Shown: piece by piece, positions 1 to 64,000 of the stretch
Layout of the letters: the number at the start of each line of letters is the position of its first letter
How positions within the stretch are numbered: position 1 is the first letter of the stretch
Assembly (NCBI GenBank): GCA_964511375.1
Contig: CAZEEW010000001.1
Coordinates: 70,512-134,511 of the forward strand
Length of the DNA stretch: 64,000 nucleotides
From: an uncultured Gammaproteobacteria bacterium
GTDB lineage: Bacteria > Patescibacteriota > Patescibacteriia > Magasanikbacterales > GWA2-37-8
Direction: 5' to 3'
The notes under the pieces: generated by a model
Told to the model about the DNA's origin: nothing
The model's database searches: none
The model's input: only the letters and a program-made list of their open reading frames with translations
Translations under genes and position numbers: made by a program

Positions 1-1
1 A

Positions 2-1912
2 CCAGATTTGAAGATAGATTTAAAAGATTCAGAAATTAAAGAATTTGATCGAGAAAAAGTTGTAAAACTTTTTCAAGAATTTGAATTTACTTCTCTTTTA
101 AAACGTCTCCCAGGTTTTGGTTCCGAATCTGCGGAAGAGAAAAAAACCAGTAAGGGAAAGAAAATTAAAAAGACAGCGGCTAATTGTGAAAATATTACAG
201 ATAAAAAAGGCCTTAAAGACTTAGCAGAGCTGATCAAGAAAGAAAATCAATTTGTCGCTAAAGTTATTTTAAACAATCCAGATGTTTTTGCGCTCGACTG
301 CGGTGGAATAGTTTTTTGGGCGGGGGGTAAAGGATTTTTTGTGCCAAAAAACCTAATGGCAGACACCAAGGATATTTTTGAAGATTCCAAAACCGAACTG
401 ATTGGTTATGATTTAAAACAACTGGTTAAAGTAATGTGTCAGTTGGGTATTAAAATTAAAAACCAACTCTTTGATATCCTGATCGCCTCGTATCTGTTAT
501 CTCCGGGTAGCCGTAATAATAGTTTAGAAAGTATTATTTTAAAAGAATTGGGCGAAGAGATTAAAAATGGTAATCAAGGTGGGTTATTTGGTGTTGAGCC
601 TTTAACTGAAGTTGAGACTTTAGAGAAGATTGGTCGCGCGGCGGAGAAGTTGCGACCAGAATTAAAGTCCATTGATGATTATGGTCTGTTTCAAAAAGTA
701 GAAATGCCACTTGTTATTGTTTTAGCTGAGATTGAGCTAAATGGTATTGCTTTAGATTTTGATCTACTAAAAAAATTATCTAAAGAAGTTGCTGAGGAAA
801 TTCTAAAACTTCAAGAGACGATTTATAAACTAGCCGGACAGGAATTTAATGTTTCTTCACCACTACAACTTCGGGAAATCTTGTTTGATAAACTATCCCT
901 ACCAACCGATGGGGTAAAAAAGGGTAAAACTGGTTTGTCTACTTCAGCCGAAGAGTTAGAAAAACTTCGCCCCCTCCACCCAATTATTTCTGAAATTGAA
1001 AACTACCGGGAAACGAGCAAGTTACAGAATACCTACATCGATGTTTTACCTGCCCTGGTTAATCCAAAAACTAATCGCTTGCACACTTCCTTTAACCAAG
1101 CCGTAACTGCCACCGGTCGTCTTTCTAGTTCTGATCCAAATTTGCAAAATATTCCTATCCGTACTGCGGCAGGTAGAAAAATTCGTGCCGCCTTTGTGGC
1201 AGAAAAGGGTAATGTCTTGGTAAGTGCCGACTATTCACAGATTGAACTAAGGATCGCGGCGTCTTTGGCCGAAGATCAGAAGATGTTAGAAATCTTTTCC
1301 AAAGACGAAGACATCCATCGGGCTACCGCAGCGGCCATTAACAATGTTCCTTTAGACAAAGTAACCAAAGACATGCGCCGGGCCGCCAAAGAGGTAAACT
1401 TCGGTGTCTTGTATGGTATGGGTGCCTATGGTTTAAGTTGGCGGGCCGACATCCCCCAGTGGCAAGCCAAGGAGTTCATAGACAAATACTTCTCAGAATT
1501 TAGTGGTGTAAAAAAATATTTAGAAAGAACCCTAGAATTCACACGGAAAGAGGGATACTGCGAGACTCTCTTTGGTCGAAGAAGATATATACCCGAACTT
1601 AATTCCCACAACTTTCAATTGCGTAATGCCGCAGAACGCATGGCAATTAACCACCCCATCCAAGGCACGGCAGCTGACTTAATGAAGATGGCCATGGTTG
1701 CGGTTCAGGAAGAGTTAAAAGAAGATAAAGAAATAAAAATGTTATTGCAGGTTCACGATGAATTGGTCTTTGAAGTTAAAAAAGGTGAGGAAGTTAAGCT
1801 CGCGAAGCGACTAAAAGAAGTTATGGAAAATGTTGCTAAACTTCGAGTACCAATTAAAGTTGAGGTTAAGTTCGGCACCAATTGGGAAGAAATGGAAGGA
1901 ATTAAAATTTAA
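2..1912 (+). CDS. polA: DNA polymerase I. This is the 5'-partial part containing the 3'-5' exonuclease-like and polymerase domains; the gene continues upstream of the window.
   Basis: The ORF is open from the window edge, and the annotated TTG at position 8 is probably not the true start. The N-terminus matches the end of the 5'-nuclease/HhH region (EFEFTSLLKRL). The polymerase motifs are present: motif A (LVSADYSQIELRIAA), NFGVLYGM, and motif C (QVHDELVFEV). Confidence 0.9.
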   Translation, partial: PDLKIDLKDSEIKEFDREKVVKLFQEFEFTSLLKRLPGFGSESAEEKKTSKGKKIKKTAANCENITDKKGLKDLAELIKKENQFVAKVILNNPDVFALDCGGIVFWAGGKGFFVPKNLMADTKDIFEDSKTELIGYDLKQLVKVMCQLGIKIKNQLFDILIASYLLSPGSRNNSLESIILKELGEEIKNGNQGGLFGVEPLTEVETLEKIGRAAEKLRPELKSIDDYGLFQKVEMPLVIVLAEIELNGIALDFDLLKKLSKEVAEEILKLQETIYKLAGQEFNVSSPLQLREILFDKLSLPTDGVKKGKTGLSTSAEELEKLRPLHPIISEIENYRETSKLQNTYIDVLPALVNPKTNRLHTSFNQAVTATGRLSSSDPNLQNIPIRTAAGRKIRAAFVAEKGNVLVSADYSQIELRIAASLAEDQKMLEIFSKDEDIHRATAAAINNVPLDKVTKDMRRAAKEVNFGVLYGMGAYGLSWRADIPQWQAKEFIDKYFSEFSGVKKYLERTLEFTRKEGYCETLFGRRRYIPELNSHNFQLRNAAERMAINHPIQGTAADLMKMAMVAVQEELKEDKEIKMLLQVHDELVFEVKKGEEVKLAKRLKEVMENVAKLRVPIKVEVKFGTNWEEMEGIKI

Positions 1913-1920
1913 ATTTTTAT

Positions 1921-2661
1921 ATGAAAAAAATATTTGCATTAACTTTGTTAATGTTATTAATCTCCGGCTGTTCCTGGAATTACGGAAACGAAAATGGCAG
2001 CATTAAGAAAAGCAATTGGCAGCTAAAGAAAGAAGCATTAGAGTACCGGGATGTGGGTACCCGGACCGATACCGCGCTATACTATCCAGTAATGACTAAT
2101 TACGAAAAGGCTGAAACAAGCTTTAATAACGATGTAAAGAATTTAGTAGTGCAAGAACGTGATGCATTTTTGGTTGAGTTGGACGGAATAGAATTGCCAC
2201 GCGTAACTGATCCGGGTAGTTATTTTAGAGCGGATTACGAAATATTGAATAGCCAAGATTTCTTAAGTATTAAATTCGTTTTTGATACCTATGTCTCTGG
2301 TGCCGCCCACCCTAATAGTTTTACTAAAGCCTATAATTTTGATTTAATTACTGGACGACCTATAAGTTGGACAGAAATATTTAAACCCGGTTCAAATTAC
2401 TTACAAGTAGTTAGCGACAAGTCTGGCCAAAAACTTCTGGCAAAAAACAACGAAGAAGAATTCACAGACATTGTTTCAATACGAGAAGGAACAAAACCAA
2501 ACCCAGAGAATTTTAAAACTGTAAACATTGCAGATAAACGGTTGATCATAACCTTCGATGCCTACCAAGTGGCTTCATATGCAGCGGGACCACAGGTAAT
2601 TGAAATACCTTTTTCTGATTTGTATGAAATTTTGAAGGATGAATATGCGACTAAAATATAG
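1921..2661 (+). CDS. Lipoprotein with DUF3298/DUF4163-like (RsiV-type) domains.
   Basis: It has a signal peptide with a lipobox (LLISGCSW). The body is similar to DUF4163/DUF3298 proteins, for example YEILNSQDFLSIKFVFDTYVSGAAHPNS. Confidence 0.55.
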   Translation: MKKIFALTLLMLLISGCSWNYGNENGSIKKSNWQLKKEALEYRDVGTRTDTALYYPVMTNYEKAETSFNNDVKNLVVQERDAFLVELDGIELPRVTDPGSYFRADYEILNSQDFLSIKFVFDTYVSGAAHPNSFTKAYNFDLITGRPISWTEIFKPGSNYLQVVSDKSGQKLLAKNNEEEFTDIVSIREGTKPNPENFKTVNIADKRLIITFDAYQVASYAAGPQVIEIPFSDLYEILKDEYATKI

Positions 2662-2691
2662 TCGTAAACAAAAAATTTGTTGTGACTGATT

Positions 2692-3660
2692 ATGATAATT
2701 TTTATCAACGGCGAAGACACCTTTAGAAGTCGGCAGTATCTGCAGGAACAGGTATATAAATTTAAACAGGCACGTGACCCGGCAGGGTACAACGTTGTTT
2801 TTGTTGATGCTCTAAAAAGTGAGCCGGGGAAAATTTTAGGCGAAATTTTGTCAGCCCCTTTTCTGGCGGAAAAGAGACTTGTTGTTGTGGAAAACCTGTT
2901 GTCTCTTAGCGACAAAGATTTCCTCGCTGCGATCATTGAGCGAGTTGAAAAAAATGATTTTCCAGAAAGCAATGTCATTATTTTTTGGCAAGGTCAAAGT
3001 AAAAGCAAGGTAAAGGAAGCCGAAATCTTGGAAAAAACTTTAGCTAAAATAAAATATAGTAAAGAATTTGTTCCACTTACCGGTCAACAATTAATAACGT
3101 GGATAAAAAGCGAACTCGCTAGCCGAGGTGGAAGCATGAGCTCACCTGCCTTGTCTTACATAACAGCAAATTTCAGTGGAGACATGTGGACATTGAATTC
3201 TTTAATTGACCAACTGATCGCTTACAAATCTGGTAAAGAAATTGAAACAAAAGACGTCAGTGAGTTTTTAGATGAAAAAGTTGATGACAATGTATTCAAC
3301 ATGGTTAATGCCATAGTGACCGGCAACAAGAAATTAGCCCTTAAGCTTCTGCAAGAACAGCGCCGTTTGGGCGAGGATGATTTTAAGTTGTTTGGACTTC
3401 TAATTTGGCAGTTTCGGGCGTTATTATCTTTACGGGATCTTTACGAAACTGATGACAGAATAACGAGCGACAATGCCGCAAAAAAAACCGGACTCAACCT
3501 CTTTGTTGTGAAGAAAAATTGGCCACTTATTAAAAATTTTAGTAGCCAAAAATTAAAAGAATTATATGACGGCTTAATCCAGATGGACTTAAAAGCAAAA
3601 ACAGGTCAAGCTGACCTGTCTCTAGCGTTGGACTTATTTGTCGGAACATTAAAAGATTAA
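2692..3660 (+). CDS. holA: DNA polymerase III delta subunit-like protein.
   Basis: Its length is about 320 aa and its N-terminal architecture is typical of HolA. It sits downstream of polA. Similarity is weak and the call rests on pattern recognition. Confidence 0.55.
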   Translation: MIIFINGEDTFRSRQYLQEQVYKFKQARDPAGYNVVFVDALKSEPGKILGEILSAPFLAEKRLVVVENLLSLSDKDFLAAIIERVEKNDFPESNVIIFWQGQSKSKVKEAEILEKTLAKIKYSKEFVPLTGQQLITWIKSELASRGGSMSSPALSYITANFSGDMWTLNSLIDQLIAYKSGKEIETKDVSEFLDEKVDDNVFNMVNAIVTGNKKLALKLLQEQRRLGEDDFKLFGLLIWQFRALLSLRDLYETDDRITSDNAAKKTGLNLFVVKKNWPLIKNFSSQKLKELYDGLIQMDLKAKTGQADLSLALDLFVGTLKD

Positions 3661-4751
3661 CGGGATGTACTTTGGAAAATAAGTTTTGCTAACTCATCAA
3701 TTTTCTCGCTAATTTCTGATGGAACTGTACCGTTGTTACTTCTGGCTACATCGTCTAGCGTCCTCGCTAAAGCGCTGTTGACTATACTTTTGGCAACGTC
3801 TAAACTCTCAGCTACACTAGGCTCTTCTTTTTTAATGCCCACTAGTTTACCTGGATCTTCACTTGCGAACCGACCGTCTCTGCCTAACTTGAAAAAAAGG
3901 CCGCTGTCTTCGTTGACAAGCAGAGTTAAACCGCCTCGTCCTTGGTGTTTTGTTGTATATAAAGCTTGGTCAGCCTCTGTTTTCGTCGCTTGGAGAGTGG
4001 GCCTCCCAGCACCCTCGGGCTCAATTAGTTTTATTCCAGCACTTAAACTAATAGTAGCCTCAATTTTACCATACTGCTCTTCATTATAGCTGCTGCGTTC
4101 CACAACCTCTCTCTTGCCAGTGGTTTTATTCTTTGTGACAACATAAGAACAAGCAGCCTCTAAAATTCTTTGTGCTACAACAATAGCCTCTTCTTTGGGC
4201 AAATCATTTAACATGATCATAAATTCATCGCCGCCGAATTTACCCGCCACATCAGTTGCTCGAATAGATTGCCCTATTTTTTTACCGATGGCTGTCAGGA
4301 CATCGTCGGTTGTTGGGTGTCCAAAACGATCATTTAACTCCTTGGTTTTATCTATGTCTAAAAAAATTAAAGCTGAAACTCTATTTTTTTCGTCCCCGTT
4401 TCGTTCCTCGAGTCTTCTTATACTAGCTTCATACTTAAGGGCAAAAGCATCACGTTGAAGTAAGCCAGTGGTGGAGTCGGTGTCGGCTTTTTCTTGTAAG
4501 CGGCGATTAATTTCGGCGTTATCTCCAACCATCTCCATGACTAAGGCAAATCTCGCCTGTATTTCTGGTGATAAAGTGTGTAGAGGTTGTCCCATAGCTT
4601 CTCTTTGCAAGAAACGCGGCAAAACACGATCTAGCAGGTCTTCTACAAATGGACGATAAGCCTCTCTCTCGTTTTTTTCCCAACGAGGTAAAATATTGTC
4701 CAAAGCCTCTTTTCGGTATGCATTGATTGGATCTAGGTGTTCTGTACCCAT
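3657..4751 (-). CDS. GGDEF-domain diguanylate cyclase with N- and C-terminal extensions.
   Basis: The active-site motif GGDEF (KFGGDEFMIMLNDL) is present, preceded by RFGHPTTDDVL, which is typical of the GGDEF fold. Confidence 0.75.
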   Translation of the reverse strand: MGTEHLDPINAYRKEALDNILPRWEKNEREAYRPFVEDLLDRVLPRFLQREAMGQPLHTLSPEIQARFALVMEMVGDNAEINRRLQEKADTDSTTGLLQRDAFALKYEASIRRLEERNGDEKNRVSALIFLDIDKTKELNDRFGHPTTDDVLTAIGKKIGQSIRATDVAGKFGGDEFMIMLNDLPKEEAIVVAQRILEAACSYVVTKNKTTGKREVVERSSYNEEQYGKIEATISLSAGIKLIEPEGAGRPTLQATKTEADQALYTTKHQGRGGLTLLVNEDSGLFFKLGRDGRFASEDPGKLVGIKKEEPSVAESLDVAKSIVNSALARTLDDVARSNNGTVPSEISEKIDELAKLIFQSTSR

Positions 4752-4765
4752 AATTATAAAAAATT

Positions 4766-4793
4766 AAAAACCTCGGGTAATTCCCGAGGTTTA
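4766..4793 (-). terminator. Rho-independent terminator downstream of rpsT.
   Basis: The hairpin is AAACCTCGGG-taatt-CCCGAGGTTT, followed by a T-tract on the minus strand. Confidence 0.6.
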
Positions 4794-4807
4794 TTATACT
4801 TTTTAAC

Positions 4808-5068
4808 TTACTTTTTCGCAAGGCTGTTTACAGACTTCATAAGGCGAGACAACTTGCGAGCAGCGGTGTTTTTCTTAATAACACCACGCTTTGCCGCCTT
4901 GTCTAAAGCTTTTTGGGCAGTCTGAGCAAGCTTTTTAGCATCTTCTAAACTGGTGGCCTTTTTAGTGCTTTTTATAGCATCTTTAAAAGCGTCTTTTCGA
5001 ACTTTATTCCAAGCAGTACGTTTTATCGCTTGACGTAGAGCCTTTTTAGCATTTGCTTTATTTGGCAT
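4808..5068 (-). CDS. rpsT: 30S ribosomal protein S20.
   Basis: The N-terminus is MPNKANAKKALRQAIKRTAWNKVRK. The protein is 86 aa and basic. Confidence 0.9.
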   Translation of the reverse strand: MPNKANAKKALRQAIKRTAWNKVRKDAFKDAIKSTKKATSLEDAKKLAQTAQKALDKAAKRGVIKKNTAARKLSRLMKSVNSLAKK

Positions 5069-5168
5069 AGTATATTATTTTTTGTAAATTGAGAGCAATT
5101 TTTGGACTAAGTGAGTCAAGTATACTTTAAATCTCAACAAAAGTCAATAGAATAGGCTCTTTTGGTTG

Positions 5169-7271
5169 TTAGTTTGGATTATAGACTCGGGCGCCATTGT
5201 AAGCGTTAAGATATATCGCTGACATGGCGCTGACACCCTTCTTTACTTTAATGACTGCACCGTTGTATTTGCTGGCTATTAAGGGTCCAGAATAATTGGA
5301 GTAAGCAGTCCAGTCATATGTGGTGTGGTCACTGTACATCACTCTGACCTTGCCATTATTTAGTGCTGTCACACTTAAAAAGTATCTGTTAGCCAAGCTT
5401 TTATTTTTTGGATTAAGGCTCTTAAGAACCGGGTGTAGGCCGTTTTCAGCACGTGAGTTAACCTCATCAATGATGTTATCTCCATCGTTATCTATTGTGT
5501 CGCCACTTACCTCCAATCCAACCGAGGACAAGAAGTCATCAAAGTCAAAGTTATTAGTGGTGTAGTTAGTAGTATTTGGGTTCACACAAGCATTAATAAA
5601 GACGGTTTTACTCCCCAAACCATCTCGGTCATTGTCTTGGTAAAAATTTTGTGGGCCCAGTACCAAAACATTGTTGTCATCACAGTCATTAGCGGTTGTA
5701 ACACCGTCGTTATCATAGTCGTGGTCATTAAGGTCCAGACTATTTGTAACAAGACCTGGTTGGGCAGTACACATTAGAATCGGGGCACCAAATCCGAACC
5801 CGTCGCCATCAGCATCGTTATAGAAGCTTTGTTTGCCCAGGACCGCGCTATTGCGATCATCACAGTCATCAGTTAGGCTGATGCCGTCATTATCAAAGTC
5901 ATTATCATTGTGGTCAGAGTTGTTACTAACGTAGTTGTTGGGCGAGGAACAAGTTAGTACGCCGGTGCCATAACCAAGCCCGTCACCATCGTTGTCCTGG
6001 TAATATGTTTGTTTACCACGGATGTTAGTGTTGTGGTCATCACAATCGTTTGCAGTTGTTATACCGTCATTGTCAAAATCTTGGTCGTTTAAATCAGAGT
6101 TATTAGTCACATAGTTTGCCTGGGCAGAACACATTTGTGAAGCAGCTCCGGCGCCCAAACCATCACCGTCCCCATCGTAATAGAAATTTTGTGGACCTAA
6201 AATACTGGCATTGCGGTCGTCGCAATCAAGGCTAGCAATTAAATGGTCATTGTCGTAGTCGTTGTCGGCCTCTGGCCACGCGCTGTCTAAATAGTTGGAA
6301 ACGTATCCGGGTGGAGGAGTAAGAGAGGCAGAGGTAGTGGTTAAAAGAGAACCACGACCGTCTCCGTCATTATCTCGAAAATAGGTTTGTGTAAAACCGG
6401 TGTGCCAAGTTACGGTTGGTGTGTTGTCATGAGCAACGTAAGCATTTTTTCGGTTGTTGACAGTATCGGTGATTAGGGTAAAGCCTTCTCTAGCTGAACC
6501 CGGAACATTAGAATAGGTGTTAAGTAGAGTTCCGTCTGGTTTTACCTCTGCTAATAAGTTAACACTATCATCAAACAGAATAAAAAGCGTTCCAGTATCA
6601 CGATTAAAATATAAATCAGACACATCCTTCTTGGGTAGGCTTGGGTCCATCCTCATAGTACCAAGGTGGGTAACTTGTCCGGAAGTGGTTAGATTAACAT
6701 CAAAAATGTCAATCAAGTTATCGTTGGTGGTAATTCCGTCGGTTAAGTTATATTCTCTTTGAATGCCGGTGTAAAACACACCGCCAGAAGCTGAATTTGC
6801 ATACGGGTGGAAGCCGTTTGGCACAAAAGCCAGTCCTTCTAAACCAGAATTACCAAGTCCAGAGAGCCAGGTTCCAAGGCTCCAGTTTTTAGTAATACGA
6901 GGTGAACTGGAGGGAGAAGTCCAATCAAATTCTAAAATCGCTGGAGTGTTTTCAACCCCAATATAAATATAATTGCTAGCCGGATCAACAATAGTTAAGG
7001 CCTCATAGTCTCCAGTAATCTTCCACTCCACCTTATTATCCCCATTCTTGTCCATCATGGTAACGCGGTTTTTACCGTCGCTAGTTGGGTCGCTAACGGA
7101 AAACAACCTATTGGTATGCGCATTCCAAGCTAAACCACTTGGTTCATAAGGTGCGTTTAGAGAAATAGTGTTATTACCACTAGCTGGCCAGGAAAGACTG
7201 GCACTAAAAACAAAGGACGGAAACAGCAAAACGGCTAAAGTTAAGCTAAACCAAGCAGTGATTTTTTGCAT
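5169..7271 (-). CDS. Secreted protein with an N-terminal beta-propeller-like domain (phytase/SdiA-regulated-like) and four to five C-terminal tandem Asp/Cys-rich repeats that look calcium- or metal-binding (MopE-like).
   Basis: It has a signal peptide (MQKITAWFSLTLAVLLFPSFVFSA). A unit of about 48 aa, of the form YYQDNDGDGLG...C...NYV.NNSD.ND.DFDNDG...DCDD.N, is repeated. Confidence 0.65.
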   Translation of the reverse strand: MQKITAWFSLTLAVLLFPSFVFSASLSWPASGNNTISLNAPYEPSGLAWNAHTNRLFSVSDPTSDGKNRVTMMDKNGDNKVEWKITGDYEALTIVDPASNYIYIGVENTPAILEFDWTSPSSSPRITKNWSLGTWLSGLGNSGLEGLAFVPNGFHPYANSASGGVFYTGIQREYNLTDGITTNDNLIDIFDVNLTTSGQVTHLGTMRMDPSLPKKDVSDLYFNRDTGTLFILFDDSVNLLAEVKPDGTLLNTYSNVPGSAREGFTLITDTVNNRKNAYVAHDNTPTVTWHTGFTQTYFRDNDGDGRGSLLTTTSASLTPPPGYVSNYLDSAWPEADNDYDNDHLIASLDCDDRNASILGPQNFYYDGDGDGLGAGAASQMCSAQANYVTNNSDLNDQDFDNDGITTANDCDDHNTNIRGKQTYYQDNDGDGLGYGTGVLTCSSPNNYVSNNSDHNDNDFDNDGISLTDDCDDRNSAVLGKQSFYNDADGDGFGFGAPILMCTAQPGLVTNSLDLNDHDYDNDGVTTANDCDDNNVLVLGPQNFYQDNDRDGLGSKTVFINACVNPNTTNYTTNNFDFDDFLSSVGLEVSGDTIDNDGDNIIDEVNSRAENGLHPVLKSLNPKNKSLANRYFLSVTALNNGKVRVMYSDHTTYDWTAYSNYSGPLIASKYNGAVIKVKKGVSAMSAIYLNAYNGARVYNPN

Positions 7272-7295
7272 AAAAAATAGTTAATAAAACGAAAT

Positions 7296-7324
7296 ACTAT
7301 ACCACAAATATACGGTTTTGTCAA
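7296..7324 (-). promoter_or_regulatory. Sigma70-like promoter for the secreted repeat-protein gene.
   Basis: On the minus strand the elements are TTGACA, a 17-nt spacer and TATAGT, with an extended TGTGGTATAGT. Confidence 0.45.
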
Positions 7325-7346
7325 GCATTTCGTTACAGTAAAAAGT

Positions 7347-8429
7347 CTACACCTCTTCCATTTGTGGTTTTTCTAAAGAGAGTGGTTCAATATTTTTTTC
7401 GCCATCCGTAATGCGCATGACGTCCTTGTCTATCTTATTGAATTCTTTGTAAGCAGAGTTATAAGTATTTACTGCTGTACCGAGATTGTTTCCGAGTTTT
7501 TTTAAATACTCGTCATAGGCCAGAAGGTGTTTCCCCAGCTCCTCGACCCGTTTCCGAATTTCTTTCGCCGACTCCTCTATCTGTAAGGCGCGTAAACCCT
7601 GCAAAACAGTTTGCAAATAGGCCAAGAAAGAAGTCGGAGAAACAATAATGACATGTTTTTCTCGGAACGCGTATTCAATTAAATCATGGGTGTTGATTTT
7701 TAAAGTTCCAACTTTATTGATTAATAAGTCGTAGTAAATTCCTTCGGCCGGAATAAACATGAAAGCAAAATCCATTGTTCTTTCCTTTGGTTTAATATAT
7801 TTGCTGGTTTCATCGATGCGGTTCTTCAAATCCTGGACAAAACTTTTTTCCAAATCTTTCTTCCGATCCGGATCTTTTTCTTCGTTTAGGCGATTATAAT
7901 TCTCTAGACTAAATTTGGAGTCGATTGGTATGACTTTGTCTTTTACAAAAACTGCGGCATCAACAATGTCTCCGTCAGTAAATTTATATTGCATGGAATA
8001 ACTTCCGGGCGGCAAAACATTTTTTAAAACATTTTCTAAATAGTATTCCCCTAAGATGCCACGATGCTTTGGGTTTTGTAAAATGTTTTCTAGATTTTCT
8101 AACTGTTCAGCAAAACCAATCACTTGTTTGTTGGTTTCGTCTAATTTAGTCAGTTTTTCGGTGACGTCGGTAATAATTTTAGTGCTATTTTGGAATTGAG
8201 ACTGGATTGTCCGGTTTAAATTAGTTTGCGTATCATTTACAACGCGATGCGTTTCAGAAATTTTTTGGTCAATTTGTCGGTTTAGCTCCTGGATCTGGTT
8301 CTGTAACATCACAAACAGGTTGTTGTCAGATTCGGATTGGGGTTTTTTAAGAGAGAGTAGTAAGAAGACAATTGCGGCGAGTCCAACGCCCAAAAGAATG
8401 ATGAGCGCAATTAGTAGTGTCTCTTGCAT
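7347..8429 (-). CDS. rmuC: DNA recombination protein RmuC.
   Basis: It has an N-terminal transmembrane segment, a long coiled-coil and the RmuC C-terminal nuclease-like region (FMFIPAEGIYYDLL, VIIVSPTSFLAYLQTV). Confidence 0.8.
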   Translation of the reverse strand: MQETLLIALIILLGVGLAAIVFLLLSLKKPQSESDNNLFVMLQNQIQELNRQIDQKISETHRVVNDTQTNLNRTIQSQFQNSTKIITDVTEKLTKLDETNKQVIGFAEQLENLENILQNPKHRGILGEYYLENVLKNVLPPGSYSMQYKFTDGDIVDAAVFVKDKVIPIDSKFSLENYNRLNEEKDPDRKKDLEKSFVQDLKNRIDETSKYIKPKERTMDFAFMFIPAEGIYYDLLINKVGTLKINTHDLIEYAFREKHVIIVSPTSFLAYLQTVLQGLRALQIEESAKEIRKRVEELGKHLLAYDEYLKKLGNNLGTAVNTYNSAYKEFNKIDKDVMRITDGEKNIEPLSLEKPQMEEV

Positions 8430-8487
8430 AAAGAGTAAAAAAATTGATAATATAACCTGGCTTTAGTTTAGCATTATTTTACTATAT

Positions 8488-9846
8488 TTGAAAGTTGCTA
8501 TGGCGGATAAATTTAAACCTGTTCCGGAGGAAATGGCCGGCATGGAACAGGAATTAACTGAACAAGAATTTCAAAAATTAGAGAGACGTCACCAGAGAGT
8601 AGCGCTCACTGCTCTGTTTGAGCGACTAGCTCTGTCTTCGCGCCACTCTGAACTAACAGGCAATTTAAAGGCTGATTTCAATGTTTTGCTCGGGTCGATG
8701 TCAAAAATTTATGGAGAAAAGATCGGTGTCCTCCGACATAAAATCTTTGCAGACAGGGAATTTTTGACGAGGATGTATCATGTATATTTGGCTCTATTAA
8801 AAGAAAAAGAGTCAATTGACAAGGTCGCCTCTGATGTTTTCCACGATCATTTTAGGGAAATTCGTCATCCACCTACGCCACATGAATGGGGTAAAAAGGT
8901 CTTCGATTTATGTACTGGCAGTGAAAACAAAGGTGGGGCCACCTTAGAATTTAAGGAGGGTTTTGCTGTGTTTGCTTTATCTGATCGTGAAGACTACGAA
9001 TATTTTTTAGAAAGCATGCGCACAAGTACAGACATAGTTGAAAGAAGTTACGGCGTTTTTATTTCTAACTTTACAATTCCCGGTTATAATGAAATGAATC
9101 TTATTGTCGTAAATGGCGGCGTTTCTAGCCTTCTAAACGACACTTCTTCATTGGTATCACATGAAAAGCAGCATTTTATTAATAGGCGGCTAGTGAGCGA
9201 TGCAAACCGCCCGATGTTTGATCGGGTTGAATCGGACTATCTTAAGGCCCGCGGCGTGTCTGGTGAGACGCTTCGCAAAAGACTGTCTGAATCGGCTCTG
9301 ATGCAGCACATTAAGAATGAGGTGTTGGCTTTTTTGCGCGATGGAACTGGTGGTAGAGAGGAGGTTCGCTGGAACGAGGAGTCTGTGCCGGTGGGGATTT
9401 ACAATTATCTTCAGGGCTCTTGCTACGCACCCTTATTCGGAATGCTACCAAAAGCGCTACGTGTTAAAACAGACGAAGCTTTGCGGGAAATTGCCGTTGA
9501 AATGAATCTGCTAAAAGGATTTACTACACTGCCTGAACGCGCAGTTTTAGCAAATCATTTAATTTCCGTGCCGCTAGTTGACATGGCCGAAGAGATTAGT
9601 AGGTTTGCTAAGTTCTATACCAAGCGACTGCGAAGGTGCAATGTTATAAGGAGTTCCGTTAGAGAATACGGTCCAAAATTTAAGGACCCTGACCTTGAAA
9701 AAGAAGCCTTTAAGACCGCTAGAGCATTTGAAAGTCACATCGTTGACCCAAGAAACGTTGAGGACATTAGAGATCAGGTTGAAGGTGTGTTTAAGAAGTA
9801 CGGTGTTGCCTTCAAAGTAAGGCAACCCCTTGATTTTTCCACGTAA
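8488..9846 (+). CDS. Hypothetical protein of 452 aa.
   Basis: It is a long ORF with host-like composition. I recognised no domain. Confidence 0.5.
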   Translation: MKVAMADKFKPVPEEMAGMEQELTEQEFQKLERRHQRVALTALFERLALSSRHSELTGNLKADFNVLLGSMSKIYGEKIGVLRHKIFADREFLTRMYHVYLALLKEKESIDKVASDVFHDHFREIRHPPTPHEWGKKVFDLCTGSENKGGATLEFKEGFAVFALSDREDYEYFLESMRTSTDIVERSYGVFISNFTIPGYNEMNLIVVNGGVSSLLNDTSSLVSHEKQHFINRRLVSDANRPMFDRVESDYLKARGVSGETLRKRLSESALMQHIKNEVLAFLRDGTGGREEVRWNEESVPVGIYNYLQGSCYAPLFGMLPKALRVKTDEALREIAVEMNLLKGFTTLPERAVLANHLISVPLVDMAEEISRFAKFYTKRLRRCNVIRSSVREYGPKFKDPDLEKEAFKTARAFESHIVDPRNVEDIRDQVEGVFKKYGVAFKVRQPLDFST

Positions 9847-9872
9847 ATATAATAAAATTTGTTGGTTCAGTC

Positions 9873-9944
9873 GCCCCCATAGTTCAATGGATAGAACAGG
9901 TCCGTCCTAAGGACAAAATGTGCGTTCGATTCGTGCTGGGGGCA
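9873..9944 (+). tRNA. tRNA-Arg (anticodon CCT).
   Basis: I folded the cloverleaf manually. The acceptor stem is GCCCCCA/TGGGGGC. The anticodon loop is GTCCTAA and the T-loop is TTCGATT. No CCA is encoded. Confidence 0.7.
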
Positions 9945-9950
9945 CTATAT

Positions 9951-10021
9951 GGGCCTATGGTTCAGTGGTAGAACGCGGCATTCGCATTGCTGAGACGGCA
10001 GTTCGATTCTGCCTAGGTCCA
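9951..10021 (+). tRNA. tRNA-Ala (anticodon CGC).
   Basis: The acceptor stem is GGGCCTA/TAGGTCC with a G3:U70 pair, which is the alanine identity element. The anticodon loop is TTCGCAT. The T-arm is GGCAG-TTCGATT-CTGCC. Confidence 0.8.
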
Positions 10022-10043
10022 CAAGAAAAATGTGATAAATATC

Positions 10044-10073
10044 AAATTTGTATAGACTAGTCTATACAAATTT
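10044..10073. repeat. Perfect 30-bp palindrome, AAATTTGTATAGACTAGTCTATACAAATTT (copy 1 of 2).
   Basis: I verified it base by base around the central CTAG. A second near-identical copy lies at 10828-10851. Confidence 0.8.
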
Positions 10074-10091
10074 TGGATTATAGGCTGGATT

Positions 10092-10742
10092 ATGTTTAAT
10101 TTAAGCACGAAAGAGTTCAAGAAAGTCATAATTGCTCTAACAATATACCTCACTTCTCTTTTTGCAGCAAACACCCTTGGTTTGAAAGTAATGCCTTTTT
10201 TGTTTGGTACGCATTTATCTGTCGCCGTGTTTTACTTTCCTTTCGTTTTCTTAATGACTGACATAATTGGTGAGATTTATGGCAAGAAGATGGCAAGGTT
10301 ATTTGTTTTGGCCGGTTTTTTAAGTACAGCCATGTTTGTAATTTACTCGTTCTTGTCCTTGGCAATGCCTTGGTCGGCGGATGGACTTTGGGCCAAAGAA
10401 GGGTATAATTTAATGTTTGGTATTTCTATAAGGATGGCTATTGCCTCCCTTCTGGCCTTTGTCATAGCGGAATATCAGGATGTTTTTTCATTCTTCTTCT
10501 TTAAAGATAAGTGGGGGCAGAGGTTTTTTTGGCTAAGATCAATGCTAAGTAATCTCTGGTCTCAGCTTTTAGATACTGTAATATTTATGCTGGTGGCCTT
10601 TGCTGGCGTATATCCACCCAGGGTTTTGGTAAGCATAATAATTACGTGGTGGTTATATAAAGTAGCAATGGGCGCCCTGTATTCTCCCTTGTTGTACATT
10701 GGTTTAATGTTGTTTCGGACAAAAGAGGCCGGAACCGATTAG
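10092..10742 (+). CDS. yhhQ: Queuosine precursor transporter, YhhQ/DUF165 (VUT) family.
   Basis: It is a polytopic membrane protein. The conserved N-terminal region YFPFVFLMTDIIGEIYGKKMA is typical of YhhQ. Confidence 0.7.
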   Translation: MFNLSTKEFKKVIIALTIYLTSLFAANTLGLKVMPFLFGTHLSVAVFYFPFVFLMTDIIGEIYGKKMARLFVLAGFLSTAMFVIYSFLSLAMPWSADGLWAKEGYNLMFGISIRMAIASLLAFVIAEYQDVFSFFFFKDKWGQRFFWLRSMLSNLWSQLLDTVIFMLVAFAGVYPPRVLVSIIITWWLYKVAMGALYSPLLYIGLMLFRTKEAGTD

Positions 10743-10763
10743 ATGTTTCACCTGAAACAATAA

Positions 10764-10790
10764 ATACCCCAGATCTGGGGGTATTCTTGT
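10764..10790 (+). terminator. Putative terminator hairpin after yhhQ.
   Basis: The hairpin is ATACCCC-agatctg-GGGGTAT, followed by a weak T-run (TCTTGT). Confidence 0.35.
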
Positions 10791-10827
10791 GGATAAGTGT
10801 GTGTATAAGGCAGCCTAACTGTGGATG

Positions 10828-10851
10828 TTTGTATAGACTAGTGTATACAAA
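10828..10851. repeat. Copy 2 of the 24-bp palindrome, TTTGTATAGACTAGTGTATACAAA, with one mismatch.
   Basis: It matches 23 of the 24 bases at 10047-10070. It lies between the convergent yhhQ and TrmB-like genes. Confidence 0.8.
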
Positions 10852-10938
10852 TGATCAATTTTCAGACCCAGAACCTTCCGGTTCTAACCTTTCGGAAGGT
10901 GGTTTAGTCGTATACAGATAGTGTTCAACGTGAAACAA

Positions 10939-11676
10939 CTACAGTGTTTTCCACAATACACTATGGATTAGCTTAAACGATCTAGACAGAAGCTGACTAG
11001 TAATCACTGTGGCAAATACCGGCTCTTCTAAGGTAATAAGCGCTACATTGTCCCCCCAGATCAGTATGTCAGTAGGTTGATCGTTCCCATCGCTATCTGA
11101 ATCTGGTAGAAACTTCGCATCGTATAGACTGCCCAATTGTTGCTTGTTTTCTGAATAATTTGTTTCACGTGAAATAGGGGTCAGTATGTCCCTAATAACA
11201 ACATGATTCTTCTTAAACTGACTAATCAGATAATCATATGTATCCGGCATTACCTCAGACAACCGGTGCGTAGATCCAATTGCCCAAAAGCCTTCGGCTT
11301 TAGCGCATTCGTAGTAAATATTTTTTACTTCCTCAACTCCATTGTAGAACCTAATCTTTGGCTTATTTTTGTTTGCGCCAAATAAAACTCGTAGTTCTGG
11401 CACTATCTCATTTAATGAGGCTCTTCGTTTGTCGAGAGAAAGAAGTAGTGAGTTAGGGTCATTAGCATAGTAAATCCACCTACCTCCGGTGCGCTGTTTT
11501 CTAATTAGACCACTGGCCCACAAACTCTTTAGCACGTTGTATGAATTGGTTCTTGTAATCTTGGTGCCTAAGGCCACCTCGGGTGGAGTGGCTTGACCAT
11601 GTTCCACGAGAAACAAATACACCTTAATTTCTGATTTACTCAGTCCGAATTGTAATAAATTAGCCTCGAGATTCAT
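10939..11676 (-). CDS. TrmB-family transcriptional regulator.
   Basis: It has an N-terminal winged-HTH (LSKSEIKVYLFLVEHGQATPPEVALGTKITRTNSYNVLKSLWASGLI) and a C-terminal TrmB-like domain. Confidence 0.6.
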   Translation of the reverse strand: MNLEANLLQFGLSKSEIKVYLFLVEHGQATPPEVALGTKITRTNSYNVLKSLWASGLIRKQRTGGRWIYYANDPNSLLLSLDKRRASLNEIVPELRVLFGANKNKPKIRFYNGVEEVKNIYYECAKAEGFWAIGSTHRLSEVMPDTYDYLISQFKKNHVVIRDILTPISRETNYSENKQQLGSLYDAKFLPDSDSDGNDQPTDILIWGDNVALITLEEPVFATVITSQLLSRSFKLIHSVLWKTL

Positions 11677-11985
11677 ATAATATTGTCAAAAAAAATTATA
11701 CCATTTTTATAACTATATGTAAAGAAAAATATGAAAAATATATAAAAATGATATAAATATAATTGACAATAATCACATCTTCCACCAGAATACATAGTTC
11801 TGTGTGGGTTATCCAGACAGCACAAAGAGAGAGCAAGGTAGAGAAACAAATCGGCATACTCGATCGATCATTAAGATCGAGAAGTGCGGAAAGATAGATA
11901 AAACCCAGTGCTTAAATGCGCTGGTTTTTTGTTTTTAAAAAGTAAAAAATATGGTATAATGTTCAGGAAGAAACAACCAATCTAT

Positions 11986-14274
11986 ATGCACAATGACAAG
12001 ATAAAAAAAGTTATCAATTTTCTTTCGTTCTCATTGCTTTCTCTGGCTGTATTAGTAATGCCTTTTGTCGTGGATACCAGAGTGTTTAACGCTTTTAATA
12101 TTCCTAAACAAAATTTCTTTTTAGGAATGGTCTTGCTTTTGACTTTGTTGTTTCTCGTTAAATTTGCTCTAACCAAGACCATTTCTCTCCGGTTAACATT
12201 TTTAGATAAGATACTAGGAGTGTATGTTGTTCTTCTGTTGTTATCTGGAGCCTTTTCGGTCCAAAGACTAGATAGTTTTTGGGGCAGAAATGAGTATTTC
12301 ATTACCAACATCATTTTTCTGATCGGTTTGCTGTTGTATTACTATCTGTTTGTCAACACTGTTACAACCACAAAAAAATGGCATTTAATTTACGATGCAG
12401 TGGTCGTTTCTGGTGCCTTGGTCCAAATCCCTTATCTTTTTAAGGTCATATTTAAATGGTCTTTCTTACCCTTTCTAACTGAGGGAATGTGGAATTTGGT
12501 AGCAGAAAGTAATGCCGGGTTCGGTATTTTTGTAACTATAATCTTGGTTTTATCTTTAGGACAGTTGATCAAAAAGAAAACATCATACAATCGTAATCTT
12601 TTTTACATCATCGCTACTGTCTTAAGTTTGGCTACCTTGTCTACTATTAGCTTCTCGTTAATTTGGTGGTTGGTAGTAGCTGCAGTTGGATTGCTACTTT
12701 TACTCGGAATTAATTTTTTACAAGAAGCGAGGTTGGTAACCTTGACTGGCATGTTTCTGATTTTAGTTGCCGGCATCGCCACTTTAATTTTTGGTTCACC
12801 AAAGTTTCTGAAAGCCCCGTTGCCCCAAGAAGCGTTTTTAAGTCCGAGTGCCTCTTGGCAGGTGGCAGAAAACACAATGTTTAAGAATGTTAAAAACTTT
12901 GTGTTTGGTAGTGGACCAGGTACGTTTAGTGTGGATTTCTCTGAATTCCGTGAAGCAGGGTTTAATAACGATGCTCTGGCCTGGTCAGCTCGTTTCAGTA
13001 ATCCATTTAATACCATCTTTGCTTTTGTTGCCGAGAACGGTTTGGCTTTTTCCGCGCTATTTATAATTTTGACTCTTGTAATTTTAGGGTATGTTTCCGT
13101 TTACTGGATAAAGTTGCGAGGTGGGGCGTGGCATCAGAGCTTCGGAGAAGTGGTCGGCTACCGCACGGATTTACGGCTTGAACTTTTAGTTTCATCAATC
13201 GCCTGGGTTATGTTAACCACCACACTTTTCCTACATTTTTTCAAACCAGTTCTTTGGTTCTTGTGGTGGACACTTACGGCCTTGATTATAACTGGTTTAA
13301 GCTTTTATCGTGAAAATATTGTCCGCGAGAAGAAATGGGAAATTGAAAATCGTCCTGAGCACAGCTTGTCGTTTTCTTTCGCGGTCATAATCGTTGTTGC
13401 CCTAATAATTGTGACAAGTGTTTTTGGTGCCCGAATGTATAAAGGAGAACTGGTATATGCCGCTGCTTTACGCGAATCTAAAGTCAGTGAAGCTATCCAG
13501 CAATTAAATACCGCCATTAGGTTACGCCCGAGCACTGACGTGTATTATGCAGCGTTGGCACAGGCTTATTTATCCGAAGCAGTGGAAAAAGCCAAAGAAA
13601 AAGAACCACATCGTGAGGAAGTAGCGGCATCCCTCGGAAGTGCGGTCAATTCGGCGCGCGTCGCTACTGATCTTTCTCCGAAAATGGTTGGACTTTGGGA
13701 AAATTTAGGAACCATGTATGAGAACGCTGCTGTTATGGTGCCTGAGGCCTATACTTGGAGTCTAAAAGCCTGGACCTCAGCCAAGGTTCTAGAACCGACT
13801 AATCCAGTAATTGCCTGGCGACTTGGTCGGATTAATCTCGCTCTCGGTAATAACGAAGAGGCAGCCAAAAATTTTCAAGAAGCCATCAATTTAAAAGCTG
13901 ACCTGCTTGGTGCTTATCTGGGTTTAGCAATCGCCGAAGAGCGGTTAGAAAAAACTTCTGAAGCTTTGAAGACCTATGAAACTCTCCTGACCCTGAACCC
14001 ACAAAATCCCGAGGCCCTGTTTAATTATGGTCGAGTACTGTATAACCGCAACGCCAAAGGAGATCGAAAGGCGGCTGAACAAGCTTGGCTTTTAGCGATC
14101 AAGTTACAACCTAATTATTCTAATGCACTGTACAGTCTTGCTAATTACTATGAAACAAAAGGAGACAAGTCAATGGCTTTGAAATATTATTATGAGGTGC
14201 GCGATTTGAACCCAGATAATAAAGATATTCTGAAAAAGATTAAGTCATTAGCTCCTGCGCCTGAAAAAAAATAG
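11986..14274 (+). CDS. Polytopic membrane protein with an O-antigen-ligase-like (Wzy_C) core and C-terminal TPR repeats.
   Basis: It has at least ten transmembrane helices followed by TPR-like repeats (AYLGLAIAEERLEKTSEALKTYETLL...). The annotated start at 11908 overlaps an upstream hairpin, T-tract and -10 box, so I prefer an internal Met (11986 or 11959). Confidence 0.6.
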   Translation: MHNDKIKKVINFLSFSLLSLAVLVMPFVVDTRVFNAFNIPKQNFFLGMVLLLTLLFLVKFALTKTISLRLTFLDKILGVYVVLLLLSGAFSVQRLDSFWGRNEYFITNIIFLIGLLLYYYLFVNTVTTTKKWHLIYDAVVVSGALVQIPYLFKVIFKWSFLPFLTEGMWNLVAESNAGFGIFVTIILVLSLGQLIKKKTSYNRNLFYIIATVLSLATLSTISFSLIWWLVVAAVGLLLLLGINFLQEARLVTLTGMFLILVAGIATLIFGSPKFLKAPLPQEAFLSPSASWQVAENTMFKNVKNFVFGSGPGTFSVDFSEFREAGFNNDALAWSARFSNPFNTIFAFVAENGLAFSALFIILTLVILGYVSVYWIKLRGGAWHQSFGEVVGYRTDLRLELLVSSIAWVMLTTTLFLHFFKPVLWFLWWTLTALIITGLSFYRENIVREKKWEIENRPEHSLSFSFAVIIVVALIIVTSVFGARMYKGELVYAAALRESKVSEAIQQLNTAIRLRPSTDVYYAALAQAYLSEAVEKAKEKEPHREEVAASLGSAVNSARVATDLSPKMVGLWENLGTMYENAAVMVPEAYTWSLKAWTSAKVLEPTNPVIAWRLGRINLALGNNEEAAKNFQEAINLKADLLGAYLGLAIAEERLEKTSEALKTYETLLTLNPQNPEALFNYGRVLYNRNAKGDRKAAEQAWLLAIKLQPNYSNALYSLANYYETKGDKSMALKYYYEVRDLNPDNKDILKKIKSLAPAPEKK

Positions 14275-14275
14275 T

Positions 14276-14926
14276 ATGGTTCTAAAGAAATTTTTATTAA
14301 TATTTTTCTTAAGCACAACAACTATTTTTTGTTTTCCGGCCATTGGCAACACCACAATGACCTCGACTAATTATACAATTGAGTCAGATGTGGTTGGTTT
14401 CGGCGGTGATATTTCTAGTAGTACTGGAGATACGTATTCATTGTATGATACCGCCGGAGACAATGCTCCAGGCACTTCGACCAGCACAACTTACACTATT
14501 AATGCTGGTTTTCGGGCGATGGATGGTGGAAGTTCTATTAGTCTCACCATTGGTAACTCCTCGCTTTCTTTTGGAACTCTTTCCGCCGCCTCTGTCTCTT
14601 CAGTTTCTACAGACGTCGATGTTACTGTTACTTCAGATACTGGCTATTCTTTATCTGTTAGTAGCCAATCGGGAAGCCTTTGGACGACATTAACTGGCTC
14701 AGTTGATGCTGGGAGTCAGGAGTTCGGTGTTTTGGTAAGTGGGACTGATCAGGCGTTTGCTGGTACTGCCGCATTAAGCAATGGTTTAGTATTAGCGAGT
14801 AACAACTCGGCTATTACGAGTGAAACACGCACTACTGCTTTAAGTTTCCAGGTAGCCATGTCTAGCGCGACCGCATCAGGGTCATACACTAAAAGCATAA
14901 CTTTAACCGCCTCGGCTAATCCATAA
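14276..14926 (+). CDS. Secreted Ser/Thr-rich protein, the first gene of the surface-protein cluster.
   Basis: It has a signal peptide and low-complexity S/T-rich beta-like composition. Confidence 0.5.
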   Translation: MVLKKFLLIFFLSTTTIFCFPAIGNTTMTSTNYTIESDVVGFGGDISSSTGDTYSLYDTAGDNAPGTSTSTTYTINAGFRAMDGGSSISLTIGNSSLSFGTLSAASVSSVSTDVDVTVTSDTGYSLSVSSQSGSLWTTLTGSVDAGSQEFGVLVSGTDQAFAGTAALSNGLVLASNNSAITSETRTTALSFQVAMSSATASGSYTKSITLTASANP

Positions 14927-14928
14927 AT

Positions 14929-15795
14929 ATGAAAAGGATTGGGTTAATAATTTTATTTTGCCTTTTTTTCATACCAGCCAATACTCAGGCTGTCAGTGTG
15001 AGTCCGGTTAGAACTGTTATTACAGTTGACCCCGGAGAAAGTAATACAGTGTCGATAAAGGTGGCCAATAATACTGATGCTGAGAGGAATTATGAACTCC
15101 GCACCCTGTCTTTTTCCGAGAGCGAGCAAGGGCAAGTGATTTATGGGTATGGAGTTCAGGAAGCAGAAAAATGGCTTAAACCAAGACAAGAAAAAATTGT
15201 TTTAAAAGTCAACGAGAGTAAAACGATAGACTTTTTAGTTAAGATCCCGAGCGGTGTACCCGCCGGTTCGTACTATTTAGCTTTGGCCGCTAAAGAATTG
15301 GGAAAGGAATCAGGTAATTTAGGGGTGGGGGCAGAAGTAGCGAGTCTGCTGATCCTGCAGGTTGCCGGAGAGGTTAAAGAGGAGCTGGTTGTCAAAGAAA
15401 TTAATTCTGAACGATCTATATATTTTTCTAAGCCCTGGAAATTAGAATTAAGCTTAAAAAATTTAACCCCAGTAGAAGTACCAGTTAAGGGCCGTGTGTA
15501 TTTAAAAGATCCAATGGGTGAACTGGTTGCGGCTAAAGACCTGGCCCTCGGCCGAGATATTTTGGCTAGATCGGAGCGGAGAATTCAGACTGTACTTTGG
15601 GAAAATGCTAGTCTGGTTTTACCAGGCAAATACCGTGTTAGTATTATTATTGACTACGGAAAAACCAATGGACAAATCGCTCAAGAAGTATTTGTTTGGT
15701 ATTTTCCAATATGGTTTGTCGTTGCCGGGCCAATAGTTATAATTTTACTGGTTAGTCTTACAATTTTAAAAAAGCGAAATAAAAAGAATGCGTAA
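14929..15795 (+). CDS. Secreted protein with a C-terminal transmembrane anchor, with a DUF916/DUF3324-like architecture.
   Basis: It has an N-terminal signal peptide and a C-terminal hydrophobic helix followed by KKRNKKNA. Confidence 0.45.
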   Translation: MKRIGLIILFCLFFIPANTQAVSVSPVRTVITVDPGESNTVSIKVANNTDAERNYELRTLSFSESEQGQVIYGYGVQEAEKWLKPRQEKIVLKVNESKTIDFLVKIPSGVPAGSYYLALAAKELGKESGNLGVGAEVASLLILQVAGEVKEELVVKEINSERSIYFSKPWKLELSLKNLTPVEVPVKGRVYLKDPMGELVAAKDLALGRDILARSERRIQTVLWENASLVLPGKYRVSIIIDYGKTNGQIAQEVFVWYFPIWFVVAGPIVIILLVSLTILKKRNKKNA

Positions 15796-18700
15796 GTTTT
15801 GGTTAAAACTGTTTTTAGTTTTTTTAGTTGGGAGTGGAATTCTCACCGGCCTTTTATTTTTCGCCAGTACTTCTTTAAGCCAAAGTAGTGGCATTACTTT
15901 AGATGCTACTGTTCCGTCAACCGGTGGAGGAGGTGACCCGCCCAATCCAGGCGATACCACCCCGCCGACCATCTCGAACGTTGGGTCGAGTAGTATTTCT
16001 CAAACGGGCGCTGTTGTTACTTGGACAGCGACGGATAATACTTTGTTGACTGGTTGTTCGTTTGCTTATGGAGAAAGCTATGGCAGTTCGGTGACGCCAT
16101 CTAATAACGGCAGTAATTTTACGGCGTCATTATCTGGTTTGGTAGCCAATACATTATATAATTTTCGAATCACTTGCACTGATTCAAGTAGTAACTCAGC
16201 TCAACAAACTGGTAGTTTCCAAACTTTGCCGCTCCAAGACACCACCCCGCCGGTTATTTCTAACATTCTCGCCACACCAAGCGTGCGCAGCAGTGTTATA
16301 ACCTGGGACACCAACGAGGCGGCAGATAACCAGGTAGATTTTGGGCTAACCACTAGCTATGGGCAGAGCGTTAATGACGTTAATCTTCTTTTAAGCCATA
16401 GTCTAACTTTAAACGGACTCCTACCTGGTACATTGTATAATTACCGAGTGATTAGTGCTGACGCTAGTGGTAATCGGGCTACATCAGTGAACCAAACCTT
16501 CACTACTTTGAATGATACCGTCCCACCAGCTGAGGCGAGTAATTATACTTTAACCACGACCACCAACTCGATTGTATTAAATTGGACTAATCCTGTAGAT
16601 ACGGATTTTTCAAAAGTCATTTTAGTCCGGAAGATCGGCAGTCGCTCGAATACACCAACCGACGGCACAGTAATTTACGAGGGAGCGAATAGTACGAAAA
16701 CCGATACCAATATTCAAGTAAATGTAACTTATTTTTATACACTTTTCTCTTTTGACACCTCTAATAATCGTAGCAATGGTATTTTCTTGTCAGGCAAAAT
16801 TAACCCTCCGCAGAATGTTGAAGTGTGTACTAATGGCGTTGATGACGATGGTGACAACAAGATTGACTGTGCTGATTCAGATTGTTCACTTGCCGAGAAC
16901 TGTGTGCATCGGGATGAGATTTGTAATAACGGTGTAGATGATGATCGAGACACAAAAATTGATTGCGCTGACAGTGATTGCGCGAATAACATTGCCTGTC
17001 GTGTCCCTACTCCGGAAATATGTAATAACAGTGTAGACGACGATGAAGATGGAAAAGTCGATTGTGCAGATAATGATTGTTCTCAGTCTAGTTATTGCCA
17101 ACCAGCTGCAACAGAGATTTGTAATAATGGGCAAGACGACGACAATGACGGAATGATAGATTGTGCCGATAGTAATTGCAGCGCTTTTCCAGGTTGCGCT
17201 GAATCCCCGGGCGGAAGCAGTGCATGTAATAATGGAAGAGATGATGATGGGGATGCTAAAGTGGATTACCCGAATGATCCTGGCTGCACTTCAATAGATG
17301 ATAATGATGAATATAACCCGCCAGACGAAAATGTGCCATCGTCTTTAAGACTCGAGCTGTCTTCGTTGGAATTTTTTGCCGGTTTAAGAAATATTAGTAT
17401 ACCCTGGCGCAACAAAAGTATAGCTAGCCTTGCCAACTCCCGTGCTTACTTGCGTATTAACACTAATGCCTTCACAACTCGGCCAGAAAAAGTAACTTTT
17501 TATACGGCTTCGAATAAGTATGAATTGGCCCTAAGTAATAATTATTACTTGGTTGATTTTACTTTCCCCAAAGCCGGTGTCCATGACTCCTATTTAGAGT
17601 TAAATTACGGTGCTGGCCAAAACGATTCATTATCTTTTGTTTTAAACAGTTTGCCTGCTGGTCTTGTAACCGGTGATGAGAACAAACCTTTAGCTGGCGC
17701 ACGAGTTACAATAAGTCCGCGCGGTAGTGGAAGTTCATCAGCCGAAAATTATGGCCAAAACAGTCAATTAGTAACCGACGTCAATGGTCTTTATGGTTGG
17801 GTCATGCCGGTTGGTTTTTATGAACTAAAAATTACTAAAGAAGGATATTACGAAGAAACTAAAGTACTAAAAGTAGATAATAACATTGTTAATGAAAACA
17901 TTTCCTTAGTGTTGAAACCAAAAAAACTGGAAGATGTAATCGACCCCAAAGCTGGTTTAACTGAAAACATTTCAAACGTCGCAAAAAATATTGGTCAAAA
18001 AAGTAGTGCTACTCTTAAGAGAGGTATTAAATCGGCGGAAAATGTCGTTAAAGACATTGATCGAGCAAAAGAAAATCCGGAAGTGCAGAAGGTGACTAGA
18101 GAAGTGGTTGCTCCTGGTACGACGGCTGTAGTAGCAGTTGGTGCCGTACCGTTAATTTCTTGGGGAAGCATTTGGCCGTTGCTTCGCTTTATCTTTTTGC
18201 AGCCAACCCTTCTTTTGGGAAGAAAAAAACGTCAAGCTTGGGGCGTAGTTTACAATGCGTTAAACAAATTACCACTTGATCTGGTTATCGTGCGTCTTTT
18301 AGACGCACAAACTAAAAAAGTTTTGCAAACCAAAGTTACGGATAAACAAGGTCGCTTTATTTTTTGGGCTGAGCCAGGCGAATATCTGATTGAAGCGCAG
18401 AAAGGGTCGATGAAGTTTCCTTCCGCCCTTCTTAGTGGTTATGAACAAGATGGCCGGAAAGGAGATATTTACCATGGTGAGAAAATTGTGGTATCTCAAG
18501 AAGAGGCTAATATATCACCAAATATACCGCTTGATCCGGGCGGAGTGTTAAAAACCCCAACTCGTTTAAGGTGGGAAAAATTTGGTCGCGCCGTGCAAAA
18601 TATTTTGGCCTGGTTAGGTTTAATTGTAACAGCCGCATCACTATATATCACACTGGTGTGGTATATGTGGTTCCTCCTTGTTGTGCATGTGGTATTGTTC

Positions 18701-19036
18701 CTGCTCTTTAAACGTTTGGCAGTACCACCAAAACCAAGAAATTGGGGCATGGTTGCTGACGCCGACACCAAGTCACCGCTTCGGCAGGTAGTGGCGAGGC
18801 TCTTTAGCGCTCAATTTAACAAATTAGTAGCGACTGAAGTTACTGATCGTAGAGGTCGTTACAATTTCCTGGTCGGTGATGGGGAATATTATGTTACCTA
18901 TGATAAAGCTGAATACTTGCCACACAAAACTAATGTGATAGATACAAGCAGGGAAGAAGAAAAGATATTAGCTAAAAATATTGTTTTGAAAAAGAAAGAA
19001 AATACATTATCCACAATAGAAAAAACCAGCGAATAG
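15788..19036 (+). CDS. Giant surface protein of 1082 aa.
   Basis: Starting from a signal peptide, it carries about three FN3-like modules (TWTATDNT..., ITWDTNEAADN...). These are followed by five tandem C.NG.DDD.DG.(I/V)DC.D.DC repeats of the putative metal-binding MopE type, CarboxypepD_reg-like segments (TDVNGLYGW..FYELKITKEGYYE), and internal transmembrane helices. Confidence 0.7.
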   Translation: MRKFWLKLFLVFLVGSGILTGLLFFASTSLSQSSGITLDATVPSTGGGGDPPNPGDTTPPTISNVGSSSISQTGAVVTWTATDNTLLTGCSFAYGESYGSSVTPSNNGSNFTASLSGLVANTLYNFRITCTDSSSNSAQQTGSFQTLPLQDTTPPVISNILATPSVRSSVITWDTNEAADNQVDFGLTTSYGQSVNDVNLLLSHSLTLNGLLPGTLYNYRVISADASGNRATSVNQTFTTLNDTVPPAEASNYTLTTTTNSIVLNWTNPVDTDFSKVILVRKIGSRSNTPTDGTVIYEGANSTKTDTNIQVNVTYFYTLFSFDTSNNRSNGIFLSGKINPPQNVEVCTNGVDDDGDNKIDCADSDCSLAENCVHRDEICNNGVDDDRDTKIDCADSDCANNIACRVPTPEICNNSVDDDEDGKVDCADNDCSQSSYCQPAATEICNNGQDDDNDGMIDCADSNCSAFPGCAESPGGSSACNNGRDDDGDAKVDYPNDPGCTSIDDNDEYNPPDENVPSSLRLELSSLEFFAGLRNISIPWRNKSIASLANSRAYLRINTNAFTTRPEKVTFYTASNKYELALSNNYYLVDFTFPKAGVHDSYLELNYGAGQNDSLSFVLNSLPAGLVTGDENKPLAGARVTISPRGSGSSSAENYGQNSQLVTDVNGLYGWVMPVGFYELKITKEGYYEETKVLKVDNNIVNENISLVLKPKKLEDVIDPKAGLTENISNVAKNIGQKSSATLKRGIKSAENVVKDIDRAKENPEVQKVTREVVAPGTTAVVAVGAVPLISWGSIWPLLRFIFLQPTLLLGRKKRQAWGVVYNALNKLPLDLVIVRLLDAQTKKVLQTKVTDKQGRFIFWAEPGEYLIEAQKGSMKFPSALLSGYEQDGRKGDIYHGEKIVVSQEEANISPNIPLDPGGVLKTPTRLRWEKFGRAVQNILAWLGLIVTAASLYITLVWYMWFLLVVHVVLFLLFKRLAVPPKPRNWGMVADADTKSPLRQVVARLFSAQFNKLVATEVTDRRGRYNFLVGDGEYYVTYDKAEYLPHKTNVIDTSREEEKILAKNIVLKKKENTLSTIEKTSE

Positions 19037-19065
19037 TAGTATAATAATATAGAATAGAAGAGATT

Positions 19066-22000
19066 ATGGAAGAGTTTGCGGAAAAGTTAAAAAAACAGGG
19101 AAGAACCCTATTTTTTAGCGTACTAGGGATATTTTTTGTTATGCTAACTTTTAGCATTATTTTGCAACAAGATTCAGCTGTCGAAGCAGCGACGCCCCCT
19201 ACTATTGTTTCTTACCAAGGCAAGCTCTTGGTAGGTGGGAGTTTGGCATCGAGCACTGTTAGCATGACTTTCCGTTTATATGATGATCCAACCGCTGGGA
19301 GTGAAAAATATAATTCTGGAGCGGTAAGTGTCACTCCGCAATCCGGTTTATTTTCGGTCGAACTAGGTGGTAATGATGGTGCGGTAATTGACCCAACGAT
19401 TTTTAAGGATAATGCTGCTTTGTATTTGCAGGTTACAATTGGTGCCGAAAACCTGTCGCCTAGAAAGAGGATTACCACTGCACCTTACGCTCTAAACGCT
19501 CTTTACTTGGATGGTCGAATTGCTACAAGTACACCAACCAGCACTAGTTATGTTCCGTTGGCAGATAATTCTGGAAATTTTAATTTCAACAAAGTAACCT
19601 CCACGGAGGTATATGTGAGTGCTACGAGTTCATTTAACAATGGGACAGCCTTCTTTGTTCCATTTGATGGCACCAGTATTTTGAGCCTTGGCAATATAAC
19701 ATCAAATTCAGGGCTGCTGAGTATTTTGGGTACGACTGGAGATGCTCCCACAATTTTAATGGGAACAGGTGATGTGTACGGGGATGAATTTAATGTTTCA
19801 ATCGGTGGAGGAAATAGTCCAAGTATTGCTTTAAACTATAATTCGGTCTCGAATAATGGTTTGGAAATCGGGGCTAATGCCAGCGGCGGCTACATTGAGA
19901 GTACCCCAAGTAGTACAACTCTGAAGTTTGTTTCCAATATTGCTGCAGGGCTAGATTCATACTCTGCCTTTGAATTCAGAACAAATAATACCTTGACGGG
20001 CGGTGTAAACAAATATTTAGCCGCCTGGTACAATAATACGACAAACGTTATGGTTTTAAGTCCAGAGGGTACCCTGCTTGTTAACGCCCTTGGTGTTGCG
20101 GGTGTAGGCATTGAAACCACTGCGCTTACATCTTTCGGTACTGTCTCAGTCGGGACTGATCTTACAATAGGTGGTATAAATTATACACCCTACTTTATTG
20201 ATTCAGTTGGTACAAATGGTTATTTGTGGAAGTCAGACGGTGATGGACGTGGAACTTGGGTTTCAACTTCGAGCCTTGGTATAATAGGCGACCTTCCTCC
20301 TGGATCGACTGGCCAAGTTTTTCGTTATGGCTCTTCCTCGTGGGAAGCAACTAGTAGTTTGTTTATCGCTGATTCAGGTTTTGTTGGTATAGGAACCACA
20401 ACACCTAATTTAAAATTGACCATCGCAAATGATGGTGGTATGCAAGCAATGGGAACCTATGGTAGTGGTACGCTTCTTGCGACCAGTACAGGTTCGCAAT
20501 TTATTTGGTATCCAAGAAAGAGTTCTTTAATGGCTGGTCACATGGAAAGTTCGTACGAATATTGGTCAGATGGAATGGTGGGTAGTTACACTGCTTCGTT
20601 CGGAAGAGATAACCGTACCGGTGCTGATTATGCTTTCGCAGCAGGCAGCGGCAACAACGCTAACGGAACAGCTGCGGTTGCCATTGGATACGGTAATCAG
20701 GCAAGCGCAGAGTATAGTTCTGCCTTTGGGTCAGGGAATTTAAGCTTAGGTAATTATGGTGCAACTATAGGCCGCAGTAATCGAACTGATGGTGAATATT
20801 CCATTGCTATGGGATACACTGTGCGTGCTAGTTCAACCAGCGCTTTTGCCTGGGGATACAACTATACATTAACGACAGACTACTCACTTTCTATCGGTCG
20901 TGACGATGCAGATTTTATCTTTACGCCAGGAGAAAGCACAGCAACAAATACTGTAGCATTTTCTACTGTCACTCAATTTAATAACAACGTCGCAAGTACT
21001 ACTGGTGCCCTTGCATATATTTTGAATGCACCGAATTTTGCTTCTACGAGTCCCGATCAATACATTTTGTCCTTGCGCTCCAATAACACCCCGGTCTTTT
21101 CAGTAGCTTCCAACGGCAATGTTCATGCCTTAGGTACGTTAAGTGCATCGAGCGCAACGGTTGGTACTCCAGGAACACCCGGTGACTTGGCCGAGCGCGT
21201 GGATATTGCCATAGATGATACAGCTGAAGCTGGAGACGTATTAACTGTAGATGAAATCAGTCCAGATACTTATCGTCGCACGTCTGGCTCCTATGATGCT
21301 TCCGTTTCTGGTGTTGTGTCCACAAACCCGACGATTGTTGTTGGTAATGGTAAAACAGATTACACGGCGGTAATGGCCATGGTTGGTCGTGTACCCGTTA
21401 AAGCAAGTGCTGAAAACGGGCCAATTAATCGAGGTGATTTATTAGTTAGTGCTTCCTTACCCGGTCATGCTATGCGCTATGACCCGACCAAGGATGATAC
21501 CCGTGTAGTCGGTGTGATTGGTGTGGCTCTTGATTCGCTACCTTCCGGCAGTGGTAAAATTATGGCCCTGATCCGCACGGGCTGGGTGTATAACCGCAAT
21601 CAAAGCATCCAAGAGATTAAATCTAATTTAGAAACTTTAGCTGCGGTACAAGGCTTGAGCTTGGGTAGTAACCCGAACAATTTAGAAGTGCAGAATACTG
21701 GAGGTGCTTTAAATTACACTAGTGGAAACCTAAATCTTCAAGGGTTTGCCATTTTAAATGTGGGTCGAGTTATAGGAGTAAATGGTCGGTGGATTATTGA
21801 TGGTAATGGTCGATTAATTTCTAAAGTACAAACTTCTGAAGGTGAAAAAACTCTGTATTCTGTAAATTCATATAGCGATGAATTAATTATCTCAGGTAGT
21901 GATAAATTAACTTCCGGTGAGGCGCGAATTAATTTTGACCAAGCAACCAGAGAGATAATAAATAGTGACGAAACTTTGAAAGTAAATGTTACTTTAACTT

Positions 22001-22479
22001 CCGGTGAGGCCACGGGTATATACGTAAAAGAAAAAAATGAGCAGGGCTTTGTGGTAAAAGAAACTGGTGCTGGACAGAGTAATGCCACTTTTGATTGGGT
22101 AGTAATTGCTAAGCGTAAGCCAGTACCAACTCCCGAACCTCCAGCTGAAGTGACTAACCCGCCTCCGTCTAGCGGTAATAACACAGAAACGCCAGCGAGT
22201 TCGAATGAAAGTTCTGGTGGTAACCAAGTCAACCCACCTACCACTGATCAAGGTGCTGGTGAGACTAGTGAAGCCCCACCAAGTACTGATGCCAACGCAA
22301 GTCCAGACACAAACGACAATACTTCAGACACTGCTAGCCCTACTACAGAAACAAGTTCAACTCCGCCGCCAGCGGACCCTGTTGAAACTACCCCAGCACT
22401 AACCCAAACCACAGAAGCGCCTGTCGAGACAGGTGAAACTACTCCAGGCAATGGAGGAGAAGCATTAGCCAGCCCTTGA
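19066..22479 (+). CDS. Giant adhesin-like protein of 1137 aa.
   Basis: It has an N-terminal transmembrane segment and S/T/G-rich beta-like repeats. It carries Hep_Hag-like heptad repeats (AAGSGNNANGTAAVAIGYGNQASAEYSSAFGSGN...). The C-terminus is a low-complexity Pro/Thr-rich tail. Confidence 0.7.
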   Translation: MEEFAEKLKKQGRTLFFSVLGIFFVMLTFSIILQQDSAVEAATPPTIVSYQGKLLVGGSLASSTVSMTFRLYDDPTAGSEKYNSGAVSVTPQSGLFSVELGGNDGAVIDPTIFKDNAALYLQVTIGAENLSPRKRITTAPYALNALYLDGRIATSTPTSTSYVPLADNSGNFNFNKVTSTEVYVSATSSFNNGTAFFVPFDGTSILSLGNITSNSGLLSILGTTGDAPTILMGTGDVYGDEFNVSIGGGNSPSIALNYNSVSNNGLEIGANASGGYIESTPSSTTLKFVSNIAAGLDSYSAFEFRTNNTLTGGVNKYLAAWYNNTTNVMVLSPEGTLLVNALGVAGVGIETTALTSFGTVSVGTDLTIGGINYTPYFIDSVGTNGYLWKSDGDGRGTWVSTSSLGIIGDLPPGSTGQVFRYGSSSWEATSSLFIADSGFVGIGTTTPNLKLTIANDGGMQAMGTYGSGTLLATSTGSQFIWYPRKSSLMAGHMESSYEYWSDGMVGSYTASFGRDNRTGADYAFAAGSGNNANGTAAVAIGYGNQASAEYSSAFGSGNLSLGNYGATIGRSNRTDGEYSIAMGYTVRASSTSAFAWGYNYTLTTDYSLSIGRDDADFIFTPGESTATNTVAFSTVTQFNNNVASTTGALAYILNAPNFASTSPDQYILSLRSNNTPVFSVASNGNVHALGTLSASSATVGTPGTPGDLAERVDIAIDDTAEAGDVLTVDEISPDTYRRTSGSYDASVSGVVSTNPTIVVGNGKTDYTAVMAMVGRVPVKASAENGPINRGDLLVSASLPGHAMRYDPTKDDTRVVGVIGVALDSLPSGSGKIMALIRTGWVYNRNQSIQEIKSNLETLAAVQGLSLGSNPNNLEVQNTGGALNYTSGNLNLQGFAILNVGRVIGVNGRWIIDGNGRLISKVQTSEGEKTLYSVNSYSDELIISGSDKLTSGEARINFDQATREIINSDETLKVNVTLTSGEATGIYVKEKNEQGFVVKETGAGQSNATFDWVVIAKRKPVPTPEPPAEVTNPPPSSGNNTETPASSNESSGGNQVNPPTTDQGAGETSEAPPSTDANASPDTNDNTSDTASPTTETSSTPPPADPVETTPALTQTTEAPVETGETTPGNGGEALASP

Positions 22480-22516
22480 TTTTCTTCATACTCTAGGCTA
22501 TACTATCCTGACTTAG

Positions 22517-22590
22517 GGGCCCTTAGCGTAGCTGGCTAGCGCGCTTCCATGGCATGGAAGAGGTCACGAGTTCGAATCTCGTAGGGTCCA
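22517..22590 (+). tRNA. tRNA-Ala (anticodon GGC).
   Basis: The acceptor stem is GGGCCCT/AGGGTCC with a G3:U70 pair. The anticodon loop is ATGGCAT and the T-arm is ACGAG-TTCGAAT-CTCGT. Confidence 0.8.
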
Positions 22591-22597
22591 CAAAAAT

Positions 22598-22619
22598 CCG
22601 GCACTTTGCCGGTTTTTTT
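22598..22619 (+). terminator. Rho-independent terminator after tRNA-Ala.
   Basis: The hairpin is CCGGC-acttt-GCCGG, followed by TTTTTTT. Confidence 0.75.
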
Positions 22620-22658
22620 CTGGACTTTTTTTAAAATTAGTCGTAGAATACTGGCACT

Positions 22659-23183
22659 ATGACAGATTTTTATCTTATTTTACAAATAATTCTACTTATA
22701 TTAGCCTTTTCAATGGTTGTTGCTACTTTGTCACTGGCGCCTTGGGTACCGACGAGAAATAGGGATTTACAAAGGGTGTTCAGATTAAGTAATCTGTCTC
22801 CGGGAGAAGTATTTTATGATCTAGGTAGCGGGACCGGGACTACGGTTTTTGCTGCGGCCAAAATCAAAGATGTAAAAGCAAGGGGTATTGAATTGGCTCT
22901 GCCGTTGTATGTATTTTCGGTAATTAAAAAGGTACTTTTAGGTAGTAAACAAGCAAGTTTCAAATGGAAATCCTTGTTTAAGGAAGATTTATCAGAAGCC
23001 GACGTTATTTACATTTTTGGTTTACCAAACAAATTAAAAGATAAATTAGTTAATAAATTTCAAAAAGAACTGAAATCTGGTAGTCGGGTGGTAAGTTACG
23101 TTTTTCCGATCAAAGGCCTCGAGCCAGTGATCGTCGATCACCCGACCGACCAAGATCTTTCTGTTTACGTATATAAATTTTAA
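22659..23183 (+). CDS. Small membrane-anchored class I SAM-methyltransferase-like protein.
   Basis: It has an N-terminal transmembrane helix and motif I (VFYDLGSGTGTT). Confidence 0.45.
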   Translation: MTDFYLILQIILLILAFSMVVATLSLAPWVPTRNRDLQRVFRLSNLSPGEVFYDLGSGTGTTVFAAAKIKDVKARGIELALPLYVFSVIKKVLLGSKQASFKWKSLFKEDLSEADVIYIFGLPNKLKDKLVNKFQKELKSGSRVVSYVFPIKGLEPVIVDHPTDQDLSVYVYKF

Positions 23184-23187
23184 TTAT

Positions 23188-24264
23188 ATGTCATTTTCTA
23201 TTGGTATTGTTGGTCTGCCAAATGTCGGTAAATCCACCTTATTTAACGCCTTAACTAGAAGTAAACAAGCTGACGCGCAAAATTACCCCTTTTGTACTAT
23301 TGATCCCAATGTAGGAGTGGTGGAGGTTCCAGATGAACGCCTGCAAAAATTATCTGATGTCTCCAAATCATTGAAAATAGTACCAACAGTAATCGAGTTT
23401 GTAGACATTGCTGGTTTGGTTAAGGGCGCATCCGAAGGAGAAGGCTTGGGCAACAAATTTCTATCCCACATCCGTGAAGTAGACGCGATCGCTCAAGTGG
23501 TTCGTAGTTTTAGTGACTCAAATGTTATTCATGTACATAACCGCGTTGACCCGAAAGATGATGCAGATATAATTAATTTAGAATTAACTTTAGCCGACCT
23601 CCAGACTGTTTCTAAAAGATTAGAAAATACAAAGAAAGCTGCGAAGGGTACTGCGGCCAAGGAAAAAGAAAAGGAATTGGAGTTTTTGGAAAAACTCAAC
23701 TCCCATTTAGAAAAAGGTCTACCCGCCCGCCTATTAGAGATTGAAGAGGATGAAAAGCCCTTACTTAAGGAACTCCAACTTATTACCTCTAAGCCCATGC
23801 TCTATGTAGTTAACTCTGACGAAGGTAAGAGTGCACCAATTGCAGAATTGTCTGGCAGCTTAACTGAGCAGATTGCATTAAGCGCAAAGTTGGAGGCAGA
23901 GTTAGCAGATCTTTCCCCAGAAGAGGGTAGAGAATATTTAAAAAGCCTGGGTTTAGAAGAGACTGGTTTGGAAAAATTGATTAGGGCGAGTTACAAGCTC
24001 TTAAATTTAGTGACATATTTTACTTCTGGTGAACCAGAAACCCGAGCTTGGACAGTAACCGAAGGCACTAAAGCTCCACAGGCAGCTGGTGTCATCCACA
24101 CGGATTTTATTAAAGGTTTCATTAAGGCCGATGTTTCCAATTGGAAAGATTTTGTTGAGTGCGGAGGTTGGGGAAAAATAAAAGAAACCGGAAAGCTCCG
24201 GTTAGAAGGAAAAGATTATGTTGTCAAAGACGGCGATGTCTGTTATTTCCATGTTAATACTTAA
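23188..24264 (+). CDS. ychF: Ribosome-binding ATPase YchF (Obg family).
   Basis: It has a P-loop ([18 protein letters not shown]), the G-domain motifs and a C-terminal TGS domain. Confidence 0.9.
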
Positions 24265-25508
24265 GCAGTTTTTCGAGAGTATCTGAAACGCCAGATTTCT
24301 CTACCTACTTGCTGTCCTGGTCTATGATAAAGAAGAAAATCTTGGTTGTTAAACATTTGTTTCACCTCAAAACCCATTTTCATAATGGGTTTTTTAATAT
24401 CTATCGTTACCCATTGGCCTTTAACCCAAAACCGTGGGATAAGAAAAACTACCGAAGCGTTTAATTCTAGCACCCTGCTAAATGAACGAAAGGCCGCCAA
24501 GTACAATTCCTTCAGTTCGTTTAATTGTAAGTCTAATTTTTGGCGATCAATTTTGCCTCGCCAGGCAATACCCAGGTAGGGCTCAGTAACGATTCCGCCA
24601 ATTGAGTTTTTGTTTATTTTTTTTTCCAAATCATGGACGTCGGCCTGAAATACGCGTGCGGAAAATTTTTGACTAATTTCACTATTATCTTTTAACCACG
24701 CAATATTCTTTTCAGAATCAGTAACGGCCTTATCATAAAGATCAGAACCAATAACACTTTGGTAGCCTAATAATAGCGCTTCGGACAAAACTGTGCCTGA
24801 GCCACAGAAAGGATCAAGTAAGGTTTTGTCCTTTGGAGTTTGGGAAAGGTTGATCATCATCATGGCTAATTTCGGCGGCAACATTCCGCTGAAGTCGTCG
24901 CGACCAGGACGATTAAAGTCTCGCTCAGAAAATTTTTCAAAGGGCTGTACGGAAAGAGTCTTGGCTACTGAATAATCGTGACCAGACTTTTCTAAAATAA
25001 GAAATTCGATTCCTTTATCTAAAAGATCATTTTTTACAACTGACACGCTAGAGAGCTCGGTTTCCGCATCAAAAATGTAGCGAGAAGACAAATTTTTATC
25101 TGCCAACCTTTTTTTGATTTTCTTCCCCAAATCATTCAGCCAGTCTGGCGTTCCGGCCCCCTCTATTGAAGAGGGGCGGTAAAGACTTAGTCCAAAATCT
25201 TTTTTTCGTGTTTTGTCGTCACTTAAGTAATCACTAATTAACCCTATAATGTCTTCTTTGGAAGAAATTTGTTTCCCAGAAAATAATCTTTCACCAATTT
25301 TGACTGTGCCACCCAACTCATTAATTATATCTGGGCTCACATTGTCCGAAACAAGGCGTAGAATCTTGTTTTCGACCTCTAAGTTTTTTGGCTCTAAGTT
25401 TAAAGAAGCCGCGATTTCAGCGGCAGAAATATTTGGTTCACGACCTAAAACAAACCAGATCTCGCTAGGTTTTTTTTGCTGTGGAAGTTGTGCTGGTTGT
25501 TTGTTCAT
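24261..25508 (-). CDS. Putative RNA (guanine-N2)-type methyltransferase, UPF0020/Trm11-like.
   Basis: Motif I is DPFCGSGTVLSEALLLGY. The N-terminal region could be THUMP-like. The annotated start overlaps the upstream gene, so the true start may be an internal Met. Confidence 0.55.
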   Translation of the reverse strand: MNKQPAQLPQQKKPSEIWFVLGREPNISAAEIAASLNLEPKNLEVENKILRLVSDNVSPDIINELGGTVKIGERLFSGKQISSKEDIIGLISDYLSDDKTRKKDFGLSLYRPSSIEGAGTPDWLNDLGKKIKKRLADKNLSSRYIFDAETELSSVSVVKNDLLDKGIEFLILEKSGHDYSVAKTLSVQPFEKFSERDFNRPGRDDFSGMLPPKLAMMMINLSQTPKDKTLLDPFCGSGTVLSEALLLGYQSVIGSDLYDKAVTDSEKNIAWLKDNSEISQKFSARVFQADVHDLEKKINKNSIGGIVTEPYLGIAWRGKIDRQKLDLQLNELKELYLAAFRSFSRVLELNASVVFLIPRFWVKGQWVTIDIKKPIMKMGFEVKQMFNNQDFLLYHRPGQQVGREIWRFRYSRKTA

Positions 25509-25821
25509 ACATGAGAATATCCTTGTTCTGGAAAAAGTCTCTGGTAGAGGTTGGAATGTTAAATTCGCTTGTTTTAGTTAACTGGAGAGCGTTTGCCTCC
25601 TCATAAGCTGCCTGGTCGATCGCTTCACCGCCAATCTGTGAGTTCAAGGCAACGACGGCATTGGCATCGGCTAAAGTCGTATAGATATTATTGTATATAA
25701 AGTAATATGTAAAGAGGGAGGCAGTAAGAAGAACCCCCATAAGGAAGATGCTTAGTAAGCGCCAACCGGCGTACTTGCCGACTGATTTAAATTCAAGTTT
25801 TATTGGTTTATTTAGAAACAT
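25465..25821 (-). CDS. Small membrane protein at the distal end of the pilus operon.
   Basis: It has a single transmembrane helix. It is not a pilin, because there is no G-FTLIE prepilin motif. Confidence 0.35.
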   Translation of the reverse strand: MFLNKPIKLEFKSVGKYAGWRLLSIFLMGVLLTASLFTYYFIYNNIYTTLADANAVVALNSQIGGEAIDQAAYEEANALQLTKTSEFNIPTSTRDFFQNKDILMYEQTTSTTSTAKKT

Positions 25822-26344
25822 ACAAGGAGATATCTAGAACCAGACGAACGTTGCTTTCTTTATGAGAATTGATCCCTGTCGGCATCAGGCTAAGGTTTTC
25901 TAAACGTAGAAAATATGGTAAATTTTCTAATTCATTCATGTAGAATAAGACATTTTTGTAGCTGCCATTAACAATCAAATTAAATTTTAGCGACTGTTTG
26001 TTTGGGTCATCTAAGTTGCTACTATTTATTTTTTGGTCCAACTTATGTTTTAACGCGAGGTTCTCAAGCAGCGTAATAAATTTTAGTTCCTGTCCTGTTT
26101 GATATAAATGCTGGTCTAAGTTAGCAATTTGTTCACGGACGGTTTCCACCTGGTGGACAGAGCTTTTAGATTGTAATGTCCTTTGGTAGCGTTTCTCTAA
26201 GAAATTTTTGAGAGCAGCTGTCTCTTCCTTTAAATTATTAATGTCCTGGCTGGTAGGGTAAATCACCCCAAAAATTATACCCAAAGTCAGGACCATGATG
26301 GCCACAAGTAGTAAATAAACTTTCTTTTCTTGCGTTGTACGCAT
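25808..26344 (-). CDS. pilO: Type IV pilus assembly protein PilO-like.
   Basis: It has a single N-terminal transmembrane segment and a coiled-coil plus periplasmic domain. It sits after pilN. Confidence 0.55.
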   Translation of the reverse strand: MRTTQEKKVYLLLVAIMVLTLGIIFGVIYPTSQDINNLKEETAALKNFLEKRYQRTLQSKSSVHQVETVREQIANLDQHLYQTGQELKFITLLENLALKHKLDQKINSSNLDDPNKQSLKFNLIVNGSYKNVLFYMNELENLPYFLRLENLSLMPTGINSHKESNVRLVLDISLYVSK

Positions 26345-26352
26345 AGGCGTTA

Positions 26353-26895
26353 TTAAAGACTGGGCCAGCCCTGGATTTTAATTTTAAACTCAAATGGTAT
26401 ATTCTCTTTTTGCAGCAGACGAGAAATTGGGGAGGAGACATTTTCTAACCAGCTAATTTCTTTAAGCTTGTCTTGGTAATCCAACAAAGCTTGACGGGTG
26501 GTGGCTGTCCCACTTAAGGACAAAGTAGAATCAGAACGGTTAACAGCAAGACTGTTTAGGGTAATATTCTGGGGCAAGTTACTGGACAGAACTAATAATT
26601 CTGGCACAATTCTTTTAAAACCTTTTCCAGCCTCATTGAATCTTTCTAGTTTACGATTTGTCTCTCTTACCTCTTGGTTATGTGCTGTAAATTCTTGGTT
26701 AACAACGATTGCGCTTTCCGACAAAGAATTAAAATCCTCTTGAAGTGTTAGCCAGCTCCAAACTAAACTAATTCCTAAGACAGCGGCAGTAATGAGCACA
26801 ATCTCCAGCATGTTTTTGACAAAGATAAAGCGCACCAGGTGTTCTAACTTAGCTTTTTTTGGGGGAGGTAATAGATTAACGGCTTGTCGAAACAT
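26353..26895 (-). CDS. pilN: Type IV pilus assembly protein PilN-like.
   Basis: The N-terminus carries the conserved NLLP motif (AVNLLPPPKK) followed by a transmembrane helix. Confidence 0.6.
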   Translation of the reverse strand: MFRQAVNLLPPPKKAKLEHLVRFIFVKNMLEIVLITAAVLGISLVWSWLTLQEDFNSLSESAIVVNQEFTAHNQEVRETNRKLERFNEAGKGFKRIVPELLVLSSNLPQNITLNSLAVNRSDSTLSLSGTATTRQALLDYQDKLKEISWLENVSSPISRLLQKENIPFEFKIKIQGWPSL

Positions 26896-26896
26896 A

Positions 26897-27985
26897 TTAT
26901 TCTTTACTCAAGAAAGGATTTTGTGCTGCTCGTAGCGCCAAACCAACTACCGAAGCCAAGGAAGAATCAGTGGTGTGGTTAGCAAATTCATCCGAAAATT
27001 TAAGTGTGGGCAGGAATGGTAAAATGCTTGTTTTTACCTTTAATTTTCTACCAATCGTCTCTGGCAAATTTTTTAAAGAAGCTGAACCACCACACAGGTT
27101 AACTTCTTTTATTGGATCAGTTTCAGAAAAGTGTTCTTGGTAAAAATTAACTGCCCGGCTAACCTCGGTAATTAAATTGTCAGTTAATTTTGTGACTACC
27201 TTAAGATATTTCGGATCTAGTTTAGAGTAAGTAACCCCTCGCTCAATTTTTAAATCCTCGGCTTTTTCGTAGTCAATCTTCATTTCTTGTGCAATTGCGG
27301 TTGTAAGTAATTCACCTGAGAAGTTCAGATGAGTACTAAACTTAACGCCCTCATGATCAAAAAAGATAAGGTTAGAGCGGGTGGCGCCTAAGTCTAAAAT
27401 CGCGCTCGCTTTTTGCTCGACTTGGTTATCTGGCAACAGGGCGCGGGCGATAGACAAAACCTCGATTTCTAAAGCCAGAGGGGTTAGCCCAACACTTTCT
27501 AAGAGATAAGTATATGAGTCGGCAATAATTTTAGGTACAGCACCTACCAATACTCGCGAATGGTTGTTGTTGCTGCCTCCTAACACCTTCCAATCAATAT
27601 AAGTTTCTTCGGCTTCAAATGGTAAATGCTTTTTCGCCTGGTACAAAACATCTTCTTCAGTTACCTGATCTGGGCTAGCTTCCAACGGAATGATTTTTAA
27701 AAAAGTTTTTGGTTCTGGCAGGTCAGCTACTACCCAGGGAGATTTGATTGCTTTATAACGTCCTTCCCGTCCTAGAAGGTAGAGAATTTTTTTCCGAACC
27801 ATTTCTGGCTGTTGGATCTCTCCGTTCACTATACAACCTGGGGAGAGAGGGGCGGTGCGTAGTTCTTTAACGTAATAATAATCATGGCCCCGTAAGGATT
27901 TACGTCGTTCTAATTGCATTAATTTTATTGACAGGTCACCAATGTTTAAGCCAAAGGCGCCGCAAAAAGGATTTTGCAAAAACAT
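26897..27985 (-). CDS. pilM: Type IV pilus assembly protein PilM (actin-like ATPase fold).
   Basis: It has the PilM_2-like N-terminus (FGLNIGDLSIKLMQLER) and is 362 aa long. Confidence 0.75.
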   Translation of the reverse strand: MFLQNPFCGAFGLNIGDLSIKLMQLERRKSLRGHDYYYVKELRTAPLSPGCIVNGEIQQPEMVRKKILYLLGREGRYKAIKSPWVVADLPEPKTFLKIIPLEASPDQVTEEDVLYQAKKHLPFEAEETYIDWKVLGGSNNNHSRVLVGAVPKIIADSYTYLLESVGLTPLALEIEVLSIARALLPDNQVEQKASAILDLGATRSNLIFFDHEGVKFSTHLNFSGELLTTAIAQEMKIDYEKAEDLKIERGVTYSKLDPKYLKVVTKLTDNLITEVSRAVNFYQEHFSETDPIKEVNLCGGSASLKNLPETIGRKLKVKTSILPFLPTLKFSDEFANHTTDSSLASVVGLALRAAQNPFLSKE

Positions 27986-27987
27986 AA

Positions 27988-29136
27988 CTAGAAACTCTGA
28001 GCTAAAGAGTACATCGGCATGATAACTGCCACCGCTATGCCAGCAACTGCCAAGCCAAGTATTAAAATAATAACTGGCTCAATAATTGTAGAAAAGTTTT
28101 TCATCGTGTTATCTACTTCATTTGAATAGTAATCAGACAATTCTTTCAACATATGTTCTACCTCACCGGACTGTTCTCCAACCATGATCATTTCCGTTAC
28201 CATTGGTGGAAACGCTTTTGGGAAGGTTGCTAAGATTTCTGACAAAGCCTCACCTTTTTTAAGTTTTTCCGAAACTTCTAACAAGTTGTTTTTGTAAACT
28301 AAATTACTTTGTACTTCTGAAGTGATGCGGACAGCATCAATAATTGGAATGGAGCTCTGCATTAGAGAAGAAAGAGTCAAAGTAAAACGAGCTAAGTTAA
28401 TTTTTTTAATGATTGGTCCGGCTAAAGGTAGGTGCAAGTTCAAAACATGCAATTTTTTTCTTAAGCTTGGCACTTTAAATAACTGAATTAGGCCAATAAT
28501 TAAAGCTACCAAGCCAATTCCAATAAAGATGCCATACTTTTGTGTGCCCTCGGTAATCGCAATTAGGATTCTTGTTGGTAAAGGCAATTCCGCATCAAAG
28601 TCATTAAACATGACCATAACTTTTGGTAAAACAAATACCACTACTTCGATCGCAATCCCTACCATGGCCACCAACACTACTGCCGGGTAAACCATGGCGC
28701 CCCGCACCCGGCTTGTAAGTTCGTGGCTTTTTTTCATTTGAGTATGGATTTGGTCTAAAGCCTCCTCCATTTTGCCGGCGGCCTCACCCGCAGCGACCAT
28801 ACTTACGTAGATAGGCGGGAAGACTTTTGGGTACAAGGCCAAGACTTCGCTTAACTGCTTGCCTTTTTCAACCCCTTCTTTAATCTCACCAATTATTTTT
28901 TTAAGTCTTTTATTCTCGATTTCTTGCCCTAAGACTTGTAAAGCGTTCACAATCGGCAAACCAGCCTTAATCATGGTCTTAAGGTGGTAAATGAACAGCA
29001 TTTTGTGCACCAAAGGAATCCGAGTCAAATGATCAGTGACCCAGGCATTTAGCTTGGATTCAAAAGAAGATAGTTGCTTTTCACTCCCTTTGTCAGTTAC
29101 TTCTTCCAAGTTGGGTGCTTTGCGTGTCGCAAACAT
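27988..29136 (-). CDS. pilC: Type IV pilus platform protein PilC (GspF family).
   Basis: It has two T2SSF repeats and three transmembrane segments. Confidence 0.85.
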   Translation of the reverse strand: MFATRKAPNLEEVTDKGSEKQLSSFESKLNAWVTDHLTRIPLVHKMLFIYHLKTMIKAGLPIVNALQVLGQEIENKRLKKIIGEIKEGVEKGKQLSEVLALYPKVFPPIYVSMVAAGEAAGKMEEALDQIHTQMKKSHELTSRVRGAMVYPAVVLVAMVGIAIEVVVFVLPKVMVMFNDFDAELPLPTRILIAITEGTQKYGIFIGIGLVALIIGLIQLFKVPSLRKKLHVLNLHLPLAGPIIKKINLARFTLTLSSLMQSSIPIIDAVRITSEVQSNLVYKNNLLEVSEKLKKGEALSEILATFPKAFPPMVTEMIMVGEQSGEVEHMLKELSDYYSNEVDNTMKNFSTIIEPVIILILGLAVAGIAVAVIMPMYSLAQSF

Positions 29137-29138
29137 AA

Positions 29139-30860
29139 CTATTCTTTAGTTACACGTAGTATTTCACTAATTGTGGTAATGCCAATTTTGGCTTTAATCA
29201 AGCCATCTTCTAACATTGTCAACATGCCGTGTTCGCGGGCATAATTTTTAATTTCCTCAGCGGTGCCACGATTGTTAATGATTTGGGTTAGTTTATCGTC
29301 GATTTCCAAAACTTCGTAAATACCTTGTCGTCCCTTATACCCAGTGTCGCCGCATCTTCGGCAGCCCGTGCCTTGGTAAAAAATCATACTGGCCAGGTTT
29401 TTTTCTTTTATCTTAATATCTCCGTATTTTGTAAATAGTTCTCCCATCTTTTTAACATCGAATATCTTCAAGAGGTCAGCAATCGCGGCTTTATCTAACT
29501 TGTATTCTTTTTTACAGTGTGGACAGATTTTTCTGACTAAACGTTGAGCAATAATAATGTTAGCGGTAAAGGCGACCAAGAAAGGCGGAACACCCATGTC
29601 TGTTAGGCGAGGTAGGGCGGTCGGTGCGTCATTTGTATGCAGTGTCGACAATACCAAGTGTCCAGTCATGGCCGAATGAATAGCGATCTCAGCAGTTTCT
29701 TCATCGCGGATTTCTCCGACCATGATAACATTCGGGTCCTGACGTAATAAGGAGCGCAAGCCTGAAGCAAAGGTAAATCCTACTTTGGGATTAATTTGGC
29801 TTTGGTTTACCCCAGCAACGCGGTACTCGATCGGGTCTTCGATGGTTGAAATGTTTACACCCGGTTGGTTTAAAATACCAAGAACAGAATACAAGGTTGT
29901 GGTTTTACCAGAACCAGTCGGACCGGTAACCAAGATCATGCCGTGCGGTTTCTTAATAGCGGATTCAACAATTTCTTTAATTTTTGGTAAAAACCCAAGC
30001 TGATCCAAAGTTAATGGTTTTGTTCCTTCATGTAGCAGGCGCATAACAATCTTTTCACCATCATATACTGGTAGAATAGACACACGAAAAGCCAACTTCT
30101 CATCCTGCACTTGTATTTTAAAGCGCCCGTCCTGTGGCACCATGTGCTCATCTAGCTTTAGATTAGCCAAAATCTTGATTCTTGCAATAATACCATTTTG
30201 AATCGCTTTTGGTAGGGTCATGACAGGTTTTAAGACGCCATCAATGCGGTAACGAATAGTCACCTCTTTTTCGCCAGGCTCCATGTGAATATCTGAAGCA
30301 TTTTCGTAAACTGCGTGCTCTAAAATACTATTCACGATATTTACTACTGGCAATTCTTCCGCTGCCTTTTTTAGGTCCTTGGCGTTTATCGTCCCAGTTG
30401 GGTCAGTAACAATTTTCAAATCATCTTCCAGCTCCGCATGATAACGGCGTAGAGCATCTTTGAGATCAGACGGTGTGGTAATAAACACGTTCGGTTCTAA
30501 TCCAGTTTTACGACGCAGGAATTCGATTGTTTGAATATCGGTCGGATCAGTCATGGCCAGTTTTAGTTCAGTCGCGTCTTTGTCAAAAGCAACAACCTGG
30601 TGAGTGCCAGCCAGAGGACCAGGAATAAGATTCAAAATTTCTTTTTTAATTTCTTTTCCTTTTAAACCAATAAATGGGAAATCCAAATACTTTCCAGCCT
30701 TTTCATAAAGCTCTTCTTCAGAAATTTCTCCTTCTGCAACCAGGGCGTCTTCCAACTCCTTATTTTGTTTTTCAGCTTTAGTAGATACCGAGCGTAAAGC
30801 CGAAGTAGAAATAAGTTTATACTTTTTAATAACTTCTTTTAGTGTGTCTGTAGGTAACAT
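29139..30860 (-). CDS. pilB: Type IV pilus assembly ATPase PilB (GspE family).
   Basis: It has Walker A (GPTGSGKTTT), the Asp/His boxes and a tetracysteine motif (CPHC...CRRC). Confidence 0.9.
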   Translation of the reverse strand: MLPTDTLKEVIKKYKLISTSALRSVSTKAEKQNKELEDALVAEGEISEEELYEKAGKYLDFPFIGLKGKEIKKEILNLIPGPLAGTHQVVAFDKDATELKLAMTDPTDIQTIEFLRRKTGLEPNVFITTPSDLKDALRRYHAELEDDLKIVTDPTGTINAKDLKKAAEELPVVNIVNSILEHAVYENASDIHMEPGEKEVTIRYRIDGVLKPVMTLPKAIQNGIIARIKILANLKLDEHMVPQDGRFKIQVQDEKLAFRVSILPVYDGEKIVMRLLHEGTKPLTLDQLGFLPKIKEIVESAIKKPHGMILVTGPTGSGKTTTLYSVLGILNQPGVNISTIEDPIEYRVAGVNQSQINPKVGFTFASGLRSLLRQDPNVIMVGEIRDEETAEIAIHSAMTGHLVLSTLHTNDAPTALPRLTDMGVPPFLVAFTANIIIAQRLVRKICPHCKKEYKLDKAAIADLLKIFDVKKMGELFTKYGDIKIKEKNLASMIFYQGTGCRRCGDTGYKGRQGIYEVLEIDDKLTQIINNRGTAEEIKNYAREHGMLTMLEDGLIKAKIGITTISEILRVTKE

Positions 30861-30930
30861 AAAAATCGCAAAATTTTTGCAATTTAATTATATCACATTA
30901 TAGAGTTATGATGAAGTAAGAAAAATATAT

Positions 30931-30942
30931 TTGTGGTATACT
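30931..30942 (+). promoter_or_regulatory. Extended -10 promoter element (TGTGGTATACT) upstream of GC-rich island A.
   Basis: It is nearly identical to the extended -10 element at 7296 (TGTGGTATAGT). It sits about 10 nt before the GC-rich segment. Confidence 0.4.
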
Positions 30943-30977
30943 CTAAGTGAGATGCTGGCTCGGAGAGGAGGTGAGCG

Positions 30978-31208
30978 ATGAGCCAGTTCAAGCGAGGTCT
31001 ACCACCCGACCTCAAAGCAATGGGTGGCCAGGTTTTCTGCCGGGAGCGGTTTGGTACAATCGTCGGTTACTCAACCGACGCCGCTCGAGGCAGACGGACT
31101 CTTCTTGTTCTCCAGGTCGTTCCTGGGTTCGGGGCGCAGGTGCTCCGGATTTCGGAGAATGACCACGATCTCTCGCGTGTGAGACTGGCGACGGCTTCGC
31201 CATGCTAG
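30978..31208 (+). CDS. GC-rich small hypothetical protein of 76 aa (island A).
   Basis: A strong SD (GGAGAGGAGG) lies 6 nt before the ATG. Third-position GC is elevated. It is preceded by a nine-codon upstream ORF (MLARRGGER) whose stop overlaps the start as ATGA. It could alternatively be a structured RNA. Confidence 0.35.
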   Translation: MSQFKRGLPPDLKAMGGQVFCRERFGTIVGYSTDAARGRRTLLVLQVVPGFGAQVLRISENDHDLSRVRLATASPC

Positions 31209-31313
31209 CCCCACGCGATAAGAAGGAGGCCTCGTGGCCTGCCTGATTCTCTTTGGCGCCGTTAAACACCTCGCGGCGCCCCTTCATTAAAAAAAATAAT
31301 TAGCCGCCCTGAT

Positions 31314-31736
31314 TTAAGAGCGGCTATTGTTAAATATTTGTTCAATCAGAACGGGTAAATTGTCTGGCGTGGCGTAAGTGAAAATCTCTACTTCCGTATT
31401 GCCCTTAATCATAGCGGATAATTTGTAGGTGTCCTTGCCTTGGTAAAGACAGACAACTCGTTTTTTTTCGTTCAAAGCCTGAGCTATTTCATATCCTACA
31501 CCCAAGCTTGGTGTGGTTACTTCAGCAATTACAACATTACTATTTAAAATGTTTTTCATTTCTCTGTCATGAATTTCCTCTTTACTTAGGTCGGTTTCCC
31601 CGTATACAGTAATATTTTCGTCAGCGACCTGAGCAGATAAAACTCGGCCGTATTTTTGTAGTTCCCCAACTATTGTTGCATATATTGGCAACATGGCCCG
31701 TCCGCCCCGTATCGAACCAGTAAAGAAGATGTTCAT
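31314..31736 (-). CDS. Nucleoside 2-deoxyribosyltransferase-like (PF05014/Rcl-like) protein.
   Basis: It is 140 aa with the N-terminus MNIFFTGSIRGG, which is typical of the NDT/DNPH1 fold. A putative terminator hairpin (TAGCCGC...GCGGCTA) overlaps the stop codon. Confidence 0.45.
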   Translation of the reverse strand: MNIFFTGSIRGGRAMLPIYATIVGELQKYGRVLSAQVADENITVYGETDLSKEEIHDREMKNILNSNVVIAEVTTPSLGVGYEIAQALNEKKRVVCLYQGKDTYKLSAMIKGNTEVEIFTYATPDNLPVLIEQIFNNSRS

Positions 31737-31747
31737 AAAACTTAATG

Positions 31748-32539
31748 TTAATATCTTGGCGTATTGCTTAATTCCCAGATAAATTGAAATAAATTAGATT
31801 GCATTGTAATCAGGTTTTGATCTTCCAGTAAGAGTATGATGGGTTCGCGTCCATCGTGAGTAACGTAAAGCATTTTGGAATTATAAAGGTAAATGTCTTG
31901 GGTGGCAATCTTAAGGTTGTTTGGCCCGAGACGATGCCAAGTATAGTCATTAAGCGGTTGCTTTCTTATCCATTCCAAACTAGCAGTGCTATTTTCCACT
32001 AAAATATTGAGCGGCAGACGCTTATTAAGCCTTCTGACTTCAAAATCTTCTTGCACTTCTAAGCCGGGAATTTTTGGCGTACCAATATGTTTGTAATAAT
32101 AAATTATCTTAGGGTTAGAGCGCAAGATGTCTTCTAAGGCTGATTGGTAACCATGAATACCTTGAAAGATCGATGTGTCCGGTCGTTTAGACGAAAGACG
32201 GTAAGCAGCTTTTAGTTCAGGAATAATCTCCTGGATAGTTAGAGTGGTGTTTTTGAATTCCTGCCCGCGTTTGTCTAGCAATTCATATAACCGGTCGGGG
32301 TTTTCCACAATATATTCTGTTCGCCAACCCGCCTTTTCTCGTGTAACAAGGCCGGCTTCTTGTAAATTGTTTAGAACATAATACAATATGGTACGCGGGA
32401 AAGGTGTGCGTACTTGTAGTTCTTGTACTGTGCTTTTGGGATGCGTCAATAATAAAGAGTAAAGCAGGGACTCATTCTCCCCCAGCCCTAAATTCCGCAG
32501 GGCCTCTACCACCCGACTTTTTGTTTGTTTTTTAGCCAT
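31748..32539 (-). CDS. TrmB-family transcriptional regulator, a paralog of the gene at 10939-11676.
   Basis: It has an N-terminal wHTH (ESLLYSLLLTHPKSTVQELQVRTPFPRTILYYVLNNLQEAGLV) and a TrmB-like C-terminus. Confidence 0.55.
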   Translation of the reverse strand: MAKKQTKSRVVEALRNLGLGENESLLYSLLLTHPKSTVQELQVRTPFPRTILYYVLNNLQEAGLVTREKAGWRTEYIVENPDRLYELLDKRGQEFKNTTLTIQEIIPELKAAYRLSSKRPDTSIFQGIHGYQSALEDILRSNPKIIYYYKHIGTPKIPGLEVQEDFEVRRLNKRLPLNILVENSTASLEWIRKQPLNDYTWHRLGPNNLKIATQDIYLYNSKMLYVTHDGREPIILLLEDQNLITMQSNLFQFIWELSNTPRY

Positions 32540-32822
32540 ATGCGCTAGAATAACAGCTTTTTAATTATTTGTCAAATACATATTTACAATCTCATGCCTG
32601 GACTATTGCTAGGTATCCAAAAGTCTGCTATTATAAACGATCATCTTCAAAAAAAGAAGATGTTCAAATAATATTTACAAGCTCCTTAAAATTCGCAAAA
32701 AAGGCAAATTCAATCTGGCGAACCAACATTTTCTTTTAATTTTAGAAAAAAATGCTGGCTCGCCAGAAGGTCGTTCCTCACGGTGGGGGATGACTGGAAG
32801 GTAAGTTGGAAAGGAAAAAGAG

Positions 32823-33986
32823 ATGGAGTCGGTCCGTCTCTTGTCCTGGAGCTTCGTTCACGTGCTCCAGATGATTCTCAACCTCGCCCGGCGCGGCGGG
32901 GTCGACTTCTCCAACCCCGGTCTCCTCCGTGAGGCCCTGAACATCCGGGCCTGGGAGGCCCTCGACGAGTTGGGGCGCGACCCCAAACACTTGTGGCGGC
33001 TTACGCCGCCCCTGCACCAGGTTTACTCTCGGGCCCTGGCTTACGGAGCTGGGGACAGGTGTAGCCATAATCAGGTCTACATGGCAGCCGAACAAGCCAC
33101 CAGTCTCGCCGAGGTAGCACTCGGTGAGGTGGGGTACAGTTGGCTGTCGCGGCGTCAGGTTGCTGCTCAGCTGATCTACGCACTGGCGAATGAGATCCAG
33201 GGCGATCCGCACGCCCTGGACGCAGCCGAGCGTCAGTCCCGCTCCGAGGCCTTCCTCCGGGAGTTCTACGGGTGCGGGTGGGACGACCCCGACCCCGAGC
33301 TCCAGAAGGAAGTTGAGTACTACGAGCGCCAGCTCGGGGTGCTCTACTGCCTCAGGGCGATCGCGGTGCTCACCGAGCATCCCGAGCTCGACCTCGTCGA
33401 GCTGACCCGCCAGGGCCTCATGAAGTACGGGGTCGTGGACACCCGGGGCCGCCGGGTGTGCTACTGGTGCTCCGGTGCCCCCTGCGTCTGCGGTGGGCGG
33501 AAGGGCGGGATGAAGGCCCGCCGGCCGGAGATCACCTCCGACCTCGTCTGGGCCCGGGGACTGCCGGAGATGGACCAGCACATGGTCGTCTACGGCGTGT
33601 CTCGGAACTCGGCCATCAACGCCCTCGCGGGTGTGGTTCGCTCCCTGTCGGAGGACGGTGGGGAGTACGGATGGATCAACCTCATGTCCCGCTGTGGCGG
33701 GACGAACCGGGGAATCCAAGAGAGGCTCGGCTGCCTCTACCTCGGCAGCAGCCGGCACCCCCGCATGGCGGCCAAGAAGTTCGACGCCGAGGGCGTGCCT
33801 CTCATCGAGGGGCTCTACTCGGAGGCGGCGGACGCCGTCGTCTCCTGGCCCTGCCTCGTGACACAGGCCTTCGGTCTGCAGTTCACAAGGTCGGTCTTAC
33901 TCGGTCTCCAGCACATGGCCGATGGCGCCGGGGTCACGCTCGAGACCCCAGACGATCTGACCCGGACCATCCCGGTCCGCGAGTAG
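32823..33986 (+). CDS. GC-rich hypothetical protein of 387 aa (island B, gene 1).
   Basis: It has a strong GC3 codon bias in this frame. The SD-like AGGAAAAAGAG precedes the ATG. It has a Cys cluster (CYWCSGAPCVCGG). I recognised no domain. The overlapping antisense ORFs are composition artifacts. Confidence 0.55.
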   Translation: MESVRLLSWSFVHVLQMILNLARRGGVDFSNPGLLREALNIRAWEALDELGRDPKHLWRLTPPLHQVYSRALAYGAGDRCSHNQVYMAAEQATSLAEVALGEVGYSWLSRRQVAAQLIYALANEIQGDPHALDAAERQSRSEAFLREFYGCGWDDPDPELQKEVEYYERQLGVLYCLRAIAVLTEHPELDLVELTRQGLMKYGVVDTRGRRVCYWCSGAPCVCGGRKGGMKARRPEITSDLVWARGLPEMDQHMVVYGVSRNSAINALAGVVRSLSEDGGEYGWINLMSRCGGTNRGIQERLGCLYLGSSRHPRMAAKKFDAEGVPLIEGLYSEAADAVVSWPCLVTQAFGLQFTRSVLLGLQHMADGAGVTLETPDDLTRTIPVRE

Positions 33987-34187
33987 TCGCCTCGCCGGCT
34001 GTCCTTCGGGGCGGTCGGTGGGCATGGTTTAGAGGTGGGGCGTTTCTCTTAGGGGAGACGCTTGCGCCTCCCCTATCCCAGTATTTCTTAATTCAAGGAA
34101 TGTTGAGATAGGAGGCTCGTAGACCGACGTGTTTTCGTTGGGCGCTCGGTTGAGCGCACGGCGAAACACCAAACAGAGGGAGGACAA

Positions 34188-34547
34188 ATGGTCCACAAGG
34201 ATCTCAGAATCGAGCTGGTGCTCGGCGGCGTCACTTTTATCATCGTTGGCTTCCTCGAGGCAGGCGAGGAAGTGATCACCGGTGATGAAATGAAGCGTCG
34301 GCTGGCGGCCCGCTCCTTGCGGCTCATCCACGGGGCGGATTTCGAGCACTTCTCTCGCTACCGCGAGGATTTGCCGAAAGAACTCCGACCTCACCTACTG
34401 GCCACAGACCAGTGTGCTCCAGAGTGCCAGAAAGAGACGACCGTCTTCGAGTTCTTCGAAGATGTGGAAGTGTGGCACTCGTTCTGGCACAACCTTTGCG
34501 GCCCGACATGGGGCCACAACGTCTTGGCGGTGTGCTGTTGTGTGTAG
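34188..34547 (+). CDS. GC-rich hypothetical protein of 119 aa (island B, gene 2).
   Basis: The SD is GAGGGAGG, 5 nt before the ATG. It has GC3 bias. It is followed by a 14-bp GC hairpin. Confidence 0.45.
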   Translation: MVHKDLRIELVLGGVTFIIVGFLEAGEEVITGDEMKRRLAARSLRLIHGADFEHFSRYREDLPKELRPHLLATDQCAPECQKETTVFEFFEDVEVWHSFWHNLCGPTWGHNVLAVCCCV

Positions 34548-34555
34548 GAGGGAGC

Positions 34556-34600
34556 GGTGCCGGCGGGGGACCCCCCGCCGGCACCCGTAGTCCCTTTTAA
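34556..34600 (+). terminator. Strong GC hairpin terminator closing island B.
   Basis: The stem is GGTGCCGGCGGGGG-a-CCCCCGCCGGCACC (14 bp), followed by a T-rich tract. Confidence 0.6.
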
Positions 34601-34691
34601 TTTAAATCACTAGCGTTGTTTTATTATAACTTACCTCTTGATGTACTAAATAATTATTTGTGATATACTTCATTTATTCTAATTCTTAATT

Positions 34692-35315
34692 ATGACCCCC
34701 AACAAAATACAGGAGATCATCACGTTTTTAAATCGTGCTAATGAGCTAAAAGCTGTACCACGGTTCAGTGCTTCTTTAAAAGAAGGTGGAGATACAGTTG
34801 CCGAGCATTCTTGGCGACTAGCTCTCATGACATTTATCATCGCCCAAGAATGTAATTTAGATATCAATCTTGAGAAGGCTTTAGTTTTTTCGCTTTTGCA
34901 CGACTTGGCTGAAGCCAAAACCGGAGATATCGACGGGTATTTGGTCGCCACTCAAAAAGTATCTCTGAAAGATAAAGAAGCGGCTGAAGAAAATGCCATG
35001 CATGAAATGACCGATGATCTTTCCTTTGGTGAATGGATTTACCATATTTGGGAGGAATATGAAAAACAAGAGATAATTGAAGCTAAATTGGTTAAAGCTC
35101 TCGATAAAATTGAAGCCTACTTGCATATTATGGATACAGGCGTAGAGGCTTATATACCAACAGAGTTTCATGCCGACTATGCAGATAAAGCTGTGGCTGC
35201 TTTCGACGCCGCTACTTCTCATTTCCCCGAGCTTAAGGACTTATTAGAAGCTGTAAAAATCGCTTTAAGGGAAAAACTTGAGGCCCGAGGAGTTAGTTGG
35301 GAGAGCAAAGTCTAA
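34692..35315 (+). CDS. HD-domain phosphohydrolase, YfbR-like 5'-deoxynucleotidase.
   Basis: The HD motif is HSWRLALMTF...LLHDLAEAKTGDID. Confidence 0.7.
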   Translation: MTPNKIQEIITFLNRANELKAVPRFSASLKEGGDTVAEHSWRLALMTFIIAQECNLDINLEKALVFSLLHDLAEAKTGDIDGYLVATQKVSLKDKEAAEENAMHEMTDDLSFGEWIYHIWEEYEKQEIIEAKLVKALDKIEAYLHIMDTGVEAYIPTEFHADYADKAVAAFDAATSHFPELKDLLEAVKIALREKLEARGVSWESKV

Positions 35316-35325
35316 ATATAATTTT

Positions 35326-35901
35326 ATGGCAAATTCGGAAATAGAAATCAAAGTTAATATTGAAAACATGGATAATTTAACAAAGTTTTTAGAAGAAAAT
35401 GCCATGTTTAAATTGTCCACCCGTCAGATTGATGAATACTTTAATGCCCCAGATAGAGATTTTTTGGCTATCCGTCCGGTTACTGAATGGTTGCGTCTTC
35501 GGCAGACCAGAGAGGCGGTTCTGATAACTTACAAAAAGGCGCACTATACTACGGAGGGGAAGCTGAATTTCCGTGACGAGTTTGAAACTATAGTTGGTGA
35601 CATCGATCAAGCCAGAAAAATTCTTTTGTCTCTTGGTTATACTCCATTGGTTACAGTTAACAAAGTTCGCAAAATCTGGCGTTACCAGGAGTATGAAGTA
35701 GCCCTAGATGAAGTACAGGGATTAGGGATATTTGTAGAAATTGAGTATAAAGGTGAAGACCCAAGCAACCCAAAGTTAATCACTGACCAAATGATTGAGT
35801 TTTTACGGAAAGTTGATTGTGGAGAGATCAAACGGCACCACTCTGGTTACCCTTACATTATGCTTCTTCCTAGTGAGGCGCGTTACGATGTTATAACATA
35901 A
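35326..35901 (+). CDS. CYTH-domain protein (class IV adenylate cyclase / triphosphatase-like).
   Basis: The EIEIKV N-terminal signature (SEIEIKVNI) is present and the protein is about 190 aa. I chose the internal Met as the start to avoid a 38-nt overlap; the ORF track start is 35278. Confidence 0.6.
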   Translation: MANSEIEIKVNIENMDNLTKFLEENAMFKLSTRQIDEYFNAPDRDFLAIRPVTEWLRLRQTREAVLITYKKAHYTTEGKLNFRDEFETIVGDIDQARKILLSLGYTPLVTVNKVRKIWRYQEYEVALDEVQGLGIFVEIEYKGEDPSNPKLITDQMIEFLRKVDCGEIKRHHSGYPYIMLLPSEARYDVIT

Positions 35902-35914
35902 GTTTAGTAAACAA

Positions 35915-35937
35915 AATCCCGGCTATTAGCCGGGATT
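35915..35937. terminator. Bidirectional terminator between the CYTH gene and sodA.
   Basis: The hairpin is AATCCCGGC-tatta-GCCGGGATT, with T-tracts on both strands. Confidence 0.6.
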
Positions 35938-35942
35938 TAAGT

Positions 35943-36524
35943 TTAAAATAACTTTAGTACTTTCCACCAGTTTTCTATATAATCTTGCCTTCGGTTTTGG
36001 TATTTTAGGTAATAGGCATGTTCCCAGAGGTCGAGTCCTATAATGGGTGTGTGGCCAAGGGAAAGAGGTGAATCCTGATTAGGCAAAGAATACATTTTTA
36101 ATTTGTCATTTTCGTCACGCACCAACCAACTCCAACCGCTGCCGAAATGAGCAAGAGAAAGTTTGTTAAACTCTTCCTTAAAATTGTCCAAAGAACCCCA
36201 AGTCTCTTCAATTTTTTTAACTAACATTTCGTCAGTTTGCTTTTCTGGCCCCATGATGAGCCAATACAGGTTGTGATTAACAAACCCACCGCCATTATTT
36301 CTTATCTTCACTCGATCTCCCTCATCGACAGAAACATTTTTAATATCTGTGAGTATTTCTTCCGCCGTTTTTTCTGTTAGTTCTGAATATTTATTAACAA
36401 GTTCTTGGAAATTATCTAAATACTTTTGATGGTGCTTGGTATAATGTACCTCCATAGTTTTAGCATCAATGTACGGCTCAAGCGCATTATAACTATATGG
36501 TAATAGTACTAAAGAGTGTTGCAT
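35943..36524 (-). CDS. sodA: Fe/Mn superoxide dismutase.
   Basis: The N-terminus is LPYSYNALEPYIDAKTMEVHYTKHHQ, and the C-terminal motif is DLWEHAYY. Confidence 0.9.
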   Translation of the reverse strand: MQHSLVLLPYSYNALEPYIDAKTMEVHYTKHHQKYLDNFQELVNKYSELTEKTAEEILTDIKNVSVDEGDRVKIRNNGGGFVNHNLYWLIMGPEKQTDEMLVKKIEETWGSLDNFKEEFNKLSLAHFGSGWSWLVRDENDKLKMYSLPNQDSPLSLGHTPIIGLDLWEHAYYLKYQNRRQDYIENWWKVLKLF

Positions 36525-36619
36525 AAATGTATTCTTAGTAAATTTTAAATAGTATACATATTTAGTATGAATCTATCATAATGCAAAAGTGAAGCGAAGT
36601 CAAATATGTTTGTCATAAA

Positions 36620-36646
36620 GAAAACCCACGCTCTTAGCGTGGGTTA
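36620..36646 (-). terminator. Terminator downstream of recA.
   Basis: The hairpin is AACCCACGC-tctta-GCGTGGGTT, followed by a T-tract on the minus strand. Confidence 0.6.
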
Positions 36647-36650
36647 AAGT

Positions 36651-37739
36651 CTATTCTTCAGGAGGTAAGGGTACTTCTTCGTCGGTTGGTTCACCTGGGT
36701 TTCCTTCCTCTTCCTCTGGCGCCTCACCTCGTTCAACCACTTCCCATACCTTATCTCTGATTTCGTTTAATAGTTTTGGGTTATCCTTTAAATATTTTTT
36801 AGCAGTCTCGCGGCCAACACCTAATTTTTCTTCGCGGTAGTTATATGAATTTCCTTTTTTGTCTATTACTTTGTAAGTAACAGCGGTGTCTAATAAATCG
36901 CCCGACAATGAAATACCTTCATTGTACATGATATCAAATTCTGTTGTGCGGAATGGGGGCGCTACTTTGTTCTTTACTACTTTAATTTTTACGCGATTAC
37001 CAATTACTTTGTCACCCTGTTTAATCTGAGCAGCCCGGCGGATTTCAATGCGGATAGACGAATAGAATTTTAAAGCTACACCACCAGTTGTAGTTTCTGG
37101 GTTGCCAAAATATACGCCGATCTTCATACGAGTCTGGTTAATGAAGATCAAGACGGTTTTGGACTTACTAATAATCGCAGTCAGTTTACGGAGAGCCTGA
37201 CTCATGAGGCGAGCCTGTAAACCCATCTGCGCCTCGCCCATTTCTCCTTCAATTTCCGCCTTTGGCACCAGGGCCGCAACGGAGTCCACAACTACAACGT
37301 CAACAGCATTAGAGCGCACCAAAGTTTCTACGATTTCTAATGCCTGTTCACCGGTATCTGGCTGAGAAATTAAAAGTTCGTCAACCTTAATACCAATTTT
37401 ACGTGCATAATCTGGGTCAAAAGCGTGTTCGGCATCGACAAAAGCCGCAATGCCACCACGTTTTTGCACTTCCGCTACAACGTGCTGTGCTAAAGTTGTT
37501 TTACCACTAGCTTCTGGTCCATACACTTCAATAATACGACCACGTGGTACGCCTTTAACGCCAAGTGCTATGTCCAGGGACATGCAGCCAGTAGGTATTG
37601 ATTCTACCTGCATTGAAGCCTTGGCTTCGCCAAAAGTCATAATTGCCCCATCACCAAAGCGGCTCTTGATCTGCTCGATCGCGCTTTCGGCTGCTTTCAG
37701 CTTGTTCTTTACCTCCTCGTTAACTGATCCTTTAGCCAT
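36651..37739 (-). CDS. recA: Recombinase RecA.
   Basis: It has Walker A ([10 protein letters not shown]) and the RecA L1/L2 regions. Confidence 0.95.
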
Positions 37740-37764
37740 ACTAGAATAAAATTAAATACTTTTA

Positions 37765-38469
37765 TTAATTTGGTAATACGCTTATCTTTTCACCAGCGAC
37801 TGCTCCTGGCCTCGCAACGACGTGACGGGTCACAGTAGTGGTTTTGCCGTGCTTCTTTTTTACGGAAACAATAATTGTGTTAACACCGTTTTGTAAATCT
37901 AAATGTGTTTCAAATCTCCCCGCATCATTTACCCGAACCTCCTGTCCGTTAATTGTTAAAGCTGTTTCCTTTTCTGTCTCCCCTTGGATGAACGCAGAAA
38001 GCGTATTCGCGATCATACCTTCTTCTGGCGAGTAAAGAACCAGCTCGGGTGGCTCAATTACCCCTTTAACTTGCCAAGCTAGGTAGCCAAGGAAGATAAA
38101 AATAAAAACCCCAGCGACAACATAACGGAGTGTTAAAGAGAAGAAGTTAAAGCGAGAATTACGAATAGTTTGGTGTGGATGGATAGTTCGGATGTCTTTT
38201 AGACCACCTTCATTCTTAAAATCTCTGGTCAAAGATTTCGGATCAAGCCCAACCGCTTTAGCATAACCTTTAATATATGCTAGTCGGTAGGCAACGGCCT
38301 GAGGTAGACGATGGTACTCACAATCCTCAATCATCAGCAAGTGATTCTTGGCGATTAAAGAATTGCGTGAGATATTATCCAAATCCAAACCAATGCGAAT
38401 TCGAGCTTCTTTTAACTCTTCGCCAACGCGCTTTGTTTTCGCTATCTTTTTGTAGCAAAACATTGTCAT
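37765..38469 (-). CDS. HTH-domain membrane protein, RodZ-like.
   Basis: It has an N-terminal XRE-like HTH, a single transmembrane helix and a C-terminal beta domain. Confidence 0.5.
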   Translation of the reverse strand: MTMFCYKKIAKTKRVGEELKEARIRIGLDLDNISRNSLIAKNHLLMIEDCEYHRLPQAVAYRLAYIKGYAKAVGLDPKSLTRDFKNEGGLKDIRTIHPHQTIRNSRFNFFSLTLRYVVAGVFIFIFLGYLAWQVKGVIEPPELVLYSPEEGMIANTLSAFIQGETEKETALTINGQEVRVNDAGRFETHLDLQNGVNTIIVSVKKKHGKTTTVTRHVVARPGAVAGEKISVLPN

Positions 38470-38472
38470 AAT

Positions 38473-40785
38473 CTACTCTTTAAACACTGTTCCGCCAGCG
38501 TCCATAGTTTGTTCATCCTCGCTCAGCTCTCCTTCTGGTTCTGGCATTAGGTGTTCACTGAAAACTTCTCTAGGTTTAGCGCCATCAGCAGGTCCTACTA
38601 TACCAGCTTCCTCTAATTCGTCAAGCAGTCTGGCCGCCCGGGCATAGCCCACTTTCATGCGGCGTTGTAATAACGAAGCACTGGCTTTGCCAGACTCCAT
38701 AACCACTCGCTTTGCTTCGTCAAAAAGCGGATCTTGGTCGTCACTTCCACCGCCAAACATATTCATCGTTCCGCCAGAAACCCCGCCGCCCTTACTAACA
38801 ATTGATTCGTTGTAATTTGGTTCAGCGTTCCCCTTCAGGAATTCAACAATCCGCTTCATTTCCTCTTCAGAAACATAGGCACCCTGGATACGTTTTGGTT
38901 TGGAGAGTTCAGCTGTTAAGAACAACATGTCGCCTCGTCCTAAAAGTTTCTCTGCACCAGGACAATCTAAGATGGTACGGGAATCGATAAGCGAAGCAAC
39001 CGAGAAAGCAATGCGAGCTGGGATGTTTGCTTTCATAAGACCGGTAATAACTTCCACACTTGGGCGTTGGGTAGCGACAATTAAGTGAATACCAACTGCC
39101 CGGGCCATCTGGGCAATGCGGATGATGCCAGCTTCCACTTCACTGGCAGCCATGGCCATAAGATCAGCGAGCTCATCAATAACGAAAACAATGTAAGGCA
39201 TTTTTTCAGTGGCTGTCTTGTTGTAAGATTGGATGTCGCGTTTTCCTGCTTGAGCGAGAACATCAAAACGGCGTTCCATTTCACCAATTGTCCATTTCAA
39301 AGCATTTACAGTTTTACTTGGGTCAGTGATAACTGGAGTCAAAAGGTGCGGAATGCCGTTATACAAAGTTAATTCGACTCTTTTTGGATCAACCATAATA
39401 AGCCGTAAGGTTTCTGGTGTGTTTTGGTATAGCAAGCTTAACAAAATGGTATTAATACAAACTGTTTTACCAGAACCAGTTGTACCAGCAATGAGTAGAT
39501 GTGGCATTTTAGCTAATTTTCCAAACCAGACTTTGCCAGCTACATCCTTACCTAACGCGATTTGCAAGCTGTCGTCACGTTCTTTAAATTCCGGGGCTTC
39601 TAACAACTCACGCAAAGTAACCATGGCCACTTTTTGGTTGGGGACCTCAATACCAACCAAAGATTGACCAGGAATTGGCGCCTCAATACGAATAGGGTGA
39701 GCAGCCATAGCCAAAGCCAGATCGTTACTTAAAGCTAAGATGCGAGTCAGTTTAATACCTTTGGCTGGCTTTAGTGAATATTGTGTAACAGTCGGACCAA
39801 CACGGACTTCGCCCATGTCTACCTCAATACCAAAGTTTTGCAAGGTATCTTTAATCACCTCGGCATTGCTTTTAATATCACCTGATGATGGTTTGCTTTT
39901 CGAAGTAAAGAGCAGGTTTGTGTCAGGTAAGGCAAAAGAACTGTAATCTGGTAGTGGTAGTTCTTCAATTTCTTCCTTATTAGTTGTTTCCTCGGTTTCT
40001 TCATCTGCTTCAGCCGAATTGCGTTCTAAGGATTTGCGTTCAAAAGCGCGTTTTTCTTCCTCTTCTTCTAGATTAACAGTTTCCCACTCTTCTTCGTTTT
40101 CTTCGCTCGGTGTTTCTTGGTAATCCCCCTTAATTTTGAATTCAACCTTCTTCTCTTTTTTGAATGAACCGAAGAAGTTTAGTAATTGTTGACCAATAAA
40201 ACCCATCATTAAGAAAAATTTCTTGTTTAAAAGCACTAACTGAGCTAAGGAAGTGTTGAAAAGGAAAATGACAGAAACAAGTAAAAGAGCGATAAAAATT
40301 ACTAGACTACCCCAATAACCGAGATAGGTACCAAGCGGCCAAGCCAACGCCAGGCCAAACAAACCACCGCCATAGCCTTGCATGGCTAGGCTAACCATTT
40401 CCTCAACTGGTTTTTGGATATGGACAAGACCATTAAAGCTTAAAAAGAAAAGTAAAGAGCCAAAAAAGTGGGTTGGCCGGTATTCGTAGCTTAAGTCTTT
40501 AATAATTAAACCAGCCACAATGGCTAGAATGATCGGGAAAACGTACCTAACTTGACCAAAGACAATAGCCAGCAAGGAGTCAATAAAGTGGCCAGCAATA
40601 CCAGCCAGATTAAAGAAACTAAGAATGGACAGGCCGGCTATGACGAAGAGGAAAATAGATAAAAGACCCCTGCCAATTTCAGGGTTCAGATTAATTCGCT
40701 CATGCAAAGGTGGCCGTCCGCGACGTGGTCGTGACATAATTATTTTTGTTACGAATATTATACCACAGAGGAGAAAAGCGAACAA
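38473..40785 (-). CDS. ftsK: DNA translocase FtsK/SpoIIIE.
   Basis: It has N-terminal transmembrane helices, an acidic linker, the motor with Walker A (GTTGSGKT) and a C-terminal gamma (wHTH) domain. Confidence 0.9.
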   Translation of the reverse strand: MFAFLLCGIIFVTKIIMSRPRRGRPPLHERINLNPEIGRGLLSIFLFVIAGLSILSFFNLAGIAGHFIDSLLAIVFGQVRYVFPIILAIVAGLIIKDLSYEYRPTHFFGSLLFFLSFNGLVHIQKPVEEMVSLAMQGYGGGLFGLALAWPLGTYLGYWGSLVIFIALLLVSVIFLFNTSLAQLVLLNKKFFLMMGFIGQQLLNFFGSFKKEKKVEFKIKGDYQETPSEENEEEWETVNLEEEEEKRAFERKSLERNSAEADEETEETTNKEEIEELPLPDYSSFALPDTNLLFTSKSKPSSGDIKSNAEVIKDTLQNFGIEVDMGEVRVGPTVTQYSLKPAKGIKLTRILALSNDLALAMAAHPIRIEAPIPGQSLVGIEVPNQKVAMVTLRELLEAPEFKERDDSLQIALGKDVAGKVWFGKLAKMPHLLIAGTTGSGKTVCINTILLSLLYQNTPETLRLIMVDPKRVELTLYNGIPHLLTPVITDPSKTVNALKWTIGEMERRFDVLAQAGKRDIQSYNKTATEKMPYIVFVIDELADLMAMAASEVEAGIIRIAQMARAVGIHLIVATQRPSVEVITGLMKANIPARIAFSVASLIDSRTILDCPGAEKLLGRGDMLFLTAELSKPKRIQGAYVSEEEMKRIVEFLKGNAEPNYNESIVSKGGGVSGGTMNMFGGGSDDQDPLFDEAKRVVMESGKASASLLQRRMKVGYARAARLLDELEEAGIVGPADGAKPREVFSEHLMPEPEGELSEDEQTMDAGGTVFKE

Positions 40786-40853
40786 ATAACGTGGGGCTTG
40801 GTCTTGCTAAAACAAGCGAACTCAGGTATACTGACTGGTCAGGAATATGGAAT

Positions 40854-41318
40854 ATGACACTGCCTTATTACAAACAAGAGACAAATTATACCTGTGGACC
40901 AGCTAGTTTGCGAATGGTCATGGCTTATTTGGGTTATAGCTATGAAGAGTCGGAACTTCGAAAAATGCTAAAGACTACCAAGGTTTGGGGTACTTTGCAC
41001 AAAAATATAGTTAAGGCTGCTGAAAAACATAAACTCAGTTACGTTGTTAAGCGAAATACCAGTATCGAGGAATTAAAAAAGTCGTTGAAAAAGAAAAAGG
41101 TCGCCATTGTCTGTTATATGATTCCGCAAGGTAATATTTATCACTATGCAGTGGTTCGGAAAATCGGTTCTAAATACATTTATCTTCATGACCCTTATCT
41201 CGGGCCAGACTGCAAATATCTAATTGAGGATTTTATAGAAGTTTGGAAAAGTGACCCTAAGCACGAGGGGGATGAAAGATGGTTTTTCGCCATTGAAACA
41301 AAAGGTCATATAAATTAA
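40854..41318 (+). CDS. Standalone papain-like peptidase C39-like domain protein.
   Basis: It has the catalytic Cys motif NYTCGPASLRM and a His/Asp region (YHYAVV...LHDPY). I took the start as the internal Met because the ORF at 40746 overlaps ftsK. Confidence 0.5.
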   Translation: MTLPYYKQETNYTCGPASLRMVMAYLGYSYEESELRKMLKTTKVWGTLHKNIVKAAEKHKLSYVVKRNTSIEELKKSLKKKKVAIVCYMIPQGNIYHYAVVRKIGSKYIYLHDPYLGPDCKYLIEDFIEVWKSDPKHEGDERWFFAIETKGHIN

Positions 41319-41351
41319 AACCGCTCTGTAAGCTACACAGGCGGTTTTTTA
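41319..41351 (+). terminator. Terminator after the C39-like gene.
   Basis: The hairpin is AAACCGC...GCGGTTT, followed by TTTTT. Confidence 0.55.
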
Positions 41352-41413
41352 GTTGTCTTGACCAGTATACATGTTGAGGCTATTATTAATTAATAAAATA
41401 ATTAAATAAGATT

Positions 41414-41833
41414 ATGCGTATAGGTATAATTGGGTCAATGCAGTTTACGGAAAAGATGTTAGAAGTAAGGGAGGCTTTAGTTGATTTAGGACACGATGCT
41501 TACGTGACAAGTTATGCCGTGGGTTTTGTTGGTAAAACAGACGAAGAAAAAGAAGTTTTAAAAATTGAACAGAAGATGGACAAAAACGAAGATGTAATCA
41601 AGGAATATTGGGACCTGATGCAAGGTGGCGATGTGGTTTTGGTTTTAAATTTGGATAAACACGGTATAAAAAATTACGTGGGAGGAAACACGCTTATGGA
41701 AATAGGGTTTGCGCACGTGCTCGGACAAAAAATATTTATGTGGAATCCTATTCCTGAACAGCCGTACTGTAAACACGAGATCGAGTCGGCTCATCCGACA
41801 ATTATTAATGGCGATTTATCTTTAATAAAATAA
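41414..41833 (+). CDS. Nucleoside 2-deoxyribosyltransferase-like protein, the second paralog.
   Basis: It is 139 aa with the N-terminus MRIGIIGSMQF, typical of the NDT/Rcl fold. Confidence 0.45.
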   Translation: MRIGIIGSMQFTEKMLEVREALVDLGHDAYVTSYAVGFVGKTDEEKEVLKIEQKMDKNEDVIKEYWDLMQGGDVVLVLNLDKHGIKNYVGGNTLMEIGFAHVLGQKIFMWNPIPEQPYCKHEIESAHPTIINGDLSLIK

Positions 41834-41834
41834 T

Positions 41835-42320
41835 ATGGAGATAATGGATATTGTAGACGGTAAAGACGAAGTCGTGGGTCAAGTAGATAAGGAAGACGTT
41901 TACAAAAAATTATTATGCCATCGTATAGTTCATGTACTAATTTTTAATGATGAGGGAAAAATGGCGCTGCAACTTCGCCACCCTAATCTTTCTTTTGCCC
42001 CAAATCATTGGTCGACCACAGTCGGTGGTCATGTCCAAAGTGGTGAAAGCTATGAAGAAGCGGCGAAACGTGAAATGATGGAAGAGATCGGGATTGAATT
42101 ACCGTTAGAATATTTTTCTAAAGATTTTTACCAAGTACCAGGGAGACCAGATAAATTTTTTGTTAGTTATAAAGCAAAATATGAGGGGCCTTTCCAACTG
42201 GAGGAAGGAGCAGTAGTAAAAGTTGACTATTTCACCATCGATCAAATTAAGAGCATGATTGATCAAGGTGAAAAATTTCATCCTGAACTTTTGTATCTTC
42301 TCAAGAAATACTTTTTGTAA
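41835..42320 (+). CDS. NUDIX hydrolase.
   Basis: The Nudix box is GGHVQSGESYEEAAKREMMEEIGIEL. Confidence 0.75.
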   Translation: MEIMDIVDGKDEVVGQVDKEDVYKKLLCHRIVHVLIFNDEGKMALQLRHPNLSFAPNHWSTTVGGHVQSGESYEEAAKREMMEEIGIELPLEYFSKDFYQVPGRPDKFFVSYKAKYEGPFQLEEGAVVKVDYFTIDQIKSMIDQGEKFHPELLYLLKKYFL

Positions 42321-42325
42321 AAATA

Positions 42326-42352
42326 AACCCTCGACATAATCGAGGGTTTTTC
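42326..42352 (+). terminator. Rho-independent terminator.
   Basis: The hairpin is ACCCTCGA-cataa-TCGAGGGT, followed by TTTTT. Confidence 0.7.
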
Positions 42353-42630
42353 TTTCCACTAAGCTGCGTAAAGAGTTGCATGTTTTAATCACGAGTCGAA
42401 TCTAAAAAACTTCGACTATAAACAAAATAATGTTTACAGAGGAGAGAGAATTGCTTTTTATAATCCGATCCGGTTGAGACATCAACTCCACCGCAGCTCA
42501 TTGGAAAGAAAGTGAGAATATTGTAAAGTCAAATACACCTAGTGTCAAGTGTGGATAGGTATATAGGTAGGTTGTTGTTGAAAACAGATTAAGGTATACT
42601 ATATTTTGTCTATTATTTAAATTTCGGAAT

Positions 42631-43908
42631 ATGGCTGAAAGAAGTCGGGAAGTAAAAAAATATGACCGTTCGTTTTTTGATGAGCAAATCCTCAAAGCTA
42701 ATGAGGTGAGTCTTTTAGAATTATTAAGACGCGGCAACCCTGAACAAGGAGTTTTCGGTGCAGACATAGAAATGATAGAGAGAGCTATTTATGATAAGGA
42801 ATTTCGTAAAAAATTGGTGGGGCTAAACATAAAAGTAGGTTCTGATTTTGTGCCCTTATCAACCGCCAGTCGAGAGCAATTAAAAGAAGCAAAGCTTGCT
42901 CGAGTGGGGCTTTTACTAAATAAATTAGTAGAAATTGATTTAGAGAATTTGGTTTTTTTACCACCAGAAGAGCAACAGTTTTTGATCGGCTTAAAACAGA
43001 GAGCGATAAAAGGAGAAAAAATTTTGGTGAGAGAAATTATGGATTTTTTTCAAATGCACCAGCTTAATCACGAAAAAATGTCTGAAACCCAGCAACAAAG
43101 AATAGAAAAACATGCCGAGGTATTTAGTTCGCTAAGCCAAAAATTTTTGGAGCACATTGGAATGGATAGTGAAAGAGCTGCAGAAATTGTTAGTAGACTG
43201 AAAAGAGTAAGGCTGCAAGTTAAAGATCGATTAAGCTTGTTGGCTTATACACCACCAGGGAGAAAATTAGAAGAGGCCATGAATGTGGGCGGAAATTTCG
43301 ATCCTGTCCTACAAATAATATCTATTTTTCCACCCAAGTACTCGGGTTCGAGAGAGGATGCTTACGTTGGGATGGCTGTGCCTCATGAATTTTTTCACAG
43401 CGCTTCTGGTATAGCTATTAAAGAAGGACCGCTCACTTCTAGCGAAGATGGCATTAGAATCATGAAAGCTGGGATGGGTTTTGCGCTTGGCAACGGCAGA
43501 ATGTTATCGGGGCTTAATGAAGGATATACACAAATTTTAACCAAAAAATATCTGGAGTTTTTGCAAATTGAAAGACCGGAAAGCTTGACGGCAGAAGACG
43601 TTCAAGCTTCTGCCCGGATCGCTGATGATGTTTATCCAGAGGAAGCTAAATTGGTAAGAAAAATTATTGAGGCTTTAGATTTAAGAGACCCTAGTTGTGG
43701 CGCTTTTGAATTGTTTCGCAACGCTTATTTTGAAGATCTACAGACTTCTGCATCTAAGTCTGGATTTCCTGCTACTCAAGAATTAAATCGTACTTTGTAT
43801 AAGTTTTTTGGGAGGGGCTTCTTGCTCGCGATTGAAAAAATGCTCCGGAAAGGGGATATTTCCCGAGCATTGGATTTTATAGAAAGCAAATCTTCTGGAG
43901 CTGTCTAG
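42631..43908 (+). CDS. Hypothetical protein with an HExxH motif (putative metallopeptidase-like).
   Basis: It is 425 aa. It carries HEFFH in the context AVPHEFFHSASG. It has no signal peptide. Confidence 0.45.
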   Translation: MAERSREVKKYDRSFFDEQILKANEVSLLELLRRGNPEQGVFGADIEMIERAIYDKEFRKKLVGLNIKVGSDFVPLSTASREQLKEAKLARVGLLLNKLVEIDLENLVFLPPEEQQFLIGLKQRAIKGEKILVREIMDFFQMHQLNHEKMSETQQQRIEKHAEVFSSLSQKFLEHIGMDSERAAEIVSRLKRVRLQVKDRLSLLAYTPPGRKLEEAMNVGGNFDPVLQIISIFPPKYSGSREDAYVGMAVPHEFFHSASGIAIKEGPLTSSEDGIRIMKAGMGFALGNGRMLSGLNEGYTQILTKKYLEFLQIERPESLTAEDVQASARIADDVYPEEAKLVRKIIEALDLRDPSCGAFELFRNAYFEDLQTSASKSGFPATQELNRTLYKFFGRGFLLAIEKMLRKGDISRALDFIESKSSGAV

Positions 43909-43958
43909 TTTGATTAAATGAGAATTTTTGTTCCAGTCACTTATCCACTGTTTTCAGG

Positions 43959-43987
43959 TTGACAAATCACTTGACTTTTTGTATTAT
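43959..43987 (+). promoter_or_regulatory. Sigma70-like promoter upstream of rpoB.
   Basis: The elements are TTGACA, a 17-nt spacer and TATTAT. Confidence 0.5.
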
Positions 43988-44252
43988 TCTAGTACTTTGA
44001 AAACCATAGGCGTAAACAACCATTTTTTGGCTAAATATAGCTAAAAGTTCGGTTGCGTCCAACCTCGCTTAGCGCAAGGTTTTACAAACATCGAGAATAA
44101 ATAGATGCGTACCTTGCTTTTTTTGGCTCAACTGTAAGAAAAATTGATTAAGCCCAATGCACCAGCGGCCTTTTTTGGTTTGTGGCTTTTGCCTGCTTTT
44201 TTAACAAAAAATAACCTTTTTTAAACTAAAATAACTTTAAAACGCTAAGCTT

Positions 44253-47200
44253 ATGTCCATCTACAAGCACAAGCCAGTTTCTTCTGCCCCTCGTCGTTTC
44301 TTCAACGGCCGAGAGGGTGTTATGCCGTTACCAGACCTAATTGAGCTCCAAAAGGACTCCTATGGTTGGTTTTTAAAGTTCGGTGTTAAAGAGCTTTTTG
44401 AAGAGGTTTCCCCAATCACAGACTTTACCGGTCGGGACCTTGAGTTATATCTCGAAGATTATTATTTAGATGAGCCTCGTTTTGATGAGGTGGTCTGTCG
44501 TACTCGTAACATCACTTTCGAAGCCCCGCTTCGTATTACTGCTCGCTTGGTAAACAAAAGGACTGGTCAGTCTAAGTCACAAGAAATTTATTTGGGTGAA
44601 ATCCCGGTCATGACTAACCGTGGTACTTTCATTGTTAATGGTATTGAACGTGTCGTAGTTTCTCAGCTGATTCGTAGCGCCGGTGCTTTCTTTACGGCGG
44701 AAAATGTTCGTGGTCGTCGATTCTATGGCGCGAAGATCATCCCAAACCGCGGTGCTTGGATCGAAGTGGAAACTGACATGAACAATGTGCTTTGGGTAAA
44801 AGTAGATCGCAAACGTAAAGTTGCCGCCACTTCTATTCTCCGGGCTTTTGGCTATGAGAACGATGACGAGATTAAGAAATTGTTCGAGGATGTTAATACT
44901 AACCCACACATCGATTACGTCGATGCCACGATTAAGAAAGATTTAGCCAAGAACCGCGATGAAGGTTTAATTGAAGTTTACAAAAGAATTCGTCCTGGTG
45001 ATTTAGCCACTGCTGACAACGCTAAGAGTTTAATCGAAGCCATGTTCTTTAACTTCGAGCGCTATGATCTTGGTCGCGTTGGTGTTTACAAATTCAATAC
45101 CAAGTTTGATCTCGGTTATACCGAAGGAGATTTTGATCAAAAAGATAATCGTGTTTTAAGTCCAGAAAAATTATTACTAGTTTTAAAAGAAGTTGTTCGC
45201 TTAAACGTTACTCAAGAAGAACCAGATGATGTTGATCACTTAGGTAACCGCCGTGTTCGATCAGTTGGTGAATTAGTACAAAACAGATTTCGTATCGGTT
45301 TAGCTAGAATGGAACGTATCATCAAAGATCGCATGAGTACTTATGATGTTGAGCAACTAAGTCCAAATAAACTTATCAACGCTCGTCCAGTGACTTCAGC
45401 CATCCGTGAATTTTTCATGAGTTCACAGTTGTCTCAGTTCATGGACCAAACCAATCCATTGTCTGAACTTGAGCATAAACGTCGTTTGTCCGCTCTTGGT
45501 CCAGGTGGTTTGTCTCGTGATCGCGCTGGCTTCGAAGTTCGTGACGTGCACACTACTCATTATGGTCGTATCTGTCCGATTGCTACTCCGGAAGGTCCAA
45601 ACATTGGTTTGGTTAACCATCTTTCAAGTTACGCTCGTATTAACGAATTTGGTTTTATTGAAACACCATACCGCAAAGTTTTACGTGAAGTAGAAAACGA
45701 TCCGAAACTTCTAGTGGGAGAAATTTTACGTGGTGATATTGAGGGTCTCAAAGATGGTACCAAGATTACTGAAGACGTTGCTAAAAAATTAGCAAAATCC
45801 AGTTTAAAACGTATTCCAGTAAAACCACGTTTAACAAATGAAATTGTTTATTTAAATTCCTTTAAGGAGGAGAAGGTCGTAACTGCCGCCGCCTCGACAA
45901 AAGTTGATGCTGACGGTTATTTTGTTGACGAAATGATTGCGGCTCGTGTTAACGGTAAGGCTGGTGTTGGCAGAAGTGAAGATGTTGAATATATTGACGT
46001 TGCCCCACACCAGATTGTGAGTATCGCAACAGCTTGTATTCCTTTCCTTGAACATGATGATGCGACTCGTGCTCTCATGGGTACAAACATGCAACGTCAG
46101 GCTGTTCCCTGTATTAATCCAGAACCACCATTGGTTGGTACTGGTGTTGAACGTGAAGCGGCTTTGTATACTGGCCACATTGTTGTCGCAGATGCTGATG
46201 GCGATATCACAGAAATGGATGGTAGTAAGATTGTCTTGACTACCAAGAAAGGTGAAAAGTTTACTTACAATTTAAATAAATTCGTTCGCTCTAACTCTTC
46301 AACCTGTATCAACCAACATCCTTGTGTGAATGTAGGTGACAAGGTGAAGAAGGGCGATGTTTTATCCGATGGTCCATCTGTCCGCGATGGTGAAATGGCT
46401 CTCGGAAGAAATGTTTTGGTTGGTTACATGGTCTGGGATGGTTTTAACTACGAAGACGCGGTTATCATTTCTGAACGCGTTGTGCAAAAAGATGCTTACA
46501 CTTCAATCCACATTGAAGACTACACCATTGATGTTCGTGAAACCAAACTTGGTCCAGAAGTTGTGACTTCTGACATTCCAAATGTTAGTGAAGAAAAATT
46601 AAAGAACCTAGATAGTGAAGGTATTGTACGTATTGGTGCAGAAGTAAAATCTGGCGATATCTTAGTTGGTAAGATTACACCAAAGGGTGAAACTGAACTA
46701 AGCGCGGAAGAAAGATTGCTTCGTGCCATCTTCGGTGAGAAAGCTCGTGACGTTCGTGACTCTTCTTTGTATCTTGAACATGGTGAGCATGGTAAAGTGA
46801 TTGGTATCCAAATCTTCTCTGCTGAAGCTGGTGACAAACTTGAACCAGGTGTTATTAAACAAGTTCAGGTTACAGTGGCTGACATGAGAAAAGTACAGGT
46901 TGGTGATAAAATGTCTGGTCGCCATGGTAACAAAGGTGTGATCTCCAAAGTCGTTCCGGTCGCTGACATGCCATTTATGGAAGATGGTACTCCATTAGAT
47001 ATTATTTTGTCCCCGCTTGGTGTTATCTCACGTATGAACTTGGGTCAGTTACTTGAAAACCACCTAGGTTTGGCGGCTAATGCTTTAGGCTACAAGGTTG
47101 CTACTCCAGTATTAGACGGCATGACCGAAGAACAAATTAAAGCCGAATTAAAGAAAGCTGGCTTGCCAGAAGGTGGCCAGGTTACTTTGTGTGATGGCCG

Positions 47201-47678
47201 TACTGGTGAACCTTTTGATAACCCCGTTACTATCGGTTACAACTACATGTTGAAGTTGAACCACATGGTTGAAGACAAGATCCACCAACGTTCTATTGGC
47301 CCTTACAGTTTGATCACTCAACAGCCATTGGGCGGTAAAGCACAATTCGGTGGTCAGAGATTTGGTGAAATGGAAGTTTGGGCTTTGGAAGCATATGGTG
47401 CTGCCCATACTTTACAAGAAATGTTAACCATTAAGTCCGATGATGTTCCCGGTCGCTCTAAAGCTTATGAAGCGATCATTAAGGGTGAGCAAGTATCTCG
47501 TGTTAACATCCCTGAATCATTTAACGTTTTGGTCCGCGAACTTAAAGGTCTGGGCCTGGACGTCGAGTTATTAAGCCGTAGTGAATCTGGTCAGTATTTG
47601 CCTACTGAAGAAGTAAAGCGTGAAAAGGCAGAGACTGAAGAAGCGGCTCCGGTCGAAGCGCCGGTTCAAGCCGAGTAA
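44253..47678 (+). CDS. rpoB: DNA-directed RNA polymerase beta subunit.
   Basis: It is 1141 aa with conserved RpoB blocks throughout. Confidence 0.97.
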   Translation: MSIYKHKPVSSAPRRFFNGREGVMPLPDLIELQKDSYGWFLKFGVKELFEEVSPITDFTGRDLELYLEDYYLDEPRFDEVVCRTRNITFEAPLRITARLVNKRTGQSKSQEIYLGEIPVMTNRGTFIVNGIERVVVSQLIRSAGAFFTAENVRGRRFYGAKIIPNRGAWIEVETDMNNVLWVKVDRKRKVAATSILRAFGYENDDEIKKLFEDVNTNPHIDYVDATIKKDLAKNRDEGLIEVYKRIRPGDLATADNAKSLIEAMFFNFERYDLGRVGVYKFNTKFDLGYTEGDFDQKDNRVLSPEKLLLVLKEVVRLNVTQEEPDDVDHLGNRRVRSVGELVQNRFRIGLARMERIIKDRMSTYDVEQLSPNKLINARPVTSAIREFFMSSQLSQFMDQTNPLSELEHKRRLSALGPGGLSRDRAGFEVRDVHTTHYGRICPIATPEGPNIGLVNHLSSYARINEFGFIETPYRKVLREVENDPKLLVGEILRGDIEGLKDGTKITEDVAKKLAKSSLKRIPVKPRLTNEIVYLNSFKEEKVVTAAASTKVDADGYFVDEMIAARVNGKAGVGRSEDVEYIDVAPHQIVSIATACIPFLEHDDATRALMGTNMQRQAVPCINPEPPLVGTGVEREAALYTGHIVVADADGDITEMDGSKIVLTTKKGEKFTYNLNKFVRSNSSTCINQHPCVNVGDKVKKGDVLSDGPSVRDGEMALGRNVLVGYMVWDGFNYEDAVIISERVVQKDAYTSIHIEDYTIDVRETKLGPEVVTSDIPNVSEEKLKNLDSEGIVRIGAEVKSGDILVGKITPKGETELSAEERLLRAIFGEKARDVRDSSLYLEHGEHGKVIGIQIFSAEAGDKLEPGVIKQVQVTVADMRKVQVGDKMSGRHGNKGVISKVVPVADMPFMEDGTPLDIILSPLGVISRMNLGQLLENHLGLAANALGYKVATPVLDGMTEEQIKAELKKAGLPEGGQVTLCDGRTGEPFDNPVTIGYNYMLKLNHMVEDKIHQRSIGPYSLITQQPLGGKAQFGGQRFGEMEVWALEAYGAAHTLQEMLTIKSDDVPGRSKAYEAIIKGEQVSRVNIPESFNVLVRELKGLGLDVELLSRSESGQYLPTEEVKREKAETEEAAPVEAPVQAE

Positions 47679-47703
47679 CGGCCTTAATTCACCTTAAATA
47701 GTC

Positions 47704-50700
47704 ATGAAAAATATGTCACGCGATTCACTCCATTCAATTGACTTCGATGCCATTCGTCTTAGGCTGGCCTCTCCTGACATTATCCGCAATTGGTCATACG
47801 GTGAAGTAAACAAACCAGAAACCATTAACTACCGCACCCAGAAACCTGAGAAGGGTGGTTTGTTTGCCGAAGAAATTTTTGGTCCGACCAAAGACTGGGA
47901 ATGTTATTGTGGAAAGTATAAAAAGATTAGATATAAAGGTATTGTCTGCGACAAGTGTGGTGTAGAAGTTACTCACTCCTTAGTTCGCCGAGAACGCATG
48001 GGTCACATCGAACTGGCTGCTCCAGTCTCCCACATTTGGTTCTTACGTTCAGTCCCATCCAAAGTTGGTTTGGTTTTAGACCTTTCGGCTCAGGCTTTGG
48101 AAAAAGTTATTTACTTCGCTTCATTTGTAATAACTCAAGTCGATGAAGAAGGTAAGAAATTAGCTTCTGATCAATTACGTCAAGAATATAAGTCCAAACG
48201 CAAACAGATCGAACGTGAATTAGAACAAGCCATTCAAAAGTTGAATGATGAAAAAGCTGGGAAATCTGCTTTGGACAACGCCCAACAAGAAGCTGAGCGC
48301 AAATTAAAATCTCTAGAAAATGATTTCCAACAAGCTGACAAGGAACTAAAGGAAATCCAAGTGATGAAGATTGTTTCCGAAAATCGTTACCAGGAACTTT
48401 CTTTGCGCTATGGTCATTTATTTGAAGCTTCAATTGGTGCCGAAGCCGTCCGCAACTTACTCGAGCGCATTGATCTTGAAGAAACTATTAAACGTCTAAC
48501 TGAGGAACAACAAACTGCAAAAGGTGCAAAACGTGAAAGAATCATCCGCCGTAAGAAACTACTTAAGAGTTTGTTCATGACTGGTATCCGCCCAGAATGG
48601 ATGATCATGTTAAATATCCCGGTTATCCCACCAGACTTACGTCCAATGGTTGCTCTTGATGGTGGTCGTTTTGCAACCAGTGACTTAAATGATTTGTATC
48701 GTCGTGTTATTAACCGCAACAATCGTTTACGTCGTTTGAATGAATTGGATGCTCCGGAAGTTATCTGTCGCAACGAGAAAAGAATGCTGCAAGAAGCGGT
48801 TGATGCTTTGATCGACAATAGTGCTCGCCACTCAAAGACCGTCACTGCTTCCACTGGTCAAAAGAGACAATTGCGTTCTTTGGCCGACATCTTAAAAGGT
48901 AAACAAGGTCGTTTCCGCCAGAATCTTTTAGGTAAACGTGTTGATTATTCTGGTCGTTCGGTAATCGTCGTTGGCCCAACCCTAAATATTGATGAATGTG
49001 GTTTGCCAAAACGCATGGCTCTCGAATTATTCAAGCCATTCATTATTAGTGAGATTATTAAACGTGAATTAGCTCACAACGTTCGTAGTGCTAGCCGCTT
49101 TATTGAATCGGAGCGTGATGAGGTTTGGGATATTTTGGAAGAATTAACCAAAACCACTCGCGTGCTTTTGAACCGTGCGCCAACCCTACACCGCTTAGGT
49201 ATCCAGGCTTTCCACCCTCGTTTAATCGAAGGTAAAGCTATCCAATTACATCCCTTGGTTTGTACGGCTTTCAACGCTGACTTCGACGGTGACCAGATGG
49301 CTGTACATTTGCCTTTGACTTTAGAAGCCCGCGCTGAAGCCGATAATCTTATGGCTGCAGAAAAGAATCTTTTGAAGCCAGCGACTGGCCAACCAGTTAT
49401 TACTCCTAAGCAAGACATTGCACTTGGTTGTTTCTACCTGACTCACCACAAGACCGATGATACGGCTGAAGTTAAGAAGTTCTTCTATTCACCAAAGGAA
49501 GCCTTGCTTGCTTACAAGAGCCGCGTTGTTACTTTGCACGAACGCATTAAAGTTCGTATTTCTGAAGGTTTAGAACGACACGGCAAGAGCGAACCATTCT
49601 TGCTTGAGACTTCCATGGGTCGTCTTATCTTCAACGAAGTTGTTCCCGAAGGCTTACCATATTACAACGAAACAATTAACGTTAAAAAATTAGCCATGAT
49701 CATCCGGCTTTCTCTTGAAATGAATGGCCAAGAACGTACCGCTCATTTCTTGGATGATTTAAAGAACATGGGCTATAAGTATGTCACCAAGTCTGGTTAC
49801 TCACTTGGTATGAACAACTTCCCACGTATTGATGAAAAGCCAGCGATCTTAAAAGAAAGCGATGCTCGTGTACAAGAAGTAGAAGAACAATTCCAAGAAG
49901 GTTTGTTAACTCAAGCTGAACGTCGTGCCAAGATTTTAGAAATCTGGACTGAAGCTAAAGAAAAGATTTTGGCCAATAACCAAGCAACCTTGGATAAAAA
50001 CGGTCCAGTATTCGCCATGATTGATTCTGGTGCTCGTGGTACTTGGGGTCAGCTTGGTCAGGTTATTGGTATGAAAGGTTTGGTGGTGTCTCCTTCCGGC
50101 GATATTATCGAGCTTCCGGTTAAAGGTAACTTTAAAGAAGGTTTCGATGTACTTGAATTCTTCATCTCCTCCCACGGTACTCGTAAGGGTTTGTCCGATA
50201 CCGCTTTACGTACTGCTAACGCTGGTTACTTAACCCGTCGTTTAGTAGATGTTTCTCAAGATGTCGTAGTCTTAGAAGACGATTGTGGTGATGATATCGG
50301 TGAAACCTTTACTGAAGCTCAGTCTAAAGAAATGGGTGAGAAATTGGCTGACCGTGTCTGGGGTCGTTATGTCTTAGCGGATGTTAAGACAAACGATGGT
50401 AAGGTCATTGTTAAGGCCGGTGAAGCCATTGATGACAAAGCGGCTCGCGAAATTGAAAAGAGCGGTGTTACCTCAGTGCATGTTCGTAGCGTCTTACAAT
50501 GTCATTTGCCAAAAGGTGTTTGCCGCAAGTGTTATGGCTTTGATCTCGCCCACAACGCTCCAGCTAACATTGGTGTGGCCGTTGGTGTAATCGCTGCTCA
50601 GTCTATCGGTGAACCGGGTACTCAGCTTACACTTCGCACCTTCCACACTGGTGGTGTCATGGGTGGAGATATTACCCAAGGTTTGCCCCGCGTAGAAGAA

Positions 50701-51591
50701 CTATTTGAATGTCGTGCACCAAAGCACCAAGCTGTCTTGGCTGAAGTTGAAGGAACTGTCGAAATTGATGATGCTGACGGTAAGGTTATTACTTCCGCCT
50801 CTGGCAAGAAGATCTTTGAAGGCCGCCGTGGTCAAAAAATCATCCGCATTAAGTTTGAGGGTATGGAAGAAATGAAACTCAAATTTACTGAGGAAGACGA
50901 AGTGGAAGTAAAAGATGGTGATACAGTAAATAAAGATCAGGTTCTCATGGTTCGTGGTGGATCTGGTGAAGAAATTAAAGCTAAATACGGTGGTACTGTT
51001 AAAGTTAACAAGAACACTATTATTTTAACCTACGAAGGTCCAAAGGTTCGTGAATACATCGTCCCATTGGGTTACAAAGTCACTGTTCAAGACGGACAAA
51101 AGGTAGAAAAAGGTGACCGCCTAACTGATGGTAGTATTAACCTCCAAGACCTCTTTGATCTTAAGGGTCGCCCAGCGGTGCAAAGATACGTTTTGGAAGA
51201 AGTACAAAACATCTACTCTTCTCAAGGCCAGAAGGTTAATGATAAGCACGTAGAAATCATTATCCGCCAGATGTTTAGCCGTGTCTATGTTGAAGATGCT
51301 GGTGACACAGATTTATTACCAGGTGAAGTAGTAGAGAAAGCCCAGTTAGAGATTTCTAACCGTATGGCTAAGAAAGACGGCGGTAAGACTGCTACCTGCC
51401 GCGAACTCTTACTCGGTGTTTCTCGTGTTGCTCTTTCCACCCAGAGTTTCTTGTCTTCTGCTTCCTTCCAGGAAACAGCGAAAGTTCTTATTAACACCGC
51501 TATCACTGGTAAGATTGACTATCTTGAAGGTCTTAAAGAAAATGTTATTATCGGTCGTCTTATCCCAGCTGGTACTGGTTTCAAAGGTTAA
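47704..51591 (+). CDS. rpoC: DNA-directed RNA polymerase beta' subunit.
   Basis: It is 1295 aa. It carries NADFDGD and a zinc-binding Cys cluster. Confidence 0.97.
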   Translation: MKNMSRDSLHSIDFDAIRLRLASPDIIRNWSYGEVNKPETINYRTQKPEKGGLFAEEIFGPTKDWECYCGKYKKIRYKGIVCDKCGVEVTHSLVRRERMGHIELAAPVSHIWFLRSVPSKVGLVLDLSAQALEKVIYFASFVITQVDEEGKKLASDQLRQEYKSKRKQIERELEQAIQKLNDEKAGKSALDNAQQEAERKLKSLENDFQQADKELKEIQVMKIVSENRYQELSLRYGHLFEASIGAEAVRNLLERIDLEETIKRLTEEQQTAKGAKRERIIRRKKLLKSLFMTGIRPEWMIMLNIPVIPPDLRPMVALDGGRFATSDLNDLYRRVINRNNRLRRLNELDAPEVICRNEKRMLQEAVDALIDNSARHSKTVTASTGQKRQLRSLADILKGKQGRFRQNLLGKRVDYSGRSVIVVGPTLNIDECGLPKRMALELFKPFIISEIIKRELAHNVRSASRFIESERDEVWDILEELTKTTRVLLNRAPTLHRLGIQAFHPRLIEGKAIQLHPLVCTAFNADFDGDQMAVHLPLTLEARAEADNLMAAEKNLLKPATGQPVITPKQDIALGCFYLTHHKTDDTAEVKKFFYSPKEALLAYKSRVVTLHERIKVRISEGLERHGKSEPFLLETSMGRLIFNEVVPEGLPYYNETINVKKLAMIIRLSLEMNGQERTAHFLDDLKNMGYKYVTKSGYSLGMNNFPRIDEKPAILKESDARVQEVEEQFQEGLLTQAERRAKILEIWTEAKEKILANNQATLDKNGPVFAMIDSGARGTWGQLGQVIGMKGLVVSPSGDIIELPVKGNFKEGFDVLEFFISSHGTRKGLSDTALRTANAGYLTRRLVDVSQDVVVLEDDCGDDIGETFTEAQSKEMGEKLADRVWGRYVLADVKTNDGKVIVKAGEAIDDKAAREIEKSGVTSVHVRSVLQCHLPKGVCRKCYGFDLAHNAPANIGVAVGVIAAQSIGEPGTQLTLRTFHTGGVMGGDITQGLPRVEELFECRAPKHQAVLAEVEGTVEIDDADGKVITSASGKKIFEGRRGQKIIRIKFEGMEEMKLKFTEEDEVEVKDGDTVNKDQVLMVRGGSGEEIKAKYGGTVKVNKNTIILTYEGPKVREYIVPLGYKVTVQDGQKVEKGDRLTDGSINLQDLFDLKGRPAVQRYVLEEVQNIYSSQGQKVNDKHVEIIIRQMFSRVYVEDAGDTDLLPGEVVEKAQLEISNRMAKKDGGKTATCRELLLGVSRVALSTQSFLSSASFQETAKVLINTAITGKIDYLEGLKENVIIGRLIPAGTGFKG

Positions 51592-51602
51592 TAAAATATT
51601 TA

Positions 51603-51632
51603 AAGAGCCCCATAACTGGGGCTCTTGTTTTT
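51603..51632 (+). terminator. Terminator after rpoC.
   Basis: The hairpin is AGAGCCCC-ataact-GGGGCTCT, followed by TGTTTTT. Confidence 0.75.
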
Positions 51633-51815
51633 GGCTAAAATTTGAGATAGAATAACAATATAAAACAAAAATCCTACACTTTAAAGTATAGGATCTTATG
51701 TATTCCATTTAGCTTCTCTGTAGTCTTTAGCTAACAAGTGTTTGCTAGTTAAGGGCCGGGACAGAGAAGCTGTCCGCGGGTTAAAGAGTATGGGAACAGC
51801 TAGGTGGTTCGTCGA

Positions 51816-52037
51816 TCACCGCCTTCGCTGTAGAACAGCGAGGGTAGCGATTGAGAAGAACACACCTCCCACAACCGTCACGCGCTTAGGTTCGCGCGCA
51901 AGATCGTGGAACAAGCCGTCCCCGGTAAGGTCACCGCTCGCGCAGGCCAGGAGTCCGCAGATGATGCTTGCGAACACGGCTCCAGCCACGAGAGCGAGGA
52001 CTAGCCGAACGATCGCTTGATCACACTGCTGGGTCAT
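51816..52037 (-). CDS. GC-rich small membrane protein of 73 aa (island C).
   Basis: The SD is GGAGGGG, 6 nt before the ATG on the minus strand. It has one or two transmembrane helices (VRLVLALVAGAVFASIICGLLACA). The longer ORF to 52091 starts in the AT-rich flank without an SD. Confidence 0.4.
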   Translation of the reverse strand: MTQQCDQAIVRLVLALVAGAVFASIICGLLACASGDLTGDGLFHDLAREPKRVTVVGGVFFSIATLAVLQRRR

Positions 52038-52120
52038 TTGACCCCTCCATGCCCCCGCAGGGGCAAGTTGGAATAGACAAGATTTAATCACGAAAATGAG
52101 TTATAGTCAATCACATTTTT

Positions 52121-53986
52121 ATGTATAACCGCACCAAAATTATAGTCGTAACTTCCCTAATTTTAGCTATATTTGCAGGAATTCTAGGATATTTTTATGG
52201 GCCAAAAATATCCACAGATGGCAGCGTTTTTAACAGTACTGTTGAGGCTCAAAATGATAATCCCAACACCTCAACACCGGTCGTAGGTAAAAACCATAAT
52301 CCCTATGTAAACGATTCTCGTTTGTATGATGAATTTTTTGACTACGCCAAAAAGCCTAATGCCATTAGTGATAAAATTGTCTCTGGTGTTATCCCACATC
52401 ATCTTGTCGCTGGTCACTATGTAGCTGGATTTTTCGATTCTGTACAGAACACCGATCCTGAAGTAGTAGTATTGGTTGGGCCTAATCATGGGCAGCGTGG
52501 CAATGACAATTTTGTATCCAGCTACTTAAATTGGAACACACCATATGGTGAATTAAAGACAGATGCTAAATTGGTTGGTAAATTGGAAAAAGAAGGACTG
52601 GTTAAGATTAAGCCGGAAATAATGGAGGGAGAACATAGTATTAGTTCGCTCGTACCGTTTATCAGAAAAAACTGGAAAAACACTAAAATAGTGCCAGTCA
52701 TTGTTAAAAACAACGCCACAACTTCAGAATTAGATCGATTGGTGGAGTGGATTAAAAATGAAGTAGGAGATAAGGGATTGCTTTTAACTAGTGTAGACTT
52801 TTCACACTACCTGCAAAAAGATTCGGCAGATTTTCATGATGAGTTGTCCTTAGCAGTTTTAAGATCAGGCGACTTATCTCGGGTTCGTAAGTTGGAAGTA
52901 GATAGCCCTAATAGTTTGTACTTATTACTGAAGTACAATGAACAAATGGGTGCGAAAAAGTTTGAATTTTTTTCTCATACTAATAGTGCGGACATTTTAG
53001 AAAATCCGTCCTTGCTGGAAACCACTTCTCACGTCATTGCCGGATTTAATAGAGGTGAAGCGGCAGATAAGGCTATTACAATGCAATTTTTTGGCGACAT
53101 GATGCTAGAACGCAATGTTGCTAAGGTCATGGGCGTAAAAGGACTAGATTATCTTTTTGACAAATTAAAGGCCCAAGAAAACCGCTTCTTCTATGGCATG
53201 GACTTATTAGTTGCCAACCTCGAAGGTCCGTTTGCGCCAAGTAGAGTCCCCACCACTAAGTCCATCGCTTTTCGTTTTGATCCAAAACTCGCTTCGCAAT
53301 TGTCTAAGTATGGTTTCAGCGGATTCAATATCGCCAACAACCATACCGTGGATATGGGCTGGGCGAATGTGGATTACACCAAAAAGATTTTAAAACAAAA
53401 TAATTTAAAATATTTTGGTGATCAATTACGTGAAGGGAAAGAGTATTCTTGGATTGCGGGAGAAGAAATGGGCTTACCAGAAAAAGTTGCTTTTATCGGT
53501 GTTAATAACACCGACCACGCCTTGAAGATGGCAAAGGTTAGAGAAGCGATTGAGGAAGCAAAAAAGCAGGCTAGATACATAGTTGTTAACGTCCATTGGG
53601 GAGTAGAATACCAGCGAAACTCCAGAAAGGCTGAACAAGATTTAGCGCATTGGTTTGTGGACCAAGGAGTCGATGCGGTGATTGGTCATCATCCCCATGT
53701 GATTCAAGAAATGGAAGTGTATAAAGGTGCACCAATTTTTTATTCACTTGGCAATTTCATCTTTGACCAATATTTTTCAACGGAAACACAAGAAGGTATA
53801 AGCGTTGGATTAACTTTTAGCGACGGTAAGGTGAACGACGTGTATGTCTTCCCTTTCTACGGCACGAAATCCCAGGTTCAGTTAATGACCGGTAGTCGTA
53901 AAACAAAGTTTTTTGACTGGTGGAATAAAAATAGTCGGTTGGGAGGAGAGAAATTTGAAAATGGTAAAATAACTTTAAGTGAATAA
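52121..53986 (+). CDS. Fusion protein with an N-terminal AmmeMemoRadiSam-B/Memo-like domain and a C-terminal CapA (PGA_cap metallophosphatase) domain.
   Basis: The N-terminus has a transmembrane segment plus the Memo-like region (IPHHLVAGHYVAGFF...VVVLVGPNHG). The C-terminus carries the CapA motifs (NLEGPF, NIANNHTVDMG, HWGVEY, GHHPHV, SLGNFIFDQ). Confidence 0.6.
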   Translation: MYNRTKIIVVTSLILAIFAGILGYFYGPKISTDGSVFNSTVEAQNDNPNTSTPVVGKNHNPYVNDSRLYDEFFDYAKKPNAISDKIVSGVIPHHLVAGHYVAGFFDSVQNTDPEVVVLVGPNHGQRGNDNFVSSYLNWNTPYGELKTDAKLVGKLEKEGLVKIKPEIMEGEHSISSLVPFIRKNWKNTKIVPVIVKNNATTSELDRLVEWIKNEVGDKGLLLTSVDFSHYLQKDSADFHDELSLAVLRSGDLSRVRKLEVDSPNSLYLLLKYNEQMGAKKFEFFSHTNSADILENPSLLETTSHVIAGFNRGEAADKAITMQFFGDMMLERNVAKVMGVKGLDYLFDKLKAQENRFFYGMDLLVANLEGPFAPSRVPTTKSIAFRFDPKLASQLSKYGFSGFNIANNHTVDMGWANVDYTKKILKQNNLKYFGDQLREGKEYSWIAGEEMGLPEKVAFIGVNNTDHALKMAKVREAIEEAKKQARYIVVNVHWGVEYQRNSRKAEQDLAHWFVDQGVDAVIGHHPHVIQEMEVYKGAPIFYSLGNFIFDQYFSTETQEGISVGLTFSDGKVNDVYVFPFYGTKSQVQLMTGSRKTKFFDWWNKNSRLGGEKFENGKITLSE

Positions 53987-54000
53987 CTATTAAGTTTTGT

Positions 54001-54729
54001 ATGTCAGGACATTCCAAATGGCACAATATTCAAGGACGGAAAGGTAAACAAGATGCGAAGCGTAGCAACCTATTTACTAAATTTGCTAAAGGCATTACGG
54101 TCGCGGCCCAATCTGGTGGAGGAGACCCTGAAATGAATTTCTCTTTACGCATTGCAATTGAAAAGGCTAAGGCTGTCGGTATGCCCAAAGATAATATCGA
54201 GCGGGCTATCAAACGCGGCACTGGTGAATTAAATGATGGCGTAAAAGTAGAAACAGTAATATATGAGGGATATGGACCGGGCGGTGTGGCCATACTTCTA
54301 AAAGCTTTAACTGACAATAAGAATCGAACTGTTTCAGATGTTAAACATTTGCTTTCTGAACATGGTGGCTCAATGGCTGGGCCGGGAAGCGTACTTTGGA
54401 TGTTTGAGCAGTGGGGATTAATTACTATCAGCAGATCCAGCATTACCAAAAGTCGTGATGAATTTGAATTAGAGTTAATCGAAGCTGGGGCTGAGGATAT
54501 TGCCGACGTGGAGGAAGATAAAGTTGAAATTAAAACCAAAGTAGAAAATTTACAAAAAGTTTTAGCTGCTCTTAAGACCTCTGGTATTGAACCAGAACAA
54601 TCCGGATTAGTGTGGTTGGCTAAAGACGAAGTAGATGTGACACCAGAGAATGCCGAGAAGCTGGCCGATCTCTTCGCCGAACTAGAAGACAATGATGATA
54701 TCGAAGATTATTACACCAACGCTAAATAG
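54001..54729 (+). CDS. yebC: YebC/PmpR-family transcriptional regulator.
   Basis: The N-terminus is MSGHSKWHNIQGRKGKQDAKR. Confidence 0.9.
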   Translation: MSGHSKWHNIQGRKGKQDAKRSNLFTKFAKGITVAAQSGGGDPEMNFSLRIAIEKAKAVGMPKDNIERAIKRGTGELNDGVKVETVIYEGYGPGGVAILLKALTDNKNRTVSDVKHLLSEHGGSMAGPGSVLWMFEQWGLITISRSSITKSRDEFELELIEAGAEDIADVEEDKVEIKTKVENLQKVLAALKTSGIEPEQSGLVWLAKDEVDVTPENAEKLADLFAELEDNDDIEDYYTNAK

Positions 54730-54730
54730 C

Positions 54731-55255
54731 ATGAAAGCACTACTCGAAAAAAAGACAAGAATAATTGGTATTGACCCCGGTTTTGGTCGGGTTGGTTATG
54801 GCGTAATAGAGAAGGTAGGGAGGAGAGATTGGCAAGTAGTGGATTATGGTTGCATTGAAACCGCTAAGGGGAAAAAGTTTGTCGATCGCTTAACAGAAAT
54901 ATTTGACGAGCTAAATGTTTTAGTTAAAAAATACAAACCAGAAAGAATGGCGGTTGAAAAGCTATTCTTTTTTCGTAATGTAACAACCGCAATTGAAGTC
55001 GGGCAGGCCCGAGGGGTAATATTACTTACCGCTGTTCAGAATGGACTGGAGGTAGACGAATTTACGCCGCTTCAGGTAAAGCAAGCCATTACTGGCTACG
55101 GTAAAGCAGAGAAGCCGCAGATGCAGAAAATGGTAGCTATGATATTAGGTATCAAGGAAAAAATAAAATCCGATGATGCGGCCGACGCCCTGGCGATTGC
55201 TTTGTGTGCCGGACAGAGTCTGTGGATGAATAAACTAAAAGGAGTAAAACCGTGA
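54731..55255 (+). CDS. ruvC: Holliday junction resolvase RuvC.
   Basis: The N-terminus is IIGIDPGFGRVGYGVIE. I chose an internal start because the ORF track start at 54692 overlaps yebC. Confidence 0.85.
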   Translation: MKALLEKKTRIIGIDPGFGRVGYGVIEKVGRRDWQVVDYGCIETAKGKKFVDRLTEIFDELNVLVKKYKPERMAVEKLFFFRNVTTAIEVGQARGVILLTAVQNGLEVDEFTPLQVKQAITGYGKAEKPQMQKMVAMILGIKEKIKSDDAADALAIALCAGQSLWMNKLKGVKP

Positions 55256-55262
55256 AGCACGG

Positions 55263-55291
55263 TTGACAATTTGTCTAATTTTAGCTAAAAT
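55263..55291 (+). promoter_or_regulatory. Sigma70-like promoter upstream of the island D lipoprotein gene.
   Basis: The elements are TTGACA, a 17-nt spacer and TAAAAT. Confidence 0.45.
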
Positions 55292-55398
55292 CACATTCAT
55301 ACATTGGACGTGATTTGTTTTTTAATAGCGAAAATTGCTGTTAAAAAACATGTCTCGTCCAGGGCGGACGGGAGTAAACCCGCAACGGGAGAGTTCAG

Positions 55399-55932
55399 AT
55401 GAAGAGCCTGGTGTCGTGTTTCGTGCTGGTCGCCCTGTTCCTCAACCTGTTCGGCTGCATCGAAGCGGCCGAGTTCAACCACTCCGACGCGACGACCGTG
55501 TCGGAGGACGTGGCTAGCGTCCAAGACGTCTCCTTGCCAGAGGAGAACGACATCGCCATCAAGATTCCCCGGGCGGAGTGCCCGGAGGCAACAGCCGGAC
55601 CATACACGGTCCGAGTTGTGATCGACGCCACGACCTGGGTCAGGATCTCGTCCGAGGTAGAGCGTGTCTTCCTCAGCCGGGAGCTCGATGCAGATCGGAT
55701 GGACACGGCCGAAATTCGCGTCGAGTCCGCCGGGTGCGATTTCCAGTTCGCCATCAGCAACAACTCCACGGAGGTCGCGCACGTCTCTGTGGAAGCCCCG
55801 ACAGGGGTTTCCATCACCATCCGGTACGCCCGTGGCGGATCCGAGACCGTTCCCGCGAACGGTTTCAAGCAGGCGATCGTCTACACGGTCGGTAATGTGA
55901 AGTACTACTTCCATTACCAGCCGCCGGGCTGA
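55399..55932 (+). CDS. GC-rich putative lipoprotein of 177 aa (island D).
   Basis: The SD is GGGAGAG, 6 nt before the ATG. It has a signal peptide with a lipobox (LFGC). It has GC3 bias. The antisense ORFs are composition artifacts. Confidence 0.55.
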   Translation: MKSLVSCFVLVALFLNLFGCIEAAEFNHSDATTVSEDVASVQDVSLPEENDIAIKIPRAECPEATAGPYTVRVVIDATTWVRISSEVERVFLSRELDADRMDTAEIRVESAGCDFQFAISNNSTEVAHVSVEAPTGVSITIRYARGGSETVPANGFKQAIVYTVGNVKYYFHYQPPG

Positions 55933-56056
55933 GCACCAAGGGCGGCAAGTCGCCGCCCGCGAGGCTGCCGCATCGTACTGGCCCTCGTATTCATTATTAA
56001 TCCTTTGGGGTTGGTAATGAGTACTTACTTCCAGTACGCTTGCGAATAAAAATAAA

Positions 56057-56089
56057 GGACTTCCCAATCGGGGAGTCCTTTTGACTTTT
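56057..56089 (+). terminator. Rho-independent terminator after the island D gene.
   Basis: The hairpin is GGACTTCCC-aatc-GGGGAGTCC (9 bp, with one G-U pair), followed by TTTTGACTTTT. Confidence 0.7.
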
Positions 56090-56110
56090 CACACATAATT
56101 ATGCTAAAAT

Positions 56111-56587
56111 TTGCTAAATATTATGAAAAAAACCGATAGAAAATTTGTAATAGTGTTACCGAATATTCGCAGCTGCCATAATGTAGGTGCTGTTTTTCGT
56201 ACTGCCGATGGCGCCGGGGTAGATAAAATCTATCTCACTGGCTATACGCCAGACCCATCTCACCCTAAAATGGCGAAAGTGTCGCTTGGTGCAGAAAAGT
56301 CTGTGCCCTGGGAAAAACACTATCAAACAGCCAGGGTTTTAAAGCAATTAAAGGCCGAAGGATACAAAATAGTTGCCTTGGAGAAAACTAGTAAAAGTGT
56401 TAATATGTATTCATGGAAACCAGACTTCCCCCTTGCTTTGATCGTTGGAAATGAAGTAACTGGTGTCACACCAAATATCTTGAAATACTGTGATGAAATC
56501 ATTCATTTACCAATGAATGGCATTAAAGAGAGTCTGAATGTCAGTATCGCAAGCGGTATCGCCATCTATTACATTGCTAATAACTAA
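56111..56587 (+). CDS. SpoU/TrmH-class RNA 2'-O-methyltransferase.
   Basis: It has a SPOUT fold and is 158 aa, with C-terminal IHLPMNG...ESLNVSIASGIAIY. Confidence 0.75.
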   Translation: MLNIMKKTDRKFVIVLPNIRSCHNVGAVFRTADGAGVDKIYLTGYTPDPSHPKMAKVSLGAEKSVPWEKHYQTARVLKQLKAEGYKIVALEKTSKSVNMYSWKPDFPLALIVGNEVTGVTPNILKYCDEIIHLPMNGIKESLNVSIASGIAIYYIANN

Positions 56588-56590
56588 ATT

Positions 56591-57316
56591 ATGCAATCCA
56601 CTATCTCACTTTTTCGTCACCTTTACGAAAAACTTCCTCCCTTATTTCCGGAAGAAACAAAGACCAAGATTAAACACGCCCTGGATCATTTAGAAAATGA
56701 TCCGACCGTTAGTTTAAGTGAAATTGAGGACACGATGGTGATGTTTGGTTATGAGGTGTGGCCTTGGAATCAGGCTTATCGTGAATTCTTGGCTTTAGCC
56801 GAAGGCGAAGTTGGCGAACATTTTTTACTACCCAGACTGAGCCAGGAGCTACAAACAAAATACGAAGATTATAAAGGATATGGAATGTCGCTTCGGGATT
56901 TGCATTCAGGGAATCCAGCTGAGTATTTCACGTCCGAAGAGCGAGTTGAACTCGCTACTGCCCTCGTAGATTTGCAGAATGATTTAAGAAAATATTTAGA
57001 GCACAAGATAATTAGCGAATACCAGACTAAATATTTATCTCGCGTTCAGGAATTTACTAGATTATTAGATGAGATGAGAGCCAGGATTCAAGACTTACGT
57101 AGTTTGGCAGATTCAGAACAAGATCACCCAACACTAGCTGACGAAATTCGACAGCAAATCAAAGCCTTTGAGCATGGACTATGCTTGCTCGGCCCAGAAC
57201 TACGTTATGACGCTGTTCTTGGTTCACCGGAATATTTTCATGGTCGCAAGTCCGAGCTAAACCGCATGCGAGGTATTCATGAAAGTCTGGAAATAGATTT
57301 TTATAACGAAGATTAA
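56591..57316 (+). CDS. Hypothetical protein of 241 aa.
   Basis: I recognised no domain. It is in an operon position with the SpoU gene. Confidence 0.45.
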   Translation: MQSTISLFRHLYEKLPPLFPEETKTKIKHALDHLENDPTVSLSEIEDTMVMFGYEVWPWNQAYREFLALAEGEVGEHFLLPRLSQELQTKYEDYKGYGMSLRDLHSGNPAEYFTSEERVELATALVDLQNDLRKYLEHKIISEYQTKYLSRVQEFTRLLDEMRARIQDLRSLADSEQDHPTLADEIRQQIKAFEHGLCLLGPELRYDAVLGSPEYFHGRKSELNRMRGIHESLEIDFYNED

Positions 57317-57324
57317 TAAATTTT

Positions 57325-57762
57325 ATGGAAGAGAAGAGAGTTGGGGTGGGATTTGGTGTAATGTTATTAAAAGGAAACAAGATATTATTAGGCAAACGAC
57401 ACGAAGATCCGGTAAAGGCCAGTAGCTTATTGAATGGTGCCGGGACTTGGACCATGCCAGGGGGTAAATTGAAGTTTGGGGAAACATTTGAACAAGGATC
57501 AAAAAGAGAAGTATTAGAGGAAACCGGTATTGAATTAAACAGCGCCAAAGTAATCGCCGTTAATAATGATATTGTTGATTCCGCCCACTTTGTTACTGTC
57601 GGAGTTATGTCCAATGACTTTGTTGGTGAGCCCCAAGTTTTAGAGCCAGAACAAATTACTGAGTGGGATTGGTTTGAATTAGATAATCTACCTTCACCGT
57701 TATATTTTCCGAGTGCCAAGATTTTAGAAAATTATAAAGAAAACAAGTTCTATATCCCTTAG
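57325..57762 (+). CDS. NUDIX hydrolase.
   Basis: The Nudix box is GGKLKFGETFEQGSKREVLEETGIEL. Confidence 0.7.
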   Translation: MEEKRVGVGFGVMLLKGNKILLGKRHEDPVKASSLLNGAGTWTMPGGKLKFGETFEQGSKREVLEETGIELNSAKVIAVNNDIVDSAHFVTVGVMSNDFVGEPQVLEPEQITEWDWFELDNLPSPLYFPSAKILENYKENKFYIP

Positions 57763-57772
57763 ATATTAAAAT

Positions 57773-58189
57773 ATGGAAAGCCAACGACCAAAAGTAGGAG
57801 TAGGAGTCTTTGTTTTTAAAGATGGAAAAATTCTCTTTGGCCAGAGAAAAAATACCGGGCATGGAGTCGGAACATGGAGTTTGCCCGGTGGTCACCTGGA
57901 GTTTAATGAGGAAGTAGAAAAATGCGCAGAGAGAGAGGTGATGGAGGAGGCGGGTATTAAGATAAAAAATGTGCGTCTGGGTCCCTATACTAATGATATT
58001 TTTACAAATGACAACAAGCATTACATAACATTATTTGTAATGTCGGACTACGATTCGGGCGAGGTAACTAACATGGAGCCAGAGAAACTCGAAGAATGGC
58101 GGTGGGTAGAGTGGAACGACCTGCCAGAACCTCTGTTTTCACCAATAGTTAGCTTTATGAATTCTGGTTATAGCCCGTTCATGAACTAA
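57773..58189 (+). CDS. NUDIX hydrolase, a tandem paralog of the previous gene.
   Basis: The Nudix box is GGHLEFNEEVEKCAEREVMEEAGIKI. Confidence 0.7.
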   Translation: MESQRPKVGVGVFVFKDGKILFGQRKNTGHGVGTWSLPGGHLEFNEEVEKCAEREVMEEAGIKIKNVRLGPYTNDIFTNDNKHYITLFVMSDYDSGEVTNMEPEKLEEWRWVEWNDLPEPLFSPIVSFMNSGYSPFMN

Positions 58190-58195
58190 AAAGCT

Positions 58196-58227
58196 TAAAA
58201 AACTGACCATTAAGGTCAGTTTTTTGT
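58196..58227. terminator. Bidirectional terminator between the Nudix and PfkB genes.
   Basis: The hairpin is ACTGACC-attaa-GGTCAGT, flanked by an A-tract and a T-tract. Confidence 0.7.
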
Positions 58228-58232
58228 TTCTA

Positions 58233-59216
58233 TTAAATTCTTTTTGGTCTTACGTGGTTATATCTCTTCAACATTCTTTTAATTCCGTTTTCGTCCAAAA
58301 GACCAAAATGCGGACCGTGTTTTTGAATTACCCCCGAGCTATTAGCGATACCCCACATTAAGGCGGTATACATATTCTCGCCTTTAATTCTGGCCGCCAG
58401 ATAACCAGCAGAAAAAGCATCTCCGGCACCAGTTTTGGCTATAACCTTCACCGGCAGGCTTTCCATGTGCCAACCCTCATCTTCCTCTAGTGCAAAGACA
58501 CCATTAGCACCATCGGTAATCACAACTTCTTTGGCACCAAACATCATAAGTTGGTGCATAATTGAAGTAAGATTTTTTTCTTTCTCAAGAGTAGTATTTA
58601 GGAGCATTTCCGCCTCCTCGAGGTTGAGTATAAGAATATCTGCTCTCGCCAGTGCCTCTAGTAATTTTTTGGGAGCATATTTTAATTGGAAAGAGCCAGG
58701 GTTGATCGCGAGACGAACTGTTGGGTGTTTGCTTAAGTATTTCAGTAAACCATCCTGGATTTTTTCATAGCCATCAGATAACCCAGTGTAATAAATCCAG
58801 TTACTTGGTGGGATCTCTTTTGGCCAGACATATTTTCTCTTTTGGTGGTAAGAAAGGATCGTGCGTTCACCCTGGAAGTTAATAACCGTCGAGTATCTGG
58901 TCAAGGCTTTGTCATCGATGGTAACAAGAGTTGTATCAACTCCGGCCGCGTTTAATTCTTGAGTTACAAATTCACCATTAGGGTCGTTCCCGATGCTGGC
59001 AATAATGGCAGTGTTTAAGGCTAATTCAATTGCGCCTCGAGCGACGTTGGCCGCATTACCTCCGAGCGACTGGAAACTACCTTTAATTGGCACTTTACCA
59101 GCATAGTTAAAGCAAAGTTTTTTATGATCATGAAGTATGGCACATTCAGCGCTGGATTCATCAACGATGAGGTGGGTGTCAACTAAGACGTCACCAATGG
59201 TTATTAGCTTAAACAT
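58233..59216 (-). CDS. PfkB-family carbohydrate/nucleoside kinase.
   Basis: It has the C-terminal TGAGDAFSAGYL motif, and a GG dipeptide in the N-terminal part. Confidence 0.8.
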   Translation of the reverse strand: MFKLITIGDVLVDTHLIVDESSAECAILHDHKKLCFNYAGKVPIKGSFQSLGGNAANVARGAIELALNTAIIASIGNDPNGEFVTQELNAAGVDTTLVTIDDKALTRYSTVINFQGERTILSYHQKRKYVWPKEIPPSNWIYYTGLSDGYEKIQDGLLKYLSKHPTVRLAINPGSFQLKYAPKKLLEALARADILILNLEEAEMLLNTTLEKEKNLTSIMHQLMMFGAKEVVITDGANGVFALEEDEGWHMESLPVKVIAKTGAGDAFSAGYLAARIKGENMYTALMWGIANSSGVIQKHGPHFGLLDENGIKRMLKRYNHVRPKRI

Positions 59217-59222
59217 ATCTGT

Positions 59223-59546
59223 CTAGTTAGATTTACCACTAGGATTTTTGTAGCTCTCCACGTCCTTCAGGTTGTGTCCGTGTTTGCCTAAAATAATTTC
59301 CACCATTTCAATGAAACTACCGAGAGTAAAACCAGCCATGGCAATCGAAAATACCTTGTTACCCACCCAGAGGGCGTATATAAATAAACAGGCGCCCGCC
59401 ACAACAAATACAGCGTCTTGGCGACGCTCTGTTTCCAAAAACACCCCATAAGTTAATAAAATAGCCCCAAGACCAGCAACTACGTTCATAAGGATTGTAG
59501 TTAGCGGCCAAGGTAGGGTAGAGAAAATCTCTGGTAGTGGCGGCAT
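59223..59546 (-). CDS. Small integral membrane protein (tandem paralog 1).
   Basis: It has three predicted transmembrane helices and is similar to the downstream 77-aa ORF. Confidence 0.4.
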   Translation of the reverse strand: MPPLPEIFSTLPWPLTTILMNVVAGLGAILLTYGVFLETERRQDAVFVVAGACLFIYALWVGNKVFSIAMAGFTLGSFIEMVEIILGKHGHNLKDVESYKNPSGKSN

Positions 59547-59556
59547 ATGTTTTAAG

Positions 59557-59790
59557 TTAAGAAGTAACTTTTTTATTTCGTAATTTAAATATTTCGTAGA
59601 GACTAGCGAGAGTAAAAATTATTTGCAAAGGTATGAAGATTGGATCGCGCAAGTACGAGCTGTATGCTAAGAGAAATATCCCGCCTAAAGCAAAAACAAT
59701 ATCTTGTCGTATCTCTTTTTTAACAAAAATACCGTAAGTAATGAGCAAAACTCCAATTACTCCAGAAGTTTTCGCTAAGATTTCTAGCAT
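59557..59790 (-). CDS. Small integral membrane protein (tandem paralog 2).
   Basis: It has two transmembrane helices and shares the pattern (G)VIGVLLITYGIF...RQDIVF with its neighbour. Confidence 0.4.
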   Translation of the reverse strand: MLEILAKTSGVIGVLLITYGIFVKKEIRQDIVFALGGIFLLAYSSYLRDPIFIPLQIIFTLASLYEIFKLRNKKVTS

Positions 59791-59791
59791 A

Positions 59792-60754
59792 TTAATTTTC
59801 TGTCCAACGGTTTATGTATTCAATGGCAGCAAGAGCAGCCGTAATACCTTGTCCAGCAGAAATGCCGATCTGTTTGTAAGGGATGTTGGTGACGTCACCA
59901 GCCGCAAATATTCCAGGGCAACTGGTTCGGCATTTTTGATCAACTATGATTTGGCCGTTTGCATCTTTCTCAACACAATCGGCGATGTCTGAATTCGGTG
60001 TTTGACCAATGTGGATCATAACCCCATCAAGGTTTAAGGTATTTTCCTTGCCTTGTTCATCTAAATATTTCAACCCCGTTACTTTATCTGGCCCAATTAT
60101 TTCAGCTGTTTTTACTGAGTAAAGAATCTCAATTTTTGGATTAGCTTTAATTTTATCCACTAAAATAGTTTCACCCTTAGGGAAGCCACCATTAAATTCC
60201 TTTTGGTTCGGATATTTACTTAGTACATATACCTTGCTCGCGAGTTCGCCCATCATAAGGGCAGATTCGAGAGCGGCATTACCTGAACCAATCGTTGCCG
60301 TTACCTTATTTCGGAAAAGAGGACCATCACAGACTGTACAGTAGGTAAGACCTTTGTGAAGTAATTCCTGCTCACCTGGCACCTTTAGGTGACGAGGTTT
60401 AATGCCGGTGGCAATAATTACTCCCTTAGCTTGGTAAACATCTTCCTTGCCATCAGCTTTTTTGACGTGAACGTTGTGGTGATTCATTTCTGGAACAATT
60501 TTGTAGACCCAGGTGCCTTCTTCTAAATCTACTTCTGGATAGCTCTTGGCATGTTCAATAAATTTATTAGCCAATTCATAACCCTGAATTTCAATAATAC
60601 CTGGCCAGTTGTTAACAATGCCAGATAAGGCAACTTCTCCGCCCAAACGGTCAGAGATTAGTTTAATTTTTAGTCTGCGTCTTGCCGCATACACTGCGGC
60701 AGCTGGTCCAGCCGCTGCCCCTCCGATGATAATAAGATCAAACATAACAAACAA
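59792..60754 (-). CDS. trxB: Thioredoxin-disulfide reductase.
   Basis: It has FAD motifs (GGAAAGPAAAVYAARR), the redox CTVCDG motif and an NADPH GxGxxA motif. Confidence 0.85.
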   Translation of the reverse strand: MFVMFDLIIIGGAAAGPAAAVYAARRRLKIKLISDRLGGEVALSGIVNNWPGIIEIQGYELANKFIEHAKSYPEVDLEEGTWVYKIVPEMNHHNVHVKKADGKEDVYQAKGVIIATGIKPRHLKVPGEQELLHKGLTYCTVCDGPLFRNKVTATIGSGNAALESALMMGELASKVYVLSKYPNQKEFNGGFPKGETILVDKIKANPKIEILYSVKTAEIIGPDKVTGLKYLDEQGKENTLNLDGVMIHIGQTPNSDIADCVEKDANGQIIVDQKCRTSCPGIFAAGDVTNIPYKQIGISAGQGITAALAAIEYINRWTEN

Positions 60755-60756
60755 GT

Positions 60757-61410
60757 TTACAAATTGGTTAATTGTGAATAAGCTGCTTGAATATTTTCCG
60801 CCCCCATTAAGGCACTACCAACATAGGCAATATCTACACTCCAAGAACGGATCAGATCGATATTTTCTGGCTTTACCCCACCATCAATAGCTAGAACAGG
60901 GGAGTCGGTACCAAGACTGCTTTTTAAGTCTTTAATCTTGTTGCCAACAAAATCTAAAAAGTCTCCACCTTGTTTTCCGGGGTAAACGGTCATGAATAAA
61001 ATTAAGTCAATTATACCACAGAACGGTTGGATTTTCGACCAAGCCGTGTCTGGGTTAATTGCTATTCCGACTTCATGTCCCAGTTCCCTAATTTTAGCTA
61101 TCACTTCCGCTGGGTCGTCGAGAGATTCAATGTGAAAGATTATTCTTTTTAAACCGTGGACATTTGACCAAGATTTAATCTCTTCTAGTGGGTTATTAAC
61201 CATGAGATGCAATTCTAAGCCAAAAGGTAAGTTAAGGTGGTTAACTTCCTCTCTCTCAGGAAACGACTGGTTATTTACAAAAACTCCGTCCATAATGTCT
61301 AGTTGAACATAGGACGGATTCAGTAGTTTAACTTTCTCAGTCTGTATTTTGAATTTTGAAAAACTGTCTACCAAAATGGCCGGAACAATTTGCATAGTTT
61401 TAAGCTTCAA
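60757..61410 (-). CDS. rpe: Ribulose-phosphate 3-epimerase.
   Basis: The conserved region is VQLDIMDGVFVNN. It has a TIM-barrel-like length of 217 aa. Confidence 0.75.
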   Translation of the reverse strand: MKLKTMQIVPAILVDSFSKFKIQTEKVKLLNPSYVQLDIMDGVFVNNQSFPEREEVNHLNLPFGLELHLMVNNPLEEIKSWSNVHGLKRIIFHIESLDDPAEVIAKIRELGHEVGIAINPDTAWSKIQPFCGIIDLILFMTVYPGKQGGDFLDFVGNKIKDLKSSLGTDSPVLAIDGGVKPENIDLIRSWSVDIAYVGSALMGAENIQAAYSQLTNL

Positions 61411-61846
61411 TTTGGCTAATCTTATCTAATCTTCTCTGGTATTTCGGGTCATCAGTTCTAAATTCTGTTTCTAGGAATTTTTTAGTGATTGCTGCAGCAT
61501 GATCATTAGAAATTATCCTGGCTGCTAAACATAATACATTCAAGTCATCGTCGCGTCGCCCTAGCTCAACCCCTTCAATGCTGTAACCAATACTAGCGCG
61601 GACTCCTTTAAACTTATTAGCTGCAACACACACACCGTGTCCGCTACCGCAAAGTAAAAGGCCCAGTGATCCCTTATCTTTTTGTACTGCCTCAGCAACT
61701 TTTTTAGCGTAATCTACATAATCATCATTCTCATCGTACTTATCTCCACCGAGATCAGTCACGTCTTTTTTGAGTTGGGTCTTAAGATAGGTGGTGAGAT
61801 ATTTCTTCATGTCGAAACCTCGGTGATCTGAGGCAATGTATATCAT
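61400..61846 (-). CDS. rpiB: Ribose-5-phosphate isomerase B.
   Basis: It has IYIASDHRGFDMK and CGSGHGVCVAANKFKGVRAS. Confidence 0.85.
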   Translation of the reverse strand: MIYIASDHRGFDMKKYLTTYLKTQLKKDVTDLGGDKYDENDDYVDYAKKVAEAVQKDKGSLGLLLCGSGHGVCVAANKFKGVRASIGYSIEGVELGRRDDDLNVLCLAARIISNDHAAAITKKFLETEFRTDDPKYQRRLDKISQIEA

Positions 61847-61925
61847 AGAATATGGCTTAAATACCTCTGTATTATATAGTTTTGTAAATGGTTTGGCAAA
61901 TAGAAAAGCCCTGTTTTTCAGGGCT

Positions 61926-62669
61926 CTAAATTTTTCCTATAAACACTTTCTCCAGTACGCCCGACGATATAATTTTTTGAGGTGCTCCTTCTGTCACCAC
62001 CGTGCCTTTGTCCAATACATAAGCTCGATCAACGATCTGCAGAAGGGACTTAATGTTGTGTTCAACGACCAAGATAGCAGTTTTATGCCTTAAATTTATC
62101 TCCTTTATAGTGTGAAACACCTCTTTAACTAGTTTGGGGGAAAGTCCAAGTGATGGTTCATCTAGCAACAATACCTTGGGAGCGATCATAAGACCTCTCG
62201 CCAGAGCTAACATCTGTTGTTGTCCGCCAGAAAGGGTCCCAGATTTAGATTTTAACTTTGGCTTAAGGCTAGGAAAAATTTCTATTGCTTCTTGCAGCCG
62301 GCGTTTTAGTTCCTCTTTGTTCTTTACAGCAAATCCACCCATCTCGAGATTTTCCCTTACAGTCAGGTGGGTGAAAACCCGTCGTCCCTGAGGAACAAAA
62401 GCAATACCCAGATCAGCCATTTCATAGGAAACAGGTGTGACTGATTTATCGTGCCAGAGAATTTTACCAGACTCAATCGGTGCTAGGCCGAAAATTGCTT
62501 TGAGGATCGTCGATTTGCCTGCCCCGTTAGGTCCCATCAGGGCGACAATTTCTCCTTCGTCAATTTCAATAGTGGCACCATCAAGTGCCTTTACACCTCC
62601 ATAGTGAACATGAATATCTTTAGCTTGTAAAAGCAGGTCTTTCATATTACTCACCAAGATAGGCTTCAA
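61926..62669 (-). CDS. Branched-chain amino acid ABC transporter ATP-binding protein, LivF-like.
   Basis: It has Walker A (GPNGAGKST), the signature LSGGQQQ and Walker B (LLLDEP). Confidence 0.8.
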   Translation of the reverse strand: MKPILVSNMKDLLLQAKDIHVHYGGVKALDGATIEIDEGEIVALMGPNGAGKSTILKAIFGLAPIESGKILWHDKSVTPVSYEMADLGIAFVPQGRRVFTHLTVRENLEMGGFAVKNKEELKRRLQEAIEIFPSLKPKLKSKSGTLSGGQQQMLALARGLMIAPKVLLLDEPSLGLSPKLVKEVFHTIKEINLRHKTAILVVEHNIKSLLQIVDRAYVLDKGTVVTEGAPQKIISSGVLEKVFIGKI

Positions 62670-63396
62670 TTACTTTTTTATCTTCCAAAACTTTATCTGG
62701 CTTTCCAAACGCGAGTAATGCTCCACTATCTAAAACTACTACTTCATCACAAAGTTCGCGGATAAGGTCCATACTGTGCTCAATTAGAATAATGGTTTTA
62801 CCGCTTTGTCTAAGTTCTTGCAGAATTTTGATGACAATCTTACGCATCTCGGGAAAAAGACCAGCAAAAGGTTCGTCGAATAGATATATTTCCGAATTCA
62901 TGGCTAAAGCACGTCCAATTTCTAATAGTTTCCTCTGACCATAAGAGAGGTTAACTGCAAGTTCGTGGCATTTTTCTTTAAGACTAAGTTTTTCTAAAAT
63001 TTCATGAGTTTTATCTAAGTGATACTTACTGTGTCGTTCAAATAAGGCACTAAAGATATTCCTTTCGGTTAGGACAACAAGCAAATTATCTTCCACTGTC
63101 ATTTGATTAAACAATCTTACTTCTTGGAAAGTGCGGGTAATTGAATATATCTGATTATCTATGGGGTTAATGTTCTTTTTACTAATACCGTTAATCACTA
63201 TTAACCCTGAATCGGGGTGAAATAAGCCGCTTAAAATGTTTACGAGAGTAGATTTACCTGATCCGTTTGGTCCAATTAGGCCTGTAATTTGTCCTTTTTT
63301 AAATGCTAAATCCAGGTTGTCGATGGCTCGAACACCATTAAATTTTTTAACTAAACTTTTTGTCGAGACCACTACCATACTACAATTTATATTCAC
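62647..63396 (-). CDS. Branched-chain amino acid ABC transporter ATP-binding protein, LivG-like.
   Basis: It has Walker A (GPNGSGKST), the signature LSYGQRK and Walker B (YLFDEP). Confidence 0.8.
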   Translation of the reverse strand: MNINCSMVVVSTKSLVKKFNGVRAIDNLDLAFKKGQITGLIGPNGSGKSTLVNILSGLFHPDSGLIVINGISKKNINPIDNQIYSITRTFQEVRLFNQMTVEDNLLVVLTERNIFSALFERHSKYHLDKTHEILEKLSLKEKCHELAVNLSYGQRKLLEIGRALAMNSEIYLFDEPFAGLFPEMRKIVIKILQELRQSGKTIILIEHSMDLIRELCDEVVVLDSGALLAFGKPDKVLEDKKVIEAYLGE

Positions 63397-64000
63397 CCAT
63401 TATACCTTGAGGACGGAAGAGCATGAGTAAAATTAAGATTACCCCATAAATTACCTGTCGCATTTGTGCCGCGATATCATTCGGTAGACCAAGGAAACGT
63501 AGTGCTTCAGGCAACAGCACTAAAATTAAAGCACCAACAATCGAGCCTCTTAGGTTGGCAAGCCCGCCAAGGATTATAATGGCAAGGATAAAAATAGATT
63601 CATCGATTGTAAAGGTAGAAGGGTCAATGAAAGTAATGTAGCTTGCGATTAATGAGCCTGCAATCGAGGCGAACATTGCTCCGATTACAAAGATTGCCAG
63701 CTTATAAACACTAACGTTATACCCAAATATTTTGATCGCCCCCTCATCTTCTCGAATGGCCTTTAGGACTCTTCCAAAAGAAGAATGAATCAAAGAACGA
63801 GATAAATAATACACGATAATAAGAAGGACTAATGCTAAGATAAGAAACATCCAGTTTTCAGTAAAATTTAAACCCAATATATTTGGTCGGTAAATGCCTG
63901 GAATACCAAGTGGCCCGCGGGTTAATTCTTGCCAGTTTAACATAATACTGTAGACGATGATGTTAAAACCCAAGGAGGCGAGTGCGTAGTAGTCTTCTTT
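63380..64000 (-). CDS. ABC transporter permease, LivM-like. This is 3' in window coordinates; the N-terminus lies beyond the window end.
   Basis: It is a polytopic membrane protein that overlaps the downstream ATPase. The ORF is open to the window edge. Confidence 0.6.
   Translation of the reverse strand, partial: KEDYYALASLGFNIIVYSIMLNWQELTRGPLGIPGIYRPNILGLNFTENWMFLILALVLLIIVYYLSRSLIHSSFGRVLKAIREDEGAIKIFGYNVSVYKLAIFVIGAMFASIAGSLIASYITFIDPSTFTIDESIFILAIIILGGLANLRGSIVGALILVLLPEALRFLGLPNDIAAQMRQVIYGVILILLMLFRPQGIMGEYKL

Follow-up and report, generated by a model that had tools for sequence, protein, structure and literature searches.

A GC-rich, hypervariable putative lipoprotein unit between ruvC and spoU in Patescibacteria

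The locus and its predicted features

Island D is a GC-rich cassette located between ruvC and spoU in a Patescibacteria genome with a GC content of 41.7%, within a window of 64 kb (the whole stretch of DNA that was analysed) in which other GC-rich islands are also present. The surrounding genes are yebC, ruvC, spoU and rpoC, not phage genes, and the interrupted housekeeping operon, yebC-ruvC-spoU-p241, is otherwise tight. An independent Logan assembly (L001) is 100% identical over 2.1 kb, which shows that the locus is not an assembly artefact; together with orthologous cassettes in independent assemblies, it rules out a chimera. The original prediction had placed here a 177-aa ORF with a signal peptide, an LFGC lipobox and a Shine-Dalgarno sequence, behind a TTGACA-17-TAAAAT promoter and ahead of a strong terminator; all of these are present in the sequence, and the unit is, as described, self-contained: promoter, leader, lipoprotein ORF and terminator are all its own. 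Homologous genes occur at the same site at two related loci, L004 and L005, and the features are listed below together with what was seen there.

55256-56122, + strand: whole inserted unit of 867 nt, from the ruvC stop codon (55253-55255) to the spoU ATG (56123); without counterpart in about ten more distant relatives
55263-55291, + strand: predicted sigma70-type promoter P1, TTGACA-17-TAAAAT, 11/12 matches; conserved in L004 and L005
55289-55323, + strand: hairpin AATCAC / GTGATT, then TGTTTTTT; read from the sequence
55297-56067, - strand: antisense ORF of 256 aa, called as a gene by public annotation; a by-product, not a gene
55312-55354, + strand: 17-bp AU-rich leader hairpin, UGUUUUUUAAUAGC ... 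GCUGUUAAAAAACA; conserved
55355-55371, + strand: GC hairpin CUCGUCC / GGACGRG at the start of the GC-rich block; conserved
approximately 55366-56302, + strand: star-like nucleotide tract, in which the L004-L005 divergence equals their divergence from the window; from site patterns
55379-55391, + strand: small predicted hairpin sequestering the first three G of the Shine-Dalgarno GGGAG; from the alignment
55399-55932, + strand: lipoprotein precursor gene, 177 aa plus stop, GC 61.4%, GC3 0.82
55399-55458, + strand: signal peptide with lipobox L-F-G-C, moderately conserved; Cys20 invariant in three alleles
55459-55929, + strand: mature domain, hypervariable, predicted all-beta with approximately 10 strands; Cys61 and Cys113 (precursor numbering) invariant
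55940-55958, + strand: GC hairpin GGGCGGC-AAGUC-GCCGCCC just 3' of the stop codon; invariant in three lineages
55969-56044, + strand: long 3' UTR hairpin of 76 nt with approximately 29 pairs; conserved with compensatory changes
56054-56089, + strand: predicted intrinsic terminator, 12-bp stem with 6 GC pairs (56054-56081) plus T-tract; from the sequence, conserved
56081-56110, + strand: predicted promoter P2 for spoU, TTGACT-18-TAAAAT with a TG extended -10; conserved in L004 and L005

The coding frame is supported by a GC3 > GC1 > GC2 periodicity and by the Shine-Dalgarno sequence, the signal peptide, Cys20 and two further cysteines that are invariant in the three alleles. The GGGAG motif (55387-55391) lies 7 nt ahead of the ATG. 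The precursor begins with MKSLVSCFVLVALFLNLFG directly followed by C; its signal peptide starts with MK-SLVSCFVLVALFLNLF, comprising a basic n-region and a hydrophobic h-region, and has equivalents in P0001 and in the L005 allele. The lipoboxes read L-F-G-C20 in the window, L-T-G-C20 in L004 and L-F-G-C20 in L005, with invariant G and C, and the window allele departs slightly from the strict PROSITE PS51257-type pattern through an Asn at -4. No ORF in the 64-kb window had both the size and enough membrane segments to be a candidate for Lgt or signal peptidase II. Another ORF with a canonical lipobox, at 1921-2661, suggests that the lipoprotein pathway is used.

Sequence searches of Pfam, NCBIfam, PHROGs, PADLOC and PDB returned no domain, in agreement with the original prediction, but only sub-threshold noise (DUF6694 on the signal peptide; Rv3169_fam at 16.8 bits). 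AlphaFold, which had been proposed as a check, was run as AlphaFold2 and yielded poor models, with a pLDDT of 52 from one sequence and 49 from three, so that we can only infer the fold, a Cys61-Cys113 disulfide and surface exposure. The prediction for the mature protein is an all-beta fold. A Foldseek search of PDB returned nothing beyond generic beta-sandwich/jelly-roll matches (SPRY, galectin, PilC lectin module; E >= 3e-3, TM <= 0.40), which are not used as evidence.

An exhaustive HMMER search of 1.84 billion representative proteins found exactly two homologues, lipoproteins from related Patescibacteria, each with a GC-rich gene (GC3 0.77 and 0.86) located between ruvC and spoU. A profile search added nothing to these two, and a word-indexed search with the single protein gave no match. 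Paralogues were found nowhere in the protein databases, the L004 genome included, and blastn and tblastn detected no second copy or fragment in the 64-kb window, where no repeat of any ORF part exceeds 12-13 nt. By these searches the putative product is shown to be a lineage-restricted two-cysteine lipoprotein without detectable relatives elsewhere.

Four promoter-like sites were found in the region against 3.0 expected, which is not above chance; the support for P1 comes instead from its conserved position in two relatives, where the spacer has diverged in sequence but not from its length of 17 nt, and where the -35 box and a -10 box of the form TA[AC]AAT are kept. The 8-mer GCTAAAAT, originally reported at both edges of the unit, does occur at 56103-56110, whereas its upstream copy lies at 55284-55291 rather than at 55283. 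This upstream copy reads GACTACAAT in both L004 and L005, so the pair is best taken as two -10 boxes, as had been suspected; a target-site duplication is ruled out, since the upstream copy is not conserved in relatives.

The hairpin at 55289-55323, whose counterpart in L004 and L005 is stronger (GCGCTC / GAGCGC plus GATTTGTTTTTT), is probably the terminator of the yebC-ruvC transcript. Transcripts from P1 would escape it, since they are predicted to start downstream of its 5' arm. The leader has a predicted minimum free energy of -44.3 kcal/mol (z = -4.4), and the closing pair of the Shine-Dalgarno hairpin covaries (CCCG/CGGG in the window, CCCU/AGGG in L004, CCCA/UGGG in L005). The 3' UTR (161 nt) folds at -79.9 kcal/mol (z = -9.0). 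The T-tract of the terminator includes the -35 box of the spoU promoter, and this predicted P2 was supplied to spoU by the insertion. Promoter, hairpins and terminator are conserved across lineages, some with compensatory changes; the transcription start, terminator use and leader function are predictions. Rfam searches of the UTRs and of two small GC-rich islands gave only chance-level matches, far below the gathering scores.

The longest ORF of the region is the antisense one, and an open antisense frame of 208-256 aa exists at all three loci, which would favour the reading that the 256-aa antisense ORF is the true gene, or that the region is a non-coding RNA. What keeps this frame open, however, is solely the lack of TTA, CTA and TCA among the sense codons. 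Its GC content peaks at codon position 1, its pN/pS (0.79-1.02) is above the sense value for two of the three pairs, and the Shine-Dalgarno sequence, signal peptide, lipobox and conserved cysteines all belong to the sense frame; as for a non-coding RNA, Rfam returned no match. The antisense gene is rejected as a by-product of the missing codons, and the reading as a whole is barely credible.

Distribution of the unit and divergence of its alleles

In L002, L008, L010, L012, L013, L018, L019, L021, L029 and L030, spoU is directly next to ruvC, the two genes overlapping or being separated by no more than about 95 nt. A synteny check in relatives had been proposed, and it divides them: the two genes are neighbours at these roughly ten distant loci, while the closest relatives, L004/L006 and L005, share the cassette at the same site, so that its absence is limited to more distant ones. 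Its position is unchanged in at least three species-level lineages. Since the cassette is common to L004 and L005 while the roughly ten outgroup loci have ruvC and spoU side by side, a single old gain is indicated, and the unit would have been gained once, long ago, in the ancestor of a small Patescibacteria subclade. The original prediction of an insertion between ruvC and spoU thus stands, the operon being tight elsewhere; the recent foreign origin that it implied does not, a homologous and equally GC-rich lipoprotein gene occupying the same site in L004 and L005. Conservation of this kind had been named in the original prediction as refuting the insertion reading, and it is seen here within the closest clade. 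All comparative conclusions are based on three alleles (window, L004 and L005).

No tRNA was found near the cassette, and no mobility genes or direct repeats at it. Conserved flank motifs, GATTTGTTTTTTAATAGC-N9-TGTTAAAARACAWGTCTCGTCCA and GTACTGGCCCTCGTMTTCATTA, are present, and the flank sequences have no further copies within the 64-kb window, where their uniqueness rules out a multi-copy mobile element.

The alleles are highly divergent, with a protein identity of 33-40% compared with 75-97% for the neighbouring genes. Between L004 and L005 the dN of the lipoprotein gene is 0.47 against 0.013-0.041 for the neighbours, and at the protein level the mature part changes 5-30 times faster than the neighbouring genes. 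The pN/pS of the sense ORF is 0.63-0.84, and because it lies below 1, the data agree with relaxed constraint just as well as with diversifying selection. The comparison of L004 with L006, within one allele, gave 0 mismatches.

Protein site patterns were counted as sites where L004 and L005 agree and differ from the window, where the window agrees with L004, and where the window agrees with L005. The neighbours give 23:1:2, 14:3:6 and 53:5:1, the mature lipoprotein 34:25:16; the allele tree is star-like and decoupled from the history of the neighbouring genes. The star-like tract reaches about 180 nt into spoU and ends near codon 60, although breakpoints are located only roughly with three alleles known. 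Within spoU, L004 and L005 differ by dS 1.36 and dN 0.087 over codons 1-60, compared with dS 0.55 and dN 0.014 over codons 61-154. The tract is interpreted, from these patterns, as allele exchange by homologous recombination via the conserved flanks; local hypermutation, rather than recombination, could in principle lie behind the raised divergence in the 5' part of spoU.

Composition of the lipoprotein gene

A GC step had been part of the original prediction and is present, from 41% to 61%, although the figure of about 65% given for the gene was too high. GC at the three codon positions is 0.58/0.44/0.82, compared with a GC3 of 0.35-0.46 in yebC, ruvC, spoU, p241 and rpoC and a host value of about 0.38, and only 2.1% of 534-nt windows (mean GC 0.417, SD 0.05) reach 0.60 or more. 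The GC-rich block extends from approximately 55347 to 55975, with sharp boundaries about 50 nt inside both UTRs, which leaves the promoter, the terminator and the 5' half of the leader in AT-rich, host-like sequence.

Such a step, a GC3 of 0.82, the lack of the unit in more distant relatives and the other GC-rich islands in the window are what would be expected if the gene had recently come from a high-GC donor and its composition were still unameliorated. The GC-rich homologous alleles at the same site in L004 and L005 speak against this, as do the lack of mobility genes, tRNA or direct repeats and the non-conserved 8-mer. No donor family was found among 1.84 billion representative proteins, phages, plasmids and viral contigs, and a search of viral contigs with a conserved 3' UTR motif gave no match. 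Synonymous divergence, too, is incompatible with a foreign composition in decay. Third positions differ at 24 of the 37 invariant residues and yet are 74% G/C, and strong/weak base-state differences between alleles are saturated for a GC3 of about 0.8; the substitution process of the neighbours predicts a GC3 of at most 0.62, even when starting from 1.0, whereas 0.77-0.86 is observed. Moreover, the exchanged tract takes in low-GC spoU sequence, which makes low-GC relatives the donors of exchange. Recent acquisition is already largely refuted, and we regard it as very unlikely.

Because synonymous sites have been randomised between alleles while GC3 remains at about 0.8, high GC is a stable, gene-specific state. 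These allele comparisons show it to behave as a stationary property of the lipoprotein gene and not as a relic of recent horizontal transfer.

An excess of 40 GC3 points looks far larger than the GC-biased gene conversion effects reported for bacteria, which we count against that process as its cause. A recombination hot spot in which repeated conversion raises GC would nevertheless suit several observations: recombination at the locus is directly indicated, and GC is enriched mainly at third positions and for about 50 nt into both UTRs. Such conversion has been proposed for recombining bacterial genes (PMC4450053), and island D resembles that case in combining evidence of recombination with a raised GC3. 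It differs from it in the apparent size of its excess, in its sharp edges and in the co-recombining flank, where spoU codons 1-60 have an ordinary GC3 of 0.30-0.47; no GC gradient was found on either side, in ruvC or in spoU, and GC in ruvC does not rise consistently as the cassette is approached. A 387-aa gene in another GC-rich stretch of the window (island C) is likewise persistently GC-rich but not hypervariable. Gene conversion is thus an improbable explanation.

The sharp GC boundaries are best fitted by a pressure that favours GC at the synonymous positions of the transcript itself. Selection at the level of synonymous sites or of the mRNA could act through transcript stability, together with the 5' and 3' hairpins, through avoidance of AU-specific RNases or AT-binding nucleoid proteins, or through deliberately slow translation of a secreted protein by codons that are rare in the genome. 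It would account for a stationary GC3, for block edges that coincide with structured parts of the transcript, and for the favouring of C-ending and G-ending codons alike, with nearly the same third-position spectrum in islands D and C (A 0.05-0.08, C 0.43-0.49, G 0.34-0.41, T 0.09-0.15). In rpoC, however, NNC codons are mildly preferred and NNG codons not at all, which means that codons ending in G or C are not optimal in general in this genome, and translational optimisation is rejected as the cause of the high GC. To keep GC3 at 0.8 in an AT-biased background, selection would also need to act strongly at about 170 synonymous sites. Maintenance of GC by such selection is possible, though we think it rather unlikely.

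Tentatively, and short of calling it likely, we propose that a class of resident Patescibacteria genes, comprising at least island D and the island C gene, may be held for very long times in a stationary high-GC codon dialect, within genomes of about 41% GC, by an undescribed locus-specific force. This would be a targeted bias in mutation or repair, or else strong selection acting on the transcript. Island D would be the clearest case of this class, because its synonymous sites are randomised around a GC3 of about 0.8. A GC-rich ORF in L002 was checked as a third persistent case, and no orthologue was present among the loci compared.

Taken together, we consider it fairly probable that island D is an old, resident, fast-evolving lipoprotein unit whose alleles recombine and whose GC content is stationary. 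It would be a genuine monocistronic unit of 867 nt. Transcribed from a sigma70-type promoter, its message would begin with about 100 nt of structured leader, in which the ribosome-binding site is partly hidden, then encode the 177-aa lipoprotein precursor and end in a very stable, structured 3' UTR, with a terminator overlapping a new promoter for spoU. One insertion into the yebC-ruvC-spoU-p241 operon, in the common ancestor of a small subclade of Patescibacteria, would have placed it where it has stayed since, and homologous recombination, acting via the conserved flanks, has exchanged its alleles among lineages. The product would be located at the cell surface, be subject to relaxed or diversifying selection and most plausibly act at the interface with a host cell or phage.

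Comparison with known systems and significance

In Borrelia, the vls sequences have a GC content of 49% in a genome of 28.6% and a GC skew of 0.52 (PMC11499132). Island D shares with vlsE/vls a variable surface lipoprotein, a coding GC persistently far above that of a low-GC genome, conserved flanks and variation driven by recombination (PMC11499132), and this likeness is the case for programmed antigenic variation by silent cassettes of the Borrelia vlsE or Neisseria pilE type, or for a diversity-generating retroelement. In the 64-kb window, however, there is no silent cassette array and no second copy or fragment at the DNA or protein level, and the protein databases, including the L004 genome, hold no paralogues. 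GC skew is about 0 (-0.015 to +0.036), with as many GGG as CCC runs and no clustering of G runs. Variation, known so far only between lineages, extends over the whole mature protein instead of discrete variable regions, and the predicted fold is all-beta whereas VlsE is alpha-helical. Retroelement or silent-cassette conversion is ruled out for the window, with no second copy and a divergence that is not confined to a C-terminal variable region, and programmed variation in general is highly improbable.

OspC of Borrelia is an allelic surface lipoprotein kept by balancing selection and recombination. Island D is similar in its single-copy fixed locus, its deeply divergent alleles with a tree decoupled from the genome tree, its flank-mediated exchange and its raised linked divergence, but its alleles are far more divergent (33-40% identity among three alleles) and its compositional anomaly has no OspC counterpart. 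Phage morons are single genes of atypical composition with their own promoter and terminator, located between genes that are adjacent in relatives. The arrangement of island D is alike; unlike a moron, it lies outside a prophage, has no PHROG, phage or viral-contig match, is stably inherited in a chromosomal housekeeping operon and has a maintained composition rather than a transient footprint. With the classical acquired genomic island subject to amelioration (Lawrence and Ochman 1997, as cited in PMC12455944), it has in common the compositional step and the lack of a counterpart in more distant relatives, but there is no donor and no boundary formed by mobility genes, a tRNA or direct repeats, and no shift towards host composition despite saturated synonymous divergence.

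A sharp GC step with a GC3 bias is routinely read as recent transfer, and this inference fails here by direct test: the anomaly of island D is old, located at a fixed site and at equilibrium. Odd composition is no mark of recent foreign DNA in this case, because the gene entered long ago and stayed GC-rich. Host-trained gene finders call the wrong strand at the cassette, so that the lipoprotein family hardly shows up in protein databases, and the number of similar cases is probably underestimated.

The Patescibacteria considered here are ultra-small bacteria that are thought to be attached to other cells. A lineage-specific, fast-evolving lipoprotein that is exchanged by recombination and probably located at the cell surface is a candidate for interacting with a host or phage, and its gene offers a handle for typing strains. 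If the reading of a maintained GC content generalises, it would raise the testable question of what holds single genes 40 GC3 points away from their genome.

Composition and annotation of the lipoprotein gene

The window has a GC content of 41.7%, climbing to 60-64% in a block at about 55347-55975, and only 2.1% of its 534-nt windows reach at least 60% GC. The lipoprotein ORF lies inside this block, with GC1/GC2/GC3 values of 0.58/0.44/0.82, a pattern typical of high-GC genes; GC3 is 0.35-0.46 in the neighbouring genes yebC, ruvC, spoU, p241 (the 241-aa gene after spoU) and rpoC. The features considered here are as follows.

55256-56122: island D, the 867-nt cassette
55263-55291 (+): promoter P1, TTGACA-17-TAAAAT, 11/12 positions matching
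55289-55323: hairpin with U-run directly after the -10 box, stronger in the related loci L004 and L005
55399-55932 (+): lipoprotein ORF, 177 aa
55297-56067 (-): antisense ORF, 256 aa
56054-56081: terminator hairpin, 12-bp stem
56081-56110: promoter P2, with a TG-extended -10
56591-57316: p241

The sigma70 promoter, terminator, Shine-Dalgarno, signal peptide and lipobox of the original prediction are all present in the sequence, with GGGAG 7 nt ahead of the ATG and an N-terminus of MKSLVSCFVLVALFLNLFG followed by C. The ORF measures 61% GC rather than about 65%, and the upstream 8-mer GCTAAAAT starts at 55284 instead of 55283. The GC-rich block takes in neither the terminator nor the promoter and initial half of the leader, all of which are host-like and AT-rich. 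The locus is 100% identical over 2.1 kb in the independent Logan assembly of SRR5011273 (L001), which rules out an assembly artefact.

In the NCBI and Logan annotation of this MAG, the antisense ORF takes the place of the lipoprotein gene. An open minus frame of this sort is kept at 3/3 loci. Its codons are in register with those of the sense frame, and it stays open solely through the lack of TTA, CTA and TCA among the sense codons; its GC peaks at codon position 1, and start signals are lacking. It was rejected as a real gene on these grounds and taken as a by-product. Gene callers trained on host composition mis-strand GC-rich genes, and through this wrong-strand annotation the 177-aa protein is missing from protein databases.

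A word-indexed protein search gave zero matches to the lipoprotein. HMMER over 1.84 billion representative proteins recovered two homologues and no more: P0001, of 171 aa (36% identity, E = 1e-20), and P0002, of 181 aa (39% identity, E = 6e-17). A three-sequence profile search added none. Both open with a signal peptide and lipobox; the lipobox Cys is position 20 in all three proteins, taking the upstream ATG for the L005 copy, and invariance extends to two more Cys and about 30 other positions. As originally proposed, the product has no recognisable domain: Pfam, NCBIfam, PHROGs, PADLOC, PDB sequences, phage records, plasmids and viral contigs gave no match. Structure was predicted poorly (pLDDT 52 and 49), both times as an all-beta fold of about ten strands, for which Foldseek returned solely non-significant jelly-roll or beta-sandwich matches. 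We infer a surface-interaction function. A separate ORF of ordinary host composition at 1921-2661 (+) has a canonical lipoprotein signal, MKKIFALTLLMLLISGC, from which the lipoprotein pathway appears to be in use in this organism.

Position between ruvC and spoU

In related genomes, the ruvC-spoU interval holds the genes for P0001 and P0002: L004 (NCBI MAG GCA_035289165.1, labelled "Patescibacteria group bacterium"; the same allele occurs in L006) and L005 (JGI contig Ga0172379_10043305, identical with L007). The two copies have 58.5% GC with GC3 0.77 and 63.7% GC with GC3 0.86, in surroundings of 42-44% GC. By the criterion set with the original prediction, a recent insertion fails on this comparison of relatives. 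Among the loci fetched (28 by p241, two by RuvC), ruvC and spoU are contiguous or overlapping, with a gap no greater than about 95 nt, in L002, L008, L010, L012, L013, L018, L019, L021, L029 and L030. The homologues at the same site, together with this adjacency in outgroups, place a single gain of the 867-nt unit on the branch to the subclade of the window, L004 and L005. The insertion itself is thus real but old, and it split a tight operon. Unrelated inserts occupy the junction in three other loci, making it a recurrent insertion spot in the wider lineage.

L014, 444-1427: 327-aa ORF
L022, about 3200-3530: small membrane protein
L033, 930-3376 (2.4 kb): several membrane proteins

Part of the L033 insert (1058-1519) is GC-rich, at 54% vs 38% GC for the locus.

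The insertion brings P2, which is kept in all three lineages and is predicted to restore spoU expression after the operon split. The protein of p241 follows spoU in 30/30 related loci (42-77% identity) and belongs to no Pfam or NCBIfam family; its gene is a conserved lineage-specific one. In P1 the -35 box, 17-nt spacing and -10 box are kept across lineages and the spacer has diverged; L004 has a 27-nt insertion relative to the window just upstream (9836-9862), with a second CGGTTGACA -35 box. The hairpin at 55289-55323 looks like a ruvC terminator, which P1 transcripts would read through, given a predicted start site downstream of its 5' arm. In the folded leader (MFE -44.3 kcal/mol, z = -4.4), a 17-bp AU hairpin and a GC hairpin are accompanied by a small stem that pairs with the first Gs of the Shine-Dalgarno and whose closing pair covaries (G-C, U-A and A-U in the three lineages). 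The 3' UTR (MFE -79.9 kcal/mol, z = -9.0) comprises an invariant GC hairpin, a 76-nt long hairpin and the terminator, with compensatory changes in four pairs. Neither the leader nor the 3' UTR elements matched Rfam.

Divergence and probable allele exchange

All comparative conclusions rest on three alleles (window, L004 and L005).

Divergence of the lipoprotein and its neighbours
Protein identity, L004 vs L005: RuvC 97%, p241 97%, SpoU 92%; lipoprotein 40%
Protein identity, window vs L004 or L005: neighbours 75-87%; lipoprotein 33-37%
dN, L004 vs L005: neighbours 0.013-0.041; lipoprotein 0.47
dS, L004 vs L005: neighbours 0.53-0.79; lipoprotein about 1.0, saturated for its own composition

In a sliding comparison, the identity of L004 with L005 is about 0.9 for the flanks, 0.40-0.62 for the ORF and just 0.77-0.82 from the 3' UTR into the start of spoU. 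Protein site patterns, counted as L004 = L005 differing from the window, window = L004, and window = L005, match the genome tree in ruvC (23:1:2), spoU (14:3:6) and p241 (53:5:1). Those of the mature lipoprotein are star-like (34:25:16, plus 41 columns with all three different), and star-like nucleotide patterns span about 55366 to about 56302. Codons 1-60 of spoU (56123-56302) differ between L004 and L005 by dS 1.36 and dN 0.087, which equals the depth seen against the window, vs dS 0.55 and dN 0.014 for codons 61-154. We interpret this as a probable recombination breakpoint inside spoU. The gene containing the divergent spoU tract is conserved and has an ordinary composition, which argues that a tract of about 0.9 kb, the cassette with part of spoU, has a different, older history, probably one of allele exchange among relatives by homologous recombination. 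Against the older depth, lipoprotein omega is about 0.3-0.4, which is 5-15 times the neighbours' value without exceeding 1; the three sequences would fit diversifying selection and relaxed constraint equally well.

Maintenance of the high GC content

Of 37 residues that the three alleles share without change, 24 differ at the third codon position; G or C still accounts for 74% of cases at those 24, and G/C swaps are frequent. Third-position strong/weak differences at same-residue codons have reached the saturation level for the cassette's own GC3 (observed/saturation 0.355/0.350, 0.197/0.203 and 0.278/0.313); by the same statistic, the per-lineage memory of the neighbours since the window and L004 separated is 0.42. 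Even a GC3 of 1.0 at entry would predict about 0.62 now, and the observed values are 0.82, 0.77 and 0.86. By both results, high GC is an equilibrium property of the gene. The donors would have been low-GC relatives and not a GC-rich organism, as low-GC spoU sequence travels in the exchanged tract.

GC-biased gene conversion as the cause is argued against, at least as a simple gradient, by the flanking ruvC and spoU codons, where GC3 is not raised. A vls-like antigenic variation site would be expected to show features absent here: GC skew is close to 0, runs of G and runs of C are equally many, and the 64-kb window holds no silent copies of the gene. The alleles favour C- and G-ending codons (NNC 76-84%, NNG 69-83%), unlike rpoC (NNC 50%, NNG 30%), and ordinary translational optimisation was therefore rejected. 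We infer that GC pressure acting on the transcript is the best fit to the sharp boundaries, which coincide with it.

The window contains further GC-rich islands.

32780-34600: island C, the largest, 60-70% GC
32823-33986: 387-aa ORF of island C, GC3 0.86
34188-34547: 119-aa ORF of island C, GC3 0.74
about 34556-34590: GC-rich terminator hairpin of island C
30950-31290: 340 nt, about 60% GC, between PilB-like ATPase and nucleoside deoxyribosyltransferase genes
51740-52100: 360 nt, about 61% GC, weak codon periodicity, between rpoC and a Memo/PGA_cap gene

The island C genes matched nothing in Pfam, NCBIfam or PHROGs, and PADLOC gave only a sub-threshold JetD-like hit. The 387-aa gene adjoins the same TrmB gene (42-47% identical) in distant relatives (L037, L038 and L039), exceeding its neighbours by 7-26 GC points in every one, and its third-position spectrum nearly matches that of island D; island D is therefore not the only case of a persistent gene-specific GC excess. 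The stretch at 30950-31290, with no codon periodicity, no Rfam match and a TGGTATACT -10-like box ahead, could be an undescribed structured RNA. That at 51740-52100, also without an Rfam match, contains a 91-aa ORF (51816-52091, -) whose hydrophobic segment ends in a lipobox-like LLAC; L004 has a 1260-aa radical-SAM/aminotransferase gene at this place. In L002, a more distant relative, p241 and pfkB are separated by a GC-rich 162-aa ORF (7803-8291; 58% vs 44% GC for the locus) with a weak DUF6016 hit and no orthologue among the other fetched loci; two NUDIX genes occupy this place in the window.

Of the foreign-island reading, the sequence features and an insertion, though an old one, stand; a recent donor does not, the composition being maintained rather than inherited from one. 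On the alleles compared, island D is best described as an old, stably placed lipoprotein cassette that is fast-evolving and probably exchanged by recombination.
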